Positions 1-64,000 of a DNA stretch of 64,000 bases are shown piece by piece. Source of the DNA: Escherichia coli phage vB_EcoS_Ace; sequence record MT833283.1; one strand, written 5' to 3'. A program made the position numbers and the translations under genes. The notes beneath the pieces are model-generated. The model ran no database searches. It saw nothing but the letters and a program-made list of their open reading frames with translations, and was not told where the DNA came from. Within the stretch, counting starts at the first letter, position 1, and each line of letters begins with the position of its first letter.

Positions 1-39
1 TGTTATCATTACACAGTGTGACTATTTTATTTTTAATTG

Positions 40-774
40 TTAGGCAACTTTTAATTTATCAATGAATTGTTGCGGAGTGGTACTATATTCCGCGCGTTCT
101 TCCTCGGTCATACCTTCCCAACACATTTTTAAACGTTCGGCTAGGAATTGATAATCGTTATCATCATCAAGCGATTCATCAATAAAGGTTTCACCGATCA
201 ATGTTACGCCGATTGATAGGATATCATTAACGGCTTGAGCGTCCAGCGTTTTAAATCCAGCACTTGCCGCCGCCGATAATACACCTTTATGATCATCAAT
301 CATTGTAAAATCAGCGTTAGGATATAGCTGTTTAAACAGTTCAAAGTAATAAGATTTATATACAGCGTCTTTGCTGTGATATATTTCGCTAACCTTATTT
401 GCATCAAAGTATTTATGTAATGTATCGCGGGAAAATACGCGAATATTACTATTTCCGCGCCCTCGCAAGCCTTGTTTGCGTAAATAAAAATAATCGCTTT
501 TAGACATTAAGCGCGCGGTACAAATTATATTTAATGTATTTGCATCATTCATACATTGGCGCATATATTCAACCAACGGCAATAAAGAATCTTGCATAAT
601 TAAATCATGTTTGCAGGCTTCGCGGGAATACTTAACTAAATCTAAATTCCCGTTATCATCAAAGCAAGGTGCTACACGATGGAAAGAATTTATAATCGTT
701 CCGTCTAAATCCCAAATCATAACGCGGGAAATATGCGGGAAAGCGCGGGTAATATTCATGTTGACTTGATTCAT
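40..774 (-). CDS. dmp: 5'-deoxyribonucleotidase, HAD family (T5 Dmp-like)
   Basis: 244-aa ORF; HAD motif I (IWDLDGTI); position and size match T5 pre-early dmp as recalled. Confidence 0.75.
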   Translation of the reverse strand: MNQVNMNITRAFPHISRVMIWDLDGTIINSFHRVAPCFDDNGNLDLVKYSREACKHDLIMQDSLLPLVEYMRQCMNDANTLNIICTARLMSKSDYFYLRKQGLRGRGNSNIRVFSRDTLHKYFDANKVSEIYHSKDAVYKSYYFELFKQLYPNADFTMIDDHKGVLSAAASAGFKTLDAQAVNDILSIGVTLIGETFIDESLDDDNDYQFLAERLKMCWEGMTEEERAEYSTTPQQFIDKLKVA

Positions 775-861
775 TTGTTACATTCTCCATTTAAGGGATT
801 TAGGTTAATTCAATCTTGCCAGCTAATTATATTAGATTAGCTGGCAATGTTCAATTAACTA

Positions 862-1254
862 TTAGTTAGTGAGGCCATACGCTAGCGCGTCACCGATAAA
901 GGAAAGATCTTCACCATGTACGCTAGAACGGATACCCGCGCAAGTATAAACCATTGCGCTAGCTTCGGGATTGCAGACCGGACACGGCTTAACAACTGCA
1001 AACGCTAGACCTGATTTAAGCGCATCAATAATGATTGTTTGCACTGTCAAAGTATCAGCGTAAACGCCTTTTGCTTTCGTATGGCTTGCCACTTTGCCGG
1101 TATCATAAGCAAAGGTAGTAACCTGCAAAGCGTCGTTATAATTCAGCAAATCGAAATTAACTTGCCCCGCTTCGACGTGATAACGTTCGCCATTAGAGTA
1201 AACTAGAACGATGGAAGAAGTAGCGCGATCAAAAGGAATGTTTTGGTTTTTCAT
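862..1254 (-). CDS. hypothetical pre-early protein (130 aa)
   Basis: ORF in track; same strand and tight spacing with dmp/A1; no recognisable motif. Confidence 0.5.
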   Translation of the reverse strand: MKNQNIPFDRATSSIVLVYSNGERYHVEAGQVNFDLLNYNDALQVTTFAYDTGKVASHTKAKGVYADTLTVQTIIIDALKSGLAFAVVKPCPVCNPEASAMVYTCAGIRSSVHGEDLSFIGDALAYGLTN

Positions 1255-1290
1255 GTTTATGACTCCAGATTGTTTAATTACGGGATTAAT

Positions 1291-1569
1291 TTATTTATTG
1301 ACTTCTAAACTTACAACAAAGTTTAAATTTGTTTCTTTCCACACATCGGGAATATCTTGTTCCTGCAAATAATCCCTCGCTTCATAATCAGTTTCAAAGG
1401 AATAAAAATCCCCTGATTCAATTATATAAGAATGACCATTTATCGGATTTTGATAAATATAACAGTCACCATCTTTTATATTACGGTATACAGTGCCATG
1501 CCCGATATTATCAATGGCATATGTATCAGACATATTTTTACTAGATGGAAGATTAATTTTAATCGTCAT
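1291..1569 (-). CDS. hypothetical pre-early protein (92 aa)
   Basis: ORF in track directly downstream of A1 on the same strand. Confidence 0.5.
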   Translation of the reverse strand: MTIKINLPSSKNMSDTYAIDNIGHGTVYRNIKDGDCYIYQNPINGHSYIIESGDFYSFETDYEARDYLQEQDIPDVWKETNLNFVVSLEVNK

Positions 1570-1621
1570 TTAATTATCCTTTTATTAATGGCGGCATATT
1601 TCAACCGCCGATTAAATTTAA

Positions 1622-3286
1622 TTATGCAAAGAATTTACCGTTTTTGAAATCAATCAAAGTACGTTGCCCGTTTGCATAGGTAATTAAATGCGTTTGCGTC
1701 CAGCTTGACGCGCCCACGTTGTAGCCCATATCAAGGGAACCAGCAACGCCAGCGGTATAAACGCCGCCGTAAATGCTAGCCGTGTGAGTGTGACCAGTGT
1801 TAAGGCGTCCCAACTTTTTAAACTGCTTAGGATTGCCCCGACTGCCGTTAATGCCATTGTGACCATGTACGCCGCACTCAATGCCAGCGATTTTAAATGA
1901 CTGGTCAGTAGTCAGGAAAATGGCGTTAAATACACATCCTGCAACGTAGCGGAGGGCGTAATCCAATACGTTAAAGGTATCATTCTGTTTTGCAATTGCA
2001 GAGTAAATCGCAGCGTTTAAGCTGTGGTATAGTTCGGCGTTTGCGGGGTCGTCTTTAATGTTAGCGTTACGATCATCTAGCCAGCGTGAAAGAGCTAAAT
2101 CATGGTTAGATTCAACAATGATTGTTTGAGAGAAATCACGCTCCATTGATTCTAAAACGCGTCCAGTATCGATAAGATCATCTAAAACCTTGTCACGTCC
2201 TGCGGCGTACTGTTTAGCAAGGAATACACCACTTGCGCGGTTATGATGATTGCGGGATGTAAAATCGTGTACGTCATGGATAAACTGATATTTCGGTTTA
2301 AGAATATCAAGCAATGAATTTTCACTAGCCCATGACGCAATGGCGCATTCATCATCTAATTTTTCGGCGTGAATATCGCCATATTGCAGACCTAAAACAT
2401 GATCAGATGTTTCAAAACATCCGGTAGGCATAGCGCAAATATTCAAATCGTAGAACATCCCGCTTTCGTCCATTGTTTCAAGCTGGCGAACAAAAAATTC
2501 GCCGTCGTCGTCAAATTCTACTAATAAAGCGCCGTAATTATGCAGCGCCTCAGCTTTTTGACCTGCTTTCTGCTGAATATAGTTTTTAAGTGTAGCCGTT
2601 CCGGTGGAGTACATACGGCGTACTACTTCACCTTTTAACGCTGGCACACTTTCAGCGGTGATTTTAGCGTGACCAATTGCCAGACCTTCGATATTTAAAG
2701 CGGTGGCGGTTTCTGCGAATCCTGAAAGCGGATAATCAGCCGTTGGCAAAACGTTAATTTCAGCCATGAAAGCAAAGCGGCGGTTATTTAAAAATACGTT
2801 TTTATCACAAACATATTTATCAAATGCGGGATCGTATTTAATACCGTTTGCACCTTCCCCGTTCTGGAATCCATTTTTATTATAAATGAATTTACTGATT
2901 AGCAATTCAGCGCCGATATATTCAGCGAATTTTTCCAGACTTGCTAAAAAGTTTTTATGCGGGAAAGTATTATTTTGAACCGACGTTAGAATAAAACGGC
3001 GACCGGATTTAACTTCCCATTGTTCAACGGTACTAGAAACAATCCCCGCCGCTTCGGGGCGATCATCATTTTTAATCGCCTTTTCAGCTTTTGCCGCTTT
3101 CGGTTTCGCTGGCTTATTTGCTTCCAACCAGTCACAAATTGCGGTCGAATGTTTCGGCGTATCATAAACAGCTTTTGAAATATCGTCGCAAACTTCCAAT
3201 TTAGTAGCGCGTAAACGCTTACCGTAGAAGTTAAAATCTGCGGCCATTTTCAAAATTTGAGCTTGTTTTTCTGCGGAAATATTCAT
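1622..3286 (-). CDS. A1: A1-like pre-early protein with C-terminal calcineurin-like metallophosphoesterase (Mre11/SbcD-type nuclease) domain
   Basis: 554-aa ORF; motifs GDIHAE, VESNHD, GHNGINGSRGN, GHTHT in the order expected for metallophosphoesterases; size matches T5 A1 as recalled. Confidence 0.7.
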   Translation of the reverse strand: MNISAEKQAQILKMAADFNFYGKRLRATKLEVCDDISKAVYDTPKHSTAICDWLEANKPAKPKAAKAEKAIKNDDRPEAAGIVSSTVEQWEVKSGRRFILTSVQNNTFPHKNFLASLEKFAEYIGAELLISKFIYNKNGFQNGEGANGIKYDPAFDKYVCDKNVFLNNRRFAFMAEINVLPTADYPLSGFAETATALNIEGLAIGHAKITAESVPALKGEVVRRMYSTGTATLKNYIQQKAGQKAEALHNYGALLVEFDDDGEFFVRQLETMDESGMFYDLNICAMPTGCFETSDHVLGLQYGDIHAEKLDDECAIASWASENSLLDILKPKYQFIHDVHDFTSRNHHNRASGVFLAKQYAAGRDKVLDDLIDTGRVLESMERDFSQTIIVESNHDLALSRWLDDRNANIKDDPANAELYHSLNAAIYSAIAKQNDTFNVLDYALRYVAGCVFNAIFLTTDQSFKIAGIECGVHGHNGINGSRGNPKQFKKLGRLNTGHTHTASIYGGVYTAGVAGSLDMGYNVGASSWTQTHLITYANGQRTLIDFKNGKFFA

Positions 3287-3394
3287 AACTAAATCAACTC
3301 CTATAAAGGGATAAATATTAATACTGGCAATATTGCCAAATATAACGCCTTACCTGAAGTGAGGACAATTTAAAAGGCGTTATAATTTGCAATA

Positions 3395-3640
3395 TTATTC
3401 TAGAATTGGCATAAGACTAGAACTAAAACCGCAACTAATAGCCAGCGTTAAAAATATAATCGCTAGATATTTTTGTTTATTAGCTTGACGTTTAAACATA
3501 TCAGCGGCATAAGCTGAATTAATGCCGATAATAGAGATTATATATTTGCCGTAATTAAATATAAATATAGCGGCAACTATAAATAAACCTAAAATAAACG
3601 CTTCACTAGGGAAGAAGATCATTTTAATAACTCCGGTCAA
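3395..3640 (-). CDS. small hydrophobic membrane protein (81 aa)
   Basis: ORF in track; two predicted hydrophobic helices; between A1 and A2. Confidence 0.45.
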   Translation of the reverse strand: MTGVIKMIFFPSEAFILGLFIVAAIFIFNYGKYIISIIGINSAYAADMFKRQANKQKYLAIIFLTLAISCGFSSSLMPILE

Positions 3641-3680
3641 AGGGAAATTATAGCGGGGAATAATCCCCGCTAATTAAAAT

Positions 3681-4097
3681 TTATTCACCTGCGGCCTGTT
3701 TTACTTCCTCCGCTACGCCTAACAATTGCGCTACGGCTTCCAGCGTTTCCAGTTTTGCACTTTCCAGACTTGCCAGATCATCAGCGTCTTTGATAACGCC
3801 AGCATCAATGGCATGTTTAGCCATAACGCGCACATAGTGAGCTTTACGGACACTAGACCCGCCGCCAACTTTACGCGGTTTATCACTTTTCTGGTACGCT
3901 TTTGCGCTTGTCAGTTTAGAACGTACAGAAACAGGGCTTGCAGCGCCAACGGCGGCGGCAATTTCTTTCAGGCCGTCACTGTTAGCAAATTCAATTCCGC
4001 TTTTAGCGACCATTTCAGAATACATAGAAACAGCCTTTTCGGTGTTTTCTTCGTTCCAAGAGAATTTTGCGGTTTTTTCGGTTTTAACGTTAGACAT
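3681..4097 (-). CDS. A2: A2-like pre-early DNA-binding protein (138 aa)
   Basis: ORF size and position right of A1 match T5 A2 as recalled; Ala/Lys-rich; assignment by synteny only. Confidence 0.45.
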   Translation of the reverse strand: MSNVKTEKTAKFSWNEENTEKAVSMYSEMVAKSGIEFANSDGLKEIAAAVGAASPVSVRSKLTSAKAYQKSDKPRKVGGGSSVRKAHYVRVMAKHAIDAGVIKDADDLASLESAKLETLEAVAQLLGVAEEVKQAAGE

Positions 4098-4383
4098 AAT
4101 TTAATACTCCATTCAATTATTAATTAAGGGATTATGATTAACTAAATGTTAATCGCTATATATTCTATTAGCTAGAATATATAACGGAAACATTTTATTT
4201 TTATTTCCAGTTTCAAGCAGTTTATTAGTTCCCGAATATATTTATATTCTCACCTTATCCGGCTTGCCAGAGAATTAATAAGGCAACATTGTATTTATAC
4301 GCTGTTTATTATTCCGTTCACGCTAGGAATATTTCGAGTTATCTTTATTGCCTAACTAAGCATGATATGTAAGGCGCATTAAT

Positions 4384-4635
4384 TTATGCGATAGCTTGCC
4401 ATTTATCATCTTTCTGAATGATTTTTACAACGTCGCCAGATTTAACACGGACGTTATAAATAGGCTTGCCGTGGTTACTGCGTTCCGTTTCCGCATAGAC
4501 CGCTTCAATCTTATCAAAGGGATCAAGCGCCGCACCTTTAATACGTTCGGCTTTTCCGGTTAATTCATCCGTTTTAGTTACAAAAGGAATGAATACAGAT
4601 TGACCTACTTTCGGCGCGGTAATAACGTTTTGCAT
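4384..4635 (-). CDS. hypothetical protein (83 aa)
   Basis: ORF in track, minus strand, pre-early region. Confidence 0.45.
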   Translation of the reverse strand: MQNVITAPKVGQSVFIPFVTKTDELTGKAERIKGAALDPFDKIEAVYAETERSNHGKPIYNVRVKSGDVVKIIQKDDKWQAIA

Positions 4636-4767
4636 TTTTAATACTCCGGTTTATTGGGGATTATTCCACAATAGCGCCTCGATACTTTGAAACGCTATTA
4701 GATTATAATCCGCTAGGAGTTAGCCTAAACATTACCGTTATCCAAATTGTTAAAGAGCAGTTACTAT

Positions 4768-4790
4768 GGGGAACATCTTAAAACCTATCG
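4768..4790. repeat. inverted repeat arm (GGGAACATCTTAAAACCTATCGG)
   Basis: 22/23 match to reverse complement of 5051-5073. Confidence 0.6.
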
Positions 4791-4799
4791 GCTAGCGTG

Positions 4800-5018
4800 T
4801 CAAGCGTTTTTTAAACTTTTTTCGATTTGATGTGAGTTATATAAATCAATCATTATATTACGCCACACCATTTCCAGACCTTGCTGCTTACCTTTCTTGT
4901 ATTGCTTGAATCTGTATTTTACAGATCTTTGCGCTACTGTCAACAAATTTTTTGTTCTGCTATCCAGTGGGCTAGCAGGTTTTGCACTAATCACTAAAGC
5001 GTTTTTTGATTTGATCAT
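4800..5018 (-). CDS. small basic protein (72 aa), flanked by 23-bp inverted repeats
   Basis: ORF in track; Lys/Arg-rich; bracketed by IR 4768-4790 / 5051-5073. Confidence 0.4.
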   Translation of the reverse strand: MIKSKNALVISAKPASPLDSRTKNLLTVAQRSVKYRFKQYKKGKQQGLEMVWRNIMIDLYNSHQIEKSLKNA

Positions 5019-5050
5019 TATCGTCGATTCCTTATAATATCTAAGTTTAC

Positions 5051-5073
5051 CGCCGATAGGCTTTAAGATGTTC
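5051..5073. repeat. inverted repeat arm (CCGATAGGCTTTAAGATGTTCCC)
   Basis: partner of 4768-4790; the two arms bracket ORF 4800..5018. Confidence 0.6.
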
Positions 5074-5770
5074 CCTAATTTTTAAAGAGCATGGCAGGGT
5101 TTTGAAAGGTCAAACAGACTGTCAATCGCTGTTATCCCCGCCGTGTAGTTCGTCATTGCCGCCCTACGTGATAAATAATAGGAGAATACCGAGAAGGGCG
5201 CAAGCGTATTTTTGTAAAGAAACGTAAAGAAAACCACTACTCGCAAACTTCCAGCGGCGCATTAAATTTAATGAAACGGGCGCGCGAATAACACCAAAAC
5301 AACCATTTTAGCAAGTAATTTTTTCATTTATATCTGCTCTAGGGTACTTGACAAAATCTAAAATCCTCGTGGTGAGGTTTTCTCGGTGTACCCCTTATGA
5401 TTGCCTATCTTTTCCTTTGAGGCGCTTAGAATGCGTTACAGAGCGTTTTAGACCCTGTTAATAACTTATACAAAAAGCAAAAATGAAATTTAATGAGTTA
5501 TCCACTTGATTTTTCAAAAAAGTATTTTCTGCTGTTATTTTTCATTGACAAATAAGTCTGGACGTGCATCAGAGCATTAGCAGACTAATAATCGCTAGGA
5601 TGATAATCACGCTGGTGGATTGTAACAGCCGAAACAGTTAGTAGACTATTAATACTCTAAAAATCTATTAGCCAACTAACTATTTCATAATATATAATAT
5701 ACACATAAATTAATGAGAAATAATAACTATGAGAAACTATCGGGCTAAGTGAGAACCACTATCATTTAGG

Positions 5771-5840
5771 TTATGCACAAAGCTATCCACAGCACAAAAT
5801 AACTTGACGCAATAGGCGACGTTTTGGCGACTTATCCACA
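5771..5840. promoter_or_regulatory. cluster of DnaA-box-like 9-mers (TTATGCACA, CTATCCACA, TTATCCACA)
   Basis: three matches to TTATNCACA within 70 bp; further copies at 9460-9468 and 9521-9529. Confidence 0.5.
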
Positions 5841-5880
5841 GACTTATATACAGGTTATCCTACTGTATAAATATACAGGG
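5831..5880. repeat. left arm of ~50-bp inverted repeat carrying DnaA box TTATCCACA and LexA-box-like palindrome CTGT-N8-ACAG
   Basis: about 45/50 identity to reverse complement of 9421-9470. Confidence 0.7.
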
Positions 5881-6127
5881 TAGAATGGTAGCAGTAACAA
5901 CCGCAATCAAATTTAAGCGGCCTAGAACGCGCTACACGGCGTTTTCTCACTGCTACCCTTATTATAATAAAGCCTTGTGTACGCTTACAGAGAGCTAGAA
6001 ATAGAAAACGCGCGATTATCATAAAAATGGGCAGTAGGCAAGGAATAAAAAACCTTTTCTTTTTTCTTGCCCCTAGCGAACAATTATCTATATCATTCAC
6101 TCACCGATTAACGAGGGAGACAAAGAA

Positions 6128-7129
6128 ATGTCTACTGTAAGAATTGCAGTACCAGCAAACGCCACTATTATTAAGGGTAGTTTGCGCAACCTGATAGACG
6201 GATCAAGTCCAGCAAGCCTACAACATACGGCGGCAATGGTTGAAAAGATTCACTATGATATTTTAGATAATAATGATACTCATTATTCAGTCGATGATTT
6301 CACGCTATTACTAGACCAGACAAGGGCGCTAGTAATTTTCAACCGTGATTATCATATTTTCCGTAATAGTCGTGGAACTGATATTGATTTTATCATTGTT
6401 GGCTATAGTGAGTCTCATAGTGGTTACATTGCGCGATTATATAACGTGCAAGAAAAGGAGCAGGTAACAGCAACAAAAGTAAATAATATCCTGCTGGATA
6501 GTGTCGGATCGTTATTAAATAGTATCTGGCGTGAATTATCATCCAGTTATAAAGGTGCGGATAGTGACGCAATCGAAACAACTGGCGTATTGTGTTTTGA
6601 ACGCGCTAGCGGTAACATGTTGATTCCTAACGATTATTTAGAGAATGGGAATGAATCAAACGTTGTAAATGCTGGATTTACACTTTTACCGCTTGACATT
6701 GTAACAAAACAGGCTGTACAATCTCAAACTTCAAGCGCAAATGCGCAAACTACTGAAAATAAAGGAAATATTATGTCTAAAGTATCTTCTATCGTTGCCG
6801 CTAATAAATCCGCCGTTGTAAACGCTGCTAAACTGGAAGCAGGTAAAATTGCACTGACTCAAATCACAAAAGTAGCGGCGAAAAAAGCGCCGTTTATTAT
6901 CAAGGGTTATATTGATACGCCTATCGGTCGGGTAGTTATTGCTAACCTGCTGAGTGTAGCAGTTGACCAGTACGCCCCGAATAACGCGAAAGCAAAAGCG
7001 GTAGCAGGCGCGGCAATGGAAGCGGCAATGCTAGAAATGGTACAATCTTTTAACATCGCTGAAATGATCGACGAAATGGTAAAAGGTATTGACATTTCCA
7101 CCTTTACCCAAAACGCTGAAAGCGAATAA
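6128..7129 (+). CDS. hypothetical protein (333 aa), Ala-rich C-terminus
   Basis: ORF in track; GAGGGAG Shine-Dalgarno 6 nt upstream of ATG; first gene of the plus-strand block. Confidence 0.6.
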   Translation: MSTVRIAVPANATIIKGSLRNLIDGSSPASLQHTAAMVEKIHYDILDNNDTHYSVDDFTLLLDQTRALVIFNRDYHIFRNSRGTDIDFIIVGYSESHSGYIARLYNVQEKEQVTATKVNNILLDSVGSLLNSIWRELSSSYKGADSDAIETTGVLCFERASGNMLIPNDYLENGNESNVVNAGFTLLPLDIVTKQAVQSQTSSANAQTTENKGNIMSKVSSIVAANKSAVVNAAKLEAGKIALTQITKVAAKKAPFIIKGYIDTPIGRVVIANLLSVAVDQYAPNNAKAKAVAGAAMEAAMLEMVQSFNIAEMIDEMVKGIDISTFTQNAESE

Positions 7130-7183
7130 TAATATTTAGCGGGGATTATTTCCCCGCTTTCCCTTTTAGTTAGGAGACTAATT

Positions 7184-7678
7184 ATGTCGGAAGAAAAATA
7201 TGGCTTTTCGCTAGAAAGTGTGAGTGAAGCTAAACACGATATGATCGTTTTAGTTGATTGTCACACTGGCTATTGTGGAGAAAGGAACACTGAGGAACAT
7301 TTTGTTCCCGCTGGATGTGATCTGGACGCGTTCACACATGAAATGGCTATTGATAATGCTTCTAGTTTCGGTAGTGATGGCTATGAAGATGAAGAAACAG
7401 GGGAATGGATTGAAAATGATAATGTATATGCGAGTCTTTATCATTATCAATTGAGTAAGTCCGGCACTTATGTAAATGGCGGCGATCCTATTAATACCGT
7501 TATGAAACTAATTATTAAACACGGTGGCGCGGAAATAATTGGTAACAAGGCGTTATTATATGCAAATCGATTAAAACAGCTTGTTTATATTCCTGATAAT
7601 TCCCGTTGGGATGAATATGCCGTTTTACAGAAAGAACTAAAACGCTGTTTCAATATTGAAGCATTAGAAATAGTCTAA
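7184..7678 (+). CDS. acidic hypothetical protein (164 aa)
   Basis: ORF in track; AGGAG upstream; followed by hairpin plus T-run terminator at 7694-7720. Confidence 0.6.
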   Translation: MSEEKYGFSLESVSEAKHDMIVLVDCHTGYCGERNTEEHFVPAGCDLDAFTHEMAIDNASSFGSDGYEDEETGEWIENDNVYASLYHYQLSKSGTYVNGGDPINTVMKLIIKHGGAEIIGNKALLYANRLKQLVYIPDNSRWDEYAVLQKELKRCFNIEALEIV

Positions 7679-7693
7679 TGTAAAGTCTTGTAA

Positions 7694-7720
7694 AGGTCGC
7701 CTATGTTGGCGGCCTTTTTT
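7694..7720 (+). terminator. rho-independent terminator
   Basis: 8-bp GC-rich stem (AGGTCGCC/GGCGGCCT) followed by T6. Confidence 0.6.
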
Positions 7721-7786
7721 GTTATAATGCCTTTACACCGAAACGGTGGATTGAAAATTTTTCCCTGATTTCTAGGAGGCGTTAAA

Positions 7787-8014
7787 ATGGTATATTCATC
7801 ATCTTCTGCAATTTTTAACGGTATGGAATGGGTATCCGTTCCCGCTATTGTCAGCGTTATGGTTTCTGAATTTGGGATTGGTAAAACTTATGTTACCATT
7901 CAGGGGCTTTACGACAATGACAAGATTGATCAGCAAACCGCCGGATTTTTGCTGGATGAATTGAAAGCTAACCATTGCACTAAAAAGCAAGCGGCAAAAA
8001 TTGTTTTAATGTAA
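7787..8014 (+). CDS. hypothetical protein (75 aa)
   Basis: ORF in track; AGGAGG upstream of ATG. Confidence 0.5.
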   Translation: MVYSSSSAIFNGMEWVSVPAIVSVMVSEFGIGKTYVTIQGLYDNDKIDQQTAGFLLDELKANHCTKKQAAKIVLM

Positions 8015-8212
8015 TTATTAAAGGGGATATATTATCCCCTAATTTCTAGGAGCTAATAAAATGGTTATTTTTCGATCTATTCTGGCTAGTATCTTGGGCG
8101 CTATTTTATCGCTGTTTGTAATAGCTTTCGGCGTTCACGTGGTTATTATTGGAGCAGGTATCGCGGGGTTTTCTTACTTGTTAGGCTGTATGACTGGTAA
8201 AGGGGAATAAAA

Positions 8213-8425
8213 ATGTTAAAAAATGTAAGCCTTGCCCGTTCAAAAGGTTTTAAGCTGGTGGATGTTAACACGTTTGAGCGTACAGATTGTAAAATCGAAT
8301 ATGTACCGCGTAACAAAAACGCTTTCCGTGTTACAGAAAAGAAATTTGACAAGCGCGGAAATTTGGTAGCCGAAACGGTTAAACACTTTGCCACCTTTTA
8401 CGCTGCGTTTCGGGGAGTGTTATAA
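8213..8425 (+). CDS. hypothetical protein (70 aa)
   Basis: ORF in track; stop 1 nt before next ATG. Confidence 0.5.
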   Translation: MLKNVSLARSKGFKLVDVNTFERTDCKIEYVPRNKNAFRVTEKKFDKRGNLVAETVKHFATFYAAFRGVL

Positions 8426-8426
8426 A

Positions 8427-8771
8427 ATGGTAATTTACGAGGGCAATCGCTTTGTAACTAATTGCCGTCCGGCATTATTAGCAAACTATTTAAATCAGCT
8501 TTCACCAGTTTATAAAGGCGTGGTTAATATCTATGAGGGCAAAGCACATTATAAAATTTCTGCCGTTGTCGCCCGTGAACTAGCGTTTCAATTTTTAACT
8601 TTTGGGTCTTGTGACGTTCAGGTTATGGGGGAAGCGTTAATAGCGGAAAATGAAAATGAATTTATTGACATTTTCCGCAAAGTATGTACAGAGCGCCTGA
8701 TTATGAAAGGCGCGTATATTCAATCAACCGCTGAAAGTATCGAAACAGCGTTTCGAAAGGTGGCGCAATGA
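8427..8771 (+). CDS. hypothetical protein (114 aa)
   Basis: in-frame ATG at 8427 immediately after upstream stop; track ORF 8388..8771 trimmed to this ATG. Confidence 0.5.
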   Translation: MVIYEGNRFVTNCRPALLANYLNQLSPVYKGVVNIYEGKAHYKISAVVARELAFQFLTFGSCDVQVMGEALIAENENEFIDIFRKVCTERLIMKGAYIQSTAESIETAFRKVAQ

Positions 8772-9079
8772 CTAGAAATGAAGCTGTTAAAGCTATGTTA
8801 GAAGGTAAAAAAGTAACTCATCGTTATTTTTCCATGCATGAATATTTATTCATGAAATATGAAGTGATCACCACGGAGGATGGTTATAAATTTAATCATG
8901 AATTTTATAGCCGTGAAATGTTTAATGATGGCTGGTAGCTTTATTATGAATAGCTGGTGGCGAAAAACACAAAGCCATAAATCTAATAATACCGCTGGGA
9001 AACATTCCCAGCGTTTACGATTTGGTAATGGCTTCACAATGATATTGATAATCATTCTCATTCTAGGAGCAATGGCGTT

Positions 9080-9274
9080 ATGAGTGATAAAATTGTTGTA
9101 ACTAAAACTACTGTTACCGTTGATACTTTCTTTGTGCCTGATACGCTGGAAAATCGGCAAGCGGTGGAGCGTGGCGATTATGATAAAGTGATTTATGATA
9201 ACGATGGTTACTATCAACATTTGGTAGACTCCTACGGCGAAAGCGAAAAGATCACACATCGACTACCAGACTAA
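9080..9274 (+). CDS. hypothetical protein (64 aa)
   Basis: ORF in track; last gene of the plus-strand block, followed by terminator 9280-9308. Confidence 0.45.
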   Translation: MSDKIVVTKTTVTVDTFFVPDTLENRQAVERGDYDKVIYDNDGYYQHLVDSYGESEKITHRLPD

Positions 9275-9279
9275 TAATA

Positions 9280-9308
9280 ACGGGGCGCAACTATCGGCCC
9301 CGTCTTTT
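9280..9308 (+). terminator. rho-independent terminator closing the plus-strand block
   Basis: stem ACGGGGC/GCCCCGT followed by CTTTT. Confidence 0.6.
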
Positions 9309-9420
9309 CTGGCCTTCCTCAAATTTCCCCTTATTAAAATACCTCCCCCAAAAATAAACGCGTTCTAACGCGTTTGAGAGCGTTTTAGAGCTATATTAGA
9401 GTTATTCACTACGCAGGAAT

Positions 9421-9470
9421 ACTGTATAAATATACAGTAGAATAACCTGTTGATAAGTCTGTGGATAACG
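9421..9470. repeat. right arm of ~50-bp inverted repeat (TACTGTATAAATATACAGTA plus DnaA box TGTGGATAA)
   Basis: reverse complement matches 5831-5880. Confidence 0.7.
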
Positions 9471-9554
9471 CCTCAAAATCACTAGGATTTTGTCAAGTCA
9501 GATCGTGCTGTTAATAAACCTGTGGATAACTTAAATAACAGTGTTTCTCACTTC

Positions 9555-9700
9555 GCTTTGTAAATGCGAGTCATTCTCATTATCATTAGCGTTTCCCTTC
9601 CTAAATGCAAATCATTCTCATTCGTATTCCGGTAGTCAAATGATAACTGTTCTCATTCGCATTCAACTTCTCAAATGCGAATCATTCTCATTATCATTCG
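9555..9700. repeat. three direct copies of ~25-bp motif AAATGCRARTCATTCTCATT(ATCATT)
   Basis: copies near 9563, 9603 and 9672 plus a partial copy near 9640. Confidence 0.6.
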
Positions 9701-9735
9701 CATTTCGGCAGGCAGGGCAATTTGCCCTGCGCTTT

Positions 9736-10476
9736 TGTGCAAATCCGACATTTGCCCCCACGGATTACGTGCCAGTGTGCATGTGCGAATCCGACAATTT
9801 TTGGTAGTGTGCAAATCCGATGGGAAATATTTTTTATATGTGCGAATCCGACAATGAATTTTCCTAAAAACTCCAGCAATCCACAACTGCGATGCAATCC
9901 AGCTGGATTTACTAGAATATGTGCAAATACGACAAGTGTTAAGGTGTGCAAAACCGACAAGATTTTTGTGACTTCGATGAGAGGGTGTATGATTGTGTGA
10001 GTTTGGGGAGAAGTGCGAATCCGACGAGGTTTTTGGGAGGAACTATGGAGGGTGCAGCTGTGGTGGTGCTTCAGCACCGGTTTGCTGCGTTTTTGGGGAT
10101 AATGTGGGATGTTTTGGCTAGAATTGAGATTAGTGGAGATAAAGCGAAATTTTATTAGCAAAATGGGGCAAAATCGCTTGACAAGTGAAAATTCCTGTGG
10201 CTCTAAAAACTCAGGCAAATACGGGCCTTCGGCCCGAAATAATGCTGCTATTTTCAGTGTTCCTAAAAACTTTGGAGACTCCTATCAATGTGCAAATCCG
10301 ACCATAAATTTCTAGAAACATAGTGTGCAAATCCGACAGTAAAATCCAGAAATGTGTTTTGGAAAAATGTTGTCTAGAAATAACCGCCCTCCCCATAACC
10401 GCCCTGTATTAAACCGCCTATTGCTGGAGTTTCTAGGAACAGGAGAAACTGCCCTATAACATGGGCAAATACGACA
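9736..10476. repeat. iteron-like array, about 10 same-orientation copies of 15-bp motif TGTGCRAATCCGACA
   Basis: copies start near 9736, 9782, 9808, 9839, 9920, 9945, 10012, 10289, 10324, 10463; irregular spacing; interleaved TTCCTAAAAAC/TCTAGAAA motifs and three AACCGCC repeats at 10381-10420. Confidence 0.65.
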
Positions 10477-10813
10477 GGGTTTTCCTAGAAACTTAGGAGT
10501 CTACTAGAAAGTGTTGTGCCATCCTAGGAAGAGTGGCGGCAACAAGTGTATCATCTTGAATGTGAATTATGTGGTCAAAAGTTTTACCTTTAATTTAAGT
10601 ATAAGATCCCCAAGGATTGTGAGAGATGCTCCACCCCTGGGATACGAATTGCGTGAGATGGTACAAAACTTCTGAAGATTTCCCTAGCCCTCCGACGAGC
10701 TACGGGGGAAATAGAAGTTTCCCATCCACCATCCGTATCCGGGTGGATCTCTTTATTCTATGTTATTTCATAGAGTTATTATAACATGCAGAAATCATAA
10801 CGTCAAGTAGAGT

Positions 10814-11704
10814 TTATTCATCGAACATGAGGTTTCCTTTCATCCCCATCTCCGCATACTCCATGAGTTCTCCTAGGGATCTCACAGGGTAATCTACTTT
10901 ACTGAAGTTATCATAGATCTTACATGAACTCTCGTACAACTCGTTAGGTATCTGCAATTTGTTATCAGTTAGCTTCTCATAACGTGTAGAAGATTTTGTA
11001 CCTTCAAACAGAACTGCAATAACTGCGGCGATTTGTTTGGTAAGATCATCTGCTCCTAGAATTATTCTATTAATAGCAATCGTTACTTCATGCTTAGGTT
11101 TCACAGGTGGAAGGATAGGCTTGAGATCCTTAGGTAAAGGTTCTGTTCCTAGGAATCCTTCTTTTGTGCGGAACCAATAATTATCTAGATCAGATATTGT
11201 CTTAGACTTATTCCATATAGTGAAGCAAGGTTTATTTCCTTCACGATCTCTGTATTCACGAACTGGAAGATAATGATCAGGGAATGAGTTGAGTGCATCA
11301 TGCATTGGTGAGCCTGTCTTTTTAAATGACAAACCGTACAACTCATTATAATTCATAACTTCATCTTCATAAACATGGAAATCTTTATATGCTGGAAGAT
11401 TAAACCATTCCTGAAGTGAATGAACTGCAAAACGTTGTGCCCAAGCATGCATCACAAGAACTCTGTACTCTTTTACTTCATCTTTTGGAGAAGTACCTCT
11501 AACTGTTCTAGCTGACCGAATACAGAACATCTCAACAACACGTTTCTCGTTTAAAGAAAGCTCAGAGTAACAACGTTCATGGCAACCTTCTAGCATTTCT
11601 AGAAGTTCACATAGTTTCTCTACATCGACCGGTGGAAAAGGTCTCTCTTCCACCGCGAATTTACCAACTACACCTTTCGGCTTTCTATTACTATAAAATC
11701 CCAT
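10814..11704 (-). CDS. hypothetical protein (296 aa)
   Basis: ORF in track; stop/start overlap with next gene on same strand. Confidence 0.55.
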   Translation of the reverse strand: MGFYSNRKPKGVVGKFAVEERPFPPVDVEKLCELLEMLEGCHERCYSELSLNEKRVVEMFCIRSARTVRGTSPKDEVKEYRVLVMHAWAQRFAVHSLQEWFNLPAYKDFHVYEDEVMNYNELYGLSFKKTGSPMHDALNSFPDHYLPVREYRDREGNKPCFTIWNKSKTISDLDNYWFRTKEGFLGTEPLPKDLKPILPPVKPKHEVTIAINRIILGADDLTKQIAAVIAVLFEGTKSSTRYEKLTDNKLQIPNELYESSCKIYDNFSKVDYPVRSLGELMEYAEMGMKGNLMFDE

Positions 11705-12315
11705 TAACGACCTCTAGCCTTATCTGCATCAATAGCTTCGAATACTTTCGTTAACATTTCTTCAAGCTCACCTTCTTTGCTAGGATTGCTCAAACGAATT
11801 GTGTATGAGTTCCTAGAAACTCCGGAGTCTTCTTGTGCTCCGCGATCTTTTGCAAAGCCCATCATTGCAACGCCAGCTTTATTCCACTCGTCTACGCTAG
11901 ATGCTTCCCCAAATTTATATGATTGCGTATTGCTTACCACGCCACCACAAGGAACATTGTGCATATCCGACATTAATCTTTTATCGGAATTATTCAGCAT
12001 TGCGATTGGTCCTGACTGCCACGGATCCCGAATAGTCACTGGAGTACTAGGGCGATTCACCTCAGTCTTCACGAGTTTGTATCCAGCATCGATTAGTGCA
12101 TTAATTAGATTATCAGCCGGGATGCGAGCCGTGCCAAAGATAGCACGAGCATTCATGAGCTTAGCCTGAAATTCCTTGCAACCTTGAAGATCAGTGTGCA
12201 AAAACGACAGTTGCATAGATTTAAACTGTACTGTAGCAGTCAGATCTTTAAAGCTGTAATCCCATGTGTCGAGTTCATGATCTGCTACTACTTTAATGGT
12301 TTGTTGTGTAAACAT
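11704..12315 (-). CDS. hypothetical protein (203 aa)
   Basis: ORF in track. Confidence 0.55.
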   Translation of the reverse strand: MFTQQTIKVVADHELDTWDYSFKDLTATVQFKSMQLSFLHTDLQGCKEFQAKLMNARAIFGTARIPADNLINALIDAGYKLVKTEVNRPSTPVTIRDPWQSGPIAMLNNSDKRLMSDMHNVPCGGVVSNTQSYKFGEASSVDEWNKAGVAMMGFAKDRGAQEDSGVSRNSYTIRLSNPSKEGELEEMLTKVFEAIDADKARGR

Positions 12316-12420
12316 TATTTATTCTCCAGTTTATCTAACAGCTTACAAGCTGCGATATTGTGTTGTTTAATTTCTCGGTTAAGAATTTCATTTTCACTAT
12401 TTAATTCTAGATTCTTAACG

Positions 12421-12969
12421 TTAAGGCGACTGCAAATCAGTATCAGCCCCAGGATTGTCAGGAGTGACACGCCAAGTATTACTAGTAATAAGGTTTCCAT
12501 CGTTTTTCCTCAATTCTTGTTTTAACTTTTGATCTTTATTATACCAAATTATATGCTCACCGTCAACTACAAATTTGTGGAAAGGTGCTGGTACGGTGTA
12601 CACTCCATATTCTGTTAAGCGTGTTACAACTTTATGAGCACATAATCGGCAACCATGTCCTTCTAAGTGAGACCGTGCAGTTTGTAAGAAGTAACCATCG
12701 TGATCTGGGCAATAGATCTCAACCTGCTGTTGCATAGTTCTATACTTAACTCTTTCATATCCAAAGAACTTACCATGTGCTTCTACAGCTCTCCTAATAA
12801 AAATAAGATTAAGTGCATCTTGCTGGAAATCTGGATGAAGTTGTTTGAGCTTAGTTCTATTAATAGATCCATCTGATTTAGTGAATCTATTTATGGGGAA
12901 TTGTAATGCTTCCTCATAAAGTAATTCGTTTATTTTATCTCTCATAGTATACACGAAAGGCCAGAACAA
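12421..12969 (-). CDS. hypothetical protein (182 aa) with Cys/His cluster
   Basis: ORF in track; CPDHDG...HGCRLCAH cluster. Confidence 0.5.
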   Translation of the reverse strand: MFWPFVYTMRDKINELLYEEALQFPINRFTKSDGSINRTKLKQLHPDFQQDALNLIFIRRAVEAHGKFFGYERVKYRTMQQQVEIYCPDHDGYFLQTARSHLEGHGCRLCAHKVVTRLTEYGVYTVPAPFHKFVVDGEHIIWYNKDQKLKQELRKNDGNLITSNTWRVTPDNPGADTDLQSP

Positions 12970-12989
12970 TTAAGTCCTGGCCTCTAGGA

Positions 12990-13373
12990 TTAGTGAAGTT
13001 GCTTGCCGTTTAAGGCCATATCAGCAGTTTCCAGAAGAGATTCGGTAATCTCACGAGAAACTAGATATTCATCAATTGAGTGGCGGCGTTTATAGGCATA
13101 AGCATTAACAATCAGATCTAGAGCACCAAGAACATCATGAACAGTTACTTCTTCATTATTATCTAGCTCTTCTTGTGTAATCTCAATTAACTGGCCAACT
13201 GCCATTAAAAGCCCAAGAATATCTGCTGTTTCACCTGCCACCAGCGGATTAGCACATCCTACTGTAAGATCGAAAGCATGATTGACAATTGACTGTCCAT
13301 CAACGCTTCCTTCCTCAATCTGCTTCTCCAACTGCTTCATCTGCTCTAGCACTGGATTTTTCTTTTGTGTCAT
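12990..13373 (-). CDS. acidic hypothetical protein (127 aa)
   Basis: ORF in track; start may be an internal Met because of overlap with upstream ORF. Confidence 0.45.
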   Translation of the reverse strand: MTQKKNPVLEQMKQLEKQIEEGSVDGQSIVNHAFDLTVGCANPLVAGETADILGLLMAVGQLIEITQEELDNNEEVTVHDVLGALDLIVNAYAYKRRHSIDEYLVSREITESLLETADMALNGKQLH

Positions 13374-13782
13374 GGTAAAGATTTCCTGTATCAGTTGGAA
13401 GGAATGCCGACTGTGCCTTCGGCGGATGTTGTTTAGCGATCCAGTTGAGGATCAGTACACGGCTAGGAACGATATCAGTGTTATACCAGAAGTCATGAAC
13501 CCAATGTCGTGCATCTTCGAACTTACCGAACTTATACGCTTTCTTAAACAGTTCAAAACCAAAACAATCAGGTGCAAAATCTACATCACGATAAGGAATT
13601 ACCTTAGAACCGGTGAGATCTTGAATCGCAGCGTTAATCTCTGTATGCGAGAACTTCGTTTCATGGAAAGTATTAAAGAAGCGGTAATTAAAACGTCCGT
13701 TCGTTTCGACAAACAACTGGATGAATAAATCATTAAATTGGCCATCAAACCAGTAATTCTGTAATCTTTGCAGTGCTGTCAT
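13315..13782 (-). CDS. hypothetical protein (155 aa)
   Basis: ORF in track. Confidence 0.5.
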   Translation of the reverse strand: MTALQRLQNYWFDGQFNDLFIQLFVETNGRFNYRFFNTFHETKFSHTEINAAIQDLTGSKVIPYRDVDFAPDCFGFELFKKAYKFGKFEDARHWVHDFWYNTDIVPSRVLILNWIAKQHPPKAQSAFLPTDTGNLYHDTKEKSSARADEAVGEAD

Positions 13783-13979
13783 TTACGAACTCCATTTATT
13801 GCTGCGATAACGCCTTCATACATGAAAGGAAGAACTTGTGAAATGTGGAAATCTTGAACTGTCCAACCAGCTTCTTGATACATAATATTAATGATTGCAC
13901 AGCTTAGCATGAAGGCTGGCAGGATTATGAAGTAATCCCATGTTGCTTTTTGCAACCGAGGGTTATAAAAATTGATCAT
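13779..13979 (-). CDS. small hydrophobic protein (66 aa)
   Basis: ORF in track; overlapping stop/start with neighbour. Confidence 0.4.
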   Translation of the reverse strand: MINFYNPRLQKATWDYFIILPAFMLSCAIINIMYQEAGWTVQDFHISQVLPFMYEGVIAAINGVRK

Positions 13980-14079
13980 CTGTTTTTAAGTCTCCTTATT
14001 ACTTTGGCCTGCTCCACGATAATGAAAACGGCAACCACTAAACCGAAGACTAGGATTGCCGTAACAGTTGATAATTCAA

Positions 14080-14409
14080 TCACGGGAGGCGCCATTTGTA
14101 ATGGGCTGTCCAGAGGGTTTCTGGTTCATCGTCGTGGTGCATAACCAGAGAAGCTGGAGAATAGCTATCCGCGTACTCTTTACGGATCATTTCACGTTCT
14201 TCACCAGTCTCGATATCTTTAACAATTACCTTCAGTTGAAGTGGTGGTAATTCAGATAGTGGACGCCAGAAATCTTCCAACGTACCTTCTAGCTTTCCAC
14301 GAATCCGCCCGAGAACTTCGGTAGTTTGGGCATCTGTCTGGATGAAACCATCAGTAACAAAACCCAGGAACTCGTGCAGTAAAGTTGCTTCTAAGTGATT
14401 AAGCTTCAT
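14080..14409 (-). CDS. hypothetical protein (109 aa)
   Basis: ORF in track. Confidence 0.5.
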   Translation of the reverse strand: MKLNHLEATLLHEFLGFVTDGFIQTDAQTTEVLGRIRGKLEGTLEDFWRPLSELPPLQLKVIVKDIETGEEREMIRKEYADSYSPASLVMHHDDEPETLWTAHYKWRLP

Positions 14410-14644
14410 CTTTCAGGATATCCTCGATTAGGTCAGAAGATTGCTGGATTTCGTCGATAATACGTTTAACATTAGTCTTAGTGATCTTACCTGCAATCAT
14501 CGTGAGAACTAATGCAACGATAAGAACCGGAACTGGAATAATAAACAGTGCTACTTTCGCAACGTTCTTAATAGACCAAGTGTGGTACTTTTGAACCAGA
14601 ACCGCAGTAACAACAAGGTACATCGCTAGGAGGAACATAATCAT
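14399..14644 (-). CDS. membrane protein (81 aa)
   Basis: ORF in track; two hydrophobic segments. Confidence 0.5.
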   Translation of the reverse strand: MIMFLLAMYLVVTAVLVQKYHTWSIKNVAKVALFIIPVPVLIVALVLTMIAGKITKTNVKRIIDEIQQSSDLIEDILKDEA

Positions 14645-14922
14645 TTCTTAATCTCCGTAATAATCTGTGCGCGTAGTATTTTAACGGGCAGTTTAACGTT
14701 TCCAGCTAGGGATTCGATGTTTGTGAGCTTTTCTTTCAGAAGGTCTGAACGTCTTTGTGCGTCCTCAATATCCTTCTCAGCAGCTACATACTTCTCCCAG
14801 AGACCATTATTGGTAAGCTTCATAGCTTCCATATTTTTATTAGCATTAATAATGCCGATTATACCACCGATTGCTGCTATTGTTGTAATTACTAGCAATC
14901 CAATTAGAATTTCTGTTATCAT
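14641..14922 (-). CDS. membrane-anchored coiled-coil protein (93 aa)
   Basis: ORF in track; N-terminal TM segment. Confidence 0.5.
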   Translation of the reverse strand: MITEILIGLLVITTIAAIGGIIGIINANKNMEAMKLTNNGLWEKYVAAEKDIEDAQRRSDLLKEKLTNIESLAGNVKLPVKILRAQIITEIKK

Positions 14923-15152
14923 TTAACTACTCCATGACCACACTCAATATATGGGCTTATAGTTCTATAGAACGTGATTTTTTCTAAAGATTGGTCAATT
15001 GATTTACAAAATCTTTTGGCCTCTTCAATTTGATGCTTTATTTCTTCTAAATCCTTTAGAACATGCGCATCTTTTATTTCAGCACCTGAATATGCCGAGA
15101 GAGCTTTATCAAACTCTGCTTGATTAAGCACAAGGTTTGCTTCTGCGAGCAT
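14919..15152 (-). CDS. hypothetical protein (77 aa)
   Basis: ORF in track. Confidence 0.45.
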   Translation of the reverse strand: MLAEANLVLNQAEFDKALSAYSGAEIKDAHVLKDLEEIKHQIEEAKRFCKSIDQSLEKITFYRTISPYIECGHGVVK

Positions 15153-15316
15153 TTTATTACGTTCTGCCTGTGCTTTAATTTCAGGGCTAATATATACTTG
15201 TTTAAGAGCTTATTGCTTTTCACGTTGGTTGAGCATATAGTCTGTTACACCGAGCGTGATAGCTACAGAAACTAGGGCATTCAGCCCTAGTACAAGCAAG
15301 AATTTTCCGTTAGTCA

Positions 15317-15568
15317 TTATTTCTTACCTTTCAGTTGTTTAACTTCACGCTCAAAGGAAGCTGCACGACGTTCAGCAGTTGCCTGATGCTCTTTCGCAAA
15401 ACGTGCTTCTTGTTTAGCGAGATTGAATGCCATAGCGTTCTTGTTCAGAGAATCATACATCTTCTTCATTGCCGGAATGGACATCTTCATCAGCTGACCT
15501 TCCAGACCCTGCATATCCAGCAGGATAGCCAGTACGTTTGCCATTTCGTTTTTAGTCATGTTTTCCAT
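15317..15568 (-). CDS. hypothetical protein (about 83 aa)
   Basis: track ORF trimmed to ATG at 15568, which sits 6-8 nt after the GAGAGG Shine-Dalgarno of the promoter cassette at 15601-15629. Confidence 0.55.
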   Translation of the reverse strand: MENMTKNEMANVLAILLDMQGLEGQLMKMSIPAMKKMYDSLNKNAMAFNLAKQEARFAKEHQATAERRAASFEREVKQLKGKK

Positions 15569-15600
15569 GTTTGAATCCTCTCTCATTAATTTATGAAGCT

Positions 15601-15629
15601 ATTATACAGCATTCTGAAGCATCAAGCAA
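15601..15629 (-). promoter_or_regulatory. sigma70 promoter (-10 TATAAT, 17-bp spacer, -35 TTGCTT-like), T5 early-promoter type
   Basis: read on minus strand; followed by conserved leader and GAGAGG SD. Confidence 0.6.
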
Positions 15630-15646
15630 GTGAATTTTTAAATTAA

Positions 15647-16078
15647 TTACCAGTCATTCACAAAACCGGAGAACTCAGAAGCAAATACCATTTCAAACTT
15701 TTCCGCAATCTCAGGATAATCTTTGCAGATCAGTTCGATGCACTTCTCAGGTTCCATACCATCTTCTTCAGGATCACCGTAATACTTGTCCCAAAGATCA
15801 TCAGGTATAACTTGCTCAGCCAGATCTTGGAAGTTCACTAACTGATAGCGTGGAGTATCTTCATTAATAAAGATCTCGTGTAACTCCTCAGATACTTCTC
15901 CCTTATAATCGGAAATTAGCAGAGCATTACAAGCAAAACATTCCCACATCATCAAACGTTCAGAAATAGGGTTTGATTTGTCTTGAACATAGGTCTGGAA
16001 GACTGCTCTAAAAGTAGCTTTAACTTGTTCAAACTTATCTGCTGCTGCGATTAAAAGTGCTTTATCAACCTTTTGCAT
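15647..16078 (-). CDS. hypothetical protein (143 aa)
   Basis: ORF in track; promoter cassette immediately upstream. Confidence 0.55.
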   Translation of the reverse strand: MQKVDKALLIAAADKFEQVKATFRAVFQTYVQDKSNPISERLMMWECFACNALLISDYKGEVSEELHEIFINEDTPRYQLVNFQDLAEQVIPDDLWDKYYGDPEEDGMEPEKCIELICKDYPEIAEKFEMVFASEFSGFVNDW

Positions 16079-16108
16079 TTTGTTTCCTTCTCATCAATTT
16101 ATAAAGTA

Positions 16109-16137
16109 ATTATACAGAAATTAAGGCGTTTTAGCAA
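16109..16137 (-). promoter_or_regulatory. sigma70 promoter (TATAAT / TTGCTA)
   Basis: minus strand; 17-bp spacer. Confidence 0.6.
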
Positions 16138-16239
16138 GTGAAGTTTTAAAATAAAAGGCCTAATCCTAGGCCAGTAAAGAAAGAAATAAGAACTACTATT
16201 GCTATCGCAATAAATATTTCACGAGCCATTCCATCAAAA

Positions 16240-16830
16240 TCAAACATTCGTTTCACCTCGCAGTACAGCAGCCACATCTTCCCCTATTTGTAGAACTTCT
16301 CCAGTAGTGGCGTTAACCACTTTGTCATAGCTTGTAAACTTGCCAGACACGATATCTTCTAAGGGAATCGGTGTCTTACTCATTTCAAATGAGACGTTGA
16401 TATAACGTGGGTCACGCACAGAATTGGTGTGCACATGTCCATGAATGTTCAGCTTACCACGAAGTTCCTCTGGGTGTAAAGGACAATGTGACAGCCAAAA
16501 CTTCTTGCCACCACCTGTTTGCTTACCTAGAGCCTGAATATCATCATAAACGTCTATAAGATCTTTAATATGCAGACCCTGACGTTCAGCATCGTGGTTG
16601 CCCATAATAAGCTGGTTAGGAACGTTGTGGATAACCGACTTCAACTTGGCCAACCCTTCTCGCCCCACGGCACTATCTCCTAGCAGCACAAGTTTTGTAC
16701 GCTTGCCAATGTGCTTGGACAAAGTATCCAGAATATATTCGTCATGCTCTTTCATGTTCTTAAACCACGGACGGAAGCGAAGAGTTCCAGGGTGGTCTAA
16801 GTGCAACTCCGACCAGAATTTAACTTTCAT
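16240..16830 (-). CDS. calcineurin-like metallophosphoesterase (196 aa)
   Basis: motifs LGDSAVG, MGNHDAE, HGHVH. Confidence 0.65.
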   Translation of the reverse strand: MKVKFWSELHLDHPGTLRFRPWFKNMKEHDEYILDTLSKHIGKRTKLVLLGDSAVGREGLAKLKSVIHNVPNQLIMGNHDAERQGLHIKDLIDVYDDIQALGKQTGGGKKFWLSHCPLHPEELRGKLNIHGHVHTNSVRDPRYINVSFEMSKTPIPLEDIVSGKFTSYDKVVNATTGEVLQIGEDVAAVLRGETNV

Positions 16831-17036
16831 TATTTATTCCTTACACATGTGGATGTAATAGTATAACTATCGTAGAATATACCTTTTGTGAGTCCAATTT
16901 GAATACTGGAATAATCTAGCTCACCTCCAGCTACATCACATAAGTGTTTTGTATCTTCTGCAGTAAATCTCATATTATCATCGTAGGAATCACATCCAGC
17001 TAGTATTAGTACTGATAATAGTAGTAATCTCTTCAT
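16830..17036 (-). CDS. small lipoprotein (68 aa)
   Basis: signal peptide with lipobox ILAGC. Confidence 0.5.
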   Translation of the reverse strand: MKRLLLLSVLILAGCDSYDDNMRFTAEDTKHLCDVAGGELDYSSIQIGLTKGIFYDSYTITSTCVRNK

Positions 17037-17404
17037 TACAGAACTTCCTCCGCATATTTATTCCAACCCTGACAATAACTACTAATACCACGAAGTTTGA
17101 ATATTTCATCATAAACCTCATGGTGCTCTTTCGCTTCTTGATATCCTTTGTCAAGTTCTTCCTGTCGTGCTTGCTCAAAATCAACACGATTCTCTAGCAT
17201 TTTCCAGACTTCTTCGTACTCTGGCCAATCATGCTCTACCACGACGGTTTTGAGATCTTCTTTACCACGTTGTGCTCGACTATACCATAGTTTGGACAAG
17301 ATATGTTCCAAAGTGGTAAAGTTACTCTGAGTGATATGCCCTAATTCTAGGGCTTTCTCAATATCAGACAGCTTTATAACTACATAACGTTCTTCACGTT
17401 CCAT
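17036..17404 (-). CDS. hypothetical protein (122 aa)
   Basis: ORF in track. Confidence 0.5.
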   Translation of the reverse strand: MEREERYVVIKLSDIEKALELGHITQSNFTTLEHILSKLWYSRAQRGKEDLKTVVVEHDWPEYEEVWKMLENRVDFEQARQEELDKGYQEAKEHHEVYDEIFKLRGISSYCQGWNKYAEEVL

Positions 17405-18282
17405 TATAGAATCCTCTGTACACCACAGCTATCATCTTTGTCAGTGGTAAATGTCATAATCTTACCAGCTTCATCATTAACTTGCGCAACCGTCAACTGC
17501 CCGTTGAAAACACCGCCAGTATCGAGATAAACACGGTTCTTGTACAGAATTGGGTAAGGAACATCAGTGTGACCATGGAATACGAAATCTACACTTTCAA
17601 CTTCTGGCACTTCCACAGTCAGTTCATCTTTAAATCCTGCATAACGCTGGAAATAGGGGTGCTCTGCACCTTGCTTAGACAGATGAAAACCAATTTCCTG
17701 AATTACATCACGATCCCATAGATATGGCTCAATGTAATAACTAGGATGATCATTAGGATCATTTTCACTTGCAGCGATATGATCAATAATATCGTCCCAA
17801 TTAGGTGTATGTACATCGAATCCCGCATCTTTATATTGGAATGGTATTCCACCATGAACAACACCGTATTTCTTGCCACGATGGAGTACAGTCATGAATA
17901 CTGGCATTTTAACTGCCATATCTTCTGCGATACCTTTAATTGTATCGGTATCCAGATCATTCATTGCCCACATTCCACCATTATACATCCAGTTGGCATA
18001 GTCACCAGCAATCATAAACTGATCATGGTTGCCACGAACGCTACGGAAGCGTGGGTTATATAAGAATTTGGCTAGAACCTGTAAGTTCTGCGGGCCACGG
18101 TCAATTAGGTCGCCAACACAGACAACATAATCACGCTTCTCTTTATACCCTGCTAGTTTAAGAGCATCTTCCAGCATATCATTACAGCCGTGAATATCTC
18201 CTACGAAGAACAGGTTAACATCATCTGGTACTACTAACATTTCATGCAGGTTAAATTCTTTTTTCATTATCGAGTCATCCAA
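17404..18282 (-). CDS. Ser/Thr protein phosphatase (PPP family, lambda-PPase-like)
   Basis: motifs GDIHGC, GDLIDRG, RGNHD. Confidence 0.7.
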   Translation of the reverse strand: MDDSIMKKEFNLHEMLVVPDDVNLFFVGDIHGCNDMLEDALKLAGYKEKRDYVVCVGDLIDRGPQNLQVLAKFLYNPRFRSVRGNHDQFMIAGDYANWMYNGGMWAMNDLDTDTIKGIAEDMAVKMPVFMTVLHRGKKYGVVHGGIPFQYKDAGFDVHTPNWDDIIDHIAASENDPNDHPSYYIEPYLWDRDVIQEIGFHLSKQGAEHPYFQRYAGFKDELTVEVPEVESVDFVFHGHTDVPYPILYKNRVYLDTGGVFNGQLTVAQVNDEAGKIMTFTTDKDDSCGVQRIL

Positions 18283-18647
18283 TTAGTGTGTTTTTCAGCT
18301 TCTGTATCGTTTGGCTCAAAGACAACGTGACAGTCTACTGCTTCCCAGAAAGATTGACGGATGATAGCATTTTGTTCTGCAATATCCAACTCTTCCCATT
18401 CTTCAAGTGTTTCTAGATCTGTATCAACTTCGGTATCACAGCCCACCAGCCCCAGAGTAACAACAATAGTAACACGGCCTTCACGTTCTTCGGGATAAGC
18501 CTCAGCATATTCCCAAGCAGCTTGCTCAACATAATATTCTTGCTCCTTTTCAGGCAGTGACCTATATTTTTCTTCTGTGATTCCCATTTCTACAGCACGA
18601 GTACCACAGACCACGTTGTTATGTATTATAAGATATGCGTAATTCAA
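18267..18647 (-). CDS. hypothetical protein (126 aa)
   Basis: ORF in track; probable TTG start 7 nt after GAGAGGAG SD. Confidence 0.5.
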   Translation of the reverse strand: MNYAYLIIHNNVVCGTRAVEMGITEEKYRSLPEKEQEYYVEQAAWEYAEAYPEEREGRVTIVVTLGLVGCDTEVDTDLETLEEWEELDIAEQNAIIRQSFWEAVDCHVVFEPNDTEAEKHTNWMTR

Positions 18648-18678
18648 TGTGATACTCCTCTCATCAATTTATACATAT

Positions 18679-18707
18679 ATTATATCAAAATTTTTAGCAG
18701 AAAGCAA
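18679..18707 (-). promoter_or_regulatory. sigma70 promoter (TATAAT / TTGCTT)
   Basis: minus strand; 17-bp spacer. Confidence 0.6.
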
Positions 18708-18748
18708 GTAATAAAAAAGCCTAGTCAGCTAAGACTAGGCTTTGGGTA

Positions 18749-19039
18749 TTAATCTTCTGGATTATCTTCCAGGAAGTTTTTGATTGCATCGTGCATAGTT
18801 TCCTTACGAAGCTGACGACCAATCAGAATGTGGTTGGCTTCCACACGACCATTCGGGAGACGATCTGCTAGAACTACTACAGGAACCTGACGAACGCCAA
18901 ATTTCTGCATAAGTTCTGTGTTATCAGTCTCTTTATGAACTTCTAGACTGTAGTCCTGTACTACTTTATCAAATACAGGCTCGAACATTTTGCACGGATT
19001 GCAGGTAGATCCCTTTAATAGATATACTAATTTACTCAT
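18749..19039 (-). CDS. thioredoxin/glutaredoxin-like protein (96 aa)
   Basis: CxxC motif (CNPC) near N-terminus in a thioredoxin-like context. Confidence 0.5.
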   Translation of the reverse strand: MSKLVYLLKGSTCNPCKMFEPVFDKVVQDYSLEVHKETDNTELMQKFGVRQVPVVVLADRLPNGRVEANHILIGRQLRKETMHDAIKNFLEDNPED

Positions 19040-19442
19040 GTTTATTAATGGCCTCCAAAAATGCCTTCATCACTTTAACAGTTGCAGTGCTAAGATCTAA
19101 GGTAGCACCTAAGCACTCAGATACAGCAGCCTGATAAGGGGCTTTTAGCCTGCCTTCCGGTACTTGTACTTTCTTATAGGTTTTCTTTTTGACTTTATCC
19201 AGCATCGTTTCAAGAACATTGAGAGGCAACTTCTGACCTTCAATATTCACGCCAAGCTCTTCCATTAGCATGGTATTTAAGTCAATACGAGTAAGTTTCT
19301 TGCCATTGCTAGACATACGAATTCCCGCCTTTTTCTCAAGTTTTGCACGCTCTGGTGAATCGAGGTCACGTAATGCGATGTTCAATTCATACGGAGCCAT
19401 ATTGTAATGGTTAGCCATCTGAGTATAGTAACGATCTGACAT
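19032..19442 (-). CDS. hypothetical protein (136 aa)
   Basis: ORF in track; promoter cassette upstream. Confidence 0.5.
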   Translation of the reverse strand: MSDRYYTQMANHYNMAPYELNIALRDLDSPERAKLEKKAGIRMSSNGKKLTRIDLNTMLMEELGVNIEGQKLPLNVLETMLDKVKKKTYKKVQVPEGRLKAPYQAAVSECLGATLDLSTATVKVMKAFLEAINKHE

Positions 19443-19475
19443 TTGTGAAACTCCTCTGATTCAATTTATACAAAT

Positions 19476-19504
19476 ATTATATAAAAATTTCAGCGGAAAG
19501 TCAA
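19476..19504 (-). promoter_or_regulatory. sigma70 promoter (TATAAT / TTGACT)
   Basis: minus strand; 17-bp spacer. Confidence 0.6.
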
Positions 19505-19517
19505 CTACTTTTTTATA

Positions 19518-19934
19518 TTAGTGTGCTTGATGTGGGAATCTCTTCCTAACTAAGTACATAGTTATTGGATATATTGAATACATAAGTATAGGGGAGAAAA
19601 GGGTGAAATAAGCCGTGACTCCCCCAGCTAACATCAGTGGTATCAATGCTAGAGTAAGGGCCATAAGAATCATACCGAATGAGACAGCCAGGGCTACTGT
19701 GATGCAGTTCTCTAACTCCATCCAAAGCCAACAATATTTCGTATTCCTCTGGCAGTTGCATTTGCAAACGCCGAATGTGCCCATAATTATATACTCTAGC
19801 CCATGAACGACTTTCTTTAATGTATCATTTTGGGTAACTAGTGCGACAACAGTGAGAATTATCATTAAGATGAAAACTACTAGGCTTATTTTCCATATTC
19901 CTAGTAATATCATGGTGAATAGTTCTGCAAACAT
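19518..19934 (-). CDS. multi-pass membrane protein (138 aa)
   Basis: ORF in track; several hydrophobic helices. Confidence 0.5.
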   Translation of the reverse strand: MFAELFTMILLGIWKISLVVFILMIILTVVALVTQNDTLKKVVHGLEYIIMGTFGVCKCNCQRNTKYCWLWMELENCITVALAVSFGMILMALTLALIPLMLAGGVTAYFTLFSPILMYSIYPITMYLVRKRFPHQAH

Positions 19935-20009
19935 GGCTTTCTCCTATCATTAAGTTTTTAAAGCCCCCTTTGCTTTAAAAGGCGGGAATTACCCCGCCTT
20001 GATTTATTA

Positions 20010-20423
20010 TCAGACTAATTCTACGTGACCACCGTCGTAAGTACCACGATCGATCTCATCATGATAATCACCAGAACTATTCCAGTCGGCACCAAAACGA
20101 AGTTTGACACCAAGTTCCTTACCAGCTTGTTCAAAAGCCTTCTTAACAGCCCAAAATGCTTCCAGATCTTTCCAATCAATCTTACCATTAATATATGGTG
20201 CAAAATCGATAGCGTCTCCAGTTACATGCTTACTTTTGCTAGGGTCTTTCAAAAATGAAGTACCATTAGCAATGTTTTGGGCACTTTGTGCTACTGTACG
20301 AATACCTTGTACGATTGTGAAATCATATGGGGATAGTTCTAAAGCCCTACGAGCTACCTTTTGTAGCTCGGGCTTAACAGTTGCTAATTGTTTTTCGCTA
20401 TTTTTACCAAATTTAAAACTCAT
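20010..20423 (-). CDS. lys: endolysin (L-alanyl-D-glutamate peptidase-type, T5 Lys-like)
   Basis: 137-aa ORF matching T5 endolysin size and sequence as recalled; directly downstream of holin-like gene. Confidence 0.7.
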   Translation of the reverse strand: MSFKFGKNSEKQLATVKPELQKVARRALELSPYDFTIVQGIRTVAQSAQNIANGTSFLKDPSKSKHVTGDAIDFAPYINGKIDWKDLEAFWAVKKAFEQAGKELGVKLRFGADWNSSGDYHDEIDRGTYDGGHVELV

Positions 20424-21076
20424 ATAGATCTACCTAATGATCTTTGCTGCGGTGAGCAAAGCTTTGTTAAGTACTCCTTAAATTGTTCCGAGTCAGCTGT
20501 ATCTACGGGTTTATCCTTCCAGGCAATACCTATGTATCCAGCATAGATATTATTTAGGTTGAAATACGGACAAGTATAGACGTAATTAAAAGTAACGTTC
20601 TTAAACGCGGGTATATTTGACCCCATATATTTATTTACTTTTACACTTAAATCCGAAGCGTAGTTAAAGCCTTCCAGGTGACGTCTATAAAGTTCAGACG
20701 TCTTGTTTACTGCTTTATCGGCCAAGTCAGCCCTATCCAATTGCGCATTGCTTTCCCATGCAATAATGTTAGAATAATCGTTTATAGCATCGGGTTTATA
20801 CTTGACTACAAAAACAGCATCCGCACCCGTCTGAGAGAAAAGGACCATGCTCTTTTCTCGTGCTACATTAGGAAAGTTATCTATCCTTTGGGTTTGAACA
20901 TCCTGTAAAACCGCAGACGTGGAGAAAGTCTTTAAAAATGACATCACCTCGCTAGTGTTACTTACAAACAAGAAAATAATGACAGCAACTAAGATAGTTA
21001 GCAGACGTTTTAGTAGCGAAGCTGGATCTTTCGCTTCTTGGAGCAGTACCGTTAATAGTTGTAGAAACTTTTCCAC
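20420..21076 (-). CDS. hol: holin-like membrane protein (218 aa)
   Basis: N-terminal TM segment; ATGA overlap with endolysin gene; T5 holin-like size. Confidence 0.55.
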   Translation of the reverse strand: MEKFLQLLTVLLQEAKDPASLLKRLLTILVAVIIFLFVSNTSEVMSFLKTFSTSAVLQDVQTQRIDNFPNVAREKSMVLFSQTGADAVFVVKYKPDAINDYSNIIAWESNAQLDRADLADKAVNKTSELYRRHLEGFNYASDLSVKVNKYMGSNIPAFKNVTFNYVYTCPYFNLNNIYAGYIGIAWKDKPVDTADSEQFKEYLTKLCSPQQRSLGRSI

Positions 21077-21232
21077 TTGTAACCTCCTCTAACCATTACC
21101 ATTATACTAATTCTAGAGGAAAATTACAACGTGTTTTTAAAGATCACTTCTGGAGCATAATTTTTTGTCGTTGTCAAGAAGAATTTTAGGCAAAAGAAAA
21201 GCCAGAGTTGTTAAACTCTGGCTTAAAACTAC

Positions 21233-21832
21233 TTACACTTCTCCATGTTCTTCTGGATGCGGAGCTTGAGCTTTACTATATTGCTCTTTGCGATAATTCG
21301 CCAAAATTTCAATACGCTTATTGATTTCTTTGCTGTTGAGGTAGATATTCTTATTCTCTTTTACCATGTCCTCGATCTCGTCAATAGAGAAGAACGGGAA
21401 GTAAACATCGAGCATCATATCTTCTACAAACTGGTTGTAAGATTCATAGGCTTTCTTGATTTCTTGACCTTTCTCACAGAATCCGCCAGAGAACGTATGT
21501 CCCATAAGCGTAGCATGTGGATGTACAACCCAACCGTGGCAAGACAGGAAGATTGTGCAGTAAGCAGAAGCACTAGGACCGAGCAGGTGTCCAATAACCG
21601 TTCCACGACAGTTAGCGATTAGGTTAGATAGTTGTGCAGCAGTATCAACGTAACCACCAGGCCCATTAATCATCAGATTAATTTCATCATCTTCACCAGC
21701 CTGCATCAGTATCATGGATAGGTCACGATACTCATCCGGTGAGCCTAATTCTTCATCAAAGAAAAAGGTATATTCGTTAGATTGGCGAACAGTGTGAAAC
21801 AGGTTAGTCTTTTCTTCTTTCTTATTAGTCAT
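21233..21832 (-). CDS. ClpP-like serine protease (199 aa)
   Basis: ClpP-like core (NGPGGYV...LGPSASAY). Confidence 0.55.
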   Translation of the reverse strand: MTNKKEEKTNLFHTVRQSNEYTFFFDEELGSPDEYRDLSMILMQAGEDDEINLMINGPGGYVDTAAQLSNLIANCRGTVIGHLLGPSASAYCTIFLSCHGWVVHPHATLMGHTFSGGFCEKGQEIKKAYESYNQFVEDMMLDVYFPFFSIDEIEDMVKENKNIYLNSKEINKRIEILANYRKEQYSKAQAPHPEEHGEV

Positions 21833-21844
21833 AGTGATCCTTAA

Positions 21845-22597
21845 TTATCCAACTAGTGGTTCTAGCTCTAAGTCACAGAAGTGGTACACATCGGTACGAA
21901 GTGCATCAAGTCCGTTGAAGGTATTCTCAAATTTATGAGAAATGTATTTTTCAGGAATACCGCTTTCAGACGGATGATCTGTCTCGATGCGATACTTATT
22001 AGTAATACCAGATTCAACCTTAATAAGCATGGAATCCATATCTAGAGTATTGGTTTCCATGATTAGCTCTCCCTCATTGGGGAAACGCACATCGGTAACG
22101 ATTGCGACGTCTGGGTAGTCTTTATCGATGGATTGCTCCAGAATTATGAGCCAAATGCGTTCATGCACCAGCTGCCTTCCTAACTCAGTACCTACAAGCT
22201 GTAGCATTTTTCTTGGGGAGATAAATACGCTATACAGCGCATCATCAGCTTGCCCAATTAACTGCTGAGGATCAAGGTATTTTCCTTCAAATATCGGCCA
22301 AACGTACGAGAAGTCCTCAAACTTATCGATACCATACTTAAACCATACGTCTCTAGCTAGCTCCAATTGAGATTGTGTGACTGTAAACCATTGGTCAATC
22401 TCTTTTCCCCTGCGCTCTCCCAGAAACTCTGGAGTTACCCCGAGGATTACGGATGCAAGTTCGTAAACGGGTTTAGCAAAACTGTAACGACGGGATAAAC
22501 ACGTTGGGAACGTGTCATTACACCAGTCAATCATTAATTCTGCAACGGTATCTTTTCCCGCACCAGCCTCACCATGTAAACCGACTAATACTGACAT
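21845..22597 (-). CDS. dnk: deoxynucleoside monophosphate kinase (P-loop)
   Basis: Walker A GEAGAGKDT at N-terminus; 250 aa as for T5 dNMP kinase as recalled. Confidence 0.6.
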   Translation of the reverse strand: MSVLVGLHGEAGAGKDTVAELMIDWCNDTFPTCLSRRYSFAKPVYELASVILGVTPEFLGERRGKEIDQWFTVTQSQLELARDVWFKYGIDKFEDFSYVWPIFEGKYLDPQQLIGQADDALYSVFISPRKMLQLVGTELGRQLVHERIWLIILEQSIDKDYPDVAIVTDVRFPNEGELIMETNTLDMDSMLIKVESGITNKYRIETDHPSESGIPEKYISHKFENTFNGLDALRTDVYHFCDLELEPLVG

Positions 22598-22950
22598 TAA
22601 TCTTTCCTATTTGTAATGGGTGGATAGTAAACTAAGCAACGTTTTTCTTGTAAATCTTGACGATAGAAGCAAACCATACCGGTCAGTCGTGAAATGTAAG
22701 AGTAAACTGCTTCCTCGCATTTTGCTTTTGCATTCCAATCTTTGTAAGGTACAACAACTACTACGCCATCTTCACCATTTGTAGCTAATTTCTTTTCGAA
22801 TTTGAAATCAAAACTACAAGGCTGAAGTCCTTTAGGCCAATCGACATGAGCTTGCTTTAACTCATGGGATGGCTCTGGTTTTATTTCTTCTGCACAGCCT
22901 GTGATTGTGATTGCGGCTGCGAGCAGTACTCCAAGTTTCCAGTTAAACAC
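22597..22950 (-). CDS. lipoprotein (117 aa); candidate o-spanin
   Basis: lipobox ITGC after signal peptide; start embedded in the 3' end of the upstream TM/coiled-coil ORF. Confidence 0.4.
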   Translation of the reverse strand: MFNWKLGVLLAAAITITGCAEEIKPEPSHELKQAHVDWPKGLQPCSFDFKFEKKLATNGEDGVVVVVPYKDWNAKAKCEEAVYSYISRLTGMVCFYRQDLQEKRCLVYYPPITNRKD

Positions 22951-23330
22951 GCTAATCTTTCCTCGAACTCTTTATTCTGCTTTTTAGCAATTAATGTTAC
23001 CAATCCAGGCTTTGCAGCGATAACATCTTGACGATTAAGAGCTTTATCTAACTGCTTAATCTTTTTGTCTAGATCTGCTTGCGAAATATTATTCATTGTG
23101 AAATACTGGTTCATTCGAGTCTCCCGAAGTTCACTTTCAGTTTTCACCTTATTAAGGGAAGTCTCTAGAGAGGAGATCTTTTTAGCCGCAACTGCAAGAT
23201 CACCTGCTAGAGTCTCAACCTTATTTACTAAGTGATAAGCACCGAATCCGATGCCTATCGCTAGACCTGCTCCCAGGATATACCACTTACCTTGCCATAT
23301 TCCTGAAAGAAGTTTTTGTATCAAATCCAT
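22881..23330 (-). CDS. N-terminal TM plus coiled-coil protein (149 aa); candidate i-spanin
   Basis: single N-terminal TM helix followed by coiled-coil-like periplasmic region. Confidence 0.4.
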   Translation of the reverse strand: MDLIQKLLSGIWQGKWYILGAGLAIGIGFGAYHLVNKVETLAGDLAVAAKKISSLETSLNKVKTESELRETRMNQYFTMNNISQADLDKKIKQLDKALNRQDVIAAKPGLVTLIAKKQNKEFEERLACLTGNLEYCSQPQSQSQAVQKK

Positions 23331-23985
23331 GCGCTGCTAACCTGTCTTTATCTGATACGGTAATCATATCAGGCTCACCAGTTCCTAGTACACCGAAGAT
23401 ATACTGTTCGAGAACTTGGTGTAAACGGTATAAGTTACTTTCAATTTCCTGCCATGGAATACCTGACTGGTGGAAACGAATGTTTGTCTGAATTACGAAG
23501 TTACGAACATCATCGTTATCGTTTTTCTTAATACCTTTCACATATGCAATTGGTACGCGCAGTTCAGATAAGATACGTTCTGCTTTAGGTTTTGCTTCAA
23601 CCAACATATCTCGCATGGTTTCACGAACATCACCACGATTCTTGTCTAGTAAGTAAGAACGGGCATATAATCCCATTTCTTCCATTTTATCAAATACAGC
23701 ATCGATGTTGAACGTTTTGAAACTGAATGCCGGATGCCAGCAGGACAGCTCATGTAACCAGTAAACTTCACCTGCAATAAACAGCGGATTTACTGAGTAT
23801 TCGAAATCACCACGGAAGGATAAGGAACCTTCACGAAACACCTGACGATTATGAACAATATTCTTTTCTACATCGTCGGTTACTTTTACTAGCAGCTCTT
23901 CAGTTTTACGCTCCCAGACACGATCTGGATCAAATAAACTATTCTGCAAATCGTATACATCATTGAACTTTGAAATGATTCTCAT
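23287..23985 (-). CDS. hypothetical protein (232 aa)
   Basis: ORF in track; promoter-like cassette 24017-24045 upstream. Confidence 0.55.
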   Translation of the reverse strand: MRIISKFNDVYDLQNSLFDPDRVWERKTEELLVKVTDDVEKNIVHNRQVFREGSLSFRGDFEYSVNPLFIAGEVYWLHELSCWHPAFSFKTFNIDAVFDKMEEMGLYARSYLLDKNRGDVRETMRDMLVEAKPKAERILSELRVPIAYVKGIKKNDNDDVRNFVIQTNIRFHQSGIPWQEIESNLYRLHQVLEQYIFGVLGTGEPDMITVSDKDRLAAHGFDTKTSFRNMAR

Positions 23986-24016
23986 AAATTATCCTTTTGC
24001 CTCAATCTATAAACAT

Positions 24017-24045
24017 ATTATACAATACTTGTGGCATCTGAGCAA
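24017..24045 (-). promoter_or_regulatory. sigma70 promoter (TATAAT / TTGCTC)
   Basis: minus strand; 17-bp spacer. Confidence 0.5.
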
Positions 24046-24130
24046 CTGAAATTTTATTACAAAAATAGCCCAGTCGCAAAATTGCAGGCTGGGCTTTGTC
24101 ATTATTATTCTTGCTAGGAGGTGATTATCA

Positions 24131-24520
24131 TCACTCTTGTTTACTTAATTCTCTAGCACGACGTAGCGATCCAGCGGTTCTCCATAGTTTAATGTCGTCA
24201 ACAACTTCTTTGTAGGGAGCAATAGTAAGACCTAGCGGCCCCGCTACCAACAGTCCAAAGAAACCAATTACACGCATGTAAAGCAAGCATTCTTTGGGAG
24301 TCATTGACTGGACAGCCTGTCTTTCCTCAGCACTGTCGAACTCGTGTTCTCGATCGTCTAAACGTAGGTACTTAATAAACCATTCAGCAGAATATTCATC
24401 CAGATGACGAATAACTGCAATAGCATAGCCTAAACCAATAATAAACCATGCTGCTACAATGAATAAAATAAAGCTCATGATATCTCCAGTTAAAGTTGAG
24501 GTCAGCGACCAACTCACCAC
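24131..24520 (-). CDS. membrane protein (129 aa)
   Basis: ORF in track; hydrophobic helices. Confidence 0.5.
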   Translation of the reverse strand: MVSWSLTSTLTGDIMSFILFIVAAWFIIGLGYAIAVIRHLDEYSAEWFIKYLRLDDREHEFDSAEERQAVQSMTPKECLLYMRVIGFFGLLVAGPLGLTIAPYKEVVDDIKLWRTAGSLRRARELSKQE

Positions 24521-24595
24521 TTACCGCACTAAAGGGGCACGACTCCCTTATCCGTAACAGTTGCAGGTGACGCAACTCGGTCCTACGCGAGTTCT

Positions 24596-24880
24596 TTACT
24601 TGCTCTGCATTTCAGCGCGAAACTTTTTCATCTTACGAGTTTTACGGAAGAAGAAGTAAGTAGCTACTGGCCCGAACAAGGTGTCCATGATAAGCATACC
24701 TGACATAATGAATTTGAACATCTTTTCATTGTCAAATTCTGCTAATTCTGGTGGACGATATTTGTTTATAACATAAAGAATAACATCTTTATTTTTAGAG
24801 ATATACAGATCATCAATCAGGCTGTAAATCGCGACAACTGCACCAATAACAAACCACAAAGCAAATGGAGAGATAATCAT
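24596..24880 (-). CDS. membrane protein (94 aa)
   Basis: ORF in track. Confidence 0.5.
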   Translation of the reverse strand: MIISPFALWFVIGAVVAIYSLIDDLYISKNKDVILYVINKYRPPELAEFDNEKMFKFIMSGMLIMDTLFGPVATYFFFRKTRKMKKFRAEMQSK

Positions 24881-25170
24881 TTAAGATCCTTTTCATCAAT
24901 TAGAATAGTAACAAACAATGGTACACAACCTGGGCACAAATCTTTACCAAACTTTTCCATCACATCCCAAAGTGGTAAAGTAATCACACCATTCTTAACT
25001 CTAGGATCTGTATACTCAGCTATTCGTTTATTTGCAAAATCAGTAGCTAAATCTGAGTTATGCTCGTAGCTATAATCAGTCCAGAATTTAACATGATCCT
25101 TTCTAAGATATTCTAGTACAGCATCAGTTGCTGGAATCTGTACTAGACTGTTGAGATTTAGCTCTTTCAC
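24877..25170 (-). CDS. hypothetical protein (97 aa)
   Basis: ORF in track. Confidence 0.5.
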   Translation of the reverse strand: MKELNLNSLVQIPATDAVLEYLRKDHVKFWTDYSYEHNSDLATDFANKRIAEYTDPRVKNGVITLPLWDVMEKFGKDLCPGCVPLFVTILIDEKDLK

Positions 25171-25621
25171 GTTCTTCTCTCCGACGTTTGCGTTCTTTCA
25201 TCATGTAAGCTGCTACAACTTCATGATAGTAGTCATTAATGTTATCTTCTGGCAAGAAATGTTTAATTGTTTCTAGCTGACAGATAACACGGTAAAGATG
25301 TTTATTTGGTAGACATAGTTTCATGCCCATAACAAATCCAGAGAAGCCTGGAACACTGAACATGGGTTGGGCTTCTACGTTGCCCTCTGGATTGATACTA
25401 AGTTCAATCGAGATGCCCATTTTCATGCTATAAAGCTGACAGCCTTCACCATTGCCAAATCTTGACCAAACAGTGAAGTCCTCATCTATCTGATCTTGGA
25501 TTTCTTCGACTGCATGTTTAATTCTAGGGTCTAAATTACTCATCTTCACCTTCAAAGCCGCAGTCATAACGGCAAGTAAAAGAATCAGAACTATTAGTAC
25601 GTTGAGTAGTGATTTCACCAC
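25124..25621 (-). CDS. hypothetical protein (165 aa), N-terminal hydrophobic segment
   Basis: ORF in track. Confidence 0.45.
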   Translation of the reverse strand: MVKSLLNVLIVLILLLAVMTAALKVKMSNLDPRIKHAVEEIQDQIDEDFTVWSRFGNGEGCQLYSMKMGISIELSINPEGNVEAQPMFSVPGFSGFVMGMKLCLPNKHLYRVICQLETIKHFLPEDNINDYYHEVVAAYMMKERKRRREERERAKSQQSSTDSSN

Positions 25622-25835
25622 GTTTACTAACAGTAACAGCCGGAGTAGAGAAGTTTTTATTAGTATATATTTCTACTTTGCCATTACGTTCTTTTACATC
25701 ACGTACTTTACCATATTCGGTGGTAATGCCATTCTGCTGAACTTTAACATTACCATTTTTCATAGAAACTTTGGTAGATGCCAGAGAACCGAAACTAACT
25801 GCTGAAATTACTAGAGCAATAATAAACTTATTCAT
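25536..25835 (-). CDS. secreted protein (99 aa)
   Basis: N-terminal signal peptide. Confidence 0.45.
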   Translation of the reverse strand: MNKFIIALVISAVSFGSLASTKVSMKNGNVKVQQNGITTEYGKVRDVKERNGKVEIYTNKNFSTPAVTVSKRGEITTQRTNSSDSFTCRYDCGFEGEDE

Positions 25836-26107
25836 TATTCTTCTCCTTCACAATCGGAACAGTAGGAACCTTCTTCAGAACGATCATGCTCTGGACACCA
25901 CCAATTACAGTTACCACACTGGAAGACTTCAGCACTACTACAAGTTTCCATTAGAAGATCTTCAATTTCAGTATCTTCCATATGTACGCCTTTCTCGGCT
26001 AACATTTCCTGAAATACTATAGCAGACTCGAATAAACTATTGCAACTGCCTTGCATATAGGAAACGATGAATATTCTAGCCATTTCATTAATTTCTGCTT
26101 CTTTCAT
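25835..26107 (-). CDS. Cys-rich protein (90 aa)
   Basis: CGNCNWWC...CSDC cluster; promoter cassette upstream. Confidence 0.5.
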   Translation of the reverse strand: MKEAEINEMARIFIVSYMQGSCNSLFESAIVFQEMLAEKGVHMEDTEIEDLLMETCSSAEVFQCGNCNWWCPEHDRSEEGSYCSDCEGEE

Positions 26108-26137
26108 TTCAAAGCCCTCTCATCAATTTATATAAAT

Positions 26138-26166
26138 ATTATATCAAAAGGAGAGGGTTTTAGCAA
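26138..26166 (-). promoter_or_regulatory. sigma70 promoter (TATAAT / TTGCTA)
   Basis: minus strand; 17-bp spacer. Confidence 0.6.
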
Positions 26167-26183
26167 ATGAATTATTTACGAAA

Positions 26184-26579
26184 TTAGTCGTAGCACCACC
26201 ATAACCCACGCTTACGCAGATCATGATCGCGATTATAGTCGTAATTTTCTGGATCTTTCATCACACGATGAAGTTCGCGATGGTTTCCCTGACGAACCAT
26301 TTTGTTAGAATGCCACTTAACATTCCTACTAACAGAATCCCACCAGTGCCCATCTTTCTTCTCGTTACGGATGATATTTTCCTGAATCTCCTTCTCAATT
26401 TCATCCCAAGTTTTAGCCCATGCTTCATTGGATCGAACTTGATAATACTTCCACTGCTTACCCTCCCTATCCGTGTAGATATACGGAATACGGATATTAG
26501 TGCTATGAAAATTATAAGTAGAACGATGTGCATCACGCCAGTGACGATCACCAGATTGTTTACGATATGTACGGCTCAT
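26184..26579 (-). CDS. basic Trp-rich protein (131 aa)
   Basis: ORF in track. Confidence 0.5.
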   Translation of the reverse strand: MSRTYRKQSGDRHWRDAHRSTYNFHSTNIRIPYIYTDREGKQWKYYQVRSNEAWAKTWDEIEKEIQENIIRNEKKDGHWWDSVSRNVKWHSNKMVRQGNHRELHRVMKDPENYDYNRDHDLRKRGLWWCYD

Positions 26580-26637
26580 ATTACCTCCATTAAGTCTTTT
26601 AAATTAACTTAATGTGGGCGAACTTCAAAATATAACA

Positions 26638-26823
26638 TCAGTAATCTCCGTTGTCGTTGTATACTACCACACCACTCGGGAGTTCTTCTACTGTCACATC
26701 CTCGAATTCTATAGAACTTCTATGGTTTCTAGCCAGTTCGATTGCTTCTTCTGCAGTTTCTGCAACGACAATAGCTGTACCACCTAACCACGGGCCGCTA
26801 TAGTTCACTTTAAAAATTTTCAT
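26638..26823 (-). CDS. hypothetical protein (61 aa)
   Basis: ORF in track. Confidence 0.4.
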   Translation of the reverse strand: MKIFKVNYSGPWLGGTAIVVAETAEEAIELARNHRSSIEFEDVTVEELPSGVVVYNDNGDY

Positions 26824-26888
26824 TTCGAAAATCCTACATACAAGAAAACCCCAGACTACCTATTCAATAGCTGGGGGTTTATTATTAA

Positions 26889-27188
26889 TTAGATAATTTC
26901 GACAATATCCTGAGTTACAAAACTGTCGAATTCATCAGAGATACCACCTGTAAAGGTGATGCCCATAATCATTGCATCCATCTTTTTAATCTCCGAGATT
27001 TTCATACCTGCTTTACTATTCTTATAGTATTTGCGAGGATTCCCACACATCCAACAAGAACAGATGCAAGGAGTGGTAGTGATAATGCCTAACCGCTTAG
27101 GACTTTCTTCATGTGGGAAGACTGTCCAATACTTTTTGCGATTGTTTTTCACACGTTGCCGGTGATGGCGTCTTAATGCTCGATCCAC
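26889..27188 (-). CDS. Cys-rich protein (99 aa)
   Basis: CICSCWMCGNP motif. Confidence 0.45.
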   Translation of the reverse strand: MDRALRRHHRQRVKNNRKKYWTVFPHEESPKRLGIITTTPCICSCWMCGNPRKYYKNSKAGMKISEIKKMDAMIMGITFTGGISDEFDSFVTQDIVEII

Positions 27189-27269
27189 ACATTTCTCCTA
27201 AAACTTGGGAGATAAATGGAGTTTGCTCGACTACCTTGCGTAGCTGGGAGAAATCGTATCCAAACCCCA

Positions 27270-27638
27270 TTATATCGCCTGAGTAAATGTACGACTAATA
27301 ACGTCGTTCTGTTGTTCACGCGTCAATGCGTTAAATCGAACAGCATAGCCAGAGACACGGATGGTCAACTGAGGATATTTTTCAGGATGTTTCTGTGCAT
27401 CCAAAAGCTGATCACGGCTTAACACATTGACATTTAGGTGCTGACCACCCTCGACTTGAGGAACCACTTCCACATCTACAATGCGAAAGGCCTCAGGGTC
27501 AAAGTGAGGTGTGATACCTTCTAGATCTTCGACTAGAACTTTCTGTTTAAGTTCACCATCTTTAGAATATAGTTGAATGATCTGATTGTTATGAACAATG
27601 TTAATTACGCCAGACTTAAGACTTTGATATGCTTTCAT
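27270..27638 (-). CDS. grcA: autonomous glycyl-radical cofactor (GrcA/YfiD-like)
   Basis: C-terminal block [11 protein letters not shown]...[20 protein letters not shown] nearly identical to E. coli YfiD as recalled, including glycyl-radical motif RVSGY. Confidence 0.7.
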
Positions 27639-28000
27639 TAGATCTCCCTGATGTTAGAATTTGGCTCAGCTTTTTGTTAACCCAGAAGCAAGATAAAAAC
27701 TGGAAGGCAGGCTTGCTTATTATCTAATCACTAGCTACTGTTGGGGTGCTAGCATTCCGGTGAGATTGATGGTCTCGATTAGATAAATAAGCACTGGAAC
27801 TTTGATTTTAACGTTGCGATCTTCCAGGTCTGTTGCAACTACGTGATTGCTCACGCTAAGACAATGGCTATCTAAAGTCCTAGCTTCTACATTTATACTC
27901 CTGGATAGCATGGAGTTGCAGTCTACTTCCTGCTGTCACGCCCGGCCATTTATAGAATGTGGACTCTCTTCTCAGCAGGATCTGGTACAATGACCTGATC

Positions 28001-28073
28001 CTCTGTTTAGTAGTTAGTAGTGGATTTGAACCACTGTAGTCACTCCATATGAAGGAGGTGCATAACCACTCTG
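28001..28073 (-). tRNA. tRNA-Met or Ile-lysidine (anticodon CAU)
   Basis: cloverleaf by hand; acceptor AGTTAGT/ACTAACT; T-loop TTCAAAT; anticodon loop TTCATAT; CCA not encoded. Confidence 0.6.
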
Positions 28074-28079
28074 CCAACT

Positions 28080-28155
28080 AACTATAATTTGGTACTCCGA
28101 CTTGGGATCGAACCAAGATTTGACGATTATCGGTCGCCTGTTCTAACCTGTTGAA
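28080..28155 (-). tRNA. tRNA-Ile (GAU)
   Basis: cloverleaf by hand; anticodon loop CCGATAA; T-loop TTCGATC; CCA encoded. Confidence 0.65.
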
Positions 28156-28166
28156 CTATCAGAGCA

Positions 28167-28460
28167 TTACATCATTTCATCTAAGTAAGAAGTATACTGG
28201 TATTTAGCTTCACCAGTCTTATCTACTTCTACCTCAGTTCGTGGTACTTTACGAACTAGACCGTGAATCATCTTATAGTTAATAGACTTAGATGGTTCGT
28301 GATCTTTTGGAAAGACTTGTTTAACCGTTACTACTTTGAAGCCTTCACGAGGTGTTAATACAACAACTTGATCACCTTCTTTAATTTTCCAGGACTCAGG
28401 AAATTCATAAGTGTAGCGTTGACCACCCGTTTGGAATACGACAGAAAGATAACGTTTCAT
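28167..28460 (-). CDS. hypothetical protein (97 aa)
   Basis: ORF in track; promoter cassette upstream. Confidence 0.5.
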   Translation of the reverse strand: MKRYLSVVFQTGGQRYTYEFPESWKIKEGDQVVVLTPREGFKVVTVKQVFPKDHEPSKSINYKMIHGLVRKVPRTEVEVDKTGEAKYQYTSYLDEMM

Positions 28461-28490
28461 TTGGTTTCCCTCTCATTAATTTATATAAAT

Positions 28491-28519
28491 ATTATAACAA
28501 GAAATAAGAGAGAAGGCAA
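28491..28519 (-). promoter_or_regulatory. sigma70 promoter (TATAAT / TTGCCT)
   Basis: minus strand; 17-bp spacer. Confidence 0.55.
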
Positions 28520-28534
28520 ATGAATTTTTAAATT

Positions 28535-28609
28535 TGGTGCTCCCACCAGGAATCGAACCCGGTTCAGATGCTTACAAGGCAACTGCATCGCCAGCAATGC
28601 TTTAGGAGC
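28535..28609 (-). tRNA. tRNA-Thr (UGU)
   Basis: cloverleaf by hand; anticodon loop CTTGTAA; one mismatch in anticodon stem. Confidence 0.55.
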
Positions 28610-28776
28610 AATAAACCCATTATTTCAACGGGATTTCTTTTTCATATACAGGAGACTTATATGATATTACTGTCATAGCCAACTGCTGTAGAAATTCGAA
28701 TGAGAGTTTTAAACGCTCTTCTCCTAACCCAACCTCAACGCACTTCATTCGTTTATCTACTTTTAGCTTTAGATTA

Positions 28777-28998
28777 TCAGCCATCTTTGGATTCTCTTTG
28801 CTCAGCTATTGCTAGCCAGTCTGGTAAAAGAAACTTAGTACGAAATTCTTCATATGTTTCTTCTGGATGAAAGCTATAGCCTTGCTTTTCATCATTTAAT
28901 AAAACCGAACCATCTTCTTGCTCATAAGCTCTATATGTTTCACCAATAATTAAAACTCGTCTATTGGGGTTTTTATTACGAAACTCAAAAACGTCCAT
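28777..28998 (-). CDS. hypothetical protein (73 aa)
   Basis: ORF in track, between tRNA genes. Confidence 0.4.
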   Translation of the reverse strand: MDVFEFRNKNPNRRVLIIGETYRAYEQEDGSVLLNDEKQGYSFHPEETYEEFRTKFLLPDWLAIAEQRESKDG

Positions 28999-29014
28999 AA
29001 CGTTTCCTTATATT

Positions 29015-29089
29015 TGGTGCGGGATACGAGAGTCGAACTCGTGTCTACTGGTTGGAAGCCAGTTATTCTAGCCACTGAACTAATCACGC
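29015..29089 (-). tRNA. tRNA-Gly (UCC)
   Basis: cloverleaf by hand; anticodon arm ACTGG-CTTCCAA-CCAGT. Confidence 0.6.
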
Positions 29090-29095
29090 ATAAAT

Positions 29096-29171
29096 TGGCT
29101 GGAGAAGGAGGAATCGAACCTACCATTAACGGAGTCAAAGGCCGTTGTGCTAACCGTTACACTACTCTCCA
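29096..29171 (-). tRNA. tRNA-Gln (UUG)
   Basis: cloverleaf by hand; U1-A72, G73; anticodon loop CTTTGAC. Confidence 0.55.
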
Positions 29172-29177
29172 ATTGTT

Positions 29178-29253
29178 TGGCTGGGATGCCACGGATCGAA
29201 CGTGGAACCTTCGGAGTCAGAGGCCGACGATCTGCCAATTGATCTACATCCCA
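29178..29253 (-). tRNA. tRNA-Gln (CUG)
   Basis: cloverleaf by hand; U1-A72, G73; anticodon loop CTCTGAC. Confidence 0.55.
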
Positions 29254-29260
29254 ATAATTT

Positions 29261-29461
29261 TTATTCTACAGGAACCGTGGCAATTGGATCTGGTTCTTCT
29301 AGACGTTTACCATTATGGTCAACACGAATAATACCACAACCTTCACAGATTACAACAGCACCATAGCCTTCTTTAACTTCGGCTTCTGTAATCAGACCAG
29401 AAAGATCACCAGTATCTTTGCCCCACATATCGATAGAGCATTCTTTGCAGAAATCAGCCAT
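29261..29461 (-). CDS. Cys-rich small protein (66 aa)
   Basis: CKEC...CEGC pairs. Confidence 0.4.
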   Translation of the reverse strand: MADFCKECSIDMWGKDTGDLSGLITEAEVKEGYGAVVICEGCGIIRVDHNGKRLEEPDPIATVPVE

Positions 29462-29485
29462 ATTTTAGTTCCTGTATAAGTTAAT

Positions 29486-29560
29486 TGGTGCATCCTCAGG
29501 GAATCGAACCCCGATCGTAAAGTTCGTAGCTTTACATTCTTTCCGTTGAAATAAGGACGC
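29486..29560 (-). tRNA. tRNA-Arg (ACG)
   Basis: cloverleaf by hand; anticodon arm GTAAAG-CTACGAA-CTTTAC. Confidence 0.6.
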
Positions 29561-29565
29561 ATATT

Positions 29566-29642
29566 TGGGGTGGCTAGTGGAATTCGAATCCACATAGGCC
29601 TGATTCACAATCAGGATCATTAACCAATTATGATATAGCCAC
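29566..29642 (-). tRNA. tRNA-His (GUG)
   Basis: cloverleaf by hand; anticodon arm CCTGA-TTGTGAA-TCAGG; discriminator C. Confidence 0.6.
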
Positions 29643-30007
29643 AATTGAAAACTCGCAGGGTTAGCGAAACCATCCTCAAATAGCATTTTCTAGAATACTA
29701 ATCAAGTTATCTCCTATTGCACGCAGCTCAAGACGAGTACGAATTTTCAATTGTGGCGGCTCTCCGAAACTCTTCTACTCTAGCCTTAGCAGCTTACTCC
29801 CGAACGCATGTCGGGAAAGTCTTACTAAGAGCATCAAATAGCACCGTTACTCTTTGAGCCATTGAATATCAAGAAGCAGAAGGACTTGAACCTTCACGAG
29901 ATAGACCATTTATCTCAGCCTCGTTTTCGGGTATCTTATGAGGAGTGGATGTTCCCCTTACGCCCTTTAGGAAGCCCCGTCTACCGATTCCGGCATACTT
30001 CAAGATT

Positions 30008-30097
30008 TGGCAGAAGATAATGGAGTCGAACCATCACCATATCACTACAGCGGGCCGGTTTTCAAGACCGGTTACGTACCACTACGTCCTATCTTCT
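30008..30097 (-). tRNA. tRNA-Ser (UGA), class II
   Basis: long variable arm; anticodon arm CCGGT-CTTGAAA-ACCGG; acceptor AGAAGAT/ATCTTCT. Confidence 0.6.
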
Positions 30098-30452
30098 ATT
30101 GTTCGTATATTACAAAGTTTACAGATTCAGAGTAATAACCATTACTAGAACCATGCCATTTAACGGTTACACAGCCTTTAGCTGTGGCAAACTTATACCA
30201 TGTATGGGTTACTGAATCCCAATCTTCTGTAGCGTGTGTGATTACTTCCTCTGCTTCTATGATTGGATAACCTAAAAGGTCATGTAAATCACCAATAATA
30301 TCATCTATATGAACATCTTCACAGCAGTCCTGCTCATGATAAAACTTATAGTTCTTACCATCAGTACAAATGAAGATAAGAGTATCCTGGTCTTGGCATA
30401 CACTAGTAAAAATTTTGCCAAGCATTTCATTATAGATTGTCACTTCTGACAT
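30096..30452 (-). CDS. hypothetical protein (118 aa)
   Basis: ORF in track. Confidence 0.45.
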   Translation of the reverse strand: MSEVTIYNEMLGKIFTSVCQDQDTLIFICTDGKNYKFYHEQDCCEDVHIDDIIGDLHDLLGYPIIEAEEVITHATEDWDSVTHTWYKFATAKGCVTVKWHGSSNGYYSESVNFVIYEQ

Positions 30453-30474
30453 ATTAGTTTCCTAGTAAGTTGTT

Positions 30475-30566
30475 TGGCGGAAGAAGAGAGATTCGAACTC
30501 TCAAGCCTGCTTTCACAAGTCAGCCACTTTCCAAGCGGTTTTCGTCACCTATCGATTTGCTCTTCC
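30475..30566 (-). tRNA. class II tRNA, probably tRNA-Ser (GGA)
   Basis: acceptor and T-arm clear; anticodon arm assignment (loop TTGGAAA) tentative; atypical D-arm. Confidence 0.4.
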
Positions 30567-30745
30567 GTAGATCTCAGGATTAAATCATAAACTTCATTAG
30601 CGGATACTGGAAGTATGAGATTATACATCTTTTGGTCATACCTCTGACCATACTCTATAAACACATACTCTTTAGTTAATGTATTAACAGCTAACCAGAT
30701 ATCAGTTATAGGAGTTATAGGAGTTTTCATCATGAGTTGATCCAA
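30545..30745 (-). CDS. hypothetical protein (66 aa)
   Basis: ORF in track. Confidence 0.4.
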   Translation of the reverse strand: MDQLMMKTPITPITDIWLAVNTLTKEYVFIEYGQRYDQKMYNLILPVSANEVYDLILRSTEEQIDR

Positions 30746-30749
30746 TGTT

Positions 30750-30830
30750 TGGTAGGGATGGAGGGACTCGAACCCACACCCGAAGACTAGAACCTAAATC
30801 TAGCGCGTCTGCCAATTTCGCCACATCCCC
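30750..30830 (-). tRNA. tRNA-Leu (UAG) with short UUCG-type variable hairpin
   Basis: anticodon arm CTAGA-TTTAGGT-TCTAG; A73; 81 nt. Confidence 0.5.
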
Positions 30831-30837
30831 ATTTGTT

Positions 30838-30913
30838 TGGTGGAGTCACTCAGAATTGAACTGAGTTCCACTGCTTGCAAGGCAGTAAGTTTAACCAAAT
30901 AACCTATGACCCC
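30838..30913 (-). tRNA. tRNA-Ala (UGC)
   Basis: G3-U70 wobble; anticodon loop CTTGCAA. Confidence 0.6.
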
Positions 30914-30918
30914 GAATT

Positions 30919-30997
30919 TGGTGGAGAATAAGAGATTCGAACTCTTCTGATATCCTCGGTGCAAGCGAGGTGTCCACTCCAAGCAGACCCATTCCCC
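30919..30997 (-). tRNA. second tRNA-Ala (UGC)-like
   Basis: G3-U70; anticodon arm CCTCG-CTTGCAC-CGAGG; 7-nt variable loop. Confidence 0.45.
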
Positions 30998-31006
30998 AAA
31001 ATTTAT

Positions 31007-31270
31007 TTATTCTCTATACATATCGAGAACAGTTGCTACAATCTGAGCTTCTAGCCTAGCAATATCTTTATTCACTATATCAGATTCTACTACTAAGTGA
31101 TTATATATTGCTTCAGTTTTAGCAAGATCTACATCAGATAGTTTATTAAGACTATTATAATACTTAGCATTATTGCAACGTTTCTTCGTATCGGAAACTC
31201 GTTTATGGAGTGTTCTTTGTTGATAACGTTGCGACATTAGTTTCTTAGCCATATCTTTAAGATCAAACAT
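31007..31270 (-). CDS. hypothetical protein (87 aa)
   Basis: ORF in track; fed by promoter 31513-31541 through a ~235-nt leader. Confidence 0.45.
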   Translation of the reverse strand: MFDLKDMAKKLMSQRYQQRTLHKRVSDTKKRCNNAKYYNSLNKLSDVDLAKTEAIYNHLVVESDIVNKDIARLEAQIVATVLDMYRE

Positions 31271-31512
31271 AGATATTCCTTCTAGTTTACTAAGGCTATT
31301 AGCTCGGTGTGCGTATTACCCTCAGACATTAGCCAGTAGAGTATAACCGCTCTTCACAAACCCGATACACTATTCAGTTGCCACTGAATCTAGTGGACTA
31401 ATCTAGAACTTCTCCCAAGTCGTAGGGATCGTGCTTTTGGCAGCCAGCCCTAGGTCGAGCTAATACCTTAGTGAACTTTGATGAGGATTTCTCCTCATCA
31501 ATTTATATAAAT

Positions 31513-31541
31513 ATTATAACAAGAAATTAAGCATCAAGCAA
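31513..31541 (-). promoter_or_regulatory. sigma70 promoter (TATAAT / TTGCTT)
   Basis: minus strand; 17-bp spacer; overlaps 3' end of ORF 31534..31893. Confidence 0.55.
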
Positions 31542-31893
31542 GTACATTTTTAGCAATTTCTTGTAGTTCCTTAACGTCGCTAACGAAAAGGTAATCAGAG
31601 CTTCCAGAGTGCATACTCTGCATAACCACACCATCCTCTGGTGCATCTTCCTTCAAAGTAAGTCCTAACCAGAACTCGGCAAAACTAGGTGTTACCTCAC
31701 CTTGACTTGCCTTGAACACATCACCTTCTGTGATCTCTTGACCAGTAGAGAGTCCCATGTATGGTACGTTCAGATCAATATCTTTGTAGAATTCAGCTAG
31801 ATCTTGTTCGAAGTCCCAACCTTTAGAGATAGCGAACTCCATTGTTACATGACCGAAATAGCCTTGAACCTTGCTTGATAATTGCATTTGCAA
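31534..31893 (-). CDS. hypothetical protein (119 aa)
   Basis: ORF in track. Confidence 0.5.
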   Translation of the reverse strand: MQMQLSSKVQGYFGHVTMEFAISKGWDFEQDLAEFYKDIDLNVPYMGLSTGQEITEGDVFKASQGEVTPSFAEFWLGLTLKEDAPEDGVVMQSMHSGSSDYLFVSDVKELQEIAKNVLA

Positions 31894-31911
31894 TTCCTTA
31901 TTTTGAGTTAA

Positions 31912-31985
31912 TTGGTACTCGGTGATAGAATCGAACTATCGCAACCGCCGTGTAAAGACGGGGTTCTACCATTAAACTAACCGAG
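31912..31985 (-). tRNA. tRNA-Val (UAC)
   Basis: cloverleaf by hand; anticodon loop TTTACAC. Confidence 0.6.
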
Positions 31986-31989
31986 CAAT

Positions 31990-32067
31990 TTGGTGGATTG
32001 CCTGGGATTCGAACCCAGAACTGACGGATTAAAGGTCCGCTACTCTTATCCAGTTGAGCTAGCAATC
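31990..32067 (-). tRNA. tRNA-Lys (UUU)
   Basis: anticodon loop CCTTTAA (C at position 33). Confidence 0.55.
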
Positions 32068-32700
32068 CAATTTTTCTACTAATAATTTAAAAGCATCTAG
32101 TACAGGTACTTCAAACCACTCTCCAGATACTCTATAATCTTTAAGAAGATTATGTAATTCTTTCTCTGTACGTCTTTTATCCGACGAAAATCTGAAATGG
32201 TATAGCTTGTAGTCTCTATTAGGTGAATAAGTTTGATAACTTGCTAACCTCTCATTCACATCTATAGTCATACCTATTTTATACATGCCTGGCCATGCTG
32301 GATTACCAATTACATATATAAAACCTTCCGTTATAGGTATTTTATGCTCCCTTTTATACTTTAAGAGATTTAAGGCTGCCATTCGATAACAGAATCTAAA
32401 CTCTGAAGTTTTTAACTTACCTTCTTTACCCGAAATTTCGTTATATTTGCTCATATAAGCTCTTATGAGCTTATCATCTATAATGAAGTTATCAGGAAGG
32501 TTTAAGGCAGCTAAAACTTTATTAATTAGCATAGACTTCCTTAATAGAGTATCCTTAATAGAGTAGACTTTCAAGTAAGGATGATTGATTCCTAATTCCG
32601 CCATCACTTCGTTTTTATCTTTACCGTAATGGGCTAGTGGATACTTCTTACGATCTTTGCTAGATCGTAGATCACTTACCTTTAAACGAAATAATTTCAT
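32059..32700 (-). CDS. T5orf172-domain protein (GIY-YIG-like), putative homing endonuclease
   Basis: GFIYVIGN...YKIGMT motif; paralog of ORF 35847..36377; embedded in tRNA cluster. Confidence 0.6.
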   Translation of the reverse strand: MKLFRLKVSDLRSSKDRKKYPLAHYGKDKNEVMAELGINHPYLKVYSIKDTLLRKSMLINKVLAALNLPDNFIIDDKLIRAYMSKYNEISGKEGKLKTSEFRFCYRMAALNLLKYKREHKIPITEGFIYVIGNPAWPGMYKIGMTIDVNERLASYQTYSPNRDYKLYHFRFSSDKRRTEKELHNLLKDYRVSGEWFEVPVLDAFKLLVEKLDC

Positions 32701-32721
32701 TTCGAAATCCTTCTATTAAAT

Positions 32722-32799
32722 TGGAAGCGGGTGTAGGAATCGAACCTACCTCTTTCTAGCTTATGAGACTAGCGATCTCTACCAAAGATCTAACCCGCA
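32722..32799 (-). tRNA. tRNA-Met (CAU), possibly initiator-like
   Basis: anticodon loop CTCATAA; U1-U72 mismatch at top of acceptor stem. Confidence 0.55.
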
Positions 32800-32805
32800 A
32801 TTGTT

Positions 32806-32882
32806 TGGTCTCCAATGAAGGACTCGAACCTTCAACCCCACCGCCCCAAACGGTGTACTCTAGCCAATTGAGCTAATCGGAG
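32806..32882 (-). tRNA. tRNA-Pro (UGG)
   Basis: anticodon arm CACCG-TTTGGGG-CGGTG. Confidence 0.6.
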
Positions 32883-32891
32883 AATATTATT

Positions 32892-33089
32892 TTATTGTGG
32901 TGGAATATTAATATTCCGTCCATCTATGCAGTAAATGGTACTAGGAATTGTAGAGTGTATACTGAAGTTTTGTATTTTACTCTCTCCACCACAGAAATTT
33001 TTTGCAAATTCATACTCCTTGTTAATGGTTGAATCAAATTTAAAGCAACCAGTGAGTAAGAATACAGATAGTAACATAACTTTTTTCAT
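32892..33089 (-). CDS. small lipoprotein (65 aa)
   Basis: signal peptide with lipobox LTGC. Confidence 0.45.
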   Translation of the reverse strand: MKKVMLLSVFLLTGCFKFDSTINKEYEFAKNFCGGESKIQNFSIHSTIPSTIYCIDGRNINIPPQ

Positions 33090-33121
33090 TTTGCTTTCCT
33101 TCTCAACACTTTATAAGATAT

Positions 33122-33150
33122 ATTATACAGAGAATTAAGCAAAATAGCAA
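33122..33150 (-). promoter_or_regulatory. sigma70 promoter (TATAAT / TTGCTA)
   Basis: minus strand; 17-bp spacer. Confidence 0.6.
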
Positions 33151-33408
33151 ATGAATTTTTAATAAATTTACTTATTGCGTAGGCCACCTGGAGGGTTCAA
33201 GCCCCACGTCTGACAAAGAAGTTTGCGAGACTTCTCTTAAACGCCAGAATAGACCCGCCGATCTATCGGAACCTACTCAATAAGTAAACTTTCGTTTACC
33301 TACACCTACCTGGTCGGGAGGATTTTCAGCTACTAGAACCGGCCGGAAACTCATCGCCTTGTTTACCTTGTAGTCCCACTATAAGTGACGCGACCTACAA
33401 AGATTTTG

Positions 33409-33479
33409 TGCGGTCGGAGGGAATCGAACCCTCAACTTCTGGTTGGCAACCAAAAATTATACCTTTTAACTACGAACGC
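33409..33479 (-). tRNA. tRNA-Gly (GCC)
   Basis: anticodon arm TTTGG-TTGCCAA-CCAGA; one acceptor mismatch; CCA not encoded. Confidence 0.5.
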
Positions 33480-33692
33480 ATAATGAGTCAATCTAGGTAG
33501 GACTTGAACCTACTATCACTTGTGCGGATTTACGAGAACCATTCTTTCACTCGAATCGAACGAGCTTCTACCCTCGGCAAGCTGGTGTCCCCTCTCCACC
33601 ACGCTAGAATGATAATTAATGCCTGCTCCTTTGAATCAAGAAGTCCACCCCGGACTTTGGGTCTTTGCAGTACATCACGCTGCTCTGATGTT

Positions 33693-33769
33693 TGGTACAC
33701 CCACTAGGACTTGAACCTAGAACCTACCGCTTAAGAGGCGGTAGCTCTAACCAATTGAGCTATGGATGT
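33693..33769 (-). tRNA. tRNA-Lys (CUU)
   Basis: anticodon arm ACCGC-CTCTTAA-GCGGT. Confidence 0.6.
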
Positions 33770-33775
33770 ATAATT

Positions 33776-33850
33776 TGGCGGTACTAAGGGTAATCGAAAC
33801 CCTACCTCTCCCGTGACAGGGGAGTATCCTAACCGTTAGACTATAGTACC
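33776..33850 (-). tRNA. tRNA-Asp (GUC)
   Basis: anticodon arm CTCCC-CTGTCAC-GGGAG. Confidence 0.65.
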
Positions 33851-34371
33851 TTTAACTTTTTAAGTTCTTTAGGATTGCCTCCTAAAGAAGTGTATCTTTT
33901 ACGCAACCCATTATCTGAATAACTTAACTTTCTCCCTGCACCTGACCAGCCTAGCTCTCTTACTGTAACCTCGATTATTTCTTTAGTTATAGAGATATCT
34001 TTTGGTTTATGTGAAGAGCACTCCTGACATTTTTCAGCTTTTAAAGAAATAGCTTTACCACAATCCTTACAACAATTATCATGGTTTAGTTTACTAAATC
34101 CTTTATCTTTTAAAGTCTTTTCTAGATGCTGCTCTTTTGTGAGCACTTGTAAGTTATTAAGACCCCAATAAGTAATGTCTGTGTTAATATGGTCAACTTC
34201 TAGTTCAGAGTCTAGACTTGGTAATTTCTTAAATGCACATGCTAAAATCCTATGTACACCAGTATTTCTCTGTTGACCATTTTTATGGAGACGTATAGAT
34301 AAGTATCCGTAATTACTGGTTATTGGGGTTAGTATTTTGTTTGATTTGATACTAAATACTAACCCATCCAA
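33841..34371 (-). CDS. HNH homing endonuclease (176 aa)
   Basis: HNH motif (VHRILACAF...EVDHIN...N...H); within tRNA cluster, as for T5 F-Tfl endonucleases as recalled. Confidence 0.65.
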   Translation of the reverse strand: MDGLVFSIKSNKILTPITSNYGYLSIRLHKNGQQRNTGVHRILACAFKKLPSLDSELEVDHINTDITYWGLNNLQVLTKEQHLEKTLKDKGFSKLNHDNCCKDCGKAISLKAEKCQECSSHKPKDISITKEIIEVTVRELGWSGAGRKLSYSDNGLRKRYTSLGGNPKELKKLKVL

Positions 34372-34425
34372 ACTTACTAAGTACTTCTCAAACCCTGGAA
34401 TGGGTAAGGATATTCAGTGCATAAT

Positions 34426-34611
34426 TTACTCAGTTTTGAGTTTTTCGATAGCTTCCTCAACCTCTTTTAGAGCTTCACGACGCTCTACTTGACCTTGAAG
34501 TTCTTCAAGAAGTTCAGCTTTCAGAGCCTTAATAATATTACCACGAACCTTAATATTATTAATCAGATTATCACGATCAGCTTCTAGTCGAGCAATTGCA
34601 CGAGTTGTCAT
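34426..34611 (-). CDS. coiled-coil protein (61 aa)
   Basis: ORF in track. Confidence 0.35.
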   Translation of the reverse strand: MTTRAIARLEADRDNLINNIKVRGNIIKALKAELLEELQGQVERREALKEVEEAIEKLKTE

Positions 34612-34714
34612 ATCTATTTCCTCAGTTGTTAATGAAAAATGGTATCTGTGACTGAATTCGATATCAGCAATGATAGCTGGTTGGCTACCGGTTTACTTAA
34701 CTCTACACAGAATA

Positions 34715-34797
34715 TGGCGGGCCGTGTAGGATTCGAACCTACGTTGTCTTTCGACATGGATTAACAGTCCACCGCCAAACCGCTTGGCTAACGACCC
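34715..34797 (-). tRNA. class II-like tRNA with anticodon GUU (Asn)
   Basis: 3-bp D-stem and 13-nt variable hairpin (Tyr-like scaffold) but anticodon loop CTGTTAA and discriminator G. Confidence 0.45.
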
Positions 34798-34804
34798 TAA
34801 AATT

Positions 34805-34880
34805 TGGACGACCGCATGAGATTCGAACTCACATAAGGAGGTTTTGCAGGCCTCCGCCTAAGCCATTCAGCCAACGGTCG
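34805..34880 (-). tRNA. tRNA-Cys (GCA)
   Basis: anticodon loop CTGCAAA. Confidence 0.55.
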
Positions 34881-35058
34881 ATTTATCTTGCTTTTCGAGA
34901 TTAGTAAACTCTAGATCTATAGAATGTCCTATAGATCTAGCATAATAGCCATCTCCAGCATCATAGCCTGACTTACCACACTCACACATCTTAAACTCTC
35001 TATAACGAGTGAAAATATGTTCAGAACCACAACACTTAAATTTAACTAACATTTTCAT
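34867..35058 (-). CDS. Cys-containing small protein (63 aa)
   Basis: ORF in track; CC...CEC motif. Confidence 0.4.
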   Translation of the reverse strand: MKMLVKFKCCGSEHIFTRYREFKMCECGKSGYDAGDGYYARSIGHSIDLEFTNLEKQDKSTVG

Positions 35059-35297
35059 TTAACACGCTCCGGTAAATCTTCGAGTTTATATTGAGTAGCC
35101 ACATTAGCAGCATCTAGTAACAAACCCATATGTTTAAGAATCCTAGTGATAGCCTCGCCTTCTGCTTCTTCTACAAAAGTGCGTAGTTGAATGAAGTCAA
35201 TACCACCATCCATACCAGAGAAAATGTTAAGTAAGCGAAGCATTACCAGCTTACGTTCTTTCAGTTCTTGTTCTATCATGTTGCTTCTCCAGTTCAA
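35055..35297 (-). CDS. hypothetical protein (80 aa)
   Basis: ORF in track; promoter cassette upstream. Confidence 0.5.
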   Translation of the reverse strand: MNWRSNMIEQELKERKLVMLRLLNIFSGMDGGIDFIQLRTFVEEAEGEAITRILKHMGLLLDAANVATQYKLEDLPERVK

Positions 35298-35308
35298 TTT
35301 ATGTAATA

Positions 35309-35337
35309 ATTATACAGAACTTTAAGGATTTAAGCAA
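35309..35337 (-). promoter_or_regulatory. sigma70 promoter (TATAAT / TTGCTT)
   Basis: minus strand; 17-bp spacer. Confidence 0.6.
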
Positions 35338-35668
35338 CTACATTTTTCAGAAATTTGATGCCTTTCTTACACTTCTTATACCACCACGTCTTAGAGTTTT
35401 GTCGATTATGAACGCTTGAGATCTTCGCCTCATTAAAGTGCTTCAAAAGCATATAATCAGCCCCTAATTGCTCAAGTGGAATGTGATCTCCACTAGAATC
35501 ATAAACATAAGGCCGTTGATTAGCTCTGTAGTGATATACCTTATTAATCCGGCGTTTAAGCAAAGGACTAGTACAGTATATAAAGAAGTTTTTAGGATGC
35601 ATCAGCATCTCCTTCAAAATTGGTGCACCCCGTTGGTAACGATCCAACCTCTCAAGCTCTTCAGGCAA
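35330..35668 (-). CDS. hypothetical protein (112 aa)
   Basis: ORF in track. Confidence 0.45.
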   Translation of the reverse strand: MPEELERLDRYQRGAPILKEMLMHPKNFFIYCTSPLLKRRINKVYHYRANQRPYVYDSSGDHIPLEQLGADYMLLKHFNEAKISSVHNRQNSKTWWYKKCKKGIKFLKNVVA

Positions 35669-35786
35669 GCGCTAATCCATCTCAGCTAAAGGTGCAAATA
35701 TTGGCAAACCTACTAGGACTCGAACCTAGACCGTACGGTTTTGGAGACCGACATGCTGTCCAGTAACACTCTAGGAATGCAGAAAT

Positions 35787-35861
35787 TGGTATTCTCACAC
35801 GGATTCGAACCGAGATTTCTGGAGTGAAGTTCCAGTGACCTAACCATTAGTCGATGAGAAC
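35787..35861 (-). tRNA. tRNA-Glu (UUC)
   Basis: anticodon arm CTGGA-ACTTCAC-TCCAG; one T-stem mismatch. Confidence 0.5.
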
Positions 35862-36377
35862 ATTATATTCTTTTGCTTTCTCTAATTTTAGAAAAGACTT
35901 TAATTCTTCTAAGTTAATTATATTAAACCATTCACCTTCTAGTGCAAAAGGTTTAAGAAACTTATGTATTTTTGATTCTACCGCACGTCTATCGGAGTAG
36001 AATTGATAGTGCTCCAGAGTAAAATCTCTGTAAGGACTATATGTTTGATATGACCTCAGTCTTTCATGGACATTTACTGTCATACCTATTTTGTAACAAT
36101 TAGGCCATGCTTTATTGCCAATAACATATACCATACCTTCATACACAGGTAATTTATGCGCTTGTTTATACTGAATAAGATTTAAAGCAGAAATTCTATC
36201 ATACTGCATTATTCTTTTAGTATTCTTCTTTTCAGTACAAGTACCTTTTATCTCATTATAGATTTCTCGATATTTAGCAAGTAAATCTACATCAATAACA
36301 AAAGGTATAGTAGGAGAGATAATATCTCTTTCCTCCATAGCGCTAATTACTATTTTTGGTATATCTGGTATTGCCAT
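35847..36377 (-). CDS. T5orf172-domain protein (GIY-YIG-like), putative homing endonuclease
   Basis: EGMVYVIGN...YKIGMT...GEWF motifs; paralog of 32059..32700. Confidence 0.6.
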   Translation of the reverse strand: MAIPDIPKIVISAMEERDIISPTIPFVIDVDLLAKYREIYNEIKGTCTEKKNTKRIMQYDRISALNLIQYKQAHKLPVYEGMVYVIGNKAWPNCYKIGMTVNVHERLRSYQTYSPYRDFTLEHYQFYSDRRAVESKIHKFLKPFALEGEWFNIINLEELKSFLKLEKAKEYNVLID

Positions 36378-36398
36378 TTTTAGACCTTAGTTAAATTT

Positions 36399-36486
36399 GG
36401 TGGGCGTTAATGGAGTCGAACCACTCGAGTCGCAATGACCAGGGATTTACAATCCCCTCCGCTACCACTTACGGAATAAACGCCCA
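36399..36486 (-). tRNA. tRNA-Tyr (GUA), class II
   Basis: long variable arm; anticodon arm GGGGA-TTGTAAA-TCCCT; A73. Confidence 0.6.
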
Positions 36487-36616
36487 TATTTAGAAGTATT
36501 CAAAAAATTCTCATTTAAACACTTTTAAATATGTTTCCAAATTAGATAACTATTATATCAAGTTTTATGGCACTGAGCAAGTCAGATTTTAAAGAACTTG
36601 CTCAGTGCTGTATTAG

Positions 36617-36892
36617 TTAGTCGAACTTAGGAGTGACAGTTAAGGAGAACGGAAGTTCAAAAACTTCTTCACCCTCATCACTAACAGTGATTACCCGACC
36701 CTCTAACTTATTCATGCTAATCTCAACATCAGCCGTAGCATCTGGAGCCATGCCAGCTTCAACACATTTAGCTTTAATTTCCGGCAGAAGTTCTACATCA
36801 TAGAAATAAAGCCATTCAATCTCACCTTCCCAGCCTTCCCAGGATTTACAGATTGCACTTTCAATACCAGTTGTTATAACACGATTTTGCAT
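36617..36892 (-). CDS. hypothetical protein (91 aa)
   Basis: ORF in track; promoter cassette upstream. Confidence 0.5.
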   Translation of the reverse strand: MQNRVITTGIESAICKSWEGWEGEIEWLYFYDVELLPEIKAKCVEAGMAPDATADVEISMNKLEGRVITVSDEGEEVFELPFSLTVTPKFD

Positions 36893-36922
36893 TCGTTAAC
36901 TCCTTCATCAATTTATATAACT

Positions 36923-36952
36923 ATTATAACAGAAATCTTAAGTAAAAAGCAA
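36923..36952 (-). promoter_or_regulatory. sigma70 promoter (TATAAT / TTGCTT, 18-bp spacer)
   Basis: minus strand. Confidence 0.55.
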
Positions 36953-36982
36953 GTACATTTTTAAAATTTCTGCTTGGAGGAG

Positions 36983-37255
36983 TTAAACTCCTGATTCTTC
37001 AGCCAGATCAAGCCCAACCAACGTGATTGCCATAATAGCCGCGCCATGTTCCTTCTCTCCTAGCTCTTTAGCTTGAGTGAGAATATTGAGGAATTGCTTT
37101 TGAAAATCTGTAACTTCTTCTGTCATGCCTGCTTCAGCAATAATTCCTTTCAGCATAAAGCGTTGTGCCGTAATTTCAGGATTAGCCATTTGTTTTCTCC
37201 AGTTATTTAGAATGTAAGCCAAACTTAGGATCATAGCGATCATAAGTCGTACCAT
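36983..37255 (-). CDS. hypothetical protein (90 aa)
   Basis: ORF in track. Confidence 0.45.
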   Translation of the reverse strand: MVRLMIAMILSLAYILNNWRKQMANPEITAQRFMLKGIIAEAGMTEEVTDFQKQFLNILTQAKELGEKEHGAAIMAITLVGLDLAEESGV

Positions 37256-37341
37256 TAGTTGAAGCCTTGATGCTATGAAAACGACAGTACATAAATTTAC
37301 GTAGTGCTTTATTAATAGCTTTCATTTTATTTCCTTTTATT

Positions 37342-37418
37342 TGGTAGGGGTGGTGGGATTCGAACCCACAAAACCTGAATTTTAAGTCCAGTACCTATGC
37401 CAATTCGATTACACCCCC
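37342..37418 (-). tRNA. tRNA-Leu (UAA)-like with class I architecture
   Basis: anticodon arm CTGGA-CTTAAAA-TTCAG; A73; only 4-nt variable loop; D-arm atypical. Confidence 0.4.
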
Positions 37419-37426
37419 ATGTAATC

Positions 37427-37768
37427 TTAGCGAATCTCTAAACCCTGGAAATATCGAGGGAATGGAGAGCCAACTTCAAAATTAATACCCCAATTAAGTT
37501 CAACGAGTTCAGATTTATTAAGATCCAGACCATTACCTTCAAAGATATAGCCGTAAACCGCAGGGAACATAGCTGCTAGATCTTCCATATCGGAATGAGC
37601 ATTGTGTTCTTCACGAAACTGCTCAAACTCTTCAAAGAACTTTTCTAGGAAGAACTCTGGTACAATGAACGTTACTACATCTGTGGTATCATCAATACGA
37701 TAGATGGTAGCTTGGAATAGACCTACACCTAAAAGGTTGACTGCCGGAGTTGTAAAAATATCCATTTT
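37427..37768 (-). CDS. acidic hypothetical protein
   Basis: track ORF 37427..37876 trimmed to internal Met that overlaps the upstream stop. Confidence 0.4.
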   Translation of the reverse strand, partial: KMDIFTTPAVNLLGVGLFQATIYRIDDTTDVVTFIVPEFFLEKFFEEFEQFREEHNAHSDMEDLAAMFPAVYGYIFEGNGLDLNKSELVELNWGINFEVGSPFPRYFQGLEIR

Positions 37769-37952
37769 AGCCTCGCTCAATATCAAAAGAAATTGCATAA
37801 TTAGGGTTAATGCCAGAACCTTTACAGGTAGGACATTCCCATTCGTTATAGAAAATGTCCCCAGGTTCAGCATCATTTTGAGTGCCAGAACCCCAACATT
37901 CAGTACACATACATTCTTCTAGCTCTTGAGCAATTTCTCGAAAGCGTGACAT
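37767..37952 (-). CDS. zinc-ribbon protein (61 aa)
   Basis: CxxC...CxxC (CTEC, CPTC). Confidence 0.45.
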   Translation of the reverse strand: MSRFREIAQELEECMCTECWGSGTQNDAEPGDIFYNEWECPTCKGSGINPNYAISFDIERG

Positions 37953-37969
37953 ATAGTCTCCTAATTAAT

Positions 37970-38047
37970 TGGTGGCTCCCGGAGGATTCGAACCTACCTA
38001 CCTTTCGCTTATGAGGCGACGGCTCATACCAAATGAGCTTGAGAACC
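37970..38047 (-). tRNA. tRNA-Met or Ile-lysidine (CAU)
   Basis: anticodon loop CTCATAA; D-arm GCTCA...TGAGC. Confidence 0.55.
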
Positions 38048-38052
38048 AAATC

Positions 38053-38146
38053 TGGAGGAAGATGCCAGATTCGAACTGGCACACCGTGTTTCCACAGCTA
38101 CTGGCTGTTTAGCAAACAGCTCCCTTACCATTAGGGTTAATCTTCC
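38053..38146 (-). tRNA. tRNA-Ser (GCU), class II
   Basis: anticodon arm GCTGT-TTGCTAA-ACAGC; long variable arm; acceptor GGAAGAT/ATCTTCC. Confidence 0.65.
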
Positions 38147-38160
38147 GAATTTATGAATAT

Positions 38161-38189
38161 ATTATACAGAAAATTTCGACATTAAGCAA
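38161..38189 (-). promoter_or_regulatory. sigma70 promoter (TATAAT / TTGCTT) reading into tRNA cluster
   Basis: minus strand; 17-bp spacer; next downstream genes are tRNA-Ser(GCU) and tRNA-Met. Confidence 0.6.
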
Positions 38190-38197
38190 GTGAAATT

Positions 38198-38494
38198 TTA
38201 CTGAACCTTGCACTGATATACTTGTTTGATACGTGTCACTGACTTCTTAGTTGGATTGATAGAAGAACCCTGCCACCAACGTGATTCTGAGCTGAGAACA
38301 GTACCAGGAACAGCTTGTTCTTTTGGCAGAACAATATCAAAACACTGTTCACCCATATTATCTTTAATGTGCGACCAAATGTCTAGAGTAAATCGTTCTA
38401 GCTTATTACAAACTTGAACTTGACAAAGTTCCTGTTGTGGAGCAGCAAATACAGAAGTAGATACTAGAGTCAATGCAAGTACAATGCGTTTCAT
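38198..38494 (-). CDS. secreted protein
   Basis: track ORF trimmed to Met after SD; N-terminal signal peptide. Confidence 0.5.
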   Translation of the reverse strand: MKRIVLALTLVSTSVFAAPQQELCQVQVCNKLERFTLDIWSHIKDNMGEQCFDIVLPKEQAVPGTVLSSESRWWQGSSINPTKKSVTRIKQVYQCKVQ

Positions 38495-38524
38495 ATTTGA
38501 TTCCTCTCTCAAATTTATAAATAT

Positions 38525-38553
38525 ATTATACAGAAATTTTCTATATTAAGCAA
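38525..38553 (-). promoter_or_regulatory. sigma70 promoter (TATAAT / TTGCTT)
   Basis: minus strand; 17-bp spacer. Confidence 0.6.
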
Positions 38554-38571
38554 GTGAAAATTTCTGTATAA

Positions 38572-38591
38572 TAGCCCTCGCTTAGAGGGCT
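38572..38591 (-). terminator. GC hairpin, possible terminator after pnuC
   Basis: stem AGCCCTC/GAGGGCT immediately 3' of pnuC stop; U-tract weak. Confidence 0.35.
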
Positions 38592-38600
38592 ATAGCTACT

Positions 38601-39293
38601 TTATTTGTTAACGCGTACAAAGTATCCTTTATATGCCCCAAGAATAGAGTTACCTAAAAATACTAGCCACATTGCTAGGATTGCATAAGATGCACCTGTA
38701 GATTGAGCAGTTACAAGCCAAATGTATACAGTACCAATGTTAATAGCAATCCAGATCAGCCACTGCTCGGCATACTGCTTAACCATAAGCCACATAGCGA
38801 TCACACTACCTACCGCAGTAAATGCATCCAACATTGGGAATGGATCAGCCGTAGTAGTTAAGAAACTACCATACCCTAACGTGGCTACTGCTAGAATCCC
38901 TAGAGTCAGCAGAGCTTGGACTTTAGTCAGAATCTTAGTTGGAACATCTGGCAGATTACTTGGCTTATTTTTATGCCATAAGTACATTCCATAAAACTGC
39001 ATAGGAACGTAGTATAGCAGGTTTAGTGCAGCGTTACCATAAAGATCTTCGTTTAAAGCTGTAATACCATAGGTAAGAACACCAACTAAGCCCCAAATAT
39101 AGTTAGAAACACGTCCTTTAGCAACCAAAATAACACAAACTACGTTGGTTATCGCAGTAGCCCAATCTAGAGGTGTACCATTATAGTTAGCTAAACTAAT
39201 GAAGGCAACCGCTATGAACAGCCACAGATATTCCAGAGGTTTCCAGTTTTTAAAGTCATTTACGAGATAGTTAGTCATATTAAAACTCTCCAA
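38601..39293 (-). CDS. pnuC: nicotinamide riboside transporter (PnuC family)
   Basis: 230-aa multi-pass membrane protein with PnuC-like conserved blocks; immediately downstream of NadR-like gene. Confidence 0.6.
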   Translation of the reverse strand: MESFNMTNYLVNDFKNWKPLEYLWLFIAVAFISLANYNGTPLDWATAITNVVCVILVAKGRVSNYIWGLVGVLTYGITALNEDLYGNAALNLLYYVPMQFYGMYLWHKNKPSNLPDVPTKILTKVQALLTLGILAVATLGYGSFLTTTADPFPMLDAFTAVGSVIAMWLMVKQYAEQWLIWIAINIGTVYIWLVTAQSTGASYAILAMWLVFLGNSILGAYKGYFVRVNK

Positions 39294-39903
39294 CGTTAAA
39301 GTGATGAATCAGCCAGTCTACTGCGTTTACTGCTTCGTCCATACGAACTTTGTAGTCCGGGGAGTCGATGTACACAGTACGCCCTTCAGGGAACTGATTT
39401 GGAAATTCTTTCTTCATCTGCTCGAACAGTTCAGAAGTAATTGAACGATCGGAGTTAATACGTAAACCATCATCTACCCACTTGACAGTGGGCGCTAGAA
39501 CAATTACTAAATCGTAATGTTCTTCTTTTGCAATTGCTGTAACCACAGGGTTCTTACGATGTTCATAAAGTCTGTGGTAGAACTCAGTAATAAAAGCATT
39601 TGTATCCACAAACATGATCTTATTTGCAGTACGTTCTGCCTCAAACTCTAGCTCTTTGTGTCTGAACGCAATTTTACTATAATCTTCGCTGGTAAGCAGA
39701 TTTTCGTTACCAACTAGATCAACTTCACAATACGTTCGACCATATTCTTCTACCCACGAAGTGTTGTATAGCTTCGCAAGGTATTTTGTTAAAGTAGTCT
39801 TTCCTGAGCTTTCAGTCCCAATGATTACAACCCTACGCACGTAATCTTTACGAACTACGCTAGGAAGAAACTCCCAATACTTCATAAGATCATTACGAAT
39901 CAT
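39280..39903 (-). CDS. nadR: NadR-like protein, C-terminal ribosylnicotinamide kinase domain (part after in-frame TAG)
   Basis: Walker A GTESSGKTT; collinear with E. coli NadR C-terminal domain; same frame as 40117..40335 across a single TAG. Confidence 0.6.
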   Translation of the reverse strand: MIRNDLMKYWEFLPSVVRKDYVRRVVIIGTESSGKTTLTKYLAKLYNTSWVEEYGRTYCEVDLVGNENLLTSEDYSKIAFRHKELEFEAERTANKIMFVDTNAFITEFYHRLYEHRKNPVVTAIAKEEHYDLVIVLAPTVKWVDDGLRINSDRSITSELFEQMKKEFPNQFPEGRTVYIDSPDYKVRMDEAVNAVDWLIHHFNVGEF

Positions 39904-40116
39904 TGTAGCTGAGATTGGAACACGAGTCCGATCAGAATCTACAATATAATGACCAAACTTCGGCAGATATTTCTTATATTCTGCATCATAGTCTAGTTCG
40001 CTAGAGAAAATGGTGATCTCAGGTAAATGTCCGTAATTTTCATTAAGGATTCTAGCATATTCCGGCCAACCATTCGGATATTCAGGAATATCATCTTCAA
40101 TAATATACTCTACCTA

Positions 40117-40335
40117 AACGTGCTCAATATCCGCGTAAGTTTGTTCTAACCAACGAAGACGATTCTTTAACTGTAATACTTCCTGATCACGTGTGTTCTG
40201 CTTATCCAGCCAACGATTATCATGACTAACTACAATAATAACTCGTTCACACATAGTTGCTGCTGTATTTATTAGGTTAATATGGCCACGCGTTAAGGGT
40301 GCGAACTTACCAATTACTAGACCAGTCTTAATCAT
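40117..40335 (-). CDS. nadR: NadR-like protein, N-terminal NMN adenylyltransferase segment ending at in-frame TAG
   Basis: nucleotidyltransferase motif GKFAPLTRGHINLI; start set at Met after SD because the track ATG at 40386 lies inside the promoter. Confidence 0.55.
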
Positions 40336-40365
40336 GTTTGATTCCTCTCTCAAATTTATAAATAT

Positions 40366-40394
40366 ATTATACAGAGAATTTAGCATTCAAGCAA
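40366..40394 (-). promoter_or_regulatory. sigma70 promoter (TATAAT / TTGCTT) for nadR-like/pnuC
   Basis: minus strand; 17-bp spacer. Confidence 0.6.
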
Positions 40395-40598
40395 ACGAAT
40401 TTTTAAACTTTTTAGTGGAAAAATCTCAGGGCATTTAATGGTAGCACGTTGTTGCAGCAACAATAGTATGCGATTCTAAAGAATTAAATACTAAAGACCT
40501 TAGTTGAATAACTTATGGGCTTTTCTTTTGCCTTAAATACAGAAAAGCCCGCGCTCTCGGAGGGAACGCGGGCTTGGTTCGAAGATTACGTGTAACTA

Positions 40599-41543
40599 TT
40601 ACTTGTTACGCATATCCATGATCATTTGACCATCGTAGCCAGTACCAACAACAGTCTGCGGTACACCACCTTGGTATTTTTCAGCACGAAGCATTTCAAC
40701 TTCCAGCTGCTTCCAACGAATCATTTCAGGAGTAATGGTACGTTGCAGCGCGGCGTTAGCTTCAGCTTCTTTCTTAGCTGCGTACAGTTTAGCATCTGCG
40801 TCACGTTCGTTAGCTACTGCCATGTTTTCACGAGCAGAACGATCAGCTTCAGCTTGCTTAACTTTCTGCTGTGCTTCTTGTTCAACACGAGCCAATTCAG
40901 CTTTTGCAGCGTTAACTTGTTCTTCACGAACTTTAGTGTTCTGTACCTGTTCCATGATTACCGGTGGCAGAGTAATATCCTGAAGGAATACTTGCTTAAC
41001 CGTGTAACCATAAGGACGCGCGTACTCTTCTACCTCTTGCTGAATAGCAGTTTGCAGTTGAGCCTGAATCTTAGCGTCGAACAGATCTTGTGCTTTTGGT
41101 ACGGACTTACCAAACTCACGAATCGTAGACAGCATCTTCTCTTCAACGTACTTGTTCAGAGCTTGATCCTGAGTACCTGCGTTAACACGGTTCATAGGAG
41201 CTTTAGCACCATCAAACTGCAACATAACGGTAATGTCAACAGTAGACTTAAACTTATCCTGGCTAGGAACCTGAAGTTTATCCAGTTTCATGGAAATATC
41301 TTTCGTACTAAAAGTATCAAAAGAAGCAAATGGGTTAACAATATGGAAGCCTGGCAGTACAGGGTTCGGGCTAACTTTACCCAGGAAGGTCTGAGTCTTT
41401 ACAGTACCATCCTGAACAACTGTGTAGGAATTGAGAGCCAGAATAAGAGCACCAAGACCAACTACAGCACCAACACCCCAACGTTTAATAGTACGAATTA
41501 CTTTTTGCTCAGAAGTCAGTTCTTTAGTGTTTTTAGTAAACAT
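40599..41543 (-). CDS. SPFH/band-7 (prohibitin/HflK-like) membrane protein
   Basis: N-terminal TM, SPFH-like core, long Ala/Glu/Gln-rich coiled-coil C-terminus. Confidence 0.6.
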   Translation of the reverse strand: MFTKNTKELTSEQKVIRTIKRWGVGAVVGLGALILALNSYTVVQDGTVKTQTFLGKVSPNPVLPGFHIVNPFASFDTFSTKDISMKLDKLQVPSQDKFKSTVDITVMLQFDGAKAPMNRVNAGTQDQALNKYVEEKMLSTIREFGKSVPKAQDLFDAKIQAQLQTAIQQEVEEYARPYGYTVKQVFLQDITLPPVIMEQVQNTKVREEQVNAAKAELARVEQEAQQKVKQAEADRSARENMAVANERDADAKLYAAKKEAEANAALQRTITPEMIRWKQLEVEMLRAEKYQGGVPQTVVGTGYDGQMIMDMRNK

Positions 41544-41554
41544 ATATTTCCTTA

Positions 41555-41755
41555 TTATTTAGAAGAGTTAGCTACTACAGTTACTTTAGTTGCAGAAATA
41601 AACAGGCCAGCATCCACAGCAAATTCAGGAGCTTTGATATCTCCATTATGAAATATGACTATACCGGAGATTACCTCAAATGCTAGTGCTGTAACATCGG
41701 TGGTATTTACTTGTGAATGTTCACCTACTACTTTTACTATATATCGTGTTTTCAT
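41555..41755 (-). CDS. hypothetical protein (66 aa)
   Basis: ORF in track. Confidence 0.4.
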   Translation of the reverse strand: MKTRYIVKVVGEHSQVNTTDVTALAFEVISGIVIFHNGDIKAPEFAVDAGLFISATKVTVVANSSK

Positions 41756-41781
41756 TTTATTTTCCTAACAGTTAATAAAAT

Positions 41782-41856
41782 TGGCCGAGGTGACAGGATT
41801 TGAACCTGCATAAAGGAATTTAGAAGACTCCTGCCTATCCCTTAGACTACACCCCG
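41782..41856 (-). tRNA. tRNA-Arg (UCU)
   Basis: anticodon arm AGGAGT-CTTCTAA-ATTCCT; isolated from main cluster. Confidence 0.55.
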
Positions 41857-41864
41857 AAAGTTAA

Positions 41865-42374
41865 TCATTTAATGACTTTATTCAATTTAGTTTGACTTTC
41901 AACAGCTTCTTTAGCAGATTTCTCAGCATTTTTAGCTGCACGTTGTGCTTTAGAGTCAATCAATAGCTTGTCATACTTGATATTAACGAACTCTTTAATA
42001 TCGTGGTAGAAACGTTGATGTGCCATGTATTCTTGTGCATCTGCGTCATAACAGCGCATATAGAAGTAATCACTAGGCTCTCCGCGAAGTGTACTCTCTA
42101 GAATCTGCGGGCGATAACGACGTAATGTATCTTTCGCCATTTTTACTTCATCAGTTTCTTCACCAAGCTGAACTAGGTGATAAAGACGAGTATTGTCGAT
42201 GTAATCCAAAGCTACGCTAAAGTATTCACCTTCTCGAAGATTATATCCTGTAATCTCACTCATTTTCTCGCGAGCTTGATCAAGTGTCAATCGTTCAGAG
42301 AAATGTGCTATATGCAGAATACGAGGGCAACACATTTCTTGAAGATCAAAGATACAAGTTGTTCCTAGATTCAT
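41865..42374 (-). CDS. hypothetical protein (169 aa)
   Basis: ORF in track; lies downstream of the ~870-nt ORF-free transcribed region. Confidence 0.5.
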   Translation of the reverse strand: MNLGTTCIFDLQEMCCPRILHIAHFSERLTLDQAREKMSEITGYNLREGEYFSVALDYIDNTRLYHLVQLGEETDEVKMAKDTLRRYRPQILESTLRGEPSDYFYMRCYDADAQEYMAHQRFYHDIKEFVNIKYDKLLIDSKAQRAAKNAEKSAKEAVESQTKLNKVIK

Positions 42375-43247
42375 ATTGATTCCTTTTGTTAGGTATTTTT
42401 AAGAACTCTCGAAAAAGCTCTTAAAGATACCCGGCGGTAGGTAGGGTCAGCCCCCTCAGATTAAGCTCTGCAGCCCTTCCGTCAGACAATATCCTCCAGT
42501 TTAAGTCAGGGTGACTTTGTGGTTATGTTCTCCGTATGTGAAGAACTCGGTTAGGCTTAGGTCATGACTCCCAGCCTACTGCTGCCACTCAACAGGAATT
42601 ATCGCGAATTACCTGTACTATTGGGCACCATTAGTGACATCTCTCATGCCAGCATTTCCCACTCTCATATTCACGCGGTCTGGTAGAATCACACCTCCGA
42701 TTTTCGATGCGAAGCTGGATGCCTAGTCTCTATGTTAAACGGGGCACACACTAGGCAGTGATCCCGAGTTCCGAGTTTGGTTGAGGCCGTCAGGTTTCCT
42801 CGTGGTTTAGCTGTTTCGATTCTAACCTAATACTGATCAGGCGGCGTACCTCCTGAACCGTCATAGTATGTACTCCAGCAGCGAATGCTTATCCGGTATA
42901 AGCCCGAGTTATCCGATTCTTTCCGACCGCAGGATTCGAACCTGCATCTTCCACCAGTTACGGTTTAATATTACCGTTTATACTAGGACGGCAGTGTTAT
43001 CACATAAGTCAGTTCGACACCCCACTAACATAAACTAGAGAAGAGTTTACGAGATTTCGGGACAGCTCCCGTGTTTTCCGCAGATTTTCAGTTCCCTATC
43101 AATAGCAATAAGCGTTAGCTCGTAGCCTCTCTCAGAGTACTTACTAGTCTCCAACTCACCGACTCTATTCAGTGGAATAGCTATCCTAGTAGGAATCACT
43201 AAACTCACTCAGCGTAATCGGCTCGCTGTTCTCTACTTTATGAATTT

Positions 43248-43276
43248 ATTATACAGAATTTTGAAGCGTTTAGCAA
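43248..43276 (-). promoter_or_regulatory. sigma70 promoter (TATAAT / TTGCTA) reading into ORF-free region 42375-43247
   Basis: minus strand; 17-bp spacer; no SD/ATG follows. Confidence 0.6.
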
Positions 43277-43284
43277 ACCAATTT

Positions 43285-43728
43285 TTAATTAAATTCGCCA
43301 GCAACCTGAGCAGCAATGCCACCGTCGTAACGACCAGGAAACTCTTCCTTAATCGCTTTCATCAGCATACCCTTTGTAATCCCAGGATTCAGCTTAACTA
43401 ATTCTGCGAAGTATTTGCGAATCTCAGTAGGAGATAACTGAGGCGGCAGATACTGCTGTAGCCATTTGTTCAGTATATACTCATACTGAGCAGACTGCAA
43501 GCTATAATTATCGAGGTCTTGACCGTGAAGTTTAGCTTTCGTATGATTAATGCTTTTCAGTTGAGCTTTTAGATAAGATACAAACTGTTCAGAAGTTATG
43601 AAGTCTTTATCAATACGCTGAAGATCTCCGATTATGGTCTGGTAGCTTTTAGCTACTTCTTTATCAGAACCATCAACCTTAGATTCCTGCAAAACTCTAC
43701 GCAAAACAGATAGAATATTCTCTTCCAT
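43285..43728 (-). CDS. GatB/YqeY-domain protein (147 aa)
   Basis: C-terminal GMLMKAIKEEFPGRYDGGIAAQVAGEF resembles YqeY signature. Confidence 0.5.
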   Translation of the reverse strand: MEENILSVLRRVLQESKVDGSDKEVAKSYQTIIGDLQRIDKDFITSEQFVSYLKAQLKSINHTKAKLHGQDLDNYSLQSAQYEYILNKWLQQYLPPQLSPTEIRKYFAELVKLNPGITKGMLMKAIKEEFPGRYDGGIAAQVAGEFN

Positions 43729-43898
43729 TATTTAATTTCCAGTGCTTGGTTAAAAGATTGTTCTGTCATAACTGCTGAGACTTTGGCGAAATCAAACTTC
43801 TTAGGGTTTGTAGTAATTTCAGCAACGTTAGTAGTTTTAACTGTTTTCGTAGTACGGATACCACGAGTATTAACACCAATAATTACAACTGATTTCAT
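43728..43898 (-). CDS. small protein (56 aa), not in ORF track
   Basis: ATG 6 nt after GAGAGGAAG SD of promoter cassette 43930-43958; stop overlaps next ATG (TAATG). Confidence 0.45.
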   Translation of the reverse strand: MKSVVIIGVNTRGIRTTKTVKTTNVAEITTNPKKFDFAKVSAVMTEQSFNQALEIK

Positions 43899-43929
43899 AT
43901 TTCGCTTCCTCTCATTAATTTATGAAAGT

Positions 43930-43958
43930 ATTATACAGAAATTTAAGGCTTTAAGCAA
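43930..43958 (-). promoter_or_regulatory. sigma70 promoter (TATAAT / TTGCTT)
   Basis: minus strand; 17-bp spacer. Confidence 0.6.
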
Positions 43959-43966
43959 TCGAATTT

Positions 43967-44467
43967 TTAAGTTTTCTTAACCACAGGCTTGTAGAACGTA
44001 TGGCCTTGAATCTTCGTTGTTTTCTTAAACTTCTTTGTCCAGTACGGTTTATCTTTACCACTATGGAAGTATAACGCTCCATGTGTTGGATCTTGTGGTA
44101 AATCAACGTAGTATATCACTCTAGCTAAATTCTTAGCAACTTGCCAAGCCTCATCGGTTTTATCAACTTTTGGTCTCTTGGCCACCCAAGAGAACTGGTT
44201 AGACTGATATACTACTTTACAGTAAGAATCAGGAAAAGTACCAGAGTTAACACGATTTTTAGTAACCTGTGCAACTGCGATCATTCCTTTAGTGCCCTCA
44301 CCACGACTCTCAAAATAGATGTTTTTTGCAATACAGTCTATCTCTTTAGCATCATGTGTGGCATAAGCAGGTAAGCTACTTATAGTAGTGGCCAGCAGGA
44401 GTAATACTTTCAACATAGTATCACTCCTTATACGGCTGGTATAGGGCAAATTCACCGAATAGGTCAA
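43967..44467 (-). CDS. SleB/CwlJ-like cell-wall hydrolase with signal peptide
   Basis: blocks NIYFESRGE, AVAQVTKNRV, SYCKVVYQ..QFSW. Confidence 0.55.
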   Translation of the reverse strand: MTYSVNLPYTSRIRSDTMLKVLLLLATTISSLPAYATHDAKEIDCIAKNIYFESRGEGTKGMIAVAQVTKNRVNSGTFPDSYCKVVYQSNQFSWVAKRPKVDKTDEAWQVAKNLARVIYYVDLPQDPTHGALYFHSGKDKPYWTKKFKKTTKIQGHTFYKPVVKKT

Positions 44468-44945
44468 ACCTTAAATCATTTGCTACATCTACCGCTTCTT
44501 TTAGACTAAGAAAGGTTCCGCCCTCTATAGGCTTTTTATCTTTCTTTACAATAACCCTCCACCCTTGAGGTGTTTTATACACATTTTTATAGCCAGAAGT
44601 ATTGGCCTTCCCAATATCTTTATTAGCATTATTTTGTGAATGAGTGGCGTCTCTGAGATTTTCTATTTTATCGCAGAAAGGATTAGTGTCATGCCTAGTC
44701 CTATCTTTATGATCAACTTGTACTGGTAAGTATCCTTTATGATATAAAAATACTAATCTATGGTGTCTGTATGATTTATTATCAATGGACACTACTATTG
44801 ATTTCCCATCTTTAGCCCCAGCAGGCTTATCCGCCCATTTGGCATTCCATGCAGGGGCTTTATTGGGATTAGCTTTCCAGTACAATCTACCTTCCTCACT
44901 ATTGTAGTGAAATAAGGATAATAGGTTTTCCTGGGTTATTTCCAT
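44421..44945 (-). CDS. HNH endonuclease with AP2-like DNA-binding domain
   Basis: HNH motif (HHRLV...VDHKDR...N...H) plus AP2-like C-terminus; 3' end overlaps SleB-like gene start. Confidence 0.6.
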   Translation of the reverse strand: MEITQENLLSLFHYNSEEGRLYWKANPNKAPAWNAKWADKPAGAKDGKSIVVSIDNKSYRHHRLVFLYHKGYLPVQVDHKDRTRHDTNPFCDKIENLRDATHSQNNANKDIGKANTSGYKNVYKTPQGWRVIVKKDKKPIEGGTFLSLKEAVDVANDLRFDLFGEFALYQPYKE

Positions 44946-44949
44946 TTAT

Positions 44950-45267
44950 TTACTCCTGCCAATCGTACTCAATACGATTGGGGTTTTCTTGATAACCAGC
45001 TGTTTTTAACTGTTGGCGCATATTTTCTGCAGCAACAGAATTGCTGGTGACTAAAACCACCTTTTTAGGGTACAAATCTTTATCTTCTAGGATACGACTT
45101 AACAAATGGTGGCCTTCTACTTTACTACCCATGTCATTATCTAAATAAAGATAATTACCCTGGAGTTGTAACTGATAGAGCATTTCGTACGCTACATCAG
45201 GGTTTCTGATGATGATATCCATTCCATTTAAGTCACGTACATCATCAAACAAAATATGTAAAGTCAT
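44950..45267 (-). CDS. hypothetical protein (105 aa)
   Basis: ORF in track; promoter cassette upstream. Confidence 0.5.
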   Translation of the reverse strand: MTLHILFDDVRDLNGMDIIIRNPDVAYEMLYQLQLQGNYLYLDNDMGSKVEGHHLLSRILEDKDLYPKKVVLVTSNSVAAENMRQQLKTAGYQENPNRIEYDWQE

Positions 45268-45295
45268 AGGAGCCTCGTCTCATCAATTTAAAAAT

Positions 45296-45324
45296 ATATT
45301 ATACAGATAATTAAACTGTTTTGC
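45296..45324 (-). promoter_or_regulatory. sigma70 promoter (TATAAT / TTGCAA)
   Basis: minus strand; 17-bp spacer. Confidence 0.55.
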
Positions 45325-45711
45325 AAATACATTTTTAGATTGAGAGAACTAGTAAACCGATAAACAGCCTAGAGGCGCCACAGGCCATATCTTATGAGCC
45401 ATGTACCTTTGATCTAGGGTTTGAATCATCAACGAATACTTTGCATCTTTTAGCTTTAGAAGGTTAGAAGTTTGAGTGCTTTTAACTTTTCAGCTTTCAT
45501 ACTTGAGCGTTGATCTTTGAAGTTGTGTTGGTACTACCAACGACCTTTTGTTTTTACGTGTCAGATTAAATGTCTGATGTAATAAACATAATCTCCAATA
45601 GATTATACTTTATAGTATGGTCAGCGGTCTTATTTAACCTCGTATTTCAACCGCTGCTGCGAGGTAAGATGCTTGGGCTTTCGTCTACCGATTTACTAGT
45701 CTTTTAAATTA

Positions 45712-46350
45712 TTACTCTACTTCGATAAAAGTAGAGGCGTTGGACTCAGACAGAACAAAGTCAACGTTAGTTGCAAAGTCCTGGTACTCTTCGTCGTGTT
45801 GCTTGATCAGCTTTTCCAGCTCCAGCGGATCGATCAGGAACGGAGTGTTCTTGAGTTCCAGCAGGTTAAGCTGCATCTTAACTTCATCCTCGGAAGTCTT
45901 CTTGTCGCGGGTAGCCATGGTATCCTGCAAACGCTCATACTTAGCATCAAACTGAGCTTTCTGAGTGTTAAACTTAACAGTAGCAGCATGGAACTGCTTA
46001 CGCATGTTAGCCAGCAACTGAGCTTTGAGTTCCATAGAACGCTTAGCTTCGATTGCTTCCGCAACAGTCATAGAGCGAGAACCGATCTCTACAACAGTTT
46101 CAGCATTGCTCTTGATCAGCGCAGCTTTCAGACTATCACGCTGGGACATCATATCCAACAGAGACTGGAAATCAGTCTTAATACGAGTAGACAGAGCATC
46201 TACTTCGATTGCAGCGCCAACTACAACTTGGTTCTTATCCTTACCTTCACCAACAGCAATCAAAAGCTGTTGTTCAGTAGCTTTACGGATTTTAGCTTCT
46301 AGAGACTTGATAGTTGCCAGAGCACGAGTTTTAGAGATACGAGTAGTCAT
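45712..46350 (-). CDS. hypothetical protein (212 aa)
   Basis: ORF in track. Confidence 0.55.
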   Translation of the reverse strand: MTTRISKTRALATIKSLEAKIRKATEQQLLIAVGEGKDKNQVVVGAAIEVDALSTRIKTDFQSLLDMMSQRDSLKAALIKSNAETVVEIGSRSMTVAEAIEAKRSMELKAQLLANMRKQFHAATVKFNTQKAQFDAKYERLQDTMATRDKKTSEDEVKMQLNLLELKNTPFLIDPLELEKLIKQHDEEYQDFATNVDFVLSESNASTFIEVE

Positions 46351-46403
46351 TATTTCTTCCTTATATGAAGTTTGAGATTTGAATTTGTTTTAAAAATGGT
46401 CTA

Positions 46404-46586
46404 TTACAGACCGATTGCCAGCAGAGTGCGCAGAACAGTATCAGAACTGTTATCAATATTCGGGTTGGCGCGATTCAGCACATTAAAGATTTTCTGGATG
46501 CCGGACTGACGCTCAGCCATACGACGCAGACCCAGGTTACGTTTTGCTACTTTACCATTTTTACGGACGTTTTTAGATACTGGCAT
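46404..46586 (-). CDS. small basic protein (60 aa)
   Basis: ATG directly after SD of promoter cassette. Confidence 0.5.
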   Translation of the reverse strand: MPVSKNVRKNGKVAKRNLGLRRMAERQSGIQKIFNVLNRANPNIDNSSDTVLRTLLAIGL

Positions 46587-46626
46587 AATTATTTTCCTTT
46601 TGTTGTTCTCTCAAATTTATGAATAT

Positions 46627-46655
46627 ATTATACAGAATTTTGGAGCTGAAAGCAA
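46627..46655 (-). promoter_or_regulatory. sigma70 promoter (TATAAT / TTGCTT)
   Basis: minus strand; 17-bp spacer. Confidence 0.6.
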
Positions 46656-46656
46656 A

Positions 46657-47358
46657 TCAAATTTTGATTTTTTTGATCATGACGGCTACACAATAACTTT
46701 CAACTAAAGCATCAAATGCTGGATCATGCTTCACAGGATAGATTCCATAACGAATGGTGTCCATCTTTTCCATTTTAGCTTTTGCCCAGCTAGCACCTTC
46801 GGCTTCTAGATCTTTATAGCTATAACCAGCTTGCATCCACTGATTACGGAAAGATCGAACGTTACCTAAGTTCCAGAATTTCCACGGAACTATTTCTTCA
46901 TGGGTTCCGGCATGGAACGTATTTGCAGAGTAGATTGTCATATCAAACTCTGGGCCATTGCCGTAATACAGAGCATTATCTCCTAGAGACAATTCCATAA
47001 TGTTCTGAGCCATAGAGAAGGCAGCATAATTAGAGCCTACGTCATTAGTGCAGTGATGCTTACCATCACGGAAGGCAATTAGTTTAGGATTACGACCATT
47101 TAGAGCCTCCATAATATGGAGCGCAGATGGACTGTTTTTAGCTTGATCCATCCAGAATGCAATAGTAGAGGCAGTTACCTTAGCACCCGCATTAAGCTGA
47201 TCTTGAACGTCTAGAGTAACGAATACCAGATCAGGATCTTTATCAATTCCGTGCATCGCTACAAAAGCGAAAGAAGGCATTGCAATATGAGTAGTACCGC
47301 AATTTCCTGGAGTACCTAGAGATTCAATGTCCAGCATACCAAAGGGCTTGAATTTCAT
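46657..47358 (-). CDS. putative DnaQ-like 3'-5' exonuclease (233 aa)
   Basis: LDIESLG (Exo I-like) near N-terminus and H-x4-D (HDPAFD) near C-terminus; tentative. Confidence 0.4.
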   Translation of the reverse strand: MKFKPFGMLDIESLGTPGNCGTTHIAMPSFAFVAMHGIDKDPDLVFVTLDVQDQLNAGAKVTASTIAFWMDQAKNSPSALHIMEALNGRNPKLIAFRDGKHHCTNDVGSNYAAFSMAQNIMELSLGDNALYYGNGPEFDMTIYSANTFHAGTHEEIVPWKFWNLGNVRSFRNQWMQAGYSYKDLEAEGASWAKAKMEKMDTIRYGIYPVKHDPAFDALVESYCVAVMIKKIKI

Positions 47359-47388
47359 AATTATGTCCTTTATTGTTGTAGAAAACTA

Positions 47389-47601
47389 TTAAAGAGCTGT
47401 CTCTTTAATAGACTCCCACTGTTTGGGGTCTTTCAGAGGAAGTTCCTCTTCTTCAAACAGGTCTGTTCCATTTTCACTAACATCCCAGTTTTCTTCCATG
47501 ATTTCTTCTAGAAGCTCATGTTTAGAAAGACGAGTGTAGTCTCTAGCAGACTTGTGAGTGCTAGCACGGTTAAAATCATTCTTTGCAACGAAGTTACGCA
47601 T
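47389..47601 (-). CDS. hypothetical protein (70 aa)
   Basis: ORF in track. Confidence 0.45.
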   Translation of the reverse strand: MRNFVAKNDFNRASTHKSARDYTRLSKHELLEEIMEENWDVSENGTDLFEEEELPLKDPKQWESIKETAL

Positions 47602-47642
47602 AGTTTCTCCAAATAAGAGGGGCTTTCGCCCCCTGATTTAAA

Positions 47643-47858
47643 TTACTTGCCCAGCAGTTTAAGGATATTTTCCTTAATAGTTTGAGCAGATTTTTCACTC
47701 TTATTGGTTTCAGCCAGTTTCAGAGCGAGTTCTTCCTGCTGTTTCTGAATATCAGCAGCAGTTTTCTGGTCAGCTTCAATACGAGCTTGAAGTTCATCAG
47801 TAATAGTGGTAAAGGAAGCAACGATTTCAGTAACGGAACGTGGTTTCTTAGAGAACAT
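47643..47858 (-). CDS. hypothetical coiled-coil protein (71 aa)
   Basis: ORF in track. Confidence 0.45.
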   Translation of the reverse strand: MFSKKPRSVTEIVASFTTITDELQARIEADQKTAADIQKQQEELALKLAETNKSEKSAQTIKENILKLLGK

Positions 47859-47919
47859 AAAAATATCCTTGATTAGTCAGAGAAAGAGTTAGTATATGGG
47901 GCTTTCGCCCCCTCAATCA

Positions 47920-48435
47920 TTACTTCGCTTTACGCTTACGAGTAGGTTTAGCGGATTTACGATCAGAAGCACCAGTAAACTTAATACCGATACCGTAGCA
48001 CAGAGCGCGAACGTTGTCACGGCTATACTCTACACCTAAAATATTCGGTTTAACGGAGCCAAACTGTCCACGGGATTCACGCATTACGTCAGCCATTGGC
48101 TTACGCTTCTGATTGACTGCTTTTTCGTAGTCTTTCAGAGCCATACCGTTGCGGGCGAACATCTCAGCACCGCCGTTAAAGCTCAGAGTTACAGGTACAG
48201 ACTTATGACCTTCACCCTTGATGAACACAACCTGCTTAGCAGTTGCGCGAGTAGAGTTCTTGGCCTTCGGCTTCTGGCGAACCGGAGCCGCAGACTTCAG
48301 GGCAGTCTGAGCCTGAGCATCAGTAGGATGCTTACGCAGATGACGTTCCAGACGAGCCTTACGATTGGCCTCGGTCTGAGCGAAAGTTTTAACTGCCGGA
48401 GCTGCCTGAGTTTTTGCGTTTTTCTGCTTAGCCAT
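47920..48435 (-). CDS. basic Ala/Lys-rich protein (171 aa)
   Basis: ORF in track; promoter cassette upstream. Confidence 0.55.
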   Translation of the reverse strand: MAKQKNAKTQAAPAVKTFAQTEANRKARLERHLRKHPTDAQAQTALKSAAPVRQKPKAKNSTRATAKQVVFIKGEGHKSVPVTLSFNGGAEMFARNGMALKDYEKAVNQKRKPMADVMRESRGQFGSVKPNILGVEYSRDNVRALCYGIGIKFTGASDRKSAKPTRKRKAK

Positions 48436-48473
48436 TATTTGTTTTCCTTTTTGTTGATCAATTTATGAGATAT

Positions 48474-48502
48474 ATTATACGAAATTTTGAAGCGTTTAGC
48501 AA
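48474..48502 (-). promoter_or_regulatory. sigma70 promoter (TATAAT / TTGCTA)
   Basis: minus strand; spacer nearly identical to promoter at 43248-43276. Confidence 0.6.
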
Positions 48503-48518
48503 ATGAATTTTTTAAAAA

Positions 48519-48797
48519 TTATCTGCCGATCATCTTAGCTTGTTCCTCACTGGAAACGTACTGATAACCACCCTTGTTATATGCAGGAGCAGTACACAGT
48601 TTCTTGCGCTCAATTTCTTCTTGAGCTTTGCGTTCCCTTTCGGCTAATTCTTCATCTAGATAAACTAGACGCTGCTCCGGAGGTGGTGGAAGCCTAGTTT
48701 CTGGCTCACCAATATTTGCCTTTCTGATCTGACGCGGAGATTGTGCGCGTTTTCTCAAAGGTTTAAATCCTAATGAATTTGAGTTGTAAATTCGCAT
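48519..48797 (-). CDS. hypothetical protein (92 aa)
   Basis: ORF in track; promoter cassette upstream. Confidence 0.5.
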   Translation of the reverse strand: MRIYNSNSLGFKPLRKRAQSPRQIRKANIGEPETRLPPPPEQRLVYLDEELAERERKAQEEIERKKLCTAPAYNKGGYQYVSSEEQAKMIGR

Positions 48798-48824
48798 AAA
48801 GCCCTCCTCACTTTCAATACGAAT

Positions 48825-48853
48825 ATTATACTAAATTCGAGGGCTTTAAGCAA
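48825..48853 (-). promoter_or_regulatory. sigma70 promoter (TATAAT / TTGCTT)
   Basis: minus strand; 17-bp spacer. Confidence 0.6.
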
Positions 48854-48873
48854 GTGAATTTTTAAATTATTTA

Positions 48874-49362
48874 TTACATCTCAGCAAGTTCTTGCTCAGT
48901 AATTACAGTATTGCATAGAGCATCAACTTCTTCATTACCACGAATACCTGAGTGACCTTTAACCTTAACAAAGGTTGGATTGGTATCATGGAAGTTAATA
49001 TACTGTTGAGTTAGTTTAAATGCTTCTTGCCAGAGTTCTAGATTAAGAGGAGTTTCACCATCTCCCTTCTTCCAGCCTTTCTTCTGCCAAGACCACATCC
49101 AGCTTTCCATACCATTTTTGCAGTAAGCAGAATCAGTGTAGATAATTACTGGACGATTATCTTTCTTAGTAGACCAACGAAGAACTTCTACAATTGCAGT
49201 AAGTTCCATTTCGTTATTAGTAGTTTTAGGGCTGAAGCCAGATTTAGAGCCAATACGATCATCATTATCATTATAGACAACGAATCCCCACGCACCTAAA
49301 CCAGGATTGCCTTTACATGCACCATCTGTATATATGTGGAAAACCGACATTATTTGCTCCAA
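48874..49362 (-). CDS. rnh: ribonuclease H (RnhA-like)
   Basis: YTDGACKGNPG, ELTA, DS.Y, HSG..GNE.D motifs. Confidence 0.75.
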   Translation of the reverse strand: MEQIMSVFHIYTDGACKGNPGLGAWGFVVYNDNDDRIGSKSGFSPKTTNNEMELTAIVEVLRWSTKKDNRPVIIYTDSAYCKNGMESWMWSWQKKGWKKGDGETPLNLELWQEAFKLTQQYINFHDTNPTFVKVKGHSGIRGNEEVDALCNTVITEQELAEM

Positions 49363-49619
49363 TCAATTTCAAGCCAAAAACCTTCACGTTGCTCATACTT
49401 AGCTTCCACAACATAACCTAGTTTGCTAAGTTTTTGCATGACGCTATTTCTAGCGTTTTCTGAGTATTCAGTTAATCCCTGGATGTGACAATTAAATTCT
49501 TTATCTTTAATAGCTTTGTCAATCTCTACGGCAATAAGTGATTCTAGGTCAATTACTTCCTTTTTAATGCTAGCAATAGTATTTTGTTTTGCTTCTAGAG
49601 CAGATAAAAGAATAGACAT
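49350..49619 (-). CDS. hypothetical protein (89 aa)
   Basis: ORF in track. Confidence 0.45.
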   Translation of the reverse strand: MSILLSALEAKQNTIASIKKEVIDLESLIAVEIDKAIKDKEFNCHIQGLTEYSENARNSVMQKLSKLGYVVEAKYEQREGFWLEIDWSK

Positions 49620-49621
49620 AT

Positions 49622-50200
49622 TTATTCTCCAATTACTAAAACATCATGTTGAGAAGATACACCACACATATAATCTGCACAATGCGTAAAAGCCAGATCA
49701 ATGATTTCAAATATATCATCTACATCTAAATCTGTGGCTCGACAATACGCAATAGCTAAACCTGTACGAATACTGGAAAGTACATCTTCTCCTCCACAGC
49801 CTACACCGGCATATTCAACTTCTAGAATAGAAGCATTAGATTGGAAAATAAAGATTCTTCCTTTGTAGAGCATAATAAATTGTCCCAGATTAGGTTCAGC
49901 ATATTTTTCATTTTTCTTTTCGCCAAAATCTTTCTGGTTAAACATATCACGTAATTTAGGTACTATTTCCGTGTATAAATATTTATCATCAGAAATATCT
50001 GCTAAACGTGGTGGTACAGTAAAGCTATGCTCTAGTAATTGTCCCATGTAGAAGGAACTAGTGTATCCGAAGTACAAATCATCAGAGATTTTGAATACTT
50101 TCGGATTTTTAACCAGCAGTTTCGTATAGCCATTAGAACCCATACGATCACCAGCTAAGTATACTTTATCTTTATATTTAAATGCTACTATGGCTGTCAT
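49622..50200 (-). CDS. Ntn-hydrolase, HslV/proteasome-beta-like (192 aa)
   Basis: N-terminal MTAIVAF...VYLAGDRMGS pattern resembling HslV; tentative. Confidence 0.4.
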   Translation of the reverse strand: MTAIVAFKYKDKVYLAGDRMGSNGYTKLLVKNPKVFKISDDLYFGYTSSFYMGQLLEHSFTVPPRLADISDDKYLYTEIVPKLRDMFNQKDFGEKKNEKYAEPNLGQFIMLYKGRIFIFQSNASILEVEYAGVGCGGEDVLSSIRTGLAIAYCRATDLDVDDIFEIIDLAFTHCADYMCGVSSQHDVLVIGE

Positions 50201-50230
50201 TATTAAATCCTTCTGTCAAATTAGAAGTAT

Positions 50231-50259
50231 ATTATATTTAAATTTCACTCAGTAAGCAA
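50231..50259 (-). promoter_or_regulatory. sigma70 promoter (TATAAT / TTGCTT)
   Basis: minus strand; 17-bp spacer. Confidence 0.55.
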
Positions 50260-50277
50260 ATGAAATTTAAATATAAT

Positions 50278-50295
50278 AGCCCCGAAGGGCTATTT
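50278..50295 (-). terminator. GC hairpin, possible terminator
   Basis: AGCCCCGAAGGGCT hairpin (GAAG tetraloop-like) between two minus-strand genes. Confidence 0.4.
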
Positions 50296-50298
50296 GAA

Positions 50299-50652
50299 TT
50301 AGATTATAATCAAGATTATTAGGGCGTATGTCAGATAATGCAGTAACTGATCAAATCCTAAAGCTATCCAAAACTTAGCATCGCTTATAGCGTATTTACA
50401 GCGTTGTGCTTTCCAATAATCTATAATAAAGTGTAGAATTAATTCCATAATAGCTAAAGCTATAGACATTCCTGGTGATGTGAATAGGATTAGAATTGCA
50501 AATGTTAATCCAGCATGTACTAGCGAATGGGTTAATAATGGAAGTTTCCACCCTATTTTATGCGTCTTTCTTAGCATATATGGTGTTTGGAGTGGATAAT
50601 CGGCCATAAAATGTTTTAGAAATAATATGACAAATAATAGTATAATTAACAT
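50299..50652 (-). CDS. multi-pass membrane protein (117 aa)
   Basis: ORF in track; strongly hydrophobic. Confidence 0.5.
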   Translation of the reverse strand: MLIILLFVILFLKHFMADYPLQTPYMLRKTHKIGWKLPLLTHSLVHAGLTFAILILFTSPGMSIALAIMELILHFIIDYWKAQRCKYAISDAKFWIALGFDQLLHYLTYALIILIII

Positions 50653-50655
50653 ATG

Positions 50656-51510
50656 TTACACCGTAAATGGATATGCAATAGCAGGATGGTGTTCATAGCC
50701 ACGAACAGTAAAATCATCCTTACTTACCCACGTTAATACATCATCCAAAGTTCTAATATTTGGATTGATTTCTAAAGTAGGAGGTGCAAAAGGTTCACGA
50801 TCGAATTGCTTGTGCTCCATCAGAACATTATACTGATCTTCATAGATATGAAGATTAATAATCTTTTGACGAGCAATACCTGGCTTAAGACCTGTAATCT
50901 GTGCCATAATAGCTAGAAGTGCATAGCATTGCACCATATTAAATACTTGGCCCAGCAAGAAATCATTAGACCTCTGGAAAGAGTTTAGGTATAGTGTATC
51001 ACCTAAAATAGAGAATTGATGGGTATGCATACACGGACGTAGGCATCCTTTACGAAATTCCCCAGGGTTCCAAAAAGTTAAAATTTCTCCACGATCGTCA
51101 ATCCCTCTTTTCAAATTATGATAGACTTTGGCTAACTGATCAAATACCATACCATCAGAATTAGTCCAATGACGTCCTTGAACACCATAAACTCGTCCCA
51201 TATCATCCTCGCCTTTACGGAATGGATTACCTAGCCAGGCAATATTTTCATTTGCATTAGCATTCCATGTATTAACACCAATAGCGCGGAATTGTGCTGC
51301 TGAGTCGTACCCACGGAGATATCCGATCATTTCCATTATTGCTTGTTTAGCAAATGCTTTACGAGTAGTTACTAGCGGCAGTTCTCCTGCTCCTACGTTA
51401 AAGGTAAAGTCTGCATCAATAATGGTTAGGCAACGAACCCCTGTTCTAGGATTCGTTACCCATACACCCTCTTCAAGAATACGTTTTCCAGTTTCAATAT
51501 ATTGCTTCAT
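50656..51510 (-). CDS. thyA: thymidylate synthase (ThyA family)
   Basis: 284 aa; ThyA-like blocks including catalytic Cys region (RPCMHTHQF). Confidence 0.7.
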
Positions 51511-52037
51511 TTAAATATCACCAATTCTTGTAAGAATGAAAGCGTTTTATCTGCATTCTGTCCTGCCACATAGTCCATTCTAGTTGCCATTGAATTAGTT
51601 AAAGTAATATGATGATGCAGATGTACATCAGCAGATAATGGTGTGGCTGAAGTAATAGTAGAGATATACGCCATATCTAGATGATTTTTGACATACATTT
51701 CAAGAAGCAGAGTTGCTCCCCCTAATACTACAGTTACCTCTTCCTTGAGAAAATCAGGCAGACGGTATCCAATGTTGCTTATGCGTGTAGCTGATCCTAC
51801 AGAGTTAGGTAGTGGTCTATTTGCATAAATAAATAGGTCAGAATCTCCTAGTATTCTTTTTTGCAGAGTCTCAGGGAAGGCTAACCAAGTTCCTGCTCCT
51901 ACAATAATATTATCAGGTGCTAGAGAATCCAAAGTAGCATAGAAAGTATTTAGTTCTTCTTTGAAAGAACCCCAAGGGAGTTTACCATTGAGGCCGAACT
52001 CCCCATTCGGCCCAGTTGCATAGATTGCTGCTATCAT
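51507..52037 (-). CDS. frd: dihydrofolate reductase
   Basis: 176 aa; N-terminal MIAAI...GKLPW motif; overlapped stop/start with thyA and nrdB. Confidence 0.65.
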
Positions 52038-53182
52038 TAGAACATGCCCTCAAATTCGTTACCCAGATCTTTCAGGGTATCAGCAGAAGTTTCAGTTACC
52101 TGACCCACACGATATGCTGCACCAATCTGGATTTCTTGTGGGGCAGGCTGTAAGGAAGTAGTATCCAGCCAGTTCATAATCCACGGAATAGGGTTCTTAG
52201 TAATTACAGGTAAGTGGCTTGGCCATTCTACACCAATGTGCATAAATGCGTTACGTCCTACAAAGTAAAGGTATTCTTCAAGCAGTTCTGCGTTCAAACC
52301 AATCAGACTACGGCCTTTAAAGATAAAGTGACCCCATTCAATCTCAGTTTTCAGAGTTTTTAGGAGTTGTGTTGGTGCTTTAGCTAATGCTTCATCTACC
52401 AGATCTTTATCAAACTGCTGGAACATAATCTGGATGATAGCTTTAGACATTTGAGTATGTAGAGCTTCATCTTTAGCGATTAATTGCAGGTTCTTAGCAA
52501 TACCTTGCAGAATATCGTTCTCTGCTAGAGCAAAGGTACATGCAAAGGATGCGTAGAACTGCATTGCTTCTAGACCGTAGATTGCAAAGTAAGCGTCTAA
52601 CAGTTTAGCCTGAGTTTCACGTTTAACTTCAGGGAACTCAGTTTCTGGATAAGTATTATCACCACGATGATCACGTACTGCAAGGAAATACTGGCCTAAC
52701 AGATACAATTCATCAAACAGTTCAACAGAATCTGCGATACGTGCAAATGCTTCTTGGTTTTTAGTTACAGAATCAATAAATTCTGCTGGATCAGTCAGAA
52801 CGTTACGAATAATGTTACTATATGCACGGCTATGCAGATCTTCGAAGTAGCTCCACTGCTTGAGCATACCCTCCAATTCAGGACGGCTTACAAGCGGCAT
52901 AATAGCTGCTTCAGGAGCACGGCTAATGAAAGAATCTGTTTGGGTCTGCCATGCTAAGTTCAGGAGAGTAATTTCCTGAATATCACGCGGAAGGTTTGGC
53001 CATTGTTTCTTATCAGCTTCCAGACTGATTTCAGTTTCAGTCCAAAATTGAGAACGTTGCAGAAGTGCTAGACGCTCAAGTTCAGGATGTGCTACACGAA
53101 CGTAATCTGCGATACCAAGAGAATCGCCCAGGAAAAGGTCAGCGTTAGTATGATCCCAATTCAGGTTTAGTAAAGTAGTCAT
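52037..53182 (-). CDS. nrdB: ribonucleotide reductase small subunit (NrdB)
   Basis: 381 aa with class Ia R2-like conserved regions. Confidence 0.75.
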   Translation of the reverse strand: MTTLLNLNWDHTNADLFLGDSLGIADYVRVAHPELERLALLQRSQFWTETEISLEADKKQWPNLPRDIQEITLLNLAWQTQTDSFISRAPEAAIMPLVSRPELEGMLKQWSYFEDLHSRAYSNIIRNVLTDPAEFIDSVTKNQEAFARIADSVELFDELYLLGQYFLAVRDHRGDNTYPETEFPEVKRETQAKLLDAYFAIYGLEAMQFYASFACTFALAENDILQGIAKNLQLIAKDEALHTQMSKAIIQIMFQQFDKDLVDEALAKAPTQLLKTLKTEIEWGHFIFKGRSLIGLNAELLEEYLYFVGRNAFMHIGVEWPSHLPVITKNPIPWIMNWLDTTSLQPAPQEIQIGAAYRVGQVTETSADTLKDLGNEFEGMF

Positions 53183-53213
53183 TGATTTTCCTCTTTCTCA
53201 CTATTTCAGGAAT

Positions 53214-53242
53214 ATTATAGCAAATCTGGTAGCGATTAGCAA
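53214..53242 (-). promoter_or_regulatory. sigma70 promoter (TATAAT / TTGCTA) for nrdB-frd-thyA
   Basis: minus strand; 17-bp spacer. Confidence 0.6.
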
Positions 53243-53260
53243 GTAAAATTTCAAAGAAAA

Positions 53261-53287
53261 AGGAGACCCGAAGATCTCCTTGTTTTT
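53261..53287. terminator. bidirectional hairpin terminator downstream of nrdA
   Basis: stem AGGAGA/TCTCCT with A-run on one side and T-run on the other. Confidence 0.55.
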
Positions 53288-53288
53288 A

Positions 53289-55619
53289 TTATAGGTTACA
53301 ACCACCGGATGCACAACCTGCTGCTTCTTCACCAGCTCCACCACCATTTTCAGTGTTGAAGTTAGCGTAGTACCAAGTTTTCCAACCGTACTTAACAGCA
53401 GTCATGAAATCACGAACTACTACTGGACCAGGAATGATTTCATTCTCAAACTTGGTGTAGTCATAGTACATATTCGTACTGATAGACTGACTGAAAAATT
53501 TCTGCATGGTTGCTACCCATTTGATCCACTCGATACGATCTACATCATAAGCCAGTTTATAGCTCATTAATATATCCCAATCGGTTGCACCTGGAGCAAT
53601 TGCAATTACTTTATTCACTGCACTACCCTTGATAGATACAATCTTACGAGGTGGTTCAATAGAGTTAGTAACACCTAGCAGTACAGAGGAACTTTCACCC
53701 GGCATCTGAGCAGTCAGAACAGAGTTACGCATACCGTATTTCAGGATATCTGCACGCAGAGATTCCCAATCCATTTCTAGACCTACGGTTACCAGTTCAT
53801 CAACAGTTTTCTTGTACGTGTCGATTACCAGAGTTCCTTTGGATGGCTTAGTACGATTAAACCAGTCACATGCACCTTGTTCTTTAGCCAGACGTACAGA
53901 TGCTTTGTGCAGGAAGTAAGACAGTTTTTCAGCTTCACGGTGAATCCAGTTACGAGCTTCAACACCTTCGTAAGCCAAACCTTCTGCTGCCATTGCACCT
54001 GCTGCGTTCATCAGGCCAATACCAACGTTTCGACGTTTCTTAGCCGTGTATTCCATAGTTGGGAATGGGTAATCCTGAATCTCGATGATTGTATCAACTA
54101 ATTTCAGAAGGATGTAGCAAGTTTTCTCCCATTCAGCCAGAGATTCCATGCGGCCTAGTACAACACCACCTAAGTTACACAGAGATACTTCACCAATATC
54201 TTCTGGACGCATATCGTCTAACTGATCTTGGGTTTTATACAGTTCCGTAATGTGATGGAATGGACGGGTTGGCTGAGTAATTTCAACACAAAGGTTGGTC
54301 ATACGAATCGGGTCAAGGAAGTTACCATGACGGTTAGATTCACCAATGTGATGAGCATACATACGCCCTGTTTCCATACGGATACGTAACCAAGTATCTA
54401 GGATTTCTTTTGCAGAGATTCTAGGAGCTGCTGGAATTGTTTTTCCTTCGTGGTCGGTCTTTGTAAGAGATGCCACACGTTTCTCCGCTGCCACGTAGAT
54501 TTCTTCAAACTTAGCCTCATCTTCACCATAAAACGCTTCATGAACTTCTGGTGCGTAGAAGTAGGACATTAGCGTAATATCTTCGTTTTTCAGGTAACGT
54601 TTTAACAGAAGGTTGTTAAAGCTCAGAGAATAATCCATCTTATCGATTTTATTCTCGTCTGTAGCACGTTGCTGCTTAACCTGCATCAACTGAATGATTT
54701 CAGGATCGAAGTATGGATAAGACACAGTAGCAGAACCGCCACGGGTTTGCTGAGTGTTAGCTTTTACTGAACGGTCAATGTGTCTATAATATGGCAGTTT
54801 TCCGGAATGCGGGAATGCCCCATTTCGCACCGGATCAGCAATTGATCGGCTTTCAAGATGATACCCGATTCCCGCTCTGGCTGCGACCATTTTGAAGACG
54901 ATATGCTCGGCTGTGTCGATTGAATCGAGGGTATCAGTACTATCAACAAGACAACAAGAAGCAAAACCGCGGTCGCTGCTCCTAAGACCCACGAGAGGTG
55001 GAGTAGGAACGTTGATTTTGTGGAGCGACATTGCATTGTAGAGGTCGATTGCATCTAGAATTGTCCAGTTAGGTTGAGATAACATCGCCATTGCCATACC
55101 CATGTAAGCAAACTGCGGGGTTTCATAAATTTCACCAGTTGCAATATTACGACGGGAATACTTGTCGAAGAACTGTTTCAGCCCACCACTGGTGAATAAA
55201 CGATCGCGATCATGATCAATAACTTGATTCAGAGCATCAAACTGATCATCGCTAATCCATGCACTCATGTCTTCCCAAGCTCCAACACTAACCATATGAT
55301 CGTGGAAGAAACGCAGAGAAGGAGGCTCGAAGGAGTCATATAGACGTTTACGCATCTGCGCAAGACGTAATTCCTTAGCTGGCACATCATATGCTGGGTT
55401 ATCTTTGATAAGACCTTCAGCGGCTTTAATTAACGCATCCATTAGGGTGTCGGAGTCTACAACACCTTTAGGTAGAGTTTTTTGAGCAGCCATAGTGATG
55501 GATGACCAGCTTACATCAACTGTTTTGCAGCCATACACTGCCCAACCATTGAGTTTTTCAGGAGCAAAGTCTTCTACAGTACCGTCACGTTTGATTACTT
55601 TTTCTATGCGATGGCTCAT
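53289..55619 (-). CDS. nrdA: ribonucleotide reductase large subunit (NrdA)
   Basis: class I RNR alpha with ATP-cone (VIKRDGT) and C-terminal Cys pair; start set at ATG 55619 after AAGGAAAG SD rather than the longer track ORF. Confidence 0.75.
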   Translation of the reverse strand: MSHRIEKVIKRDGTVEDFAPEKLNGWAVYGCKTVDVSWSSITMAAQKTLPKGVVDSDTLMDALIKAAEGLIKDNPAYDVPAKELRLAQMRKRLYDSFEPPSLRFFHDHMVSVGAWEDMSAWISDDQFDALNQVIDHDRDRLFTSGGLKQFFDKYSRRNIATGEIYETPQFAYMGMAMAMLSQPNWTILDAIDLYNAMSLHKINVPTPPLVGLRSSDRGFASCCLVDSTDTLDSIDTAEHIVFKMVAARAGIGYHLESRSIADPVRNGAFPHSGKLPYYRHIDRSVKANTQQTRGGSATVSYPYFDPEIIQLMQVKQQRATDENKIDKMDYSLSFNNLLLKRYLKNEDITLMSYFYAPEVHEAFYGEDEAKFEEIYVAAEKRVASLTKTDHEGKTIPAAPRISAKEILDTWLRIRMETGRMYAHHIGESNRHGNFLDPIRMTNLCVEITQPTRPFHHITELYKTQDQLDDMRPEDIGEVSLCNLGGVVLGRMESLAEWEKTCYILLKLVDTIIEIQDYPFPTMEYTAKKRRNVGIGLMNAAGAMAAEGLAYEGVEARNWIHREAEKLSYFLHKASVRLAKEQGACDWFNRTKPSKGTLVIDTYKKTVDELVTVGLEMDWESLRADILKYGMRNSVLTAQMPGESSSVLLGVTNSIEPPRKIVSIKGSAVNKVIAIAPGATDWDILMSYKLAYDVDRIEWIKWVATMQKFFSQSISTNMYYDYTKFENEIIPGPVVVRDFMTAVKYGWKTWYYANFNTENGGGAGEEAAGCASGGCNL

Positions 55620-55740
55620 TTGGCTTTCCTTTTTGTAGTTATCAGGATTTAGGAAATAGTTTACTTTATTCTCAGTCATTTGGCAAATAAAATTTTCTGA
55701 TAGAAAAGGCCCGAGTATTTTCATACCCAGGCCTTCTATA

Positions 55741-55983
55741 TTACCAGTCTAGTTTTTCGGCTTGATTAATTACTTTTGCTTTCGCATTCGCCCTCAGAAG
55801 AATATCTACTGATGTTGAAAGTTCATTATAATTAAAAGGCCGATTTGGATTAGAGGCTACAATTTTCCACGCTAGGGTAGTCTTAGGACTTTCTTCCCCT
55901 TCCTTACGTGTAATCATATTAGCAGCACTCAGTGAAGTACGGTGGATCTTAGTTTTGCGGTGCAGATGTACGACGTTTCCCAT
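55741..55983 (-). CDS. hypothetical protein (80 aa)
   Basis: ORF in track between phoH and nrdA. Confidence 0.4.
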   Translation of the reverse strand: MGNVVHLHRKTKIHRTSLSAANMITRKEGEESPKTTLAWKIVASNPNRPFNYNELSTSVDILLRANAKAKVINQAEKLDW

Positions 55984-55984
55984 A

Positions 55985-56746
55985 TTACACCTTCCCCATA
56001 TCCTTAAAGATATCGTAGAATGCTTTAGACTCTGGTGAGCGAACGTTGTCGATCAGTTCGATCATAGAGAAAGGAGAGTTTTCATACTTCTCATAGACTT
56101 CCATAAGAAGTGCTAGACCTGAATCACCCTTGATGTCTTTCTGAGCTATATCTCCACAGATAATTAAACGACAATCTTGTCCTACACGAGTCAAAAGACA
56201 GATCATTGCTTCAACGGAGATATTCTGAGCTTCATCGACAATTACATAGGAGTTGTTGAAAGTTCGGCCACGGGCATGTTCGATAGCCAGGAATTTGATT
56301 TTCTGACGTTCGACATATCCTTTGTAGGCATGATCACCGATTGCCCATTTCATACCATCGGCTATTGGTTCCAACCAAGGCTCTAGCTTTTCTGCTAGAT
56401 CACCTGGGAGCATACCAAGAGATTTACCTAGAGGTTCGTTCGGACGCACGAGGATCACTTGCTCAATATCTGAGTGAATGTCTACGAGTTCCTGAGCTGC
56501 AAGAACGGATGGAATAAAGGTTTTACCAGTACCTGGTTCACCTATACCCACAGTCACTGTGTTGTTCTTGATCATATTGATATATGATTTTTGCTCACGG
56601 TTTTTACCAACTAGGGATTTAGCAACTGGATTGGCGTAATCACCAGAGAAATCTGCTTGAATTACGTTACTCTCGTACTTGTTGCCACGCTTTCTTGAAC
56701 CATTGCGGTTCTCTCTTTTTTGACGTGCTTTTCCCATAAATAACAC
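55985..56746 (-). CDS. phoH: PhoH-like ATPase
   Basis: Walker A GEPGTGKTF and PhoH-like core. Confidence 0.75.
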   Translation of the reverse strand: MLFMGKARQKRENRNGSRKRGNKYESNVIQADFSGDYANPVAKSLVGKNREQKSYINMIKNNTVTVGIGEPGTGKTFIPSVLAAQELVDIHSDIEQVILVRPNEPLGKSLGMLPGDLAEKLEPWLEPIADGMKWAIGDHAYKGYVERQKIKFLAIEHARGRTFNNSYVIVDEAQNISVEAMICLLTRVGQDCRLIICGDIAQKDIKGDSGLALLMEVYEKYENSPFSMIELIDNVRSPESKAFYDIFKDMGKV

Positions 56747-56810
56747 TCCTATAGTGTACTTCGCTAACAGAGGATCAACAAAAAGATCTTGTTTATCAAC
56801 TTACAAATAT

Positions 56811-56839
56811 ATTATACCAATATATACGGGAGAAAGCAA
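56811..56839 (-). promoter_or_regulatory. sigma70 promoter (TATAAT / TTGCTT) for phoH
   Basis: minus strand; 17-bp spacer. Confidence 0.6.
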
Positions 56840-57030
56840 CTACAATTTTAAATAAGCCTATGATATTGCATTTAAATAAAAAATTTGCTTGCTTTTATTG
56901 GGAAATGTATGGTACTAGATAATCATTTTATATCGCGTACACGGGTGCGTGATTATACTATTTTTAGTAGAGGTTGGCAAATAAAATTTTTTGACTCAGA
57001 TCAATTTACAGAATGTTATAGTAAAATATT

Positions 57031-57059
57031 GTTGACATCCGCCTTCGAATGAGTTATAA
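57031..57059 (+). promoter_or_regulatory. consensus sigma70 promoter (TTGACA-17-TATAAT) for nrdD
   Basis: plus strand; perfect hexamers with 17-bp spacer, 30 bp upstream of nrdD SD. Confidence 0.7.
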
Positions 57060-57089
57060 TAGTAGTCTTAGTTAGAGAAGGAGAGTATA

Positions 57090-58964
57090 ATGAATCGCAA
57101 TGAAGAACTAAAGTATAAAGGAATGCAGTCCTTGATTCGAAACTGCAAAGAAATTATCGAAGGTTCAGCAGATGAAGAGCTGCTGTTTAATAATGCCAAT
57201 AAGCCCTCAGAACGTTTCCCTACACAAAGGGATATGCTTGCAGGGGAATTGAGTAAATATCTGATTCTGGAAGAAATGCCAATCCAGATTCGAAATGCTC
57301 ACATGATTGGTGATATTCACTTCCATGATGCTGATTACGCTGCATTAGGTATGACTAACTGTTGCCTGGTTGCTTTGGAAGATATGTTGAAAAACGGTAT
57401 GAAGGTTGGTAATGCTGAAATCAGTACGCCAAACTCCATTACTACTGCGGCTGCTATTACAGCTCAGATTATTACTCAGGTTAGCTCCCATCAATATGGT
57501 GGTACTTCTGTAGACCGATTAGATGAAGTACTGGCTCCTTATGTTCGTAAGTCTTATGATAAGAATCATGCGTTTGCAAAACGTTGGACTAAGGATGAAG
57601 CCAAAGCATCTGTAATGGCTACGGAAATGACTGAGAAAGAAGTTTACGATGCCTGTCAGGGCCTGGAGTATGAAATCAATACGATGTTCAACTCTAATGG
57701 TCAAAGTCCGTTTATTACCTTTGGGTTTGGTCTAGGAACTTCTTGGGAAGCACGTCTTGTACAGAAAGCAATCCTAGAAGTGCGTATGGATGGTTTGGGT
57801 ATCAATAAACGTACAGCTATCTTCCCTAAACTGGTATTTGTTTTGCGTGATGGCGTAAACATGAAACCTGGTGATGTTAACTATGATATCAAGAAGTTAG
57901 CTATGAAATGTACTGCTGAACGTATGTATCCTGACTACATCAGTTATGATAAGGTTGTAGAAGTTACGGGAGACTACAAAGTCTCTATGGGCTGTCGTTC
58001 ATTCCTGGCTGCTGCGGAAGATGGTGAAACTTCTGGTCGTAACAACTTAGGCGTTGTTTCCGTAAACCTTCCTCGAATCGCTATCGAAGCGGAAGGAAAT
58101 ATTGATCTATTCTTCGATCTACTTGAGCTGCGTGTGGATACCGCGTTAAAAGCATTGGAGTGGAGGGTTGATCGCTTAAAATACATTCAAGCTAAAGCTG
58201 CGCCCATCCTCTATATGTCAGGAGCCTTTGGATTACGTCTGGGGCCAGATGAATATGTATTTGATCATTTCTACAAGCGTGCTTCCGTATCTCTAGGATA
58301 TATTGGTTGCCACGAAATGTTGCAGCTCATGTTTGGTAAAGATGTAGATACAATGTCTGAGTCTTGTATCAAGTTCGTTCAACGTGTGCTACAATATATG
58401 CGTGATCGTGCTGATCAGAAGAAGGAAGAGACTCAGTTAGGTTATAGTCTGTATGCTACACCATCTGAATCTCTGTGTGATCGCTTCTGTCGTCTAGACC
58501 GTGAGTACTTCCCAGAGCATGAGGATATTCTGGCTAAAGGATATTACACTAACTCCCATCACCTTGATGTAGAACGTAAGGTTGCTCCAAATGTGAAATT
58601 TGATTATGAGTCTAACTTTACTCCTATTGCTTCTGGTGGGTGCATTTCCTACGTGGAATTACCTGACATGAAGAAATTCCCAGATGCCCTAGAATGGGTA
58701 ATTAACTATGCTGCAAGTAAAGTTCACTACTTTGGTATTAATACTCCAGTTGATTCTTGTGGTGAGTGTGGATTCTTAGGCGAAACAATTGCTTCTGAAG
58801 ATGGATTTAAATGCCCAATTTGTGGCAACCATGATCCTGAGACTCTTGAGGTAACACGTCGTGTTTGTGGGTACCTTGGTAATCCAGGTGCACGCCCATT
58901 TAACCCAGGTAAACAGCATGAGGTTATGGGACGAATCAAGCATGCAGATGTAAGAGCTAAATAA
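57090..58964 (+). CDS. nrdD: anaerobic ribonucleoside-triphosphate reductase (NrdD)
   Basis: 624 aa; C-terminal Cys cluster and glycyl-radical motif RVCGYLG; consensus promoter and SD upstream. Confidence 0.8.
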   Translation: MNRNEELKYKGMQSLIRNCKEIIEGSADEELLFNNANKPSERFPTQRDMLAGELSKYLILEEMPIQIRNAHMIGDIHFHDADYAALGMTNCCLVALEDMLKNGMKVGNAEISTPNSITTAAAITAQIITQVSSHQYGGTSVDRLDEVLAPYVRKSYDKNHAFAKRWTKDEAKASVMATEMTEKEVYDACQGLEYEINTMFNSNGQSPFITFGFGLGTSWEARLVQKAILEVRMDGLGINKRTAIFPKLVFVLRDGVNMKPGDVNYDIKKLAMKCTAERMYPDYISYDKVVEVTGDYKVSMGCRSFLAAAEDGETSGRNNLGVVSVNLPRIAIEAEGNIDLFFDLLELRVDTALKALEWRVDRLKYIQAKAAPILYMSGAFGLRLGPDEYVFDHFYKRASVSLGYIGCHEMLQLMFGKDVDTMSESCIKFVQRVLQYMRDRADQKKEETQLGYSLYATPSESLCDRFCRLDREYFPEHEDILAKGYYTNSHHLDVERKVAPNVKFDYESNFTPIASGGCISYVELPDMKKFPDALEWVINYAASKVHYFGINTPVDSCGECGFLGETIASEDGFKCPICGNHDPETLEVTRRVCGYLGNPGARPFNPGKQHEVMGRIKHADVRAK

Positions 58965-58970
58965 TGAATC

Positions 58971-59001
58971 AGCCAGGTCGCTAGTCGATCTGGCTTTTAT
59001 T
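58971..59001 (+). terminator. rho-independent terminator downstream of nrdD
   Basis: stem AGCCAG/CTGGCT followed by TTTTATTTT. Confidence 0.55.
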
Positions 59002-59005
59002 TTAC

Positions 59006-59034
59006 TTGCTTTCTAGCTAAAACTTATGTATAAT
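59006..59034 (+). promoter_or_regulatory. sigma70 promoter (TTGCTT-17-TATAAT) with plus-strand copy of the early leader/SD cassette
   Basis: followed by TGATTTATAAATTTGAGAGGAG and ATG at 59064. Confidence 0.6.
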
Positions 59035-59063
59035 TGATTTATAAATTTGAGAGGAGAAAACGA

Positions 59064-59282
59064 ATGGCAAAAGTACCACAAGAATTTACGGATGGAATTA
59101 AGGCAGATCTAGATGTAATGCTAATGGCCCAATGGGAGTCTGGCTTCCGAGATGGAATTGATTGTTGTGTGGCCGTGCTCGATACTATTAGTTGGCAGCT
59201 TATTCAATCTGGAAATGATGCAGAAGGCAACCTTCTAGCTAACCTTTCTAAACAAATTAGGGAAATGAAATGCGCAGATTAA
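59064..59282 (+). CDS. hypothetical protein (72 aa)
   Basis: ATG after GAGAGGAGAAAACGA leader of plus-strand promoter cassette; overlaps start of next gene. Confidence 0.45.
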   Translation: MAKVPQEFTDGIKADLDVMLMAQWESGFRDGIDCCVAVLDTISWQLIQSGNDAEGNLLANLSKQIREMKCAD

Positions 59283-60112
59283 TTATTGTTAGTGGTGCAG
59301 GTTTGAGTGTAGATAGTGGTGTTCGTGCTTTCCGTACTGATACTGCTAGTGGGAAATCCTTGTGGGATGAGTACGATCTAGAGGAAGTATGTAGCTTGCC
59401 TAACTTTGAAGCTGGCTTCCGTCGCTTCTGTGGTGAAGATGATCCTAACTACTTCAGTGCTCGTTTCCCTGGCATTGATGAAGATGGTAACGATCTGTAT
59501 CTCAAGACTCATGAGTTCTACAACATGCGTCGTCAGGAATTACAGACTGTTGAGCCTAACATTGCCCATCTGCGAATTGCAGAATGGTTCCAGCGTTATG
59601 ATGCGGATAGCGTGAAGAACTTCACTACTAACGTTGATGACCTTCTGGAACGTGCTGGTATCCCTCGTGATGAAATCATTCACGCTCACGGGTACTTGAA
59701 AGAGGTGATCTATCGTCAGGGTCGCAATCAAATCATCGAAGATGTTGGGTATACTGCGATTGCCCCTGAAGATTACGAATGGGTAAAACCAAACGTAACA
59801 TTCTTTGGTGAGACGGCTCCGTGGTATATGGGTCAGATTAACCTGTTTGATACGCTTACTAGCAATGATATGGTTATTGTGGTAGGTTGTAGCAACCAAG
59901 TGATTGACTTCAACTGGGAACTATTCCCTGCTGTATGTCGTGGAACTAAGATGATGGTTGTTAACCCTCAAGTTCGCTATGATGAACAGCTTGAATATGA
60001 GAAACGTGGTGTTACTGTATGGCGGGCTGGAGCTGCCGAAGTTTTTGGTAACAAGCATTTCATTGGTCAAGTAGAAGCCTTTATGGAAGGAACTATTTAT
60101 GTCGCATCCTAA
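59270..60112 (+). CDS. Sir2-family (sirtuin-like) protein
   Basis: GAGLSVDSGVRAFR, TTNVDDLLERAG, HAHG, VTFFGE, VVGCS blocks; no Zn-ribbon Cys pairs seen. Confidence 0.6.
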   Translation: MRRLIIVSGAGLSVDSGVRAFRTDTASGKSLWDEYDLEEVCSLPNFEAGFRRFCGEDDPNYFSARFPGIDEDGNDLYLKTHEFYNMRRQELQTVEPNIAHLRIAEWFQRYDADSVKNFTTNVDDLLERAGIPRDEIIHAHGYLKEVIYRQGRNQIIEDVGYTAIAPEDYEWVKPNVTFFGETAPWYMGQINLFDTLTSNDMVIVVGCSNQVIDFNWELFPAVCRGTKMMVVNPQVRYDEQLEYEKRGVTVWRAGAAEVFGNKHFIGQVEAFMEGTIYVAS

Positions 60113-60314
60113 TAAGGGTAAAATGGGAGATATGGGATCAGACCCCCGATTTTACAAATCGCCTAAAAGACACCCTGATGATATAATTGTATGGCCAGAT
60201 AAAACATGGTGCTATCGTGAAGAGTTGTGGGAAATGGATTATATGTCAGATGATTTCTGTGTAATCTATATCGACACACCGGAACATAAAGCGTTCCTAG
60301 AGGAGAACGAATGA
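60099..60314 (+). CDS. hypothetical protein (71 aa)
   Basis: ORF in track. Confidence 0.4.
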   Translation: MSHPNKGKMGDMGSDPRFYKSPKRHPDDIIVWPDKTWCYREELWEMDYMSDDFCVIYIDTPEHKAFLEENE

Positions 60315-60496
60315 TAAAGAAGATTTTTAAGGGTATCTGGAAAGGTCTAGTATGGTTTGTCAACCTAATCGGTATGATTACCATTTATTCTCTGTTCCTA
60401 TCTGTTATGTGGGGTAAAGGTGAATTGAAGGTTCCGGTTCCTTTTACTGAGGAAGTTAAAGTCTGGACGTGGGATGCTACTGGTGGAAATAAGTAA
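60311..60496 (+). CDS. small membrane protein (61 aa)
   Basis: ORF in track; hydrophobic. Confidence 0.4.
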   Translation: MIKKIFKGIWKGLVWFVNLIGMITIYSLFLSVMWGKGELKVPVPFTEEVKVWTWDATGGNK

Positions 60497-60989
60497 TACT
60501 CCTGTGATTTTCCTGGATATTGATGGGGTGCTCAATTCGAGCATCTCTCACCATCATGCTCCAGACAGTGAAAAGCTGTTCTTTGGCAGTGATTGGGTTT
60601 ATAAGCCATTACTCCAGGCTTTTCAGAACTTTCTTAAACCCTCCCCAATAATGATTGTTGGGGTCTCTTCATGGTTTTCTGTACGAAATGAAATGGAGAA
60701 CGTTCAGATTATGACCGGACTCGGTTTGATCGATCGTTTCCTTGGTACAACAGATTTTACTGGAGGTGGTTTATCTCGGGGTAATTCTGTTTTACGTTTC
60801 GTCGAAAAATATAAGCTCAAGCATTGGTGTGTCCTAGATGATGCTGGTGCTATGATGTACCAATTCCCTACTGTTATTGTAAATGGCAGGACTGGAATAA
60901 ACCTTCAAGATTTAAATGCTATCAGCTATATGCTGGAGTTTAGTCCAGATCTTGAAATGTGTAAGGCTCTTCAGAAACTTAAGGTGTAA
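60474..60989 (+). CDS. HAD-superfamily phosphatase-like protein
   Basis: HAD motif I FLDIDGVLN; start codon uncertain. Confidence 0.5.
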   Translation: MLLVEISNTPVIFLDIDGVLNSSISHHHAPDSEKLFFGSDWVYKPLLQAFQNFLKPSPIMIVGVSSWFSVRNEMENVQIMTGLGLIDRFLGTTDFTGGGLSRGNSVLRFVEKYKLKHWCVLDDAGAMMYQFPTVIVNGRTGINLQDLNAISYMLEFSPDLEMCKALQKLKV

Positions 60990-60991
60990 AT

Positions 60992-61420
60992 ATGTTCGAT
61001 AATCTTTTCATGAAAGAGGTAAACCCTATGCTCCTCAACTTCTGGCGTTCTCTCCCTAATGGTATGTATAATGAAACCATCAATCTGCTTAAGATTTGGT
61101 GTGAGAATAACGATATCTTCCTATCCTTTAAAGGCCCACTAGAGGAAGCTCCATGTATTGGAGTTAGCGTGGATTTAGGTGAGGGAGTAGAAGAAATTGT
61201 AGACTGGAAAGAACTCGATGAAATGGGTCTGGTTTTTGCCTTGAACCATAAGCTGTTTATGCCTGCAAATCACCGTCTTATTGTAAACTATCGCACTGGT
61301 GAAGCTCCTGCTTTCCAGGTAAATGAACGTGAGGGCTGGTCATATTCGCCCAAAGAAGTAAATGAGGGGATTCAGAAACTTCGTCGTTTCGGGTATATGA
61401 TCCCAGGTTTAACTGCTTAA
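60992..61420 (+). CDS. hypothetical protein (142 aa), paralog of 61430..61825
   Basis: shared C-terminal block (W.EL..MGL..ALN...F.P......TGE.P...V......Y......E....L.R.G...PGL). Confidence 0.55.
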   Translation: MFDNLFMKEVNPMLLNFWRSLPNGMYNETINLLKIWCENNDIFLSFKGPLEEAPCIGVSVDLGEGVEEIVDWKELDEMGLVFALNHKLFMPANHRLIVNYRTGEAPAFQVNEREGWSYSPKEVNEGIQKLRRFGYMIPGLTA

Positions 61421-61429
61421 GGAGGCAGA

Positions 61430-61825
61430 ATGGAACAAGTATTTTGGCGTCAGATAGATCCTAGTTTGGTAGAGCGTGCTGAAGGGCTCCTTGCACGTTG
61501 GTTGGGGGTTGACAAGGTTAGTGTAACATTTCCGTTTACTTCTGTAACAGACCCTAGTGTAGGTGTCTTTGTGGACGAAGATGAAGATGATGGTTGGGAA
61601 GCTGACTGGAATGAATTGTCCAGTATGGGCTTGATTGTTGCCCTCAACTTCTCTATATTCCATCCACGTGGCTTAGCCATTACACGTGACCCCGAAACTG
61701 GTGAATCCCCTTATCTTTTGCAAGTAGAAGATGATATTTGGGAGTACACCGAAGATATTCTCGAAGAAGCTAAAGGTCAATTAAATCGCATTGGGATCTA
61801 TGTTCCAGGCCTAAATGATGATTGA
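61430..61825 (+). CDS. hypothetical protein (131 aa), paralog of 60992..61420
   Basis: tandem duplicate; GGAGG SD upstream. Confidence 0.55.
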   Translation: MEQVFWRQIDPSLVERAEGLLARWLGVDKVSVTFPFTSVTDPSVGVFVDEDEDDGWEADWNELSSMGLIVALNFSIFHPRGLAITRDPETGESPYLLQVEDDIWEYTEDILEEAKGQLNRIGIYVPGLNDD

Positions 61826-61916
61826 TTTTCATTAGTCCAATCCTGATTACCGAGTCATTTTGGCTCGGTTTTCTCTGTGCTCAAAGACACTGATAGCACC
61901 TTCGGAAAAATTTTAC

Positions 61917-61945
61917 TTGCAGGATGCTCAAAATCTTGATATAAT
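61917..61945 (+). promoter_or_regulatory. sigma70 promoter (TTGCAG-17-TATAAT) heading a ~500-nt ORF-free leader
   Basis: plus strand; A-tract upstream; no start codon follows the leader. Confidence 0.5.
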
Positions 61946-62438
61946 ATTTATATTGAATTGAGAGACATTAGTAAAAATTGATTTTGCTAATTTTTCTTGT
62001 TTACAATCCGCAATACGGAACAGTTAGGCTGCCCCATTAAGGGTTGTTTTAACTATTACTAGTGTTTATACTGCATTAGTTAATTATCAATTAAGTGATC
62101 TGCGTACCCTGAATTCGGAAAGGTAAATCCAAACCGTGCATATTTAGCTCGTTATATAGGCAGAGCTTTATATGGGGGTGCGAACGAAAAGAGCAGCGAA
62201 TGGTGACACGTCCAGTAGCCACCTACCAATAGGATAGTGAGGGCAATCAGAATAGGCTTAGCGGCCAATGACCTAGGTTCTGATCTGGATAAGAGTTAAG
62301 AGAGCGCAGCACTGAGGTATGATAACTTATTCATACTGCTTGATGATTAATGTTTGTGTAAATGGTAGTAATAGTTGTTCTATTCTTTTGAATAGTCCTA
62401 AAGAAAGATATCCGAATAACCAACATAGGAGTATTGTT

Positions 62439-64000
62439 GTGTTCTCAATCCTACAAGGTCACGCAGGATTTTCCAGAGATAAAGCCACTGGCATCTGGAA
62501 AGAGATCAAAGTGGAAGATTACACCTTTGCAAAGCGATTCTCTAAAGAGCATCCAGAAGGTAAACCAGCTTCCATGCCCTTCAAATTTGATGTACTTGAA
62601 GAACTTGACCCGCAAAACCTTGCTGAAATGTTACCTATCATGCGTCGTCTTACCAAAGACCCGCATATTGTAGCTATTCGTGGTAAATGTCTAGCTCCAA
62701 AAGATAATGTGCGTCGTACCAGAGGAAACTTTAACGTATCCAATCCTAGTCATATTATCGCTATGGACGTGGATGGTATTGTAGATACTGGTGGCTATGA
62801 CAAGTTTAATCTTGTTGGCATGGCACGTCATATTATTAAGATGTTGAATAGTATTAGTGAGGATATGTTTCCTCTTGATGCAGGGTTTATTGCTCATGCA
62901 TCGTCTTCGGCTGGATTAAAACCAGGTATCCGAATGCACTTAATGCTAGAATCTAATGTCAAGGTAACGCAGGGGCAATTAAAATTCTTATTTACATCCA
63001 TCAATGACAGTAGTAAGCAAAAGTATGGCTTTGATATTGCTGACTTAGCTTATTATTCTTCTGTTCAGCTTCACTATTTCGCAGATCCCTTATTTGATGA
63101 TGGTATAGTCGATCCGTTTAAAGCGGAGAATAAACCACGTCTTGTGTATGTTAAGGGTTCGAAAGTGAATCTACCCAATAACCTAGTTGACTTTGAAACA
63201 ACTAGAGGTGAGTTTAAAGAAGAATTCTACTCCTTACTTGACCAAATTAAAGGCAAGAAGGCTGCATCTGATAAAGTGGAAGAAACCATCAGCGAACTAG
63301 AAGAAGCTGAGGATGGGGTGTACCTGCGTATTATCCCAAAACTTTATCACAGAGCGTTAGAAGATGGTGTTGACTTTACGTGGTTAGAACGTGAGATTAA
63401 ACCAGCTTTATCTGAATATATTGCAACTAAAGATAATAGTCGTAATATTCAAGATTACTTTAATAACGGTCGTAAGCAGGCTCTAAAAGCCTTTGTGAAT
63501 AACTCCAAACGTGAGATTCCACCCAACTTAAAAGGTGTACCACTAAAGCGTCTGGACACAGATTCACCGCCAGAAGTTCCATACTTGAAGATTAACATTG
63601 TACCCCCAAAAGGACATTTAACATTTGTTAAGGCAAGTCTTGGTACAGGTAAAACCACAGCAGTAACTAAGTGGCTAGATGCAGGTGTTCTTCCAGGAAA
63701 CTTTATTGCAATCACGAATACTAGGGCACTTGTATCTTCAAACGCGAAGAAATTCGGTGCTGGTCAGTATGATAAGTCAGTTGATATGCTGAACTTCAAA
63801 CGTGGTGCTATTGATCGTATGTCTTCAACTATTCACTCTATCCATAAGTTCAAGAGCTTTGTGGGTCAGATTGATACGATCTTTATTGATGAATGTGACG
63901 CAGTAATGAATGATCTGTTATTCGCCCCGGTTGTTAAAAACCGTCGTGAATGTATTCAGGTTCTTCGCGATATTCTTATTACTGCAAAAACGGTTATCTT
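62439..64000 (+). CDS. putative replicative helicase-like P-loop NTPase, 5' partial (runs off window)
   Basis: open frame from GTG at 62439 (AGGAG 7 nt upstream) to window end; Walker A LGTGKTT and IFIDECD (Walker B/DExx); not in ORF track because it has no stop. Confidence 0.55.
   Translation, partial: MFSILQGHAGFSRDKATGIWKEIKVEDYTFAKRFSKEHPEGKPASMPFKFDVLEELDPQNLAEMLPIMRRLTKDPHIVAIRGKCLAPKDNVRRTRGNFNVSNPSHIIAMDVDGIVDTGGYDKFNLVGMARHIIKMLNSISEDMFPLDAGFIAHASSSAGLKPGIRMHLMLESNVKVTQGQLKFLFTSINDSSKQKYGFDIADLAYYSSVQLHYFADPLFDDGIVDPFKAENKPRLVYVKGSKVNLPNNLVDFETTRGEFKEEFYSLLDQIKGKKAASDKVEETISELEEAEDGVYLRIIPKLYHRALEDGVDFTWLEREIKPALSEYIATKDNSRNIQDYFNNGRKQALKAFVNNSKREIPPNLKGVPLKRLDTDSPPEVPYLKINIVPPKGHLTFVKASLGTGKTTAVTKWLDAGVLPGNFIAITNTRALVSSNAKKFGAGQYDKSVDMLNFKRGAIDRMSSTIHSIHKFKSFVGQIDTIFIDECDAVMNDLLFAPVVKNRRECIQVLRDILITAKTVI

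What the first reader, a model, noticed from the sequence alone, without database searches (positions are those of the whole stretch)
61826..62438. About 600-bp ORF-free region with its own promoter immediately upstream of the helicase-like gene
A sigma70 promoter (61917-61945) is followed by about 500 nt without any start codon in SD context before the GTG of the helicase-like ORF (62439). The region could be a structured leader or small RNA, or a replication-origin-type locus placed next to the replication gene.
Basis: inference. Interest (0 to 1): 0.4.

Follow-up and report, generated by a model that had tools for sequence, protein, structure and literature searches.

The report
Large structured RNA before T5 helicase gene
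The 600-base "empty" stretch in front of the replication helicase gene of this T5-like phage encodes a large folded RNA of about 485 nucleotides that matches no catalogued RNA family and whose job is still unknown.

Summary
Window 61826-62438 is a conserved gap in a T5-like (Epseptimavirus) genome, between a DUF7415 gene and the UL9-like helicase gene (T5.108, "replication origin binding protein"). The only start codon with a ribosome-binding site is the helicase GTG at 62439.

The gap is not a spacer. It encodes a roughly 485-nt RNA on the + strand:
- a 5' hairpin;
- an almost invariant block (GAUACGGAACAGUNNGGCUGCCCCAU);
- a helix of about 30 bp whose arms lie 318-338 nt apart in seven sequence types (about 325 nt, interrupted, in Klebsiella phages);
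- a multi-hairpin core with conserved islands (GAUC, GAGAAGUG, GCUUAGCGGCC);
- a 3' hairpin just before the ribosome-binding site.

On 12 sequences, 95.5% of cells in 30 curated pairs are paired and 21 pairs change on both sides (0 of 500 shuffles reach this). No Rfam family matches.

Function is inferred only. I favour RNase III cutting the long helix, which would release a stable core RNA and a short-leader helicase mRNA. A purely cis-regulatory leader or an origin transcript remain open. Iterons are absent, and the GC-skew minimum lies 6 kb away.

The parts
61849..61876 (+). Rho-independent terminator closing the upstream operon (stem ACCGAGTC/GGCTCGGT followed by a T run)
   Evidence: invariant in T5, HASG4 and phiR2-01; annotated as a terminator in T5.
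61917..61945 (+). T5-type early sigma-70 promoter: -35 TTGCAG, 17-nt spacer, extended -10 TGaTATAAT. Start site inferred at about 61952.
   Evidence: The downstream element TATAAT-N13-TGAGAG is shared by 5 promoters in the window against 0.14 expected.
61960..61998 (+). P1, the 5'-terminal hairpin (GAGAGA-C-AUUAGUAAAA / UUUUGCUAAU-U-UUUCUU)
   Evidence: Same shape at the same place in 7 sequence types with different sequences. Cognate arms average -17.4 kcal/mol against -5.7 for non-cognate arms.
62010..62037 (+). Almost invariant joining block GCAAUACGGAACAGUUAGGCUGCCCCAU. It may contain the small hairpin CAGU-UAG-GCUG.
   Evidence: 97-100% identical across T5-likes. The core motif is kept in the L031, My1 and Klebsiella types.
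62050..62081 (+). P2, 5' arm of the long helix
   Evidence: 31 pairs with 62345-62377, 7 of them G.U. The base of the helix covaries. Found by the repeat finder as inverted repeat I1.
62345..62377 (+). P2, 3' arm of the long helix
   Evidence: Cognate duplexes are -21 to -34 kcal/mol against a mean of -9.3 for non-cognate arms in 8 types. Arm-to-arm span is 318-338 nt in the seven types with an uninterrupted helix. Klebsiella phages have an interrupted helix of about 325 nt span.
62095..62105 (+). P3, 5' strand (GUG-AU-CUGCGU). P3 closes the roughly 200-nt inner core.
   Evidence: Pairs with 62304-62312. Four sequence variants all pair: CUGCGU/GCGCAG, CUACAC/GUGUAG, CCAUAU/GUAUGG, CUAGAA/UUCUAG.
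62304..62312 (+). P3, 3' strand (GCGCAG-CAC)
   Evidence: 98.1% of cells paired, and 6 of 9 pairs change on both sides.
62139..62174 (+). Inner hairpin CAUAUUUAGCUC...GAGCUUUAUAUG
   Evidence: Hairpins at the same place with different stems in phiR2-01 and Klebsiella phages, read directly from the sequences.
62198..62205 (+). Conserved island GAAUGGUG (GAGAAGUG in most other types), preceded by a small hairpin
62246..62284 (+). P6 hairpin: stem AUCAGAA/UUCUGAU. The loop carries GGCUUAGCGGCC (62255-62266), whose core CUUAGCGG is invariant.
   Evidence: 5 of 7 pairs change on both sides. Eight different stems close the same loop. The motif CTTAGCGG is unique in the window.
62316..62337 (+). P7 hairpin GGUAUGA/UCAUACU
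   Evidence: 4 of 4 pairs change on both sides..
62380..62395 (+). P8, the 3' hairpin CUAUUC-UUUU-GAAUAG, followed by the conserved UCCUAAAGAAA
   Evidence: L031 has CUUUCC/GGAAAG and Klebsiella phages have CUAUC/GAUAG.
62427..62441 (+). Shine-Dalgarno AGGAG (62427-62431) and GTG start (62439) of the UL9-like SF2 helicase gene (T5.108 homologue), which runs off the window

Best explanation
The gap is the gene for a large structured RNA. A T5-type early promoter starts transcription at about 61952. The first roughly 485 nt fold into:
- a 5'-terminal hairpin (P1);
- a nearly invariant joining block;
- a helix of about 30 bp (P2) that encloses a compact core of about 265 nt with several hairpins and conserved loop and junction nucleotides;
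- a short 3' hairpin (P8) just ahead of the helicase ribosome-binding site.

No terminator follows, so the RNA is made as the front part of the helicase early transcript.

My preferred mechanism is inferred, not shown. Host RNase III cuts the long P2 helix, as it does the stalks that flank rRNAs. This would release the core as a separate stable RNA of about 300 nt and leave a helicase mRNA with a short leader. The core would then act as an RNA in its own right, through its conserved loops, on a protein partner tied to early replication. Its synthesis would be coupled one-to-one with that of the helicase mRNA.

How sure each step is:
- structured RNA on the + strand: about 0.9;
- co-transcribed with the helicase gene: about 0.8;
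- RNase III processing: about 0.5;
- independent (trans) function of the core: about 0.4.
For: Structure:
- RNAalifold on 12 sequences of 5 sequence types predicts 52 pairs, 27 of them with compensatory changes.
- Thirty curated pairs in 4 helices are 95.5% paired. Twenty-one pairs change on both sides, 0 of 500 shuffles reach this, and slid controls are 29-48% paired.
- For P1, P2, P3, P6, P7 and P8, the arms of one phage type pair far better with each other than with arms of other types.
- P2 arms are 318-338 nt apart in seven sequence types, though the arm sequences are unrelated. Klebsiella phages have an interrupted long-range helix of the same span.
- The + strand folds better than the - strand in all 8 types, and the helices hold many G.U pairs.
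- The window RNA has a folding z-score of -3.3. The covariation-constrained fold costs only 0.5 kcal/mol against the MFE.

Conservation:
- 61920-62040 is 97-98% identical, the highest value in 4 kb.
- The type-A core is 92-98% identical, against 80-88% for the flanking genes.

Transcription:
- The promoter is annotated in T5.
- No terminator lies between the promoter and the GTG.

RNase III:
- P2 has 31 pairs, and the enzyme accommodates about 22 bp (PMC6212723).

Independence from the helicase start site:
- The core-to-SD distance varies from about 50-60 nt in most types to about 170 nt in Providencia phages and about 290 nt in Proteus phages.
- Proteus phages have a second 12/12 consensus promoter directly before the helicase ATG yet keep the RNA.
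Against: - No expression data were available: no RNA-seq, 5'/3'-end mapping or Northern.
- No own terminator or other 3'-end signal exists, so a separate RNA depends wholly on the unproven processing.
- In Klebsiella phages the long helix is interrupted by internal loops, so an RNase III site is not obviously universal.
- The RNA always lies directly upstream of the helicase gene and on the same strand. This fits a cis role at least as well.
- No partner or target was identified. Complements of the conserved loops occur in the window only at chance level.
- Membership of the Providencia and Proteus RNAs rests on shared motifs and architecture, not on a covariance model.
Confidence: 0.45

Rival explanations
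1. The RNA is a purely cis-acting leader. It only sets the amount, timing or stability of the helicase mRNA. The 5' hairpin would protect the transcript. Processing or refolding of the leader, or a bound protein or metabolite, would open or close the ribosome-binding site, for example through UCCUA (62396-62400) or the pyrimidine strand of P1 pairing with AGGAG. No product acts elsewhere.
For: - The RNA is always directly upstream of, and co-oriented with, the helicase gene, with no terminator between them.
- The 3' flank (P8, UCCUAAAGAAA, SD) is conserved.
- The MFE pairs UCCUA with UAGGA.
- RNAalifold pairs UUCUUG with CAGGAG.
Against: - The distance from the core to the SD is not conserved (about 50-290 nt).
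- Proteus phages place a consensus promoter between the RNA and the helicase gene.
- The proposed anti-SD pairings are only 4-6 bp and do not covary.
- A five-hairpin core of about 265 nt of constant size is far larger than known expression platforms need.
- No Rfam riboswitch or leader family matches.
Confidence: 0.25
2. The locus is a transcription-dependent origin of replication. The strong promoter fires into an AT-rich, almost invariant segment (61946-62060). The transcript forms an R-loop or primer there, and the neighbouring UL9-like helicase loads at it. This would work like T4 oriF/oriG, the T7 primary origin or ColE1 RNA II. The fold of the RNA would position or limit the hybrid.
For: - The locus is next to the gene of the only UL9/Herpes_ori_bp-like protein (PMC3632103).
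- GC content is 25% at 61900-61999.
- 98% DNA identity over 61920-62040 is more than RNA pairing alone requires.
- The core transcript is purine-rich: GC and AT skew are both positive over 62100-62300.
- In T5 the locus lies at 48.5% of the genome, and origins were mapped near the centre (10.1101/866236).
Against: - There are no iterons or repeated binding sites.
- The cumulative GC-skew minimum is at 54-56 kb, where gene orientation switches, not here.
- No antisense promoter of the RNA I type lies in the 5' part.
- A tightly folded RNA competes with hybrid formation.
- Recombitron strand bias in T5 suggested replication from one end (PMC10055335).
- EM work reported multiple origins (cited in PMC3632103).
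Confidence: 0.2
3. The constraint is on the DNA only (an origin or protein-binding site), and the apparent RNA structure is incidental.
For: Very high DNA identity of 61920-62040. The long inverted repeat is also visible at the DNA level at 81% complementarity.
Against: - Compensatory changes in helices whose arms lie up to 330 nt apart.
- Seven of the 31 P2 pairs are G.U, which would be mismatches in DNA and A.C on the other strand.
- The + strand folds better than the - strand in all 8 types.
Confidence: 0.04
4. The gap is a decayed gene or a small-protein gene, or it is non-functional spacer DNA.
For: Some GenBank records annotate small hypothetical proteins in the gap or start the helicase gene upstream. 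Small ORFs of 20-43 codons exist.
Against: - No start codon has an SD.
- The ORFs are not conserved, and indels of 1 and 3 nt occur.
- An optional 97-nt insertion cuts the 20-codon ORF at 61978-62040.
- The region is more conserved than the flanking genes and shows covariation.
Confidence: 0.02

Closest known systems
RNase III processing stalks (flanks of 16S/23S rRNA in rRNA operons; T7 early mRNA and lambda N-leader RNase III sites)
   Same: A long helix is formed by sequences on either side of a structured domain inside a longer transcript. The helix (31 pairs) exceeds the roughly 22 bp the enzyme needs. A host enzyme acting on phage early transcripts is well established for T7 and lambda.
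   Different: Cleavage has not been shown here. The enclosed domain is a new RNA of about 265 nt, not rRNA. The Klebsiella-phage version of the helix is interrupted by internal loops.
Large 'ornate' bacterial and phage non-coding RNAs (GOLLD, ROOL, OLE)
   Same: Several hundred nucleotides long, many helices, conserved loops and junctions, phage-borne (GOLLD and ROOL), function unknown (PMC12286853).
   Different: No sequence or structure match to any Rfam model. It is smaller than GOLLD and ROOL. It sits in the leader of a replication gene rather than beside tRNA genes. It was seen only in enterobacterial Demerecviridae.
ColE1 RNA II pre-primer; T4 oriF/oriG and the T7 primary origin
   Same: A promoter-driven, folded transcript of about 500 nt (RNA II), or a promoter plus an AT-rich downstream element (T4, T7), placed at the replication locus.
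   Different: No antisense RNA I-type promoter. No evidence of an R-loop or of initiation here. The transcript continues into a protein-coding gene. The GC-skew minimum lies elsewhere.
Long autoregulatory mRNA leaders and riboswitches (e.g. the rplJ L10 leader, T-box, cobalamin)
   Same: A structured 5' leader of some hundreds of nucleotides upstream of the regulated gene, with conserved loops in variable stems.
   Different: No family matches. There is no terminator/antiterminator pair. The distance to the ribosome-binding site is variable. Proteus phages bypass the RNA with a second promoter.

Membership tests
Any Rfam 15 family (including RNase P, tmRNA, 6S, GOLLD, ROOL, group I/II introns, riboswitches, r-protein leaders) | Covariance-model score at or above the family's gathering score | tested here: not met
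   No match in the gap at the gathering threshold. At E<=10 there were only three weak matches in 61700-62600: one at the upstream terminator, one at the promoter and one inside the helicase gene, none in the folded RNA. Nothing was found in the homologous leaders of 6 other phages at E<=5.
Structured RNA (generic) | Helices kept by compensatory base changes | tested here: met
   21 of 30 pairs change on both sides, 95.5% of cells are paired, 0 of 500 shuffles reach this, and slid controls are 29-48% paired. Searches give the same answer by arm swapping.
Structured RNA (generic) | Strand-specific folding (G.U pairs; one strand more stable) | tested here: met
   the + strand is more stable in 8 of 8 types.
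Structured RNA (generic) | The region is transcribed | not testable with these tools
   Only a promoter match and the T5 annotation are available. No expression data are held.
RNase III substrate / processing stalk | Near-continuous dsRNA helix of about 22 bp or more | tested here: met
   31 pairs in segments of 12, 9 and 10 in the window. 24-31 pairs in 8 sequences representing 7 types. Interrupted in Klebsiella phages.
RNase III substrate / processing stalk | Staggered double cleavage in vivo that is lost in rnc mutants | not testable with these tools
   Needs end-mapping experiments.
Replication origin (phage or plasmid type) | Arrays of repeated initiator-binding sites (iterons) | tested here: not met
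   only four two-copy repeats of 9-15 nt.
Replication origin (phage or plasmid type) | AT-rich unwinding element next to the initiator gene | tested here: met
   GC is 0.25 at 61900-61999. The helicase gene carries a Herpes_ori_bp domain.
Replication origin (phage or plasmid type) | Strand-composition switch at the site | tested here: not met
   The cumulative GC-skew minimum is at 54-56 kb and is confounded with the switch of gene orientation.
Replication origin (phage or plasmid type) | Mapped initiation of DNA synthesis | not testable with these tools
   The only lead is the literature statement that T5 origins lie near the centre of the molecule (10.1101/866236).
ColE1-type RNA II/RNA I system | Antisense RNA promoter opposite the 5' part of the pre-primer | tested here: not met
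   No - strand promoter-like site between 61950 and 62430.
Riboswitch / attenuator leader | Sensor domain coupled to a terminator or an SD-sequestering helix at a fixed distance | tested here: not met
   No terminator in the leader. The core-to-SD distance is about 50-290 nt. Anti-SD pairings do not covary.
Protein-coding gene / small ORF | Start codon with SD and a reading frame kept among relatives | tested here: not met

The most novel reading that the evidence does not exclude
The RNA is a new class of large phage RNA that works together with the UL9-like bipolar helicase to start T5 DNA replication. It would either mark or prime the long-sought primary origin near the genome centre (an RNA II-like pre-primer in a virulent phage), or assemble with the helicase as a ribonucleoprotein.
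Probability: 0.12. Interest if true: 0.85.

Novelty: new variant of a known kind. Interest (0 to 1): 0.62.

Why it matters
T5 is one of the classical model phages, yet its origin of replication and the control of its replication genes are still undefined. Large structured RNAs of more than 300 nt are rare in bacteria and phages, and each new class has so far pointed to unknown biology (GOLLD, ROOL, OLE).

This element has a structure supported by covariation. It is more conserved than the surrounding genes and is present in several hundred sequenced phages that infect Escherichia, Salmonella, Klebsiella, Yersinia, Pectobacterium and probably Providencia and Proteus. Many of these phages are used or proposed for biocontrol.

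It gives a concrete, mutable target for asking how T5-like phages regulate or initiate replication. It also shows that the small "hypothetical proteins" annotated in this gap, and the upstream helicase starts, are annotation errors.

Tried and rejected
- **Collection scans.** Only L104 and L163, plus a doubtful L215, also carry CTTAGCGG.
- **MAFFT on divergent parts.** MAFFT followed by RNAalifold on the core alone and on P1 alone gave no structure, because MAFFT cannot align the unrelated stems. A trial alignment of the P6-P7 region (A4) had stems out of register by 1-3 columns. I therefore built no covariance model and used arm-swapping tests instead.
- **Generic long-helix scan.** A scan for long-range helices upstream of the helicase gene in distant (Vibrio and metagenomic) relatives had too high a background to say anything: coding controls reached -29 kcal/mol.
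- **Ideas dropped for lack of conservation or covariation.**
  - An alternative hairpin AACAGUUA/UAACUGUU competing with P2 (perfect in T5, absent in L031).
  - GAUAC pairing with GUAUU between the SD and the GTG (only in T5 and Epseptimavirus).
  - A pseudoknot GGCUGC:GCGGCC between the joining block and the P6 loop. It is compatible in most types, but RNAalifold prefers a local hairpin and Providencia uses another register.
  - A kissing interaction between the loops of the 62139-62174 hairpin and P7 (4-5 nt only).
- **UL9 box I.** The complement of the HSV UL9 box I core (GTGCGAACG, 62178-62186) is unique in the window but present only in sequence types A and C. I treat it as chance.
- **Trans targets.** Searches for targets complementary to the conserved loops gave chance-level hits.
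- **Resemblances by eye.** Similarities to RNase P CR-V, to the 23S L11-binding region and to cobalamin-riboswitch motifs were not backed by Rfam models.
- **Literature.** Nine searches ran and three more calls failed on term syntax. None found a description of this RNA.

Full report
**What the window is.** The window comes from a T5-like phage (Demerecviridae, Epseptimavirus). The gap is 99.4% identical to Salmonella phage beppo, and the window carries 29 tRNA genes. The finding covers the space between the second of two tandem DUF7415 genes (which ends at 61825) and the gene annotated "replication origin binding protein". That gene is the homologue of T5.108, an SF2 helicase with a marginal Herpes_ori_bp match. 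It appears to be the protein characterised biochemically as the bipolar "D2" helicase (PMC3632103), judging from the matching domain and Walker A positions.

**Check of the observation.**
- The promoter is at 61917-61945: -35 TTGCAG, a 17-nt spacer, and TGaTATAAT. T5 itself has an annotated terminator and promoter at the homologous sites.
- A terminator for the upstream operon is at 61849-61869.
- The only start codons preceded by a Shine-Dalgarno motif are GTG 62439 (AGGAG at 62427-62431), two out-of-frame TTGs beside it that share the same motif, and a trivial 2-codon ORF.
- The helicase frame is open upstream to ATG 62319, and the beppo annotation starts the gene about 96 nt upstream of the GTG. 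Those ATGs lack an SD, and 1-nt and 3-nt indels break the frame in T5.
- A gap of about 600 bp is kept in Tequintavirus, Epseptimavirus and Klebsiella Sugarlandvirus. It is longer in Providencia (about 630 nt) and Proteus (about 780 nt) phages.
- It is one of eight stretches of 490 nt or more in the window without an ORF of at least 70 aa. Several of the others fall in the tRNA-gene region.

**Conservation.**
- The segment 61920-62040 is 97-98% identical in all T5-like genomes compared. This is the highest value in a 4-kb profile; flanking genes are mostly 80-88%.
- The middle part (about 62060-62345) exists in at least three mutually unalignable sequence types among close relatives: A (window, T5), B (HASG4 and others) and C (phiR2-01). 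More distant relatives add further types: L031, Pectobacterium My1, Klebsiella, Providencia and Proteus.
- Short islands are kept in nearly all types: GAUACGGAACAGUNNGGCUGCCCCAU, GAUC, GAGAAGUG, GCUUAGCGGC, CAG and (G)CCACCCC.
- Within type A the core is 92-98% identical.
- Variable stems with fixed islands are the signature of a structured RNA.

**Structure.**
- Independent MFE folds of each type give the same architecture.
- P1 is a 5' hairpin starting about 8 nt after the inferred start site. It has the same shape in 7 types despite different sequences.
- P2 is a helix of 24-31 pairs. Its arms are 318-338 nt apart in the seven types with an uninterrupted helix, although the arm sequences are unrelated. 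Klebsiella phages have an interrupted version with the same span.
- Swapping arms between types destroys the pairing. P2 cognate duplexes are -21 to -34 kcal/mol, against a non-cognate mean of -9.3. The same holds for P1, P3, P6, P7 and P8.
- RNAalifold on 12 sequences predicted 52 pairs, 27 with compensatory changes.
- For 30 curated pairs (the base of P2, plus P3, P6 and P7), 95.5% of cells are paired and 21 pairs change on both sides. None of 500 shuffles reaches the observed values for four of the five measures. Sliding the partners by 1-3 columns drops pairing to 29-48%.
- Seven of the 31 P2 pairs in the window are G.U, and the + strand folds better than the - strand in all 8 types. The structure therefore belongs to an RNA transcribed in the helicase direction, not to the DNA.
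- The window RNA has a folding z-score of -3.3. A fold constrained to the covarying helices costs only 0.5 kcal/mol more than the MFE.

Coordinates of the elements in the window:

| Element | Window coordinates |
|---|---|
| P1 | 61960-61998 |
| Joining block | 62010-62037 |
| P2 | 62050-62081 with 62345-62377 |
| P3 | 62095-62105 with 62304-62312 |
| Inner hairpins | 62139-62174 and 62218-62244 |
| P6 (loop GGCUUAGCGGCC at 62255-62266) | 62246-62284 |
| P7 | 62316-62337 |
| P8 | 62380-62395 |
| SD / GTG | 62427-62431 / 62439 |

**Is it known?**
- No Rfam 15 family matches in the folded RNA, either at gathering scores or at E<=10 in the window, or at E<=5 in six homologous leaders.
- The joining-block motif occurs in IMG/VR only in T5-like contigs of about 96-123 kb.
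- Relatives whose helicase is 32-50% identical (Vibrio phages and metagenomic contigs) lack the motifs.
- T5 and most GenBank records annotate nothing here beyond the promoter and terminator. A few annotate small hypothetical proteins.
- Nine literature searches found no description of this RNA.

**How it probably works.**

*Shown:* it is a conserved, folded RNA on the + strand, behind a T5-type early promoter, with no terminator before the helicase gene.

*Inferred:*
- P2 is long enough for host RNase III, which accommodates about 22 bp (PMC6212723). It flanks a compact domain in the way rRNA processing stalks do. Cleavage would give a 5' fragment, a core RNA of about 300 nt and a helicase mRNA with a short leader.
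- Two facts argue that the core is more than an expression platform for the helicase start site. First, its distance to the SD varies from about 50-60 nt in most types to about 170 nt in Providencia and about 290 nt in Proteus phages. Second, Proteus phages put a second 12/12 consensus promoter directly before the helicase ATG and still keep the RNA.
- I therefore favour a processed, independently acting RNA whose synthesis is coupled to the helicase mRNA (about 0.4-0.45). A purely cis-regulatory leader comes second (about 0.25).

**The origin idea (about 0.2).**
- Circumstantial support:
  - the neighbouring UL9-like helicase gene;
  - a 25%-GC, 98%-conserved stretch right behind a strong promoter;
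  - a purine-rich transcript;
  - the position at 48.5% of the T5 genome, where origins were mapped (10.1101/866236).
- Against it:
  - there are no iterons;
  - the GC-skew minimum is 6 kb to the left, at the switch of gene orientation;
  - there is no antisense promoter;
  - a recombitron study suggests replication from one end (PMC10055335).
- A DNA-only function and a coding or junk reading are disfavoured by the covariation, the G.U pairs and the absence of a conserved ORF.

**Other points.**
- The sequence TATAAT-N13-TGAGAG is shared by five promoters in the window against 0.14 expected. From my own knowledge, it resembles the transcribed region of the T5 PN25 promoter. The 5' arm of P1 is therefore built on a general T5 early-promoter element.
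- Fifty-one phage records carry an optional 97-nt insertion between P1 and the joining block. It occurs once per genome, is 95-100% identical, is flanked by a TTTTTCTT direct repeat, and contains its own hairpin. It appears in type A, B and C backgrounds.
- One genome (L021) has window-like upstream genes but a type-B core. Recombination therefore occurs within the invariant 5' part.

**Limits.**
- There are no expression data.
- The inner core structure is only partly solved.
- Membership of the Providencia and Proteus RNAs rests on motifs and architecture.
- The sequences represent about seven independent types, so the covariation counts reflect few events, although these are multiple and consistent.

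Noticed in passing
L004:1652-1748 (phiR2-01); also L038, L017/L054, L019/L070, L033/L045. The insertion point in the window is after 61998.: An optional 97-nt module is inserted in the leader between P1 and the conserved block. It is flanked by a TTTTTCTT direct repeat and has its own 8-bp hairpin (AUUUACGG/CCGUAAAU). It is present once per genome in 51 phage records and appears in three different core backgrounds.
   Followed up: partly
window 38506-38530 (-), 40347-40371 (-), 46608-46632 (-), 59029-59053 (+), 61940-61964 (+): Five promoters share TATAAT-N13-TGAGAG (0.14 expected by chance). This is a T5 early-promoter downstream element resembling the transcribed region of PN25.
   Followed up: partly
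L035:1705-1733 and L035:2435-2464 (Proteus phage PL1): Two perfect 12/12 sigma-70 consensus promoters. One drives the RNA and the other sits 45 nt before the helicase ATG. About 290 nt of additional, apparently structured sequence lies between the RNA and the second promoter.
   Followed up: partly
window 60992-61420 and 61430-61825: Two tandem paralogous genes with DUF7415 (PF24187) lie directly upstream of the leader. Their function is unknown.
   Followed up: no
window 62178-62186: GTGCGAACG, the exact complement of the core of the HSV-1 UL9 box I (CGTTCGCAC), is unique in the window and lies inside the RNA core. It is present only in sequence types A and C, so it is probably chance. The box I sequence is recalled from memory.
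   Followed up: partly
window 5019-5854, 10219-10813, 42375-43284, 45268-45711: Other ORF-poor stretches of 440-910 nt. Rfam places one tRNA at 42921-42992, inside the third stretch. The first two may belong to the untranslated injection-stop region of the terminal repeat described for T5.
   Followed up: no
L021 (IMG/VR contig 2974607751) compared with window 60000-62100: A mosaic genome. It is 92-100% identical to the window through most of the upstream genes up to about 61500, but has a type-B RNA core and an 87%-identical helicase. Recombination has evidently occurred upstream of the core, the invariant 5' part of the leader being a likely crossover site.
   Followed up: no
NC_092682 (beppo) helicase CDS; PP735124, PP554579, OR067837: Probable annotation errors. 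In beppo the helicase gene is started about 96 nt upstream, inside the RNA. In the other records small hypothetical proteins are annotated within the non-coding leader.
   Followed up: partly
window 54000-56000: The cumulative GC-skew minimum of the window coincides with the switch from - strand to + strand genes (phoH-like versus nrdD). This is probably the 'origin' that GC-skew papers on T5-like phages report.
   Followed up: partly
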